Source: Acidimicrobiales bacterium (GTDB lineage: Bacteria; Actinomycetota; Acidimicrobiia; Acidimicrobiales; Bog-793). Taken from it: a stretch of DNA of 35,401 nucleotides. The translations under genes and the position numbers were made by a program. Positions 1 to 35,401 of this stretch are shown one piece after another. The stretch is taken from positions 1 to 35,401 of the forward strand of contig DASPSK010000325.1 in assembly GCA_035623975.1 (NCBI GenBank). Direction: 5' to 3'. The notes beneath the pieces were generated by a model. That model had not been told where the DNA came from and searched no databases. It worked only from the letters and a program-made list of their open reading frames with translations. Every line of letters begins with the position of its first letter. Positions within the stretch are counted from its first letter, which is position 1.

Positions 1-167
1 ACCGTCGCTTAGCACTCCTCGGTGCCGGTCGGCGGAGTGCCCTCCGCCCAGATCACACGTTCTTGGGGCATCTTGGCGTACCCGACTCGCACCGCACCCC
101 GAAGGACGCGCTCGCCAGCCCTCGAGTGAGCTACTGCCTGCTTCCACCAGCGGGCAGGTCTCAGTGG

Positions 168-428
168 TCAGACAACTGGCTTTCGCCCCGAAACGATCGC
201 CGATACCGTCTTACGGCCCATTCCGGAAACCTCGGCGATCTGACGGATAGACGCGCCAGTGCGATGTGCGACCCGAATCATGTCGTCTCGGATTAGTGCC
301 TCCTTCGCCGCCCTCTCTGCGCTCAATCCCACGACAGCCAGAGCGGCTCCAACCTCGCCCTCTTCGCCGACTCTGTACTTGTCCATCGCCGCATTGGCCG
401 CGGCGACCTGAGCGTCGCTGTAGCTCAC
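168..428 (-). CDS. small helix-turn-helix domain protein (86 aa)
   Basis: GTG start forms a GTGA overlap with the stop of the upstream ORF (425-428). The C-terminal stretch ASIRQIAEVSGMGRKTVSAIV reads as a classic HTH. No family-level identification is possible by eye. Confidence 0.5.
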   Translation of the reverse strand: MSYSDAQVAAANAAMDKYRVGEEGEVGAALAVVGLSAERAAKEALIRDDMIRVAHRTGASIRQIAEVSGMGRKTVSAIVSGRKPVV

Positions 429-664
429 GACTCCTCCTCCCTCAGCGCGGCGGCAAGTCTGTCCCGGATCGCCATGAGAAGTGGGACCCGAGGGGACACC
501 TCGCCGCGGGCTTCGGCGTCGTTGAGGTGCGCCAGGGTCATGCCCAGGAGCTCCAGCGCCTCGATCCGTTCGAACTCGACTCTGACCACTGGATCGATTG
601 TAACCACTGGTGGCCCATTTCGGACCACCAGCTTCGTTGAAGCGATCCCGACGCTGGAAGGCAA
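425..664 (-). CDS. hypothetical protein (79 aa)
   Basis: TTG-initiated ORF with mostly G/C third positions, coupled by a 4-nt overlap to the HTH gene downstream. No recognisable motif. Confidence 0.35.
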   Translation of the reverse strand: MPSSVGIASTKLVVRNGPPVVTIDPVVRVEFERIEALELLGMTLAHLNDAEARGEVSPRVPLLMAIRDRLAAALREEES

Positions 665-670
665 TCCAAA

Positions 671-769
671 TCAGTAGGCGGTCTCAACCGGTAGACGCAA
701 GGATCGGCTCATCCCCTCGGCTCGCATCTTCCGCGCCAGCCGGCGCTCGGGCAGGGTGAGAATCCCCAT
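671..769 (-). CDS. 32-aa small ORF, possibly the remnant of an HTH protein N-terminus
   Basis: Hand-translated, below the track cutoff: ATG at 769 preceded by GAGGAGG 6 nt upstream, stop TGA at 671-673. The peptide is MGILTLPERRLARKMRAEGMSRSLRLPVETAY. The ERR..RAEGMS pattern resembles the first helix of IS30/resolvase-type HTH domains. Confidence 0.25.
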   Translation of the reverse strand: MGILTLPERRLARKMRAEGMSRSLRLPVETAY

Positions 770-1190
770 GACAGGCCTCCTCGGTCGGTCAGCTCAGAGT
801 GCATGACTCACCGAGGTATTGCGCGGACTGGTTGAGACCGCCGTAGCAAAGCTACGAACGATCGGCTCGGCATCGCCACGAACGACCTGTTCGGGCTAAC
901 TCGGTTGCATTCGAGCAGACCACGTGGACGAAAAGCATCTGATTCTGTGACCGGCGCTGAGCGGCTGCACCCTCGACACCTTGTGAGGATCGCGGCTGGT
1001 TCGAGTCGCCGCTCGTCGTGTAACCCGTCGTTTGGGACGCCCCGGACCTGGACCGCCGGGGTGACAACGCATAACCGTCGATCCGTCGCGGTCACTCGTT
1101 TCGAGCCGATATTCGGTGTGCGGTTCTGTGCACGACCGCAGTTGCGAGTGGCCACATAGCGGACTGGCGGCCAGCGAACTGTCGGAGAGC

Positions 1191-2006
1191 TCACATAGGT
1201 GTCATCGAGTGCGTGCGTGGCACGACCAGCCCGGGCACGACACCAGGATCGACCAGCAGCAGGATGCCGAGGACAAGGAGCAGGGCTGCCGTCCCATAAG
1301 TCGCGACCCTTGGTGCGGGCACCGTCTTTTCCACGGTGATAAGAGCGGCGACGAGCGCCATCCATTCGATGCTCATCACTCCGAGGGCGAACAGAGCTGC
1401 CATCAACGCCCAGCAACACCCGAGGCACCAGAATCCGTTTCGCGCTCCCATGCGAAGAGCACCTGCAGGACCGTCACGCCAGGAACCCAGAAGGAGTCCG
1501 AGCGGACTCCGACACTTGCCGAGGCAGGCCTCCTTGAGAGGAGTTAGCTGGTAGATGGCCGCGGCGATCACGGTCGCCCCTGCCAGATCCTGGCCTGCCC
1601 GATCCCACGTGACACTGCTGCCCGCCGCCCAGCCGATCAGCTTGCCGACCCCGAAGGTCAGCAGACCTGCGACAGCCCAGTCGAGCAGGTATCCGATCGT
1701 GAAGAGGAGGGGCCACGTTGGGGACCGTCGGCGGGTCATGCGCGCATAGAGAGCAACGGTGGGCGCCACAGCGGGCAGCATCATGGCGCCCATCATCACG
1801 ACCCAGACACCGATAAACCATCCGAGGCTGCCGAGCCCGCTCCACGGGCCGGCATACATGCCCCGCATCTCGTTTATCGTCCACCACCAGCCGACTCCGG
1901 CGAAGACGAATAACAGGACCACCAGGCCGAGCCGCGCGCGGGCCGCGGCGTAGGCCGGCGCCAGCCCGGCCCCTCGGCCGCTGCGCTCTGGGGTGAGTAT
2001 GGTCAA
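1191..2006 (-). CDS. DUF2182-family predicted metal-binding integral membrane protein
   Basis: Multi-TM sequence (WWWTINEMRGMYAGPW..., GVWVVMMGAMMLPAVAP) typical of DUF2182. I prefer the in-frame TTG at 2006, 4 nt after the DUF1326 stop. The track start at 2060 would overlap DUF1326 by 50 nt. Confidence 0.7.
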   Translation of the reverse strand: MTILTPERSGRGAGLAPAYAAARARLGLVVLLFVFAGVGWWWTINEMRGMYAGPWSGLGSLGWFIGVWVVMMGAMMLPAVAPTVALYARMTRRRSPTWPLLFTIGYLLDWAVAGLLTFGVGKLIGWAAGSSVTWDRAGQDLAGATVIAAAIYQLTPLKEACLGKCRSPLGLLLGSWRDGPAGALRMGARNGFWCLGCCWALMAALFALGVMSIEWMALVAALITVEKTVPAPRVATYGTAALLLVLGILLLVDPGVVPGLVVPRTHSMTPM

Positions 2007-2010
2007 CTGA

Positions 2011-2613
2011 TCAGGCGGCCCAGGAGAACTCAGCCTTGGAGAGGCCCGTCTTGCCCTCATACGTGATACCGAAGGCCTCGATGCGCGACCGCTTCGCCTC
2101 GGCCATCGTCAGGTCGGAGCCGATCGGGTGGAACATCCCGTCGAAACGGACCGGCTGCCCGGTCTCGATGCCGAAGGGCACGATGTCCTCAATCTCGAAA
2201 TCGATCTTGTCCGCCACCTTGACGCTGTGGCGGAGGCCGTCATCCTGCACCTCGATGGTCGCCCGCTCCACGCCCAGTATCTCGCCCACGAGCGGCGCTA
2301 ACCCGGCCATCGGCCCACCCAGCTGCCCGCTGAACACCTGCACGAGTTTTTCGAACTGGTCGTCGCTCGCACCGTCGTCGATGAACATTCCGAGCCGCCA
2401 GTTACCCTCGGTCATCACCTTCGGAGTATCGGCAATCATCACGACCTTTCGGCCTGCAATATCGGTACCTTCGATGTTCCCCTCACGAATGTTGAAAGCC
2501 AAGCTCACACGACAGAAGTCATAGGTCGCCCCGTGGTCGAACGACAGATTGCACGGGCACATCAACTCGCACGAACACGTCTCGACATAGCTGCCCTTGA
2601 GTTGCCACGCCAT
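2011..2613 (-). CDS. DUF1326-family protein (200 aa)
   Basis: Begins MAWQLKGSYVETCSCELMCPCN, the N-terminal Cys-rich signature of DUF1326. ATG at 2613 has an AAGGGTGG Shine-Dalgarno-like element just upstream. The 21 codons before it in the track ORF are not needed. Confidence 0.8.
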   Translation of the reverse strand: MAWQLKGSYVETCSCELMCPCNLSFDHGATYDFCRVSLAFNIREGNIEGTDIAGRKVVMIADTPKVMTEGNWRLGMFIDDGASDDQFEKLVQVFSGQLGGPMAGLAPLVGEILGVERATIEVQDDGLRHSVKVADKIDFEIEDIVPFGIETGQPVRFDGMFHPIGSDLTMAEAKRSRIEAFGITYEGKTGLSKAEFSWAA

Positions 2614-3144
2614 CGTCGGACCACCCTTCTCGCGCACGGACTTCCCGTGTGTACTCTCCTCGCAAAGACTCGTCAAGCGCGTCCGATCAACGCACCATTA
2701 CACAACGGACGAGCCGCGACTGCAGCCGTTCGCCGCAGTCTGGCATCCAGCACGAAGCGGAGCTCCGGCCCGTTACAGCGCTGGCCAGCCCCAGTAGCCC
2801 CACGGCTGGCTTGCTGGCCACGCCGGTGCCGAATCGAATGGCTCGTCACAGCCCAGCCTGTGAGTCGAGGCGTGACCTTCGCGCCCGATCACGTGATGGG
2901 CGGAACGCACTGCCACGCTGGATAGTGAGCGATCTGTGCTCGCTCCGGCCCCTCTATTGACGAGTTACTGCCAGCTCTTGCTACTGATTGGCTACTGAAC
3001 TCCGGTTACCCACCAAGACTGGAGCGGACTCTGTGGACAAACGCCCTGACCAGAGCACACCAGGCGGACAGCAGATCACGGCCTGGACGAACGGGGATCC
3101 CCCTACGGATCAGAAGGTTGGGGGTTTGAGTCCCTCCGAGCGCG

Positions 3145-5319
3145 CTACTGAACTGCCTCGGCAGCCGATACACCTGCTTGCACCGGACCGCCGATCGGGT
3201 CTTGGAGCGGGAAGTGGCAAGCCGCCTCGTGGCCAGGCCCGAACTGGCGCAGCGGAGGCTCGATCTCGACACAGATCTCCCGGGCGGCTGGACAGCGCGT
3301 GCGAAACCGGCACCCAGACGGAGGCCTCACCGCGCTCGGCAGCTCGCCCGTGACGCCGGCGGCTTTCTTTCCACGTTCTACGGCCGGGTCGGGTTCGGGA
3401 ATGGCGGCGATCAGCCCAGCCGTGTAGTGGTGTGCCGGTCGGTGGTAGATGTCGTCGCCAGGCCCGACCTCCACCAACTTGCCCAGGTACATGACACCGA
3501 TCCGGTTGGCCAGGTACTTCACGACGGCAAGGTCGTGCGAGATGACGATGTACGTGAGCCCGTGGGTTGCTTGGAGGTGTTTCATCAGGTTCAGGACCTG
3601 AGAACGGATCGAGACGTCGAGGGCGCTGACGGGCTCGTCTGCCACGATCAGCTGAGGGCTGAGAGTCAAGGCGCGCGCCAGCCCGATCCTCTGGCGCTGC
3701 CCGCCGGAGAACTCGTGCGGGAATCGCTCGACGGAGTTGGCGGGCAGCCCGACCTCGTGGAGCAGTTCGGCGACGATCTCGTGTTGCCGACGCCGGCTGG
3801 CGGAACGCTGCGTGGACATCGGTTCGCGAAGGATCGCCCCGACCCGCATTCGCGGGTCGAGAGAACCGATCGGATCCTGGAACATCATCTGCAGGTCCCG
3901 CCGGAAGCGCCGCAACCCGACGCCGCTCAGCTGGGCTATGTCGGTACCCCGCAGCAAGGCACGCCCGGAGTTCGGTCGCTCGAGCCCGACGATGATCTTG
4001 CCGAGCGTCGTCTTGCCGCATCCTGACTCGCCGACCAAGCCAAAGGTCTCGCCACGCCCGACCGTGAAGGACACCCCGCTCACGGCCTTCACCGACCCGA
4101 CCCTCCGCTGCAGCACGGCGCCGGCCGTCACCGGGTACTCGAGCACCACGTCTTCGAGCACGAGCAGGCGATCGGAGTCGTCGGCTGCGGCTGCGGCTGC
4201 ACCCTTCGGGGCAGGCCGCAGGGCAGCAGCGAAACCGTAGGCGGCGGTCGACACTGGCCGGTCTGCAGCGCCGTTTTCCCTGCCTTCGACACCGTCCCCC
4301 CCTTCGACAGCGACCGTCGCTTCGCGCCCGTCGGTCGGCCCGTCGACCGGATGCCAGCAGGCGAACAGGTGCATCCCTCCACCTCTGGTCAGAGGCGGCT
4401 CATGCGACCGGCAATCGTCGGCTGCGTACCAGCACCTCGCAGCGAAACGGCACCCCACCGGAGGCTCCGTCAAGTCCACCGGTATCCCCGGGATGCTGTG
4501 CAGCCGCACGTTGCGGTCCTGTGTGACGAGCGGGATCGAACCGAGCAAGCCCTGTGTGTAGGGGTGGTGCATGTGGCGGAAGAGATGGTCCGTGGTCGAG
4601 GACTCCACCAGCCGGCCTGCGTACATCACATTCACCCGGTCGGCTCGGCCGGCGACGACACCCATGTCGTGGGTGATGAGCAGCACCGCCATTCCGAGCC
4701 GCTCCTTCAGATCGTCGAGGAGCCGCAGGATCTGGGCCTGGATCGTGACGTCGAGCGCAGTCGTAGGTTCGTCTGCGATCAGCAGCTTCGGTTCGCACGA
4801 CAGGGCGATGGCGATCATCACTCGCTGCCGCTGGCCACCGGAGAGCTGGTGCGGGTAGTCGCCGAGGCGCTCGCCGGGCCGGGGAAAGCCGACGAGGCCG
4901 AGCACCTCTGTAGCCCGGTCCAAGGCGGCGGCCTTGCTGGCGCCACGGTGCAGGCGGACGGGCTCGGCGATCTGCTCGCCGATCGGCATCGTCGGGTTGA
5001 GTGAGGTCAGCGAGTCCTGGAAGATCATCGCCACCTCGTTGCCGCGCACCCCACGCATCTCGGTCTCACTCAGACCGACGAGATCGCGCCCGTCGAGGCG
5101 GATCGAGCCACCGACGATACGTCCGCCTCCCGGCAAAAGACGCATGATCGAAAGCCCGGTCATCGACTTGCCGCACCCCGACTCGCCGACGAGACCCAGC
5201 GTCTCACCGGGTTCGATCCTGAAGTTGACGTTGCCCACGGCCTGGACGACGCTGCGCGAGAGCTGGATGTGGGTCGAAAGGTCGTCTACCTCCAGCACCG
5301 GCGCCGGCACCGGGGTCAC
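3145..5319 (-). CDS. fused double ABC ATPase of a peptide/nickel-type importer (DppD-DppF-like, about 724 aa)
   Basis: Two complete NBDs are present: GESGCGKS / LSGGQRQR / [11 protein letters not shown] / ITHD, and GESGCGKTT / FSGGQRQR / [11 protein letters not shown] / ISHD. Each is followed by a 4-Cys oligopeptide-type C-terminal segment. GTG at 5319 overlaps the permease stop (GTGA); the alternative ATG is at 5355. The upstream part of the 1051-aa track ORF is out-of-frame read-through of the permease gene. Confidence 0.85.
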
Positions 5320-6254
5320 CGCCTCCGGAGCCGCACGTCGATGGTGTCGCGCCATGCGTCGCCGATGAAGTTGAACGCCATCACGACGAGCACGAGGCAG
5401 CCCCCAACCGGGTAGACGAGCCACCAGTAACCGTCCTGCAGATAGGTGAGCCCTCCGGACAGCATGTCTCCCCAGTCGACATTGGGGTACGGGAGCCCGA
5501 AGCCGAGAAACCCGAGAAAGGCGAGCAACACGATGGCATCGGCCACCTGGAAGGTGGCATTGACGATGACGACGCTGAGCGAGTTCGGGATGAGGTGCTT
5601 GTAGATAAGCCTGCGCCTCGTCGCTCCCATCGTCCGCGCTGCCAGCACGAAGTCCCGCACCCGCAACGAGAGCACTTCGCCGCGCACGAGCCTTGCCGAG
5701 CCGAGCCAGGAGAAGATCCCGATGATGAGGGACAGCTTGAAGACACTCGGCCCGAAGTGGGCGCTCACGATCAGCACGACGAGAAGAAGGGGCACGGACA
5801 GAAGCACGTCGACGATCCGCATCAAGGCCGCATCCAAAAACCCGCCGACGAGGCCGGCAACGGCACCGACCAGTGTCCCGATCAAGGTGGCGATGACAGA
5901 GGACAGGACGCCAATCTCGAGCGACGATCGGCCGCCTGCCATGATCAGTCCGAGCTCGTCGAGGCCGGCCGCATCCGTGCCTAGCGGGTGGCCGCTGCCG
6001 GGCGGGAGGAGCTGGTTGAAGGTCACCTCTGTGGTGTCGCCGTGGTAGAGAAACGGCCCGAGATAGCAGAACAGCAAGAAGAAGAGCACGATCGCCATAC
6101 CGGCGACGGCGAGCTTGTTCTCGACGAAGGACCGCAAGGCGAGCCGCCATCCCGCACGCGGACCTTGGACCTGGCCGCCTTCGGGGATTTCCGGCCCTGC
6201 CCGTGGCACAACGCCCGGGACCGGGACGGGAGCGGGACCGACCGTGGCGGCCAT
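5316..6254 (-). CDS. ABC transporter permease (DppC/OppC-like)
   Basis: Six-TM binding-protein-dependent permease fold, with an EAA-like region (ARTMGATRRRLIYKHLIPNS). ATG at 6254 lies 2 nt after the stop of the upstream permease. Confidence 0.85.
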   Translation of the reverse strand: MAATVGPAPVPVPGVVPRAGPEIPEGGQVQGPRAGWRLALRSFVENKLAVAGMAIVLFFLLFCYLGPFLYHGDTTEVTFNQLLPPGSGHPLGTDAAGLDELGLIMAGGRSSLEIGVLSSVIATLIGTLVGAVAGLVGGFLDAALMRIVDVLLSVPLLLVVLIVSAHFGPSVFKLSLIIGIFSWLGSARLVRGEVLSLRVRDFVLAARTMGATRRRLIYKHLIPNSLSVVIVNATFQVADAIVLLAFLGFLGFGLPYPNVDWGDMLSGGLTYLQDGYWWLVYPVGGCLVLVVMAFNFIGDAWRDTIDVRLRRR

Positions 6255-6256
6255 TT

Positions 6257-7204
6257 TCAGGCGATCCGTATCCGGGGATCGGCAACGCACAAGGCGACAT
6301 CAGCGATGAGGTTCCCGATCACCGTGAGCACCCCGCCAATCAGCACGAGAGCGATCACGGTCGGGAAGTCCTCGCTGTTGAGCTCGTTCACGAACAGAAG
6401 GCCGAGGCCGTGGAAGTTGAACAGGTACTCCTCTATGACATCGCCGCCTATGAGCGCCGGTATCGAGAGGCCGACAAGGGTGATCATGGCGAGGCTGGCA
6501 TTCCTGAAGAGGTGGCGGCGCAGCACCCCCCGCTCGGAGAGGCCTTTGGCTCGGGCGAGGCGGATGTAGTCCTGCGCGAGGGCGTCCAGCGCCGACGATC
6601 GCATGTAGCGGGAGTAGCCGGCGATGCTCGTCGAGGCAAGCGTGACGATCGGGAGGAACATTGCCCGGATGTCGAGAATATTCTGCCAGATCGATTCCGA
6701 CTGGCTTGCCTCCGCTGGGAACCAGTGCACCTGCAGGGCCAGGAGGCCGATCAGGAGCAGCCCGAGGAAGTTGTCCGGCATCGAGTAGGCGGTGAAGGCC
6801 GCCGCCGTGAGCGACTGGTCGAGGAGCGTGTTACGCCTGACGGCCTGCAGGATGCCCAGCGGGATGGCGAGCACGACGGCGAGGAAGATGGCGATGCCGC
6901 AGAGGTAGGCGGTGCGTGCCCAGTTCTCGCCGAGCAGGGAGTCCACGGTCTGGTTGAGCTTGTACGAGTACCCGAGGTCGCCGTGGACGAGCTGGTTCAA
7001 GTAGGTCACGAACTGGTCCCAGACCGGACGGTCGTACCCGTGCGCCCTGTTCCAGTACGCCACGGCCAGAGCACTTACCTTGTCACCGAGAACAGCCCTG
7101 CCGGGGGAGGGGGCCACCACGTGGATCATGATGAAGGTGAGGAGGGCGATCCCGAGGACAACGATCACCGCGATGAGCATCCTGCGGATTATGTAAGCCG
7201 TCAT
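6257..7204 (-). CDS. ABC transporter permease (DppB/OppB-like)
   Basis: Starts MTAYIIRRMLIAVIVVLGIALLTF, the canonical DppB/OppB N-terminus. Contains an EAA loop (ARAKGLSERGVLRRHLFRNA). Confidence 0.9.
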   Translation of the reverse strand: MTAYIIRRMLIAVIVVLGIALLTFIMIHVVAPSPGRAVLGDKVSALAVAYWNRAHGYDRPVWDQFVTYLNQLVHGDLGYSYKLNQTVDSLLGENWARTAYLCGIAIFLAVVLAIPLGILQAVRRNTLLDQSLTAAAFTAYSMPDNFLGLLLIGLLALQVHWFPAEASQSESIWQNILDIRAMFLPIVTLASTSIAGYSRYMRSSALDALAQDYIRLARAKGLSERGVLRRHLFRNASLAMITLVGLSIPALIGGDVIEEYLFNFHGLGLLFVNELNSEDFPTVIALVLIGGVLTVIGNLIADVALCVADPRIRIA

Positions 7205-7278
7205 CTATAGCTCCCGGCCGACCCAGCACTTGTCGGTCACATCGTCGTCCTCCTCGCCCTGCCCGGTGGGATGGGCGG

Positions 7279-9180
7279 CTAATGCTTGGTGAAGTACCAG
7301 TATTCAGGCATGTACTGGTACTGCGACGATGCCTGGAAACTTGACGCCGGGCCTGCCAGCTTGTTGCTGAACGCCGTGATCAGGTCGGGGTTCGGCTGGA
7401 ACATCCCCGGCAGCTGCTCGGTGAGGAAGCTGATCTCGTTGAGCACTGCGTCCGGGTTGTCCGAATGCAGGGAGTCGTTGACGAGGCTGTCGTAGGTTGG
7501 GTTCGAATAGTCGCCGGTGTTGAACGAGCCCGTCGTGTTGAAGATGCCATCCTGCGTCGGGTAAAGGACGTCGGTGTCACCCCCGTAGTCCTGCATTGCC
7601 CAGAGACCGTCATGGTCCGGGTCGGCGGGATCGGAGAGCTCGCTGATGATGTAGTTGAACGTCTTGGCCTGGAGGTTGATGGATATCCCGATCAGCTTTG
7701 CGGCGGAGGCGATCGCCTCGCACTGAGCTCCGATAACGGCCGGCTGACTGGCGTAGACGAGGTTCCACGTAAGCGGCGTACCGGCGGGAATCCCCGCGCC
7801 GCACTCGTTCGGGCCGGTGCCGGCCTTGGCGCATGTCGTGGTTCCGTCGGGGACAACCTTCCAGCCGTGCGAGCTGAGCAACCGCAAAGCTGTCGAGATG
7901 CTGTAGGGATAAGGGTTCTTGAGGGCGTTGGGCGGAGCGAACGGACTCTTGGGGATGGCCGGCACAGGTCCGTAGGCCGCTCCGGCCGCACCGTCGAACA
8001 TCCCTCGTGCCGAGATGACTCCCTGCTCGTCCTGAAGGTGAGCGAGCGCTTGGCGAATGTAGAGCTGGGAGATGATGTTGTCGAAGTCGCCCGTGCGGTC
8101 CTTGAAGTTGTAGACGATGAAGCTGTTGCCGAAGTCCGGGTAACCCCAGACGTCGTAACCGAGCGACTTGAGCCTCGGGACCTGTTGCAGATCACTGAAA
8201 TCCACGAAACCCACATCCAGGTTCCCGCTCAGCAGCTCGTCGAACTCGGCCTCCGTGGAGGTGAAGGCGACGTCGTCGATCGTCGTGATGTGCGGCTTCA
8301 CCGGTCCGCTGTAGTTGGGATTGGCGACGAGAACGTTCCCATCCGTCGACGGGTCGAAGCTCTTTATCCTGTAGGGACCGTCTACGACCTGCCAGAGCGG
8401 ATCGGAGCCGTAAGTGGAGAGCTCGCTCGACTCGGCGTTGAGGAACTTATAGATCGCCTCGGCGTTGGCGAGGTTCCTGAAATTGATGATCGGGCCGTTG
8501 AGGCGGGTCTTGGACCAGGCGTGAGCGGGCAGTGGGGTGATCGTGGCGAGCTGGTCGAGGAACTGGAAGGTTGGGTTGAACGACTTGCTGAGTGTGATCA
8601 CAGCCGTGGTCGGACTGGGCGTCGCCACCGACACGAGGTCCTGCGGGAACTCCCCAGGCGTGAAGGATCCGTCGTTGTCAGGGCTCAGCACGACCGCCGC
8701 GTAGGCCAGATAGCAGTAGAAGGCAACGTCGGTCGACGTCACCGGCTGCCCGTCCGACCACTTCCAGTTGCTCCGCAGGGTGATGGTCGCCACCTTGTCG
8801 TCGTCGCTGAACTTGGGCGGCGCAGGCGAGATGCTGTCCGGCCAGTCGATCGTCGGTGCGTAGCCGAGAGGTGCCCACCACAGCGACCGCCACATGTAGT
8901 CGACGAGGCCGTCGACGGTCCCGACCGAGTCGTCGGCGGCCGGGACGATCGGGAGGATGTAGGTCGGACCGCCGCCCGGCGACTCGGCAATGGAGAGGGT
9001 GCCACCCATGATCGGCGTACCAGACGATGGCGGCAGAGATCCGTATTGGCCGTTCGACGGTGTCGTGACACCGCCAGCGGGACCGCTCCCAGATTTGGTG
9101 CCCGAGCCGCATGCTGCCAGCACCAACGCCGCTGCCGCCAAGGCTCCGGCTGTGCGAACCCGCGTTGACGTGGCCCTCAT
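7279..9180 (-). CDS. family-5 extracellular solute-binding lipoprotein (peptide/nickel/opine type, 633 aa)
   Basis: Signal peptide with lipobox LVLAAC-GSG. Length and sequence are typical of SBP_bac_5. First gene of a four-gene importer operon, with GAAAGGAGC upstream of the ATG. Confidence 0.9.
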   Translation of the reverse strand: MRATSTRVRTAGALAAAALVLAACGSGTKSGSGPAGGVTTPSNGQYGSLPPSSGTPIMGGTLSIAESPGGGPTYILPIVPAADDSVGTVDGLVDYMWRSLWWAPLGYAPTIDWPDSISPAPPKFSDDDKVATITLRSNWKWSDGQPVTSTDVAFYCYLAYAAVVLSPDNDGSFTPGEFPQDLVSVATPSPTTAVITLSKSFNPTFQFLDQLATITPLPAHAWSKTRLNGPIINFRNLANAEAIYKFLNAESSELSTYGSDPLWQVVDGPYRIKSFDPSTDGNVLVANPNYSGPVKPHITTIDDVAFTSTEAEFDELLSGNLDVGFVDFSDLQQVPRLKSLGYDVWGYPDFGNSFIVYNFKDRTGDFDNIISQLYIRQALAHLQDEQGVISARGMFDGAAGAAYGPVPAIPKSPFAPPNALKNPYPYSISTALRLLSSHGWKVVPDGTTTCAKAGTGPNECGAGIPAGTPLTWNLVYASQPAVIGAQCEAIASAAKLIGISINLQAKTFNYIISELSDPADPDHDGLWAMQDYGGDTDVLYPTQDGIFNTTGSFNTGDYSNPTYDSLVNDSLHSDNPDAVLNEISFLTEQLPGMFQPNPDLITAFSNKLAGPASSFQASSQYQYMPEYWYFTKH

Positions 9181-9359
9181 GCCTCGTAGCTCCTTTCAGG
9201 CGACGCCTGTGTCCCGACCGATGGCCCCATTTTGGCCCCCGCGGGTCAGTTGTGCTGGGCGTCAGTCCGCCGAGCGGAGTTTTCGACCGCTGAGCCGCAC
9301 GCAGGAGGCGGACCGAGCGCCCTGGCGGCATGTCTTCGGATCGACTGGGTCGGGGCAGT

Positions 9360-9379
9360 CACGTCACTTGGCTGACGTG
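9360..9379. promoter_or_regulatory. perfect 7-bp inverted repeat CACGTCA-N6-TGACGTG
   Basis: Read directly from the sequence. It lies between the cNMP-binding gene stop (9435) and the ABC operon start (9180). There is no T-tract, so it looks more like an operator than an intrinsic terminator. Confidence 0.3.
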
Positions 9380-9434
9380 CGTACAAGTGAATCCGACAGT
9401 GGAGACTGCGATCCCTCAGCCGTTGTCCGCGCTG

Positions 9435-9854
9435 CTAGTCGTCGCGCGAATCTTGCCGTTCGGCGAAGGCCTTCAACAGCTTCAGCGCTATCTCGGGCGA
9501 GCTCGAGAGGAGCGAGGCGAATTCGCGTCGTTCGAAGACGATCACTGTCATGTCGTCGACGGCGGTCACCGTGGCTGTGCGGGGAGCGTTCGTGAGGAGG
9601 GCGGTCTCGCCGAAGAAATCCCCTGGGCCGAACGTCGCCACCGTCCGATTGTCGCGGGCACAAAGCGCCGTGCCGGCGCGAACCATGAAGAACTCCGATC
9701 CAGGAGCACCGGCGGTCGTGAGCACCGTGCCCGCCCGTATCCCGATCTCAGTACCGAGCATGGCGATCGCTCGAAGCTCGCTTCGCGAGCAGGCAGCGAA
9801 TAACGGCACCTGCGAGAGGCGGTCCAGAACCGATGCGGGGATACGACGGGCCAT
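9435..9854 (-). CDS. stand-alone cyclic-nucleotide-binding domain protein (139 aa)
   Basis: Canonical phosphate-binding cassette FFGETALLTNAPRTATVTA. No DNA-binding or other output domain. ATG at 9854 is preferred over the TTG at 9857. Confidence 0.8.
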   Translation of the reverse strand: MARRIPASVLDRLSQVPLFAACSRSELRAIAMLGTEIGIRAGTVLTTAGAPGSEFFMVRAGTALCARDNRTVATFGPGDFFGETALLTNAPRTATVTAVDDMTVIVFERREFASLLSSSPEIALKLLKAFAERQDSRDD

Positions 9855-9921
9855 CAACCGCTCACGCTAGTTCGGACGCCGGACGGACTCATCGCCGTTC
9901 GACTGGCTTTTCGACCCTCTG

Positions 9922-10314
9922 ATGCAAGTGACGGCCGGGCTGGGGCACCGGAGTCCTGAACGGCTCACGAGCGTGTTCAGACCGCACCCAGACAAGGGGC
10001 GTGGGGGGCACCCAATTCCTGCCCTGTGTACTCTTCGGCTTGTGGGTACGGTGCCCGAGGGTCCAGCCGCTCACGAGACGGGCTCCTGGAAGCTGTGGCT
10101 CGGCTTTCTCCTCGCTCTTGGATGGCTGCTGTTCGTCTCCAGCATCTCGTTCGTGAGAGGTACCCACAGACCCCGCCGGCCCGACGGCGAGCCGCAGCCG
10201 TGGGAGGAGGCCCTCTGGGGGGCGATCGGTATCATCTGCTTCCTCGGGGTGGCCGTGGCCCTCGCCGTCCCCCACTTGTATCCCCACAGGCCGGTGCCTA
10301 GCATCCCTCGCTGA
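9922..10314 (+). CDS. hypothetical small membrane protein (two predicted TM helices)
   Basis: Two hydrophobic helices (WKLWLGFLLALGWLLFVSSISFV and LWGAIGIICFLGVAVALAVPHLY) and moderate GC3 bias. The antisense ORF 9889-10359 is Arg/Pro-rich and non-protein-like. The start is uncertain. Confidence 0.35.
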   Translation: MQVTAGLGHRSPERLTSVFRPHPDKGRGGHPIPALCTLRLVGTVPEGPAAHETGSWKLWLGFLLALGWLLFVSSISFVRGTHRPRRPDGEPQPWEEALWGAIGIICFLGVAVALAVPHLYPHRPVPSIPR

Positions 10315-10579
10315 CCTCATCCGAAAAGAACCGGCCGATCGAAGCGCCGTCATGAGCACGGCTGCGGCTCGAGGAGCGGACCGGCCGGCTTGGTCGCTTC
10401 TCTCTCGGGCGCCCCGAGGGTCGAAGGGGAGACGGCGAGCCCTCGGTACGTCCGGCTGCGCTCGCCGTCACCGGAGGGAGCGTCCATATCTGACTTGATC
10501 CATCGGATTTATGTAGTACGGTCGTCCTGCACGAAATCGTTCAGCCCGCCCCGCGGCTGCATCTGGAGGTGACAACACG

Positions 10580-11140
10580 GTGACCAGCACCGCAACTCCC
10601 GTCGACAACGGAGTGAATGTCGAGTTCCTGACCGGCGCACGAGATGCCCTGGCTGAGCAGCCAGAGGGCGCCCAGTTCACCTGGCGGGTGACGAACACCT
10701 GGGTACGTGGCACGCACAGCCGCAGCAGCGTCCATGGGTACTACGGCCTCGGGCAGGAGCACACCCACCGAAACGAGTTCATCTTCGAGGGCGATCACCC
10801 AGAGGTGTTCTCGGCCGAGGACAACGGCGCCACGCCGGTCGAGCTCCTGCTCGTCAGCCTGGCCAGCTGCCTCACCGCCGGGGTGGCGGCGGTGGCCCAG
10901 AACCGGGGCATCCAGCTGCGATCGGTGAGCGCCACCCTAGAGGGTGACATGGACATCCGCGGCATCCTCGGGGCCGATCCCGACGTCCGCAACGGCTTCA
11001 GCGGGATCAAGGTGAGCTATTCCATCGACGCTGACGCCACCGAGGACGAGAAGAAGGCCCTGGTGGCGCAGTCCCAGAAGCGGTCCGCCGTGTACGACAT
11101 CGTGACCAACCCGACGAGCGTCACGGTCGAGGTGAACTGA
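10580..11140 (+). CDS. OsmC/Ohr-family peroxiredoxin-like protein
   Basis: Contains PVELLLVSLASCLTAGVAAVA, the OsmC core with the conserved Cys. GTG start is preceded by GGAGGTGA. Confidence 0.85.
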   Translation: MTSTATPVDNGVNVEFLTGARDALAEQPEGAQFTWRVTNTWVRGTHSRSSVHGYYGLGQEHTHRNEFIFEGDHPEVFSAEDNGATPVELLLVSLASCLTAGVAAVAQNRGIQLRSVSATLEGDMDIRGILGADPDVRNGFSGIKVSYSIDADATEDEKKALVAQSQKRSAVYDIVTNPTSVTVEVN

Positions 11141-11168
11141 CCCTCCCTTCCTGACGGAACGAGCCTCG

Positions 11169-12419
11169 TTGCACAGCGTCACCACCGCCATCGTCGGAGC
11201 CGGCCAGTCTGGCCTGGCGATGAGCCGGTACCTGGCCGATGCCTCCATCGACCACGTCCTCCTGGAGCGGGGTGAGGTCGCCGAATCCTGGCGGACGGGT
11301 CGTTGGGACTCACTGCGCCTGCTCACGCCCAACTGGCTGAACCGCCTGCCCGGATACCGGTACCAGGGCGACGAGCCCGACGGCTACATGTCGATGCCGG
11401 AGGTGATCGGCTACATCAGCACCTACGCCTCCACGATCTCGGCTCCAGTCGAGACTCACACCGAGGTGACGGGTGTGCGGTGCGTCGAGGAGGGTTTCGA
11501 GGTCGTCACGACCACGGGTGCGTGGCGAGCCCGGACCGTGGTGCTCGCGAGCGGGCCGTACAACCGGCCGGACGTCCCCGGCATTGCCGGCGCCCTCCCG
11601 CCGGGGGTCACCGGCATCTCGCCGGCCGAGTACCGCAACGCCGACCAGCTCGAGGACGGCGGCGTGCTCGTGGTGGGTGCGGCGGCAACCGGGGTCCAAC
11701 TGGCCGACGAGATTCACCGCTCCGGGCGGCCCGTCACCCTGGCGGTCGGCAGTCACGTTCGCCTCCCGCGCGTGTACCGGGGCATGGACATCATGTGGTG
11801 GCTCGACGCCGCCGGCATCCTCGACGAGCGCTACGACGAGGTGGACGACGTCGTCCGCGCTCGCAACGTGGCCTCGTTCCAACTTGTCGGATCGCCCGAG
11901 CGCTCGACGGTGGATCTCAACGCCCTGCAGGAGACCGGGGTCCGCCTCGTCGGCCGGCTCGCCGGGGTGACGGAGGACGGTACGGCACAGTTCTCCGGCT
12001 CCCTCCCCAATCAGTGCGCCTTGGCGGATCTCAAGCTCGGCCGGCTGCTCGACTCCGTGGACGACTGGGCGACCGCCCACGGGCTCGACGGCGAGACCGA
12101 ACCGGCCGAGCGGTTCGCCGCCACGCGGGTGCCGGAGAACCCACCGTTGATGGGCTCGTTTCGCTCCCTCGGGATCAAGACGGTGGTCTGGGCAACGGGC
12201 TACCGGTCCGAGTACCCGTGGTTGCATATCCCCGTGCTCGATCCGAAGGGGCGGGTCCGCCACGACGGAGGTGTCACTCCCGTGCCGGGGCTCTACCTGA
12301 TCGGCGCCCCGTTGCTGCGCCGGAGGAAGTCAACCCTCATCGACGGAGCCGGCGAGGACGCCCGGGATCTGAGCGCTCACCTGATCGGGCACCTCGACGA
12401 GATGGCGCGAGCGTTCTGA
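11169..12419 (+). CDS. FAD/NAD(P)-dependent oxidoreductase (flavin monooxygenase / CzcO-like, COG2072 type)
   Basis: N-terminal dinucleotide fold IVGAGQSGLAMS and a second GxGxxG (VVGAAATGVQLA). TTG start. Confidence 0.8.
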   Translation: MHSVTTAIVGAGQSGLAMSRYLADASIDHVLLERGEVAESWRTGRWDSLRLLTPNWLNRLPGYRYQGDEPDGYMSMPEVIGYISTYASTISAPVETHTEVTGVRCVEEGFEVVTTTGAWRARTVVLASGPYNRPDVPGIAGALPPGVTGISPAEYRNADQLEDGGVLVVGAAATGVQLADEIHRSGRPVTLAVGSHVRLPRVYRGMDIMWWLDAAGILDERYDEVDDVVRARNVASFQLVGSPERSTVDLNALQETGVRLVGRLAGVTEDGTAQFSGSLPNQCALADLKLGRLLDSVDDWATAHGLDGETEPAERFAATRVPENPPLMGSFRSLGIKTVVWATGYRSEYPWLHIPVLDPKGRVRHDGGVTPVPGLYLIGAPLLRRRKSTLIDGAGEDARDLSAHLIGHLDEMARAF

Positions 12420-12435
12420 TCGTCGCCGCAGGGCG

Positions 12436-12975
12436 CTAGTCCGGGCGGGGGCCGGGGCGGATCGGTCGCTTGGCGTTGATCACACCGGTGTCGAAACCCG
12501 CCAGATGCAGCCCGCCGGCAAAGCGAGCGTGCTCGATCTTGAGGCAGCGGTTCATGACGACGTGAAGACCGGCGGCGTGGGCAGCTTCGGCGGCCTCGTC
12601 GTTCCAGAGCCCGAGCTGAGCCCAGAACGTCCGGGCCTTCACAGCGATCGCTTCAGCCGCGACCTCGGGGAGGTCCGAGGCTCGGCGGAACACGTCGACG
12701 AGATCGGGGGACTCGGGAAGATCGGCCAGGGTCGGGTAGACGGGGCGGCCGAGGATCGACTGCTCTTGCGGGTTGACGAACCAGACGATGTAGTCGGTGC
12801 TCGAGCTGAGCAGGTAAGTGGCGACAAAATAGCTGGCCCGTGCCGGGTTGGAGGAGGCGCCGACGACGGCAACGGTCCTCGTCTCGTTGAGGATCTGCAG
12901 ACGCTCCCGGGCCGAGGGCGGATGCCAGGGGCCAGGTGACTCGGCGGAGTCGTGCTGGGCGGCGCCGACGGTCAC
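12436..12975 (-). CDS. CoA-binding domain protein (YccU-like)
   Basis: Contains RTVAVVGASSNPARASYFVATYL, a CoA-binding Rossmann signature. GTG start overlaps the metY stop (GTGA at 12972-12975). Confidence 0.8.
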   Translation of the reverse strand: MTVGAAQHDSAESPGPWHPPSARERLQILNETRTVAVVGASSNPARASYFVATYLLSSSTDYIVWFVNPQEQSILGRPVYPTLADLPESPDLVDVFRRASDLPEVAAEAIAVKARTFWAQLGLWNDEAAEAAHAAGLHVVMNRCLKIEHARFAGGLHLAGFDTGVINAKRPIRPGPRPD

Positions 12976-14267
12976 CCTGCCACCTTCGCGGCGGCGGTGA
13001 GCGCCTGGTCGAAGTCCCAGATGATGTCGTCGAGATCCTCGAGGCCCACCGACACCCGGACCAGGTCGGGGCTCACGCCCGCAGCCGCCTGGGCTTCTTT
13101 CGAGAGCCGCCGGTGCGTCGTGGTGGCCGGGTGGATGACGAGGGTGCGCGTGTCGCCGACGTTGGCGAGGTGGCTGGCAAGCTCAACCGCTTCGATGAAC
13201 GCCCGTCCGGCTTCGAGTCCACCTTTGACGCCGAAGGAGAACACGGCGCCCGGTCCGGCGGGGAGGTAGCGGCGAGCCAAGTCGTGGTAGGGCGAGCTGC
13301 TCAGCCCGGCGTACTTCACCCAGACGACGGCGGGGTGGTCGGCCAGGTGCTGGGCCAACGCCTGGGCGTTGCGGACGTGGGCGTCCATGCGGAGGGAGAG
13401 GGTCTCGAGTCCCTGCAGGAGGAGGAAGGCGTTGAGGGGCGCAAGGCAGGTGCCAAAGTCGCGCAGCTGCTCGACGCGCAGCTGGGTGCAGAACCCGTAC
13501 TCCCCGAAGTTGTCCCAGAAACGCAGCTCGCCGTAGCTCGGCACCGGTTCGGTCATGCGGGGGAAGCGGCCGTTCGACCAGTCGAAGCGGCCACTCTCGA
13601 CGATCACGCCGCCCATGGAGGTCCCGTGGCCACCGATGAACTTCGTCGCCGAGTGCACGACGACGTCAGCGCCGTGCTCGAAGGGCCGGCACAGGTGCGG
13701 GGTCGCCATCGTGGAGTCCACGAGCAAGGGGACGCCCGAGCTGTGGGCGGCATCGGCGAGGCCGGAAAGATCGGCGACGACACCGGCGGGGTTGGCCACG
13801 ATCTCGGTGTAGAGGGCCTTCGTCTGCGGGCGCACGGCGGCCGCGAAGGCCTCAGGTCGATCCGGGGCGACGAACGTCGTCTCGATGCCAAGGCGGCGCA
13901 GGGACACGTCGAGGAGGGAATGGGTGCCCCCATAGAGAGCGGCGCTCGCCACGATGTGATCGCCCGCACCGGCCAGCGCCGTGAAGAGGATCAGCTCGGC
14001 CGCCTGGCCGCTCGATGTCGCCACGGCCCCGATCCCACCCTCCAGGCTGGCCATGCGCTCTTCGAAGGCGGCCACGGTGGGGTTGGCGATGCGGGTGTAG
14101 ATGTTCCCGTACTTCTGGAGGGCGAAGAGGTCGGCGGCATCGGCCGAGTCCTCGAAGACGAAGCTCGTCGTCTGGTAGATGGGCACGGCCCGGGCGCCTG
14201 TGGACGGATCGGGGCGATTGCCTGCGTGGATGGACCTGGTCCGGAAACCCCACTCGTGATCGTCCAC
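12972..14267 (-). CDS. metY: O-acetylhomoserine aminocarboxypropyltransferase (sulfhydrylase), PLP-dependent
   Basis: Carries IHAG..PDPSTGARAVPIYQTTSFVF at the N-terminus and the PLP-lysine region HSATKFIGGHGTSMGG. Length 431 aa. Confidence 0.9.
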   Translation of the reverse strand: MDDHEWGFRTRSIHAGNRPDPSTGARAVPIYQTTSFVFEDSADAADLFALQKYGNIYTRIANPTVAAFEERMASLEGGIGAVATSSGQAAELILFTALAGAGDHIVASAALYGGTHSLLDVSLRRLGIETTFVAPDRPEAFAAAVRPQTKALYTEIVANPAGVVADLSGLADAAHSSGVPLLVDSTMATPHLCRPFEHGADVVVHSATKFIGGHGTSMGGVIVESGRFDWSNGRFPRMTEPVPSYGELRFWDNFGEYGFCTQLRVEQLRDFGTCLAPLNAFLLLQGLETLSLRMDAHVRNAQALAQHLADHPAVVWVKYAGLSSSPYHDLARRYLPAGPGAVFSFGVKGGLEAGRAFIEAVELASHLANVGDTRTLVIHPATTTHRRLSKEAQAAAGVSPDLVRVSVGLEDLDDIIWDFDQALTAAAKVAG

Positions 14268-14367
14268 GTGTCGGATGCTAGCGAGAATTCCTGACTGTAT
14301 ACATCGACGTTATGGCTTAAGCGGGGTGATGATGGCTCATTTTCCTGGATTCCTCCGGGCGGGTGCT

Positions 14368-14952
14368 TCAGCCTTGATCCGATCCCTCGAGCAAGGACTG
14401 GTCCTCGGTCGGGATGCGCGCCACCAACGGTTGGACGCTCGCTTGCAACTGAGCCAGCTCGGATCCGAGCCGGTCACGAGCGTCTGCCGTTGGCCCACCT
14501 CGCGACCGCGCTGAGACCATGCGGAACATCGACGCCGCGAACGCCTCCAGCTGCCCCAGGAAGGAGCGAGCCGCCGGGTCGTCGAACAGGTTTGGTGAGG
14601 CCGTCAGGAGCATGCTGGCAAACATGCGCAACTCCTCGGCCGCACCGCTCGAGCTCGGCTCGTCATCGCCGCTCGCCACGATGGTGCCGTAGGCCCGGCG
14701 CGCTTGCCCGTAGACGATCAGGGCTTGGACCGCCACCGAGACCGCTCGGTCTCGGCGCTGACGGCGAGCGACGATCTCGTCGAATATGAGCGCCGTCACG
14801 GCTACCACCAGCAGGCTGGCGACAACAGAGCCGGTCAACGAGTGTCTGTCCCACCAGGCGCGGAAGGCTCCGATCCACACATCGCAGGCAACGAGGGTGA
14901 GCAAGGCGACCGCTGCGGTCGTGGCTGCCACGCGGCGCACGAGATTGTTCAC
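14368..14952 (-). CDS. hypothetical two-TM membrane protein encoded directly downstream of mazF
   Basis: In-frame GTG at 14952, 7 nt after the mazF stop. TM segments are AATTAAVALLTLVACDVWIGAF and LTGSVVASLLVVAVTALIF, followed by a roughly 120-aa soluble tail. The N-terminal 89 codons of the track ORF overlap mazF out of frame and were discarded. Confidence 0.55.
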   Translation of the reverse strand: MNNLVRRVAATTAAVALLTLVACDVWIGAFRAWWDRHSLTGSVVASLLVVAVTALIFDEIVARRQRRDRAVSVAVQALIVYGQARRAYGTIVASGDDEPSSSGAAEELRMFASMLLTASPNLFDDPAARSFLGQLEAFAASMFRMVSARSRGGPTADARDRLGSELAQLQASVQPLVARIPTEDQSLLEGSDQG

Positions 14953-14959
14953 GGCTCGG

Positions 14960-15289
14960 TCAGCCGCGGCAGTCGACCGCGACTTCGAGCGCCGCACAGA
15001 CCTCTCGCATCTTCTCGTCGCTGAGGCGCCCGAGGCGTTCGACCAAGACACCCACGGAGACGCTCTCGACCGAGTCGAGGTTGATGGCCGAGCGCTGCGG
15101 GATGGGATCTTCCCGGGGATCCAGACGGACCTCGCTCGCCAGACCTCGGATCGTCGTCGTGCAAGGCGCAACGAGGGCTCGGCGGAGCCTGGGAATAGCC
15201 ACGTCCCGCGAGAGGACAACGACTGGACGCCGTCCGACCTGCTGGAGCTCGCACCACCAGACTTCCCCCCTGGCGGGAAGTGGGCTCAC
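14960..15289 (-). CDS. mazF: MazF/PemK-family type II toxin endoribonuclease
   Basis: Contains GEVWWCEL...[11 protein letters not shown]...[14 protein letters not shown], the typical PemK/MazF fold signature. GTG start overlaps the antitoxin stop (GTGA at 15286-15289). Confidence 0.8.
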
Positions 15290-15522
15290 GATGAGGCCGC
15301 CGCCTCACGGAAGGAAGCGAGGTCACCCCATGCGTCCGCTTCGTCAAGCGGATGCTTGTCGTAGGCGGCGTAGCCCGCGTCGACCTCGGCCGCGCGGTGC
15401 TTGGCAACTAAAGCCTCAAGCGCCTCATCGAGGAGCGCCGCGTCCGACGTGTTCGGGCGGATACGACGCGCCGTCGCCAGGCGACCCTCATCGACGGTCG
15501 TGCTCACTCGGACTCTGCTCAT
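15286..15522 (-). CDS. mazE: MazE-like type II antitoxin (78 aa)
   Basis: Small acidic protein directly upstream of and coupled to mazF. N-terminal [15 protein letters not shown] is RHH/MazE-like. The C-terminal [19 protein letters not shown] resembles mycobacterial MazE antitoxins. Confidence 0.65.
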
Positions 15523-15549
15523 GCCACAAGTATGCCACTACGATGCTAC
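15521..15549 (-). promoter_or_regulatory. three direct heptamer repeats at 11-nt spacing over the mazE start (candidate operator)
   Basis: On the plus strand: ATGCCAC (15521-15527), ATGCCAC (15532-15538), ATGCTAC (15543-15549). The first copy contains the mazE start codon. Confidence 0.35.
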
Positions 15550-15645
15550 AAGGAGCCATCTCGGCGCCAGAGCTGGGTGCTCACTACGCGGTCTCTCGCG
15601 CTCACTCGAGGAGCTGAGGCGGCTGCGCCGGGTCGGCGAGGCTCT

Positions 15646-15894
15646 TCAGGGCAGCAGGCTGTAGAGCCTGCCGCAGGGGCAAAGCTTCGTGCTCGGCCCC
15701 CATCGGTGCACGTCACACCATCCGAGCATCGTCCTCGTCACATCGGCGCGAACAGCGCGCCAATGATCGGGGCAGAGGTTCACGGGCTCGACAAGGTCGG
15801 GATCAACAGGAACGACCCAGGGATGGCTCTCAACTCCCTGGCCAACCTCGTTGGTCTCGCAGAGCACGCACGGTCCCGTCGCTGCCTCGGGCAC
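15646..15894 (-). CDS. hypothetical Cys/His-rich small protein (82 aa), probable zinc-binding
   Basis: GTG start lies 7 nt after the dodecin stop. Contains CVLC, LCPDH, WCDVH and CPC motifs. GC3 is moderately high. No family recognised. Confidence 0.45.
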   Translation of the reverse strand: MPEAATGPCVLCETNEVGQGVESHPWVVPVDPDLVEPVNLCPDHWRAVRADVTRTMLGWCDVHRWGPSTKLCPCGRLYSLLP

Positions 15895-15903
15895 CTCGTC
15901 GGG

Positions 15904-16119
15904 TCAATCGCCGCCTTCGTACTTGAACGAGACCCTCACCCTGGCGCGGTAGGCGCGCACCTGGCCGTCCTCGATCTGCAAGTCCAGCTCGGCGACCTCC
16001 GCGATGCGCAGATCACGGAGGGACTTGCTGGCCCGCGTGATCGCAGTCTCGGCGGCCTTCTCCCAGGATTCGGTGCTCGTCCCGACAAGCTCGATGACCT
16101 TGTACACGCTTTCAGGCAT
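15904..16119 (-). CDS. dodecin-family flavin-binding protein (71 aa)
   Basis: Reads VYKVIELVGTSTESWEKAAETAITRASKSLRDLRIAEV...FKYE, the dodecin signature. Strong GAAGGAGGAG RBS upstream of the ATG. Confidence 0.85.
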   Translation of the reverse strand: MPESVYKVIELVGTSTESWEKAAETAITRASKSLRDLRIAEVAELDLQIEDGQVRAYRARVRVSFKYEGGD

Positions 16120-17073
16120 GTCTCCTCCTTCGTCGACAGAGCCGACACGACAGCATGCTACGGCCGACGGACCGGCTGTCCTACGGCCACGGCAGCAAGA
16201 TCAGGCATCGGTCCTCGGTCTGCCCGCCTTCGGTCTCGCCCGCGTCGCGGGAACATCGCCGACCATCATCCAAATCTGGCTACAGGGGCAGCCGTGACGA
16301 TCTTCGCGCCCGCTTCGTAGGCATCGCCAGCCTCGTGCTGGCGGTCGTGGTGATCTGGACGCCGGCGCCCGCGCCCGGACTGCACGCCAGCCATCCGATG
16401 GGAGGGATGTAGCTCCGCCTGCGCGCAGGCGCGGGACAGGGCGCCGGCCCCGGGCGGCCGATGGGGGCGCGGCCCCCTGCCGGAGGGTGTTGGCCGAGCC
16501 GGCAGGGGCGTCATTCGAAAAGACGCTGACTTCGAACAGGAAGTCCACAGATGGTGTACGCCGCCCACTGTCTGTCCACAGCTTGTGCACTCGTCCGCTT
16601 GCATCGGCGATGCGTGGCGGCTCTACTACAGACCGGCAAGCGGCATGCATCCGCCGGATGCCGGAGCAGGCGGGCACATCGGAGAGTTCGCCAGGGGGGC
16701 GAACCGGGACAGCAGGGATACTTAGGAAAGGAAGGGAACCCTCAGCACTGGCGCTGTTGAACGTGTACGCACCCGCTCACGGGAAGTCGACGGCCAACAG
16801 CCGAGGACGAGGCTGAGAGCAAACGAATCAGCATCGGTGGCCGACATGAGTCGTAGCGGCACTTCCGAACTCAACCGAAAGGCCCGCTACCTCCAGTCCT
16901 CGCAGTCATACGATGTTGGCAACGGCCGGCCAGGTGATATCGCACCTGGCCGGTTGCGCGCTCAGGCGTAGCCCGACGGTCCTCGCTGTGGCGCTGGCAC
17001 CGCTCTGGCGGCGCGACCCTCGAGTTCCGCATTGCACCGCAAGCGGTCGGGCGCGACGCTACCGTCGCTCCTG

Positions 17074-17099
17074 TCGCGAGCGCGATTCGCGAGCGCGAT
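17074..17099. repeat. perfect tandem duplication of the 13-mer TCGCGAGCGCGAT
   Basis: Copies at 17074-17086 and 17087-17099 are identical. The junction creates CGCGA-T-TCGCG, an inverted repeat. Lies about 115-140 nt upstream of the BNR gene start. Confidence 0.8.
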
Positions 17100-17213
17100 G
17101 AGTTTGAGATCGTCGGGCCGTCTACGTAGGTAAGCCGATTCCAACGGCACGCCTCGCCACGACCGTCCTCCGGGACCGGCGAGCTGCCGGTGAGAGCTTT
17201 GGGAGGAGTTCAC

Positions 17214-18329
17214 ATGAGCGGCGTGCGAGTGCTCGTGGGCACGAGGAAGGGCGCCTTCATCTTGACCTCGGACGGCAAGCGCGAGGCGTGGGACATCGGC
17301 GGTCCCTACTTTGCCGGCTGGGAGATCTACCACGTCACTGGATCGCCGGCCGACCCGGACCGCCTCTACGCCTCTCAATCCAACAGCTGGTTCGGGCAGC
17401 TCATCCAGCGATCCGAGGACGGTGGGTCGACATGGGCTCCCGTAGGGAACCAGTTCCAGTACGACGGTGTGCCTGGGACGCACCAGTGGTACGACGGCAC
17501 CCCGCACCCGTGGGAATTCGCACGTGTCTGGCATCTCGAGCCGTCCTTGACCGATCCCGACACCGTCCTTGCCGGCGTGGAGGACGCCGCCCTGTTTCGC
17601 ACGACGGACGGCGGCCACAGCTGGCATGAGCTCCCCGGCCTTCGCGGTCACGGATCGGGGTCGTCCTGGCAACCGGGAGCCGGCGGGATGTGCTTGCACA
17701 CAGTGATCGTGGATCCGAGCGATGCGGAGCGCATCTTCGTGGCCATCTCGGCCGCCGGGGTGTTCCGGACCGACGACGGTGGCGAGACGTGGCGTCCTGT
17801 GAACCACGGTCTTCAGTCCGACGGCATCCCGGATCCAGACGCGGAGGTTGGCCACTGCGTTCACCACGTCGCCATGCATCCTTCCCGCCCGGCGGTGTTG
17901 TACATGCAGAAGCACTGGGACGTGATGCGCAGCGACAACGCCGGGGAGTCCTGGGAGGAGGTCAGCGGAGACCTACCGACGGATTTCGGTTTCGCCATCG
18001 ACGTGCATGCACACGAGCCGGAGACCATCTACGTCGTCCCGATCAAGAGCGACTCGGAGCACTTCCCCCTGGACGGCAGGCTGCGCGTGTACCGCAGCCG
18101 GACCGGGGGCAACGAGTGGGAGCCGCTCACGGAGGGCCTCCCCCAGAGCAACTGCTACGTCAACGTCCTCCGCGACGCCATGGCCGTTGACTCGCTTGAC
18201 TCCTGCGGCGTGTATTTCGGGACGACCGGCGGCCAGGTCTATACCTCCGCCGACGCCGGCAACACCTGGGCACCGATCGTGCGCGATCTGCCGGCCGTTC
18301 TCTCTGTCGAGGTCCAGACGTTGCCATGA
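17214..18329 (+). CDS. BNR/Asp-box repeat beta-propeller protein (sialidase-like / Ycf48-like fold, 371 aa, no signal peptide)
   Basis: Six Asp-boxes: [51 protein letters not shown] at 17214 is preceded by GGGAGGAG. Confidence 0.85.
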
Positions 18330-18622
18330 TCCGCGTCCGGCTCCCCGCTCACCTGCGGACGCTTGCGCACGTGGACCAGGAGGTGGAGCTCGAGGTCATC
18401 GGTCAGCCGACCCAGCGCGCCGTGATCGACGCACTCGAAGCTCGCTACCCGGCCCTGCAAGGCACGCTCCGAGACCCCGCGACCCACAGGCGCCGAGCCC
18501 ACGTACGCTTCTTCGCCTGCGAGGAGGACCTGTCCCACGAACCCCCGGACGCGCCCCTGCCAGAGGCCGTGGTGACCGGTGCGGAGCCGTTCTTCGTGAT
18601 CGGTGCGATGGCGGGCGGGTAG
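18326..18622 (+). CDS. MoaD/ThiS-family ubiquitin-like beta-grasp protein ending in Gly-Gly (98 aa)
   Basis: ATGA overlap with the BNR gene stop. The [11 protein letters not shown]... pattern and size are typical of MoaD/ThiS. The C-terminus is ...VIGAMAGG followed by the stop. Confidence 0.8.
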
Positions 18623-18639
18623 ACGCCGACCTGCGGTCG

Positions 18640-18970
18640 GTTGAGCGACAGGGCGCCTGGCGGAGCCCGGTCTGCGCCGATGGGTCTCGCCTGTCGACGG
18701 CCGGGCCCGCCCGCCAGCCCGGGAGACCTGCCCTGCTGTATCCCCTCCGTGACCTTGCCGGACTGGATGGCCGTGATGTAGGCGGAAGTGGCGGAGGTGT
18801 CCCCCCTTGCCCGCACCGACGCACTCCACCTCGGCCACGCCCGTGGCCGTGATCGAGCCGGCCACGGTCAAGGACATCGCCCCGTAATTCTCCGGCGTGC
18901 TCGAGGATCCGAGGAGACCGACGTCGACGCTGTCGCTCGCCGTGCCCCGGACAAGGGTGCACTCGGTCAA
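18640..18970 (-). pseudogene. coding-like segment with an apparent frameshift at a G6/C6 run and no clean stop (gene remnant?)
   Basis: From TTG at 18970 the frame has almost uniformly G/C third positions (TECTLVRGTASDSVDVGLL...AEVECVGAGKGG) until the C6 run at 18801-18806. The high-GC3 signal then continues in another frame (DTSATSAYITAIQSGKVTEG...). All three minus frames stay open into the MoaD gene. Confidence 0.3.
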
Positions 18971-18990
18971 TCAGAGGCGTTGCGCGTCGT

Positions 18991-21492
18991 TCAGCTCAGG
19001 GCGGAGCCGATCGTTTGCCCGGACGCCACGCCATGTTCGACGAAGAAGCTCTCGAGTGCTGGCGGGTCGAGCGGCCGGGCGAAGAGGTACCCCTGACCGC
19101 ACGAGCAACCCGCATCCCGCAACCGCCCGAGCTGATCTCGAGTCTCTATGCCCTCGGCGACGGTCTTCAGCCCGAGCACACCCCCGAGTTGCACGAGCGC
19201 CCGGATCAGGGCGCCCTGGTCCGCCGACTCCGGTGCGCCCGATACGAACGAGCGGTCGATCTTCAGCTCGTCCACCGGGAATCGTTGCAGGTACGCCAGC
19301 GACGAGTAGCCGGTCCCGAAGTCGTCGATCGAGAGCCTGACGCCGAGCTGCTTCAGCTGGGCGAGCCTGCGAACGGTGACGTCGGTGTCACGCATGATCG
19401 TGCTCTCGGTGATCTCGAGGGTGAGCAGACTCGGATCGAGGTTGGAGCGCTCCAGCGCCTCCTGCACGAAAGCGACCAGGGCGTCGGACTCCAGCTGGCG
19501 GGCCGACACGTTTACGGACACGCCGATGCCGCCGTAGCCAGCCTCGTGCCAGGCGCTGACCTGGCGGCAGCTCTCTTCGAGCACGATCCTGCCGACGGCG
19601 GAGATCAGTCCAGACTCCTCCAAGGCCGGTACGAACGCCGCCGGGGCGACGACTCCTCGGGAGGGGTGGTGCCATCGGACGAGCGCCTCCACTTTGACGA
19701 CCGATCCGTCATCGAGATTGAGGATCGGCTGGTACAGCACTCGGAACTGATCGAGGTTGAGCGCCGTCTGCAGCTCGGTCTCGAGCTCGATCCGATCCGA
19801 CAAGGTGGTGTGCACGTCCGGGTCGAAGATCACGTACTGGTTCGGGCCTCGCGTTTTGGCCTCGTAGAGGGCGACATCGGCGTCCTTGAGCAGCTGCTCG
19901 GCGCTCGTACGCATGCCCGTGGCCACGCCGATGCTGACGCCCATCGAGATCTCGAGGCCACCGGAGAGCTCGTAGGGCTCAGCGAGCACGGCCAGCAGGC
20001 GCTCGGCGATGAGCTCCGCCCCCGCCGCCACCGACGAGCCCTCGGCGAGGACGACGAACTCGTCACCCCCCAGACGTCCGACGCTGTCCGAGGCCCGTGT
20101 GGTCACCGCCATGCGGCTGGCGACGGCGCCCAGCAGTTCGTCGCCGATGTCGTGGCCGTACGAGTCGTTGATGAGCTTGAACCCATCGAGGTCGACGACG
20201 AGCACGGCCACGCGCAGGTGGCGGTCTCTTTCCGCCCGGGCCAGCATCTGCTTCGCCCGGTCGAAGATGAGTGTCCGGTTCGGCAGTCCCGTCAATGCGT
20301 CGTGCAAAGCCTGGTGCTCCAGCTCGCGTGTGCGTTCGTCCACCAGTTCGAGCGCCCGGGCGCGAGATCGACTGAGCAGCTGGATGAGCAGGAACAGGAG
20401 CAGGGAAATGACGAGACCGACGGCGAGGACGGCCATTCCCTGCGCCCCGGCGGGTACGCCGGTGTTGCCCGCCGGCGGGGTGGTGAACTCGGCCACCCAA
20501 CCATTGCCGAGTCGCAGCTTGACCGCGGCGGCGCCCGCGGGCACGGAGCCGAGCTGCTGGATGAGCACGGTGGTGCCGTTCGGGTTGTCGTACTGGAGGG
20601 CGAGGGCCTCGGCGTGCTCGCGCTGGAGAACCGGGGTGAGGATCTGGCCGGCGTCGAAGAGGGTGAGGACCCAACCCTGCAGGGCGCTGTCGCGTGCGGC
20701 CGCCCTCTGGGGGACGACCCCTCCCCGGTACACGGGCGAGAAGACCGCCATCAGCCCGGTCTGCGACAGGAAGGAGGTGGGGGCGACCCGTGCCGCCCCG
20801 AGGACGCGCTCGGCGAACAGCGAGACGAGGGTGGACACGGTCGGCTGCCCCGTCGAGGCGGCACTGGCCAGCAGCGAATCCACCTGCTGGGCGCAGTAAT
20901 CGAAGTCGGGATTGACGTAGGAAGCGAAGCGGATGAGCAGCGACGTCGAGAGCTTGGCCGGAAGGTTGCTGGCGGCGACGACACCGAATCGCGTCAAACA
21001 ATACGGTCCGTGCGATCCGGCCGGAGTCACCGCGAAGTTGCCGGCAAGGGGGATCCCGAAGGGGGGGTCGGCCTTGGCGAGGGAGGCAAAGCGCCCAAGA
21101 CGTTTCGAAGGCACCAGCTCGATGTAGGTCAAGCCGAGGGCCCCTGGGTAGGGCACGCGAGCGTCGAGTATGGAGAACCACCGCGCCAGCTCTTGGTTCG
21201 TGAGCCCGGGTGTGGTGGCAAACAGCGTGGCGGCAGTGCCGGTGAAGTCGCCGTCGCGCTGCAGCGCGCTCGCAAGGGTCGCGGATGCACCCGACGCCAG
21301 CGTTCGGGATGTCTCCGCCTGCTGGGTGCGCACATACGACCGCCATGCTCGATCGCCGAGGGCTGATGCACTGATGCCGACGAGCAGGATGCTGATGGCA
21401 ACGAGACTCCAGTGGCGGATGCGGGCAGGCTCGCGGTCGCTCGACCGGTGGTCGCTGGACGCGAACGACGGGCCCCTCGAGCGATTCCGCAC
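18991..21492 (-). CDS. membrane-anchored sensor diguanylate cyclase/phosphodiesterase (TM, roughly 300-aa extracytoplasmic domain, TM, GGDEF, EAL)
   Basis: GGDEF site RLGGDEFVV with an RxxD I-site (RASD) five residues upstream. EAL domain motifs present: EALVRW, DDFGTGYSSL, KIDRSF, AEGIET, GQGYLFARP. Two TM helices flank the sensor domain. GTG start. Confidence 0.9.
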   Translation of the reverse strand: MRNRSRGPSFASSDHRSSDREPARIRHWSLVAISILLVGISASALGDRAWRSYVRTQQAETSRTLASGASATLASALQRDGDFTGTAATLFATTPGLTNQELARWFSILDARVPYPGALGLTYIELVPSKRLGRFASLAKADPPFGIPLAGNFAVTPAGSHGPYCLTRFGVVAASNLPAKLSTSLLIRFASYVNPDFDYCAQQVDSLLASAASTGQPTVSTLVSLFAERVLGAARVAPTSFLSQTGLMAVFSPVYRGGVVPQRAAARDSALQGWVLTLFDAGQILTPVLQREHAEALALQYDNPNGTTVLIQQLGSVPAGAAAVKLRLGNGWVAEFTTPPAGNTGVPAGAQGMAVLAVGLVISLLLFLLIQLLSRSRARALELVDERTRELEHQALHDALTGLPNRTLIFDRAKQMLARAERDRHLRVAVLVVDLDGFKLINDSYGHDIGDELLGAVASRMAVTTRASDSVGRLGGDEFVVLAEGSSVAAGAELIAERLLAVLAEPYELSGGLEISMGVSIGVATGMRTSAEQLLKDADVALYEAKTRGPNQYVIFDPDVHTTLSDRIELETELQTALNLDQFRVLYQPILNLDDGSVVKVEALVRWHHPSRGVVAPAAFVPALEESGLISAVGRIVLEESCRQVSAWHEAGYGGIGVSVNVSARQLESDALVAFVQEALERSNLDPSLLTLEITESTIMRDTDVTVRRLAQLKQLGVRLSIDDFGTGYSSLAYLQRFPVDELKIDRSFVSGAPESADQGALIRALVQLGGVLGLKTVAEGIETRDQLGRLRDAGCSCGQGYLFARPLDPPALESFFVEHGVASGQTIGSALS

Positions 21493-21571
21493 CCGACGAT
21501 TATCGGCGTGTCAGTCGGCTGCCTGTAGCGACTCTACCTGCGCTGACCTGGAGGGGGGCCGTCCACAGGCG

Positions 21572-22078
21572 TCAGGATCCGGGTGGAGGTGCCTCGCCCG
21601 GCGGGAACCGCCCCATCTCCGCCCCGAGCGTCTTGCCGATGTTTGCCACGTGCAGGTGGATCTCATCGAGCAGGTCGGTGTTCTGTTTGACTTGCGACGT
21701 GAGGGCGGTGTTCTCTGCCAGCAGCGTCTTGATGTCGTCAGTGTTGTGTTCCGTGTGAAGGGCGATCTCGGACGAGATGGCGTCAGCTCTCTTGGCGGCG
21801 ATCAGCAGAGCTGCCGCCTGGACGCCGGCGAGCATGGAGAGAAATAGGTTCAACAAGATGTACGGGTAGGGGTCGAACGCCTTGTGGTGGAGCACCCGCT
21901 CGAGCACGAAGGTGTTGATCACAGCCCAGAGGATCATGATGGCGAAGAAGGCGAACACGAAGGGCCAGGACCCCATCATGTTGCGCATTCGATCTGCTGC
22001 TCGCTCGCCCCGCGAGAGCTGTTCGCCCGATCGCACCCCCGGGTGCCTGTGCCAGTGACTCTGCCACGGTTTCACCAT
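21572..22078 (-). CDS. DUF1003-family membrane protein (168 aa)
   Basis: Contains GSWPFVFAFFAIMILWAVINT...FDPYPYILLNLFLSMLAGVQAAALLIA and a C-terminal coiled region, typical of DUF1003. ATG at 22078. The upstream part of the 299-aa track ORF is Arg-rich noise. Confidence 0.75.
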   Translation of the reverse strand: MVKPWQSHWHRHPGVRSGEQLSRGERAADRMRNMMGSWPFVFAFFAIMILWAVINTFVLERVLHHKAFDPYPYILLNLFLSMLAGVQAAALLIAAKRADAISSEIALHTEHNTDDIKTLLAENTALTSQVKQNTDLLDEIHLHVANIGKTLGAEMGRFPPGEAPPPGS

Positions 22079-22253
22079 GGCGATCATGGTGGCACACCTC
22101 GGAACGCTCACGATGCATGGCGGCTGCCGCCACGCGCGGCTCCCAGCCATCCTGGACGCTGTTGTGCCGGGTGCCGCGGCCGCTCCGAGCAACCTGGCAG
22201 CATCGCGGTGTGCGAGTCGCCCGTTGCCACCCCATTCGAGCAGGATCACTGTC

Positions 22254-23066
22254 ATGAACGACGACGTGTACGAGCGCGAGTTGCTCCGCCTGCAGACAGA
22301 GCTCGTGAAGATGCAGGAATGGGTGCGGCAGGAGCGCCGCCGCCTCGTGGTCCTCTTCGAGGGCCGGGACGCCGCCGGCAAGGGAGGGATCATCAAGCGC
22401 ATCACCGAGTACCTGAACCCCCGCTGGTGCCGCGTCGCCGCCTTGCCCGCCCCGACGGAGCGAGAGCGCACACAGTGGTACTTCCAGCGCTACGTCGAGC
22501 ACCTCCCCGCCGGCGGTGAGATCGTGCTCTTCGACCGCAGTTGGTACAACCGGGCGGGAGTCGAGCGAGTGATGGGCTTTTGCACCGAAGAGGAGGTGGA
22601 GCGGTTCTTCCGCCAGTGCCCGGCGTTCGAGCGGATGCTGCTCGACGACGGCATCATCCTCGTCAAGTACTGGTTCTCCGTCTCGGACGAGGAGCAGGAC
22701 AAGCGGTTCAAGGGTCGCCTCAAGGACCCGCTCAGGCGCTGGAAGCTGAGCGACATGGATCTGGAGGGGCGGAACCGCTGGGTCGAGTACTCAAGGGCGA
22801 AGGACGAGATGTTCGCCTACTGCGACATCCCCGACTCCCCCTGGTGGGATGTGGAGGCGGACGACAAGCAGCGGGCGCGCATCAACTGCATGGCACACCT
22901 GCTCTCGGTGGTCCCCTATGCGCCGCGGAAGATCCCGAAGCCGGCGTGGAAGCCGCGACCCAAGGCGGACGACTACAAGCGCCCGCCGCGGGACCGCTAC
23001 CGCTACGTGCCCGACCACGCCGCCACCCTCTCCGGACCGGCTCGATCCCGCCCGGGGCGATCGTAG
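22254..23066 (+). CDS. ppk2: polyphosphate kinase 2 family protein
   Basis: Reads YERELLRLQTELVKMQEWV...VVLFEGRDAAGKGG (PPK2 Walker A) and ...FDRSWYNRAGVERVMGF. ATG at 22254. Confidence 0.9.
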   Translation: MNDDVYERELLRLQTELVKMQEWVRQERRRLVVLFEGRDAAGKGGIIKRITEYLNPRWCRVAALPAPTERERTQWYFQRYVEHLPAGGEIVLFDRSWYNRAGVERVMGFCTEEEVERFFRQCPAFERMLLDDGIILVKYWFSVSDEEQDKRFKGRLKDPLRRWKLSDMDLEGRNRWVEYSRAKDEMFAYCDIPDSPWWDVEADDKQRARINCMAHLLSVVPYAPRKIPKPAWKPRPKADDYKRPPRDRYRYVPDHAATLSGPARSRPGRS

Positions 23067-23142
23067 GCTCTCGAGGTGTTCAGGCCGAAGAGCGATCGAG
23101 GCCCTAGGAACCGAGGTCGGAGCGAGAGGGGGAAGGAGTCGC

Positions 23143-23589
23143 ATGCCTCTTACGGGTGAGTACGAGCCGAGCCCGGCCGACTGGGTGCGAGAGCAGGTCG
23201 AGGAGTACGAGCGCTCGGGCGGCGAGCGAGCCAACACGCTGCGGGACACCGGCCTCCCCGTCATCGTTACGACGACGCGGGGCCGACGCACCGGCAAGCT
23301 GCGCAAATCGCCCCTCATGAGGGTCGAGCACGGCGGGGACTACGCCCTCGTCGCCTCGAAAGGCGGCGCCCCCTCCCACCCGCTCTGGTACCTCAACATC
23401 ATGGCCGAGCCCGACGCCGTCACGGTGCAGGACGGCCCGGAGCCCTTTGACGTGAAGGTGCGCGAGCTGAGCGGCCCCGAGCGAGATCTCTGGTGGCAGC
23501 GGGCGGTCGAGGCCTACCCGCCGTACGCCGACTACCAGCTCAACACGGACCGTCAGATCCCCGTGCTCCTCGCGAGCCGCGTGCGCTGA
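23143..23589 (+). CDS. deazaflavin (F420)-dependent nitroreductase-family oxidoreductase (Ddn-like)
   Basis: Contains RRTGKLRKSPLM...GGAPSHPLWYLNIMAEPDAVTVQDG...LWWQRAVEAYPPYADYQ, characteristic of the family. GGAAGGAG RBS upstream of the ATG at 23143. Confidence 0.8.
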   Translation: MPLTGEYEPSPADWVREQVEEYERSGGERANTLRDTGLPVIVTTTRGRRTGKLRKSPLMRVEHGGDYALVASKGGAPSHPLWYLNIMAEPDAVTVQDGPEPFDVKVRELSGPERDLWWQRAVEAYPPYADYQLNTDRQIPVLLASRVR

Positions 23590-23595
23590 GCTGGC

Positions 23596-24636
23596 TCAGC
23601 CGGCGGGGAGGTAGCGGTAGACCTCGCCGTCCAGCACACGGGCGACGCGCCCTTGGGCGATGAGCAGTGCCAGGTGAGCACCCGTCTCGGCTACGGCGAG
23701 CATCTGGTTGAAATGATCGAGCTCGTCGAGGGTGCGCTCCCGTCGGGTCCATCGGAGCAGGCCGGCAACGTCGAAGGCGGTCTCGCCGCCGACGCCCACG
23801 GCTGCCTCGACCTCCGCCAGCCGCCTGCCGTGGTGGTCGACGAGCTCGTCGACGCGGGCGTGCACACTCGCAGCCACAGGACCGTGAGCGGGCAGGAGGA
23901 GGGCGTCCGGCCGTGCGCGGACGCGGGCGAGGGCACCGAGGAACTCGCCCAGCGGGTCGAGCGACAGCAGCGGCTCGAATCCGATGGAGGGCGTAATCGC
24001 CGGCAGCACGTGATCGCCGGCGAAGAGCAGCCGGCCGGCGAGGTCGTGGAAGACGACGTGACCTCGCGTGTGGCCGGGGGTTTCGATGACGGTGAGCTCG
24101 CGGCCGGAGGCGACGACGACCTCCCCGTCTCCGAGCCAGTCGTCGGGAAACTCCCACTCGGAGCGGTCAGGCGGCTCGTGCCCGGCCATGCCGGCGACGA
24201 TCTCCTCCACGAGCCGGCCCGCTCCGTAGCGAAGAAGCTGGTGGAGCTGCGGCTCGAGGGGCGGCCGGTCCGGGTCCTGGAGGATCTCGAGGGACGACCG
24301 CTCGCCGGCGCCGAGGCTCACCTTCGTGCCGAACTCCCGGCGCAACGTGATCGCCTGGGTGAAGTGGTCCCGGTGGATGTGAGTGATGAGAAACCGGTCG
24401 ATGTCGCCAATCGAGCAGTCGAGCGACTCGAGTGCGGCCTCGAGGCGCTCGCGTGCGTCCGGGACCGCCCAGCCGGAATCGATGAGGAGGAGACCGCTCC
24501 CGTCCAACACGGCATAGACGTTGACGGCGCGGAGGTTGTCGTTCGGCAGCGGCAAGGGGATCCGATGGACTCCGGGAGCAACCTCCTCGACGGCGGCAGC
24601 CGTCCAGTCGTCCCTCCCGCCCGGCTTCTCGCTCAT
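23596..24636 (-). CDS. MBL-fold metallo-hydrolase (346 aa)
   Basis: HxHxDH motif ITHIHRDH, plus downstream His/Asp ligand positions (TPGHTRGH, GDHV). ATG at 24636. The rest of the 671-aa track ORF is upstream run-on. Confidence 0.85.
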   Translation of the reverse strand: MSEKPGGRDDWTAAAVEEVAPGVHRIPLPLPNDNLRAVNVYAVLDGSGLLLIDSGWAVPDARERLEAALESLDCSIGDIDRFLITHIHRDHFTQAITLRREFGTKVSLGAGERSSLEILQDPDRPPLEPQLHQLLRYGAGRLVEEIVAGMAGHEPPDRSEWEFPDDWLGDGEVVVASGRELTVIETPGHTRGHVVFHDLAGRLLFAGDHVLPAITPSIGFEPLLSLDPLGEFLGALARVRARPDALLLPAHGPVAASVHARVDELVDHHGRRLAEVEAAVGVGGETAFDVAGLLRWTRRERTLDELDHFNQMLAVAETGAHLALLIAQGRVARVLDGEVYRYLPAG

Positions 24637-24843
24637 CGTCGGCCTTCCTGTCACCGCCGTGCCCCGTCGAGGCGCCGCGAAGGCTGCGGATCCTGGCAGA
24701 GGACGGATTTGGGTCTTTCGACTCTTCACAGCCACGCCTCGCCGGCCCAGTATTGCCCCGAAGAGGACGAAACAAGGACGCAGGGGTCTGGCTTGGCCGA
24801 ACCTTAGTCGTGGCTGGCTGGGCGGCTCCGGAGAGGGGTGCCC

Positions 24844-26073
24844 ATGAGGCGCACCAGCATCGTTTTGATCATTTGCGGAGTGCTGTTCCTCGCGGGCGCC
24901 GGAGCCTGGACCACCTTCGCCGGCTCGAAGCTCGTGAAGCTCCCGCTCAACACGAACACGACCTTGCAGTACACGGGTCACTTCGTCACTTACGTCAACG
25001 CCAGCACAGGTGCCGCGCTCGCGCGACCGGTGTCGACGGCGCTCACGATCGACCGCACGATCAAGGGGGTTGCTTCGGAGAGCAGCTCGAGCACGGCCAT
25101 CCTCACCGAGCACCTCGCCCTCCACTACGCCGGCACGACGCTGTACGAGAACAACGTCTATGCCATCAATCGCACTTCGATGGACAACGTCGCGAGCGCC
25201 CGCGCCTACACCTTTGCCCGCGGTAACCCCTACCCGGCGGTCGGGAGCTACTACTTGACGCTCCCGATGAACATCAAGCCCGGCGTCACCCGGATGAACA
25301 TCTGGAAGCCTGAGACCGCCACCACCTATCCGCTCGTGGCGCTCCGCTCCGGAGCAGAGCCGTCGAGCCTCGACGGGCTGAGTGTGGCCTGGTTCTCCGG
25401 AGTGCTGCCGCTGACGCCGGTGGCGCCCTACGAGCGCACGGCGCTCGCTCAGCGGGGGCTGCCGATGACGATCACCCCGGCGAGTGTCGAAGCCAAGCTG
25501 ACGTCCGAAGGCGTCCCGGTTGCTGCGCTCACGGCGACGCTCATCCCGAAGCTCACCCCGACTCAGCTGCATGAGGTCCTCACCGTGCTGTCGACCCCGG
25601 TCGCCCTGCACTACTACGCCTTCGGGTCGGGACTGGTGGCCACGAACACGAGGACGGGAGCCATCATCAAGCTACAGAGCCTCATCGACGGCATCGCCGT
25701 GGCGCCCGAGACGAACGGGCTGCACACCCTCATCGGCGTCATGACGGCTTACCCGTCCGTGAAGGGCGTGCCCGCGGCGCTTCGTGCGCTCCGCACCCTT
25801 GCGGCCGCCCCCCCACAGCCGGTTTATGAGCTGCAGTACACGCAGACTCCGGCCGCGGTCGCCCTCATGGTGAGCAACACGAAGTCGCAGCTCCGCCAGA
25901 TCTCGCTCGTCACCTACTACATCCCGATCGGCCTCCTCGTCCTCGGCCTGCTCCTGCTCGCCGGCGGCATCGTCCTGAGGCTGCGTCGTCGGCGCATGCT
26001 TGCGGCGCTGGCCGTGCCCACTCCCGTGCCCACCCCGTCGGAGGAGCCGAAGCCGGCACGGCGCGTGGCGTGA
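24844..26073 (+). CDS. PorA-family / DUF3068 actinobacterial envelope protein
   Basis: N-terminal TM (IVLIICGVLFLAGAGAW), a large extracytoplasmic body, a C-terminal TM (YYIPIGLLVLGLLLLAGGIVL) and a Pro-rich tail. This matches DUF3068 architecture from memory, not from a search. Confidence 0.7.
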   Translation: MRRTSIVLIICGVLFLAGAGAWTTFAGSKLVKLPLNTNTTLQYTGHFVTYVNASTGAALARPVSTALTIDRTIKGVASESSSSTAILTEHLALHYAGTTLYENNVYAINRTSMDNVASARAYTFARGNPYPAVGSYYLTLPMNIKPGVTRMNIWKPETATTYPLVALRSGAEPSSLDGLSVAWFSGVLPLTPVAPYERTALAQRGLPMTITPASVEAKLTSEGVPVAALTATLIPKLTPTQLHEVLTVLSTPVALHYYAFGSGLVATNTRTGAIIKLQSLIDGIAVAPETNGLHTLIGVMTAYPSVKGVPAALRALRTLAAAPPQPVYELQYTQTPAAVALMVSNTKSQLRQISLVTYYIPIGLLVLGLLLLAGGIVLRLRRRRMLAALAVPTPVPTPSEEPKPARRVA

Positions 26074-26146
26074 GCGGCGCCGTCCTGCGCCCAACGCCAT
26101 TGACGGCAACGCCATTGCCCAGCAGGCAAGAGGAGGGGGTCTCGCC

Positions 26147-27721
26147 ATGAAGGAGCTCGTCGGGGGACAGATACTGCTACCAGCGTGGGACCGCTGGGCG
26201 TCGACAGTGGCCTTCCATGACGGTGACTACCACGCCGACTACGCCCAGCATGGCGACCGCGTGCTCCGCCTCGCCAACGCCATGCACGACGAGCTCGGGC
26301 TGTCACGCAGCGACCCGTTTGCCGTGCTGGCGGTGAACAGCCACGAGTACCTCGAGCTCTACCATGCCGCCTTCCTCGGGGCCGGCATCATCAACCCGCT
26401 CAACCTTCGGCTGGCGCCCCGCGAGCTGCAGGGCATCCTGGCCGATTCCGAAGTCGAGGTCATGTTCGTCGACGAGTTCTTCGCCGACCATCTGCAACGC
26501 GCCATCGCTCCGGTCCGCCGGGAGCTCGCCTTGCGCAAGGTCGTGCTCATCGGGGACGGCGAGCACGAGTGCGACCTCCGTTACTCCCAGCTTCTCGAGC
26601 TCGGGCATCCGGGCGTCCCCGAAGAGCCGGAGGAGAGCGACCCGGTCGTGCTCATGTACACCGGCGGCACGACGGGGCTGCCGAAGGGAGCCCTGCTCGA
26701 CCAGCGGGCCGAGATGCTGAACCTGCACCACATCGCCATGGCCGTCGACCTCGAACCCGGCCGCGTCTACCTGCACCAGGTTCCCATGTTCCATGCCGCC
26801 TCCATGGTCGCCATCCTCGGCATCCCCGCCATCGGCGGCATCTCGGTCTTCCAGTCCCTCTTCGAGCCCGCAGCCGTCATGAAGCTGACCGAGGAGTACC
26901 AGGTCGACTGGACGACGGTGGTCCCGACCATGCTCGCCATGATCCTCAACCACCCTGAGTTCCGCCCGGAGCGATTCGCCTCCATGCGCGACCTCGTCTA
27001 CGGCGCCGCCCCCATGCCGCCCGCCCTCCTCGACCGGGTACGCCAGCTGCTCCCCCACGTCGCCCTCTGGCAGTGCTACGGCATGACGGAGTGCTCGTCA
27101 GTGCTGACGATGCTCACGGACACAGACCACGCCGCCGGCGGGAATTGCCTGCGCTCGGCCGGCCGGCCGGTCCTCGGCGTGCGCCTCTGCATCCAGGACC
27201 GGGGTGGCAACATCCTCCGGCCCCGCGAGGAGGGCGAGGTCTGCGCACGGGCGGGCAATTTCCTGCGTGAGTACTGGCACCGGCCGAAGGAGACAGAGGC
27301 GGCCATGCACGACGGTTGGTACCACACCGGCGACATCGGGTACCTCGACGAGGACGGCTACCTGTACCTCGTCGACCGTTCCAACGACATGATCGTGAGC
27401 GGAGGCGAGAACGTGTACTCGATCGAGGTCGAGAACGCCCTCAGCGACCACCCCGCCGTGGCCGAGGTCGCCGTCATCGGCATCCCGCACGAGACCTGGG
27501 GTGAGCAGGTGCATGCGGTCGTCGTTCCCCACCCGGGCGCTGAGGTCACCGTCGAGGAGCTGCAGGCGCATGCCCGCAGGACCATCGCGGGCTACAAGGT
27601 GCCGAAGTCGATCGAGTTCCGCTCTGAGCCGCTCCCGCTGTCGGGCACCCTGAAGCCGCTCAAGCGGGAGTTGCGTCAGCAGCACCTCGACCGCGTCCAA
27701 CCGGTCGAGGGCGCCCCCTGA
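26147..27721 (+). CDS. AMP-dependent acyl-CoA synthetase/ligase (FadD-like)
   Basis: AMP-binding motif MYTGGTTGLPKGA. Also WYHTGDIGYLDEDGYLYLVDR and the C-terminal lysine motif YKVPKSIEF. AGGAGGGGG RBS upstream of the ATG at 26147. Confidence 0.9.
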   Translation: MKELVGGQILLPAWDRWASTVAFHDGDYHADYAQHGDRVLRLANAMHDELGLSRSDPFAVLAVNSHEYLELYHAAFLGAGIINPLNLRLAPRELQGILADSEVEVMFVDEFFADHLQRAIAPVRRELALRKVVLIGDGEHECDLRYSQLLELGHPGVPEEPEESDPVVLMYTGGTTGLPKGALLDQRAEMLNLHHIAMAVDLEPGRVYLHQVPMFHAASMVAILGIPAIGGISVFQSLFEPAAVMKLTEEYQVDWTTVVPTMLAMILNHPEFRPERFASMRDLVYGAAPMPPALLDRVRQLLPHVALWQCYGMTECSSVLTMLTDTDHAAGGNCLRSAGRPVLGVRLCIQDRGGNILRPREEGEVCARAGNFLREYWHRPKETEAAMHDGWYHTGDIGYLDEDGYLYLVDRSNDMIVSGGENVYSIEVENALSDHPAVAEVAVIGIPHETWGEQVHAVVVPHPGAEVTVEELQAHARRTIAGYKVPKSIEFRSEPLPLSGTLKPLKRELRQQHLDRVQPVEGAP

Positions 27722-27730
27722 GAGCCGCCC

Positions 27731-28507
27731 TCAGGTCCGCACGGCGGCGCCCCCGGAGCGGGGAACGCTGCGATTGACGATTTCCAGCTGCTGGGCGGTC
27801 TGACGGCGGAGGGCGGACAGCTGGTTCGATGTGAGCACGTGGCAGACCCAGTCCCAGTGCAGCGCCACCCACTCCCCGGGCTGTGGAGGAGCGATGAAGG
27901 CACGGCCGTCGTGTCGCCAGGGCAGCGTCTCGTCTCGCAAACTGCCGAGCACGAGCGACGCCCCCGTCCAGAGAAGGCCCTGCCCACGCACGCTCACCTC
28001 GTCGCCGGCCAGATCCTGCACGCGCCCCCACCGCACACGGCACTTCTCGAGGACGCGCAACGGCTCGGGTGAGCGCCCGGCCTTCAGCAATGCCACCCAC
28101 GGGTAGACGGAGAAGACGTGGAAGTTGTGATGCGGGCATGCTCCCGGGTCGAGCTCGCCCCTCTGGCGCCGCCCGGCGTCAAGGCCGGGGAGGAAGCGCC
28201 CGTGGACGAGCGCCCGCAAGCTCGCCCGTGAGACGCCCTCGAGCAGACCGTTACCGATCCAGTAGGCCTCCACGACGCGGGCATCGAGCGGATCGTCGAT
28301 GCCGTTGGCGTCCGCGATCAGCTCGAGGTAGGGCCACGCCCCTTCGAAACCCCGCGCCAGCCCCCGAAGTACGTGACCCTCACCACCGTCGGCGGCCTGC
28401 TCGAGGAGCGCCTCAGGGTCGTCCGGTCCGCACAGCCCGAGGGAGTTGGGCGGATAGGCGAAACGAGCAAAGAGCGAGGCGCCCGCGGGCGCCGCCTTGG
28501 GACCCAC
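27731..28507 (-). CDS. conserved hypothetical protein at the tail of the hydrogenase operon (resembles what I recall as DUF6390)
   Basis: GTG start lies 3 nt after the hypC stop. The sequence is protein-like with conserved-looking Cys/His patches (LGLCGPDD, GACPHHNFHVFSVYPW, WDWVCH). The family name is from memory and needs an HMM check. Confidence 0.6.
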   Translation of the reverse strand: MGPKAAPAGASLFARFAYPPNSLGLCGPDDPEALLEQAADGGEGHVLRGLARGFEGAWPYLELIADANGIDDPLDARVVEAYWIGNGLLEGVSRASLRALVHGRFLPGLDAGRRQRGELDPGACPHHNFHVFSVYPWVALLKAGRSPEPLRVLEKCRVRWGRVQDLAGDEVSVRGQGLLWTGASLVLGSLRDETLPWRHDGRAFIAPPQPGEWVALHWDWVCHVLTSNQLSALRRQTAQQLEIVNRSVPRSGGAAVRT

Positions 28508-28510
28508 GGC

Positions 28511-28762
28511 TCAGCGACTCCTGGCGGCGTGCGCCCGCATCTGCGCGTGGGCCCGAACGAGCTCGCGGGCCTCGTCGTCGCCCAGCACGCGCACGGCCAG
28601 TCCCGTGTGGATCAGCAACCAATCGCCCGGCATCACCTCGACTCCGTCGAATTGCAGCAGCGCGACCGAGGCGCGCCGCCTCGAGCCCTCGACGGCGACG
28701 ATCACCACGCCGCTCTCGGCGTCCTCGACGGCGACGACCTGGCCGATCTGCTCGACGCACAT
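28511..28762 (-). CDS. hypC: HypC/HybG/HupF-family hydrogenase maturation chaperone (83 aa)
   Basis: Starts MCVEQIGQVVAV with the invariant Met-Cys. Also has ...PGDWLLIHTGLAV. Its ATG shares one base with the protease stop (TGATG). Confidence 0.85.
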   Translation of the reverse strand: MCVEQIGQVVAVEDAESGVVIVAVEGSRRRASVALLQFDGVEVMPGDWLLIHTGLAVRVLGDDEARELVRAHAQMRAHAARSR

Positions 28763-29238
28763 CAGCCGGAGGTCTCCCCGCCACCCGGCGCCGTCTTCAG
28801 CAGATCCTCGAGGAGAGCCTCGAGGGCCTCTTCCACCGGCGGCGAGAGACCGACACCGTCGCTGACATCGCCCGCCTCGATTCCCAGCAGCAGGAGGTGC
28901 TCCGGCAGGCGGTCGAGGGCGCGGCCGAGCTCGATCGCCTCGGCCACCCCGAGACCGTGCGTGCTCACGGCCGCCACCGGGGCGGCGGCGTCCCACTGGC
29001 CCTGGACGCACTCGAAGCGGTGGAGATCGCCTGGCCGCCCCCCCGAGTCGACGGCGTCGACGAGCACGACCCTCTCCCAGCCGGACCAGCGCTGTACGAG
29101 CGCCACGGGCTCGCCGCTCTCCTCGACGAGATCCGCGTCCTGCACGCCGCGCTGGCGCAGCCGCTCGATGGCGGCGATGCCGACGCCGTCGTCATGGCGG
29201 AAGGGGTTGCCGACTCCGATGATGAGCGCCCTGCTCAC
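28762..29238 (-). CDS. [NiFe]-hydrogenase maturation endopeptidase (HycI/HoxW-type, 158 aa)
   Basis: Contains LIIGVGNPFRHDDGVG, LVDAVD and STHGLG motifs. GTG at 29238 overlaps the large-subunit stop (GTGA). Confidence 0.85.
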   Translation of the reverse strand: MSRALIIGVGNPFRHDDGVGIAAIERLRQRGVQDADLVEESGEPVALVQRWSGWERVVLVDAVDSGGRPGDLHRFECVQGQWDAAAPVAAVSTHGLGVAEAIELGRALDRLPEHLLLLGIEAGDVSDGVGLSPPVEEALEALLEDLLKTAPGGGETSG

Positions 29239-30242
29239 CTCGACACCCGATCCACCCGGAGATCGAGGAAGTGCGTGGCGCAGGAGATGCACGGGTCGTA
29301 ATTGCGGATCGTGTGCTCGCAGCGCGCCGTCAGTGCGAGATCGTCGAGGTGGAGGTTGGCTTGCACGACGTGGGTCAGGTCGTGCTCGATCGCTCGCTGG
29401 TTCTGCGAGGTCGGAGGAACGATCGTCGCCGCCATGATCACACCGTCGGCGTCTATCTCGTAGCGGTGGTAGAGGAGGCCGCGGGGTGCCTCGCTGGCAC
29501 CGTGGCCGATGGCCGCACGCGGCACGACCTCTACGGCGGGTGCGGGGGGAGGCACGTACTCCGCGATGAGCCGGAGCGCCTCTTCACAGGCGGCCACCAC
29601 CTCGACCGCCCGCACCACGATGCTCTGGAACGGGTTGCGGCACACGGGCCCGAGCCCGGCGTCGGCCGCCGCCTTGCGGGCTACGGCGGGCAGGAGGCCG
29701 TGGCTGAGGCTGTAGCGGGCAAGCGGCCCGACGACGTACTCCCCCCCGTCCCAGCGCGCGTGCAGGGCGTTGCTGTGCTCGACGTGCTCCTCTCGAATGT
29801 GGTGCGAGAACTCCGAGACAGGAATGTCGAGCCGGCCGCTCACCGATCCGATCCTTCTTCCCATGATTGGGTACTCGGCGCCGTCCGCGAGGGCCACGAG
29901 CTCCCAGTCGCCTTCGTAGGCCGGGATGGGAAACCCCGCCACCCACTCCACGGTCTCGAGCGCCGCCCGCCGCGCCCACTCCAGCTCGGGAACCAACTCG
30001 GCGAGCTCGCTCGGCGCCGGCAGGCGGTAGAAACCCCCCACGCGCACGTTGACCGGGTGGATCGCCCGACCACCGATCACCTCGAGGAGCCGGTTGCCGA
30101 TCTTCTTCAGGCGCAGCCCTCGCTCCACGACGGCCCGGTGGTCCTTCGCCATCGAGATGGCACCGTCGTAGCCGAGGAAGTCCGGCGCATGCAGCATGTA
30201 GATGTGGAGGGCGTGGCTCTCGATCCACTCGCCGCAGTAGAG
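29235..30242 (-). CDS. hyhL: group 3b [NiFe]-hydrogenase large (alpha) subunit, C-terminal 335 codons downstream of an in-frame TAG
   Basis: Reads LYCGEWIESHALHIYMLHAPDFLG...PRGLLYHRY...VPPTSQN...RNYDPCISCATH (C-terminal Ni-ligand motif). It is in the same frame as the fragment 30243-30542. The first ATG, used as the track ORF start, is at 30197. Confidence 0.8.
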   Translation of the reverse strand, partial: LYCGEWIESHALHIYMLHAPDFLGYDGAISMAKDHRAVVERGLRLKKIGNRLLEVIGGRAIHPVNVRVGGFYRLPAPSELAELVPELEWARRAALETVEWVAGFPIPAYEGDWELVALADGAEYPIMGRRIGSVSGRLDIPVSEFSHHIREEHVEHSNALHARWDGGEYVVGPLARYSLSHGLLPAVARKAAADAGLGPVCRNPFQSIVVRAVEVVAACEEALRLIAEYVPPPAPAVEVVPRAAIGHGASEAPRGLLYHRYEIDADGVIMAATIVPPTSQNQRAIEHDLTHVVQANLHLDDLALTARCEHTIRNYDPCISCATHFLDLRVDRVSR

Positions 30243-30542
30243 CTAGCGTCGCAGGGCGCCAAGCTGCCCGTCCACGACGGCTCCGCAGGCGTCCTCGATC
30301 GCCAGGCAGGCGCTCATCTGGTAGGCGACCGGGCAGATCCCGCAGATGCGAGCCGTGATGTCGGGAGGCTCTTCGAAACCTCTCCCTCGCAAGAAGGCCT
30401 CGAAGAACCGCGGAGGCTCGTAGATGTTCAGCTGCACATCGGTCAGCTCACCGTCGGTGATGGTCACGTGCAGCGCCCCTTCGCCCTCCACGCGGGTCAG
30501 GGCGTGGACGTCGAGGCTCCGCGTGCCGTTCCCATGGGTCAT
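30243..30542 (-). CDS. hyhL: group 3b [NiFe]-hydrogenase large (alpha) subunit, N-terminal 99 codons ending at an in-frame TAG (30243-30245)
   Basis: Reads [22 protein letters not shown]...[17 protein letters not shown] (N-terminal RxCGxC Ni-ligand motif). ATG at 30542 with GAGAGAGG upstream. Confidence 0.8.
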
Positions 30543-30555
30543 GTCGGGACCTCTC

Positions 30556-31323
30556 TCATGGCTGGCCGACCTCGCGAAAACCTGCGGCGTCGGCGTTGAA
30601 GGTGTGAAAGACCCGCCTGATAGCGCCGTCGGACATGGGAGCGGACCGGAGGAGCTGTACGAACGCCGTGGCGTTGATGGTGTCGGCCGGACCGTAGCAG
30701 CCGTAGCAGCCGCGGTTGAACGCCGGGCAGATCGCTCCACAGCCGGCATGGGTGACCGGTCCGAGGCAGGGAGTCCCGTGTGCCACCGTGACGCAGGTCG
30801 TTCCTCGGCGCTTGCACTCCACGCACACCGAGGCGGACTGCAGGCGCGGCGGCTTGCCGAGCAGATAGGAGGAGACCACGTGCAGGAGCTGGGACTTGTT
30901 GACCGGACAGCCGCGCAGCTCGAAGTCCACGCTGACGTGCTGCGACATCGGCGTCGAGGTCGCCAGTGTCTCGATGTACGCCGGCTCGGCATAGACGATG
31001 GAGGTGTACTCCTCCACGTCGGCAAAATTGCGCAGCGCCTGCACGCCGCCCGCCGTGGCGCACGCACCGATCGAGATGAGCACCTTCGACTGCGCCCGGA
31101 TCTGGCGGATCCGCTCGACATCGTCGGCCGTCGTCACCGACCCTTCGACGATGGACAGATCGTAGGGACCTGCCACCGACGTGCTCGCCGCCTCGAGGAA
31201 ATGGGCGAAGTCGACCGCGCCGGCCACCGCCAGCAGCTCGTCCTCGCAATCGAGCAGCGTCAGCTGGCAGCCGTCGCAGGAGGCGAACTTCCACACGGCG
31301 ACTTGGGGAAGTCCCGGGCTCAC
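30556..31323 (-). CDS. hyhS: group 3b [NiFe]-hydrogenase small (delta) subunit, NuoB-like Fe-S protein (255 aa)
   Basis: Contains [23 protein letters not shown] and GCP, plus distal Cys clusters ([28 protein letters not shown]). GTG at 31323 overlaps the gamma stop (GTGA). Confidence 0.85.
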
Positions 31324-32174
31324 AGCTCGCGGACCTCCAGTAGCGGTTGCGCCACGTCCCAGGTGACGACGGGACCGTCCGTGCAGACGAACGAGCCCGC
31401 CAGCTGGCAATGGCCACAGTGGGCGATGGCGCACTGCATGTTCCGCTCGAGCGACACCTGGATGCGCTCGGCGGCCACCCCCCGCTCGACGAGGTGGAGG
31501 GCCACGAAACGCATCATCACCTCAGGTCCGCAGACCATTGCCACGGTGCGACCCGGGTCGATGGGCACCCGGGGGAGCTCGTTGGTCACGATGCCCACGT
31601 TTCCCTGCCAGTCCTCGGACCCACGGTCGACGATCGTCCGTACCGTGATGGCGCCCTCGCGCCACCAACCGTCGAGCTCGGAGCGGAACAGCAGCTCCTC
31701 GGCGCTCCGGGCACCCACGACGAGTGAGACACCGCGAAAGGCGGATCGCTCGGCCAGGGCCGCGTGCACCACCGGACGCAGGGGAGCAAGCCCGATGCCG
31801 CCGGCGACGATGACGACATCACCGTCCCGGGCGGAGTCGACGTCCCAACCGCGGCCGAAAGGCCCGCGGATTCCGACGACGTCTCCGCGCTCCTTGGCGC
31901 AGAGGGCACCCGTCACCCCGCCGACGTCGCGCACGGTATGGACGAGAACGCCCTCGCCCGTCGTGGCGCTGGCGGAGATGGGCGCCTCACCCACGCCCCA
32001 GGACCAGAGCATGTTGAACTGCCCAGGTGCGATCGCCGGGACCGGCTCGCTCTCTGCCTCGAGCGTCATCGTCACGGTGACGTCGGTCTCGTGCACCGTG
32101 CTCACCACCCGGTAGAGCACGGGTCGCATGGGGCCACCGGCCCGGACGGCCTCGGAGCCTTCAGGCACGATCAT
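31320..32174 (-). CDS. hyhG: group 3b hydrogenase gamma subunit (FAD/NAD(P)-binding, AsrB-like, C-terminal 2Fe-2S)
   Basis: Ferredoxin-reductase-type fold ([30 protein letters not shown]) and a C-terminal [11 protein letters not shown]...C cluster. Start at 32174 (ATG, 14-nt overlap with the upstream gene) or at 32129. Confidence 0.8.
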
Positions 32175-32631
32175 GGCCGAAGAGGTCGAGCAGCCGCAGC
32201 CGGGCCGACTCGAGGCGTTCCTCCATGATGGTGGCCACCGCCGTCATCAGGCGGAACCCCGCCGCCGGGTTCTCCTCCAGGTACGGGAGGATGCAGTCGG
32301 CGTGCAGCTCGATGGCGCGCACGTGCTCGACGGCGACGGCGTCGAAGTGCCAGAGGTAGGGGGGAAGCACCCACGACCAGCCCATGATGTCGCCGGTCTG
32401 CAGCGTCTCGAGCCCGACAAGCCCTTTGCTGGGAACGTGCACGCCCACTTTCACCCGACCGGCGCGGATGGCGAAGAAACTCCTGGCGGGCGTGCCTTCA
32501 GTGCACAGGGCGGCGCCCGCCTCGAACACCACGTTGGTGGCGCACTCAGCCAGCCGCCGCGTGAGCTCGTCGGGCAGCTGCTGGAAGAAACGGTGGGCGG
32601 CCAGCTCCTCAGTCATCGTCGTCGGTCGCAT
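32161..32631 (-). CDS. cNMP-binding-fold protein with a degenerate phosphate-binding cassette, embedded in the hydrogenase operon (156 aa)
   Basis: ATG at 32631 lies 1 nt after the beta-subunit stop. Beta-barrel pattern [46 protein letters not shown]. The usual GE..AL....R[ST]A cassette is replaced by [19 protein letters not shown]. Confidence 0.75.
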
Positions 32632-32632
32632 C

Positions 32633-33814
32633 TCAGGTGACCCCCTTTGCCGAAGCAGTTTCGTCAGTGCCGCGTATGGCTCGCACCTCTTCGGTGATGT
32701 CGATGCCGACAGGGCACCAGGCGATGCACCGCCCGCAGCCCACGCAGCCCGACACACCGAACTGGTCCCACCACGTTGACAGCTTGTGCGTCATCCACTG
32801 CCGGTAACGGGACTTCGTCGAGACCCGGAGCGAGCCGCCGTGGACGTACGAATGGCTGAGCTGGAAGCAGGACGACCATTCGCGCACCCGCTCGTCGATG
32901 CCGGAGGCCGCACTCGGCTGATCGCTGACGTCGGCGCAGAAACACGTCGGGCACGCCATGGTGCAGTTGCCGCACGACAGGCAGCGATTGGCGACATCGT
33001 CCCAGCGAGGGTGGTTCGTCGCCTCCCGCAGTATCCCGGGCAGACGGTCGGTGTTCATCGACCTCTGCATCCGCCCGACCGCTGTCTCGATGACGCTCGC
33101 CGCCGCCTCCAGCTCGGCGTCCCCGGCCGCCCGGGAGGTGAGACCGGCGGCCACGGCCTGCCCGCGATCGGTCACCACCTGGACGACGAAGCGGTGCCGG
33201 CTCGGGACGGCCGGATCGAGCTCGGTGAGAATCAGATCCGCGCCGACCCCGACCTCAGGGCCTGTGCCCATCGAAGCACAGAAGCACGTCGATGCCGGGT
33301 CGCTGCAGTTGACACCGACGAGGAACAGCCCCTCGCGGCGGCCCCCGTAGACCGGGTCCGCATAGCGCCCGTGCACGAAGACCCTGTCCTGCACCCCGAT
33401 AGCGGCCAGGTCGCACGCACGGATGCCGAAGAAGGCCAGGGGCGACCGGGCCGGCGGCTGCTCCTCGAAGATCACGCGATCGCCCTCACGGCGGGACCGC
33501 CAGAGCACCGACCGGGGGGGGAACAGATAGCGCTTCCAGGTCCCGGCCGGGGCGGCGAAGCCGAAGAAGGCATCGTCGCCCCGTTCGGCCAAGCGGTACC
33601 TGCCGGGCTCCTGGGCGTCACCCCAACCCCGCGGGAGCTGGCTGGCGGACGTGATGGGCTCGATGACGACGGAGCCGTCACGCACCGTCGGCCCGAGCAC
33701 CTCGTAGCCCGCCTGGGCGAGTGCGGCCAGCAGCTCGTCGAGGCCGGACGGCTCGATCACCACATGAGCGCGAGCCGACGCGGGCGAAGGAGGCACGTAC
33801 GCAGACTGCCTCAC
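32633..33814 (-). CDS. hyhB: group 3b hydrogenase beta subunit (4Fe-4S dicluster protein, AsrA-like)
   Basis: Contains [16 protein letters not shown] and [12 protein letters not shown] ferredoxin-type motifs, plus the upstream [10 protein letters not shown]. 393 aa with a GTG start. Confidence 0.85.
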
Positions 33815-33892
33815 ACCGAGCGAGTTCTCAAGGGCTGGAAGTCCTCAGCTTCCGGGTCCAACGACCATGGCACGAGGATGTCGACGGTCCCA

Positions 33893-34681
33893 TCACGCAT
33901 CCGTCGACGCGCCGGCCTGGCGGACGAGCAGTCGGGCGGCGCCAAGGCCTCCTTCCACGGACACCGCCGCCGCGTAAGGGGCGCCCACCTCGAGGTCAGA
34001 GAGTGCCCACGGTTGCTGGCCCATGTTGACCCGCCCGAGGTCCCGCTCGAGACGAACGACGTCGCCGGTGGTGTCGATGGCGTCCCACGCCACCGAGAGG
34101 CCCACCCCGACCGCTTTCAGGAAGGCCTCCTTCCTCGCCCAGGTGCGGTAGAAGGCGTCCCGCCGTGCCGGACCATGAAGGCGCGAGAGCGCCGCCTGTT
34201 CCCCGGGGGAGAGGAAACGGTCCTCCAGCGCCGCCAGGTCCGTGTCGGATCTGCACTCCTCGACGTCGACGCCGACCTCGCGGCCGGTCCCGAAGGCATA
34301 GAGGGCCAGTCCGCCCGAACGCGACATGCTGAAGCGCAGCCCGGACGAAGCCGGCCAAGACAGCTCCGGCTTGCCGGCTTCTCCGGTCCGGTACTCGATC
34401 CGATCGAGCTCCAGCCCGAGTCGGCCGGCGAGGAGGCGCCGCAACCAGAGATGGCTGGCGACATAGCGGCGGCGATCGCCTTCGCGCCGGATGCGGGCCG
34501 CCCGCGCCCGCTCAGGCGCCGACAGCAACGAGATGCCGTCGGGGTCACCGCAGCCGCGGTCGAGCTCGACGCTCCACAGCTCGACGTCACCGGCAACGAC
34601 CGGGCCCGCCGTGACAGGGGACAACGCCTCAGCCCACTCTCGCTCGTCCGGCTTCGATCGGCCTGCCCACTCGGCCACCAC
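33893..34681 (-). CDS. Sfp-type 4'-phosphopantetheinyl transferase
   Basis: Contains GKPEL, RFSMSRSG, GVDVE and FYRTWARKEAFLKAVGVGL (the W/KEA motif). The start is uncertain: GTG at 34681 or 34678, or TTG at 34624. Upstream ATGs lie in low-GC3 sequence antisense to yjbQ. Confidence 0.75.
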   Translation of the reverse strand: MVAEWAGRSKPDEREWAEALSPVTAGPVVAGDVELWSVELDRGCGDPDGISLLSAPERARAARIRREGDRRRYVASHLWLRRLLAGRLGLELDRIEYRTGEAGKPELSWPASSGLRFSMSRSGGLALYAFGTGREVGVDVEECRSDTDLAALEDRFLSPGEQAALSRLHGPARRDAFYRTWARKEAFLKAVGVGLSVAWDAIDTTGDVVRLERDLGRVNMGQQPWALSDLEVGAPYAAAVSVEGGLGAARLLVRQAGASTDA

Positions 34682-34696
34682 CGTACTGTCTCGACC

Positions 34697-35104
34697 ATGC
34701 AAAGCGCGGAGATCCCCCTCACGACGGGGCGGCGGCGGGTGACGGACGTGACGAGCGAGGTGCGGGGTTTCTGCGCGGGGAAAGGGGACGGCTTCTGCCA
34801 TGTCTTCGCCCCCCATGCCACCGCCGGCCTCGCCCTCATGGAGACGGGAGCCGGCTCGGAGTCGGATCTGGAGGAGACCCTCGACCGGCTGCTCCCGCGC
34901 GACGACCGGTACGCCCACCGTCACGGCTCGAGGGGTCACGGGGCCGACCACGTGCTGCCGGCCTTCATCTGCCCGTCACTCGTGCTCGCCGTCAACGCCG
35001 GCGTGCCCGTCCTTGGCACCTGGCAGTCCGTCGTCTTCGTCGACCCCAACGCCGACAACCCCCGACGGCGGCTGCTCCTGCACTTCCTCGGCGATCGCCC
35101 CTGA
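34697..35104 (+). CDS. yjbQ: YjbQ/UPF0047-family protein (secondary thiamine-phosphate synthase-like, 135 aa)
   Basis: Contains VTDVTSEVRGF...GFCHVFAPHATAGLALMETGAGSESDLEETLDRLLP...GADHVLPAF...GTWQSVVFVD, the family signature. Only the last 135 codons of the 772-aa track ORF are real. Confidence 0.8.
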   Translation: MQSAEIPLTTGRRRVTDVTSEVRGFCAGKGDGFCHVFAPHATAGLALMETGAGSESDLEETLDRLLPRDDRYAHRHGSRGHGADHVLPAFICPSLVLAVNAGVPVLGTWQSVVFVDPNADNPRRRLLLHFLGDRP

Positions 35105-35128
35105 GGGCTCGCCACCGCTCAGCTTCGT

Positions 35129-35401
35129 TCAGCTCCTCCTGCGGGCGAGCTCGAGGCGTACGTCGGTGAGTCGCGAGAAGGGCGAGAAGGGCACGCCGTT
35201 GGCCGTGCACCACTTGGCGAGGTCGTCCTTCGCGAAGATGACGTCCGCCACGTTGGCCGCCTTGACGTCGCTCGCACCGTCGCCGACGAGCACCGTCGTC
35301 CGGCCCCGGGCGCTCGCCTCCCGCATGGGTGCCCGCTTGCAGGCGCCGCACAGAGCGCACTCGCAGCTCGGATCCTCGTTCGGGAACGTCACCGTCCAGG
35401 A
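35129..35401 (-). CDS. HAD-IB family phosphatase (MtnX / phosphoserine-phosphatase-like), 3' part; gene continues beyond the window end
   Basis: C-terminal HAD motif IV VLVGDGASDVKAANVADVIFAKDDL. The open frame runs to position 35401 with no credible start inside the window. Confidence 0.6.
   Translation of the reverse strand, partial: SWTVTFPNEDPSCECALCGACKRAPMREASARGRTTVLVGDGASDVKAANVADVIFAKDDLAKWCTANGVPFSPFSRLTDVRLELARRRS

Follow-up and report, generated by a model that had tools for sequence, protein, structure and literature searches.

We found that the gene for the catalytic large (alpha) subunit of a group 3b [NiFe]-hydrogenase in an uncultured Acidimicrobiales bacterium is interrupted by an in-frame amber codon, TAG, at codon 100. 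Judging from the comparison with related sequences, this stop is probably a very recent inactivating nonsense mutation, T to A at position 30244, which changed Leu-100 from TTG to TAG. The DNA analysed, called the window here, is the whole stretch of 35,401 nucleotides at positions 1 to 35,401 of contig DASPSK010000325.1 (assembly GCA_035623975.1). All positions are those of the window unless another contig is named, and the hydrogenase genes lie on its minus strand.

Results

The interrupted alpha-subunit gene

The alpha gene (hyhL/hydA-like) is located at 29235-30542 (-). Its translation gave 436 codons, composed of 434 sense codons, one internal stop after residue 99 and a terminal TGA. The internal stop codon, at 30245-30243 (-), reads TAG, and the fragments on both sides of it are in the same frame, as the preliminary description of this DNA had stated. 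The N-terminal fragment (30246-30542, 99 codons) contains the nickel-ligand motif RxCGxC in the form RICGIC at residues 65-70. The C-terminal fragment (29235-30242, 335 sense codons and the terminal stop) contains the motif DPCxxCxxH in the form DPCISCATH at residues 416-424, which is followed by 11 residues. Both motifs were located by translation in the fragments to which they had been assigned. Where termination at the TAG is efficient, the N-terminal fragment is expected to be the sole product. For this contig, NCBI lists a 320-aa product of the C-terminal fragment, starting at ATG 30197. The TAG was therefore part of the sequence when it was deposited and did not arise in later handling.

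The alpha frame is also open for 579 nt upstream of the true ATG at 30542, across the small-subunit gene, and an ORF listing therefore gives a 292-aa ORF at 30243-31121 (-). On the evidence of the fetched homologues, which begin at the methionine of MTH, this ORF is a high-GC artefact and not an N-terminal extension.

Identity of the enzyme and its operon

When the stop was masked, the joined protein matched Pfam NiFeSe_Hases. Its residues 12-426 gave an unbroken alignment to residues 10-426 of P. furiosus sulfhydrogenase I alpha (PDB 9nez_D; E 1.4e-67), which agrees with the earlier claim that the two fragments are collinear parts of one protein. The cytosolic hydrogenase alpha subunit of T. 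kodakarensis (PDB 5yxy_A) was matched with E 2.9e-64, and in the PDB ranking 3b-type alpha subunits came ahead of Mvh, Frh and group 1 enzymes. The best NCBIfam models for the alpha subunit were ShyA and HydA, both under their equivalog cut-offs, and the C-terminus gave a weak match to the NCBIfam VhuU model.

Upstream of the alpha gene are four intact genes. The beta subunit gene (32633-33796, -; Fer4_22 iron-sulfur protein, NCBIfam best HydB/ShyB) is followed by a gene for a protein with a cyclic-nucleotide-binding (cNMP) domain (32161-32631, -), the gamma subunit gene (31320-32174, -; NAD(P)/FAD-binding, Pfam NAD_binding_1/DHODB_Fe-S_bind) and the small (delta) subunit gene (30556-31323, -; Pfam Oxidored_q6, NCBIfam best HydD/ShyD). 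The gamma subunit matched ShyC/HydG of NCBIfam with E 3e-40 and 9e-39, while AsrB and two other FAD/NAD-binding families were stronger. Downstream are the genes for a hydrogenase maturation endopeptidase of the HycI/HupD family (28762-29238, -), which has 4 nt in common with the end of the alpha gene, a HypC-family chaperone (28511-28762, -) and a DUF6390 protein (27731-28507, -), the last gene of the cluster. None of these seven genes has an internal stop and their spacing consists of overlaps or gaps of ≤13 nt, so that the neighbours are intact and tightly coupled as previously described. The assignment of the alpha subunit to group 3b also held, because sulfhydrogenase alphas are the best PDB matches and beta, gamma and delta genes adjoin.

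At the level of sequence, the locus is a bacterial group 3b [NiFe]-hydrogenase operon, in which all the features tested hold except one. The exception is the uninterrupted frame of about 430 aa, which is absent in the window allele and present in a near-identical ENA contig. NCBIfam scores far under the equivalog cut-offs place the enzyme, on its sequence, in a distant bacterial branch of group 3b. Like P. furiosus SHI (HydBGDA), the T. kodakarensis cytosolic hydrogenase and M. smegmatis Hyh, the first two of which were aligned, it has a full-length collinear alpha subunit. It shares with the sulfhydrogenase type the beta, gamma and delta partners, and the maturation protease and HypC genes are downstream. 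However, the window operon differs from that type in the TAG at alpha codon 100, the cNMP-binding-domain gene and the DUF6390 gene.

The cNMP-binding-domain protein has 156 aa, and its gene lies between the beta and gamma genes, in the same place in the sister loci L003-L012. It could be a regulatory or accessory subunit. The DUF6390 gene directly follows hypC; its product matched the Pfam model with E 4e-86 and had no NCBIfam match. A DUF6390 gene adjoins the hydrogenase in about 20 fetched loci, some of distant lineages, and by this association DUF6390 looks like an uncharacterised hydrogenase-associated protein. In the sister lineage, a gene for a luciferase-like monooxygenase (Bac_luciferase, 263 aa; L003 5795-6586) is located between the PPTase and beta genes. 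The window lineage has only a 96-nt spacer (33797-33892) at this junction.

An intact allele in a near-identical contig

A protein search found a 435-aa protein with Leu at residue 100 and no difference from the window alpha subunit at any of its 434 sense residues. Its gene lies on ENA contig ERZ27251322:k141_2043489 (35,396 bp), whose sequence was retrieved in three overlapping pieces. In an end-to-end alignment, positions 3-35396 of this contig corresponded to 35401-1 of the window with 99.88% identity, 34 mismatches and 4 gap openings, and the two sequences share termini to within 2 nt. The site reads CGC TTG CTC in the ENA contig and CGC TAG CTC in the window, that is, the coding strands differ by a single T-to-A change. 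Since the contig with 99.88% identity carries TTG, the stop is a single-base change at window 30244. TTG (Leu) had been listed in the preliminary description as one possible ancestor of the TAG, and a comparison with close relatives had been proposed. The near-identical contig, which carries TTG and encodes an uninterrupted protein, bears out this ancestor, and Leu is the conserved residue at the position.

The TAG allele was searched for elsewhere. In exact look-ups, the 99-aa and 320-aa fragments were absent from every other contig. Look-ups of the flanking small-subunit, HycI and DUF6390 proteins returned only the TTG contig and short contigs of two other samples, one of which spans codon 100 and reads CTG. 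The A at 30244 was absent from all other assemblies of the population that cover the codon. A search of JGI metagenome contigs with the 23 nt that surround the site, the SNP being left as N, found only two distant hydrogenases, both with TTG. A literature search on premature stops in hydrogenase large subunits found nothing specific.

Conservation of codon 100

Column 100 is in a strongly conserved stretch, LRR-L-LYCGEWIE. Among 121 aligned homologous proteins it is occupied by Leu in 117, Ile in three and Met in one. The codon was counted in 92 homologous loci of many phyla, including relatives found by a protein-based scan of GTDB genomes, which among the matches listed had ≤69% identity. 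All 92 loci have a Leu codon (CTG 58, CTC 21, TTG 9, CTT 3, TTA 1). An internal stop was found in none of the 92 loci, and a stop at column 100 in none of the 121 proteins.

The nearest sister lineage, known from peat metagenomes and Acidimicrobiales MAGs (more than 20 contigs in all), carries CTG at codon 100, and so does a third close haplotype, the ENA contig ERZ27251241:k141_2519640 (L096). Since the second codon base is T in both, T is the ancestral and A the derived base. Against the sister lineage, at 86% nucleotide identity, dN/dS was 0.084; by this measure the alpha gene was under strong long-term purifying selection until very recently. There was no other lesion in the operon and no further decay. 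The low dN/dS and the otherwise undamaged operon indicate that the stop, if it is real, is very young.

Haplotype variation around the operon

The differences between the window and the near-identical ENA contig are of several kinds. In a patch of the OppB permease gene (6617-7163, -), 14 SNPs were found in about 550 bp, composed of 13 synonymous third-position changes and one Leu-to-Val change. This patch looks like a recombination tract from a related strain. A hypervariable patch at 9022-9095, in the N-terminus of the solute-binding protein gene (SBP_bac_5; 7279-9180, -), contains SNPs and in-frame indels, so that, without a frameshift, the window protein (633 aa) is two residues longer than its counterpart in the ENA contig (631 aa). 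There is also a 1-bp intergenic indel at 9283, upstream of SBP_bac_5. Seven isolated SNPs were found in the 26 kb first compared: three synonymous, three missense (PPTase D43G, DUF6390 W116R and BNR-repeat protein A188D) and one nonsense. These isolated SNPs are more random-looking than the clustered ones, a pattern that fits either very young mutations or errors.

The W116R SNP, at 28162, sets the window apart from the ENA contig in a variable column of DUF6390. The Arg-116 allele of the window recurs in contigs of two other samples, ERZ27251241 and ERZ27251239, whose divergence from the window is about 0.1%. For the most part, the window and the near-identical ENA contig differ in ways that errors do not create and that look like real divergence between strains. 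By its sequence, the window represents a haplotype of its own, or a mosaic of haplotypes that occur together, and the population is micro-diverse, with about 0.1% SNP diversity. At such diversity, occasional unpurged nonsense alleles are to be expected.

The L096 contig matches window 30077-32132. It is 100% identical to the window over 1735 bp, and its two ends have 68% and 93% identity. Its 3' switch point is at about 30282 of the window, 37 nt upstream of the TAG. L096 may be either a recombinant strain or an assembly chimera.

Elsewhere in the window, at 14960-15522 (-), two genes overlap: a PemK-family toxin gene (109 aa) and, upstream of it, a 78-aa gene of unknown family whose 3' end lies in the overlap. 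From this arrangement, the two genes are probably a toxin-antitoxin pair.

Use of TAG and signals around the stop

Among 29 window genes, checked through the gene calls on the matching ENA contig, four are terminated by TAG (PPK2, CoA_binding_2 and two others) and the other 25 by TGA. The alpha gene is the only one of the 29 with an internal stop. No tRNA gene was found in the 35-kb window. For a 121-nt stretch that spans the stop and the sequence after it, the predicted fold had an MFE of -43.8 kcal/mol, compared with a mean of -41.0 kcal/mol for shuffled sequences (z = -0.84).

A usable restart had been denied in the preliminary description, and we came to the same result. There is no ATG, GTG or TTG in frame between the TAG and ATG 30197, which is the first start. 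Initiation at this ATG drops 15 residues, LYCGEWIESHALHIY, among which Y, C, G, E and W hardly vary in the family, and no Shine-Dalgarno-like sequence at normal spacing was found in the 18 nt upstream of it.

Discussion

Three origins of the TAG had been proposed: a nonsense mutation, a consensus error and tolerated read-through. The first two remain, and the third found no support. We favour with some confidence the first, in which T changed to A at 30244 in a single strain haplotype within an uncultured Acidimicrobiales-like population, and the A would be present in real cells and not be a consensus artefact. If the organism instead has TTG and an intact, working hydrogenase, the A at 30244 would be an artefact of low coverage or of the handling of a strain-variable region by the assembler. 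Such a consensus, assembly or sequencing error is the main rival explanation, though the less likely of the two. It is consistent with the intact allele in a near-identical contig whose termini lie so close to those of the window, and with a gene that is otherwise perfectly conserved and strongly constrained. The TAG is a singleton among assemblies, which counts against a real allele and for an error, and the haplotype switch of L096 only 37 nt from the site points to a complex or tangled assembly graph. However, the synonymous blocks, the in-frame indels and the recurring allele, which make up most of what else separates the two sequences, are clearly biological. A chimera of co-occurring haplotypes was rejected as a source of the stop, since the known haplotypes read TTG and CTG, and mixing them cannot yield an A. 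In addition, substitution errors in a short-read consensus are rarer than real SNPs at a diversity of about 0.1%, which argues for a real SNP here.

In the remaining explanations the TAG is real and the enzyme is kept; the analysis found no support for any of them. Read-through by near-cognate decoding or by an amber-suppressor tRNA could give enough full-length subunit for some activity, but this is very unlikely. TAG is an ordinary terminator in the window, no homologous locus or protein has a stop at this column, and the RNA at the stop folds no better than shuffled sequences. Moreover, the column accepts only Leu, Ile or Met, whereas the residues that near-cognate tRNAs usually place at a UAG are Gln, Tyr, Lys and Trp. 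It would be a little less probable still that a real TAG has been kept because it is a leaky stop, read by a suppressor tRNA or a near-cognate one, and acts as a 'dimmer' of the hydrogenase and not as a knockout. Natural two-piece large subunits do exist: in VhuA/VhuU of the Methanococcus F420-non-reducing hydrogenase, the large subunit is encoded in two consecutive pieces, and the C-terminus of the window protein has its weak VhuU match. The 99-aa N-terminal fragment and a separately initiated C-terminal fragment might likewise form an active large subunit. However, the VhuA/VhuU split is near the C-terminus, is conserved and has translation signals of its own for each piece, whereas the break in the window is at residue 100, has no restart signal and is common to no relative. 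The missing start codon before ATG 30197, the loss of nearly invariant residues upon restart, the lack of a Shine-Dalgarno-like sequence at normal spacing and the absence of a split in all 92 homologous loci make a split enzyme hardly credible, and by the sequence it is effectively refuted already. Reassignment or recoding of the TAG, for example to pyrrolysine, has a negligible chance and was rejected, because TAG normally ends genes here such as PPK2 and CoA_binding_2, of the 29 genes only the alpha gene has a TAG within its frame, and the homologous column is a conserved Leu with a Leu codon in every locus. As in the UGA-selenocysteine subunits of [NiFeSe] enzymes, an in-frame stop lies inside a hydrogenase large subunit gene; unlike them, the codon is TAG and not TGA, residue 100 is not a C-terminal ligand, and the column is Leu and not Cys or Sec. 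Selenocysteine, which the preliminary description had dismissed, is thus ruled out by its wrong codon and wrong position.

If the nonsense allele is real, translation of the catalytic subunit would end after 99 residues. Most of the fold and the C-terminal ligand pair would be missing, and hence no active group 3b (NAD(P)-linked, fermentative) hydrogenase could form. The 4-nt overlap between the alpha and protease genes suggests that downstream translational coupling would also be lost. The allele would be a young loss-of-function variant, the enzyme would be dispensable under some conditions, and decay would not yet have reached the other genes of the operon.

Hyh of M. smegmatis produces H2 fermentatively when the cells are hypoxic (bioRxiv 10.1101/2023.09.11.557286). 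Individual Frankia strains have pseudogenes in the group 3b operon whereas their relatives are intact (PMC11879354). By analogy with M. smegmatis Hyh and these Frankia strains, the enzyme may be dispensable, and loss of a group 3b enzyme is biologically plausible. As proposed here, an actinobacterial group 3b operon is disabled strain-wise in Frankia EUN1h and F. soli NRRL B-16219 (PMC11879354). These Frankia strains have two pseudogenes, whereas the window has one predicted single-base lesion with the intact allele in a contig of 99.88% identity. A single-base nonsense difference from an otherwise identical allele is an ordinary event or an ordinary artefact, and the feature is not new in kind.

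The finding has little biological weight, and its practical value is a caution in annotation. The 320-aa 'hydrogenase' fragment in the NCBI record should be treated as a disrupted gene, and whether a group 3b hydrogenase is counted as present or absent in the metabolism of this MAG should not hang on one unchecked base. If the recent nonsense mutation is real, one strain of a soil or peat Acidimicrobiales-like population would have newly acquired a null allele of a fermentative hydrogenase that is useful under some conditions. Very close strains are expected to differ by deleterious variants that have not yet been purged, and this allele would be one of them.
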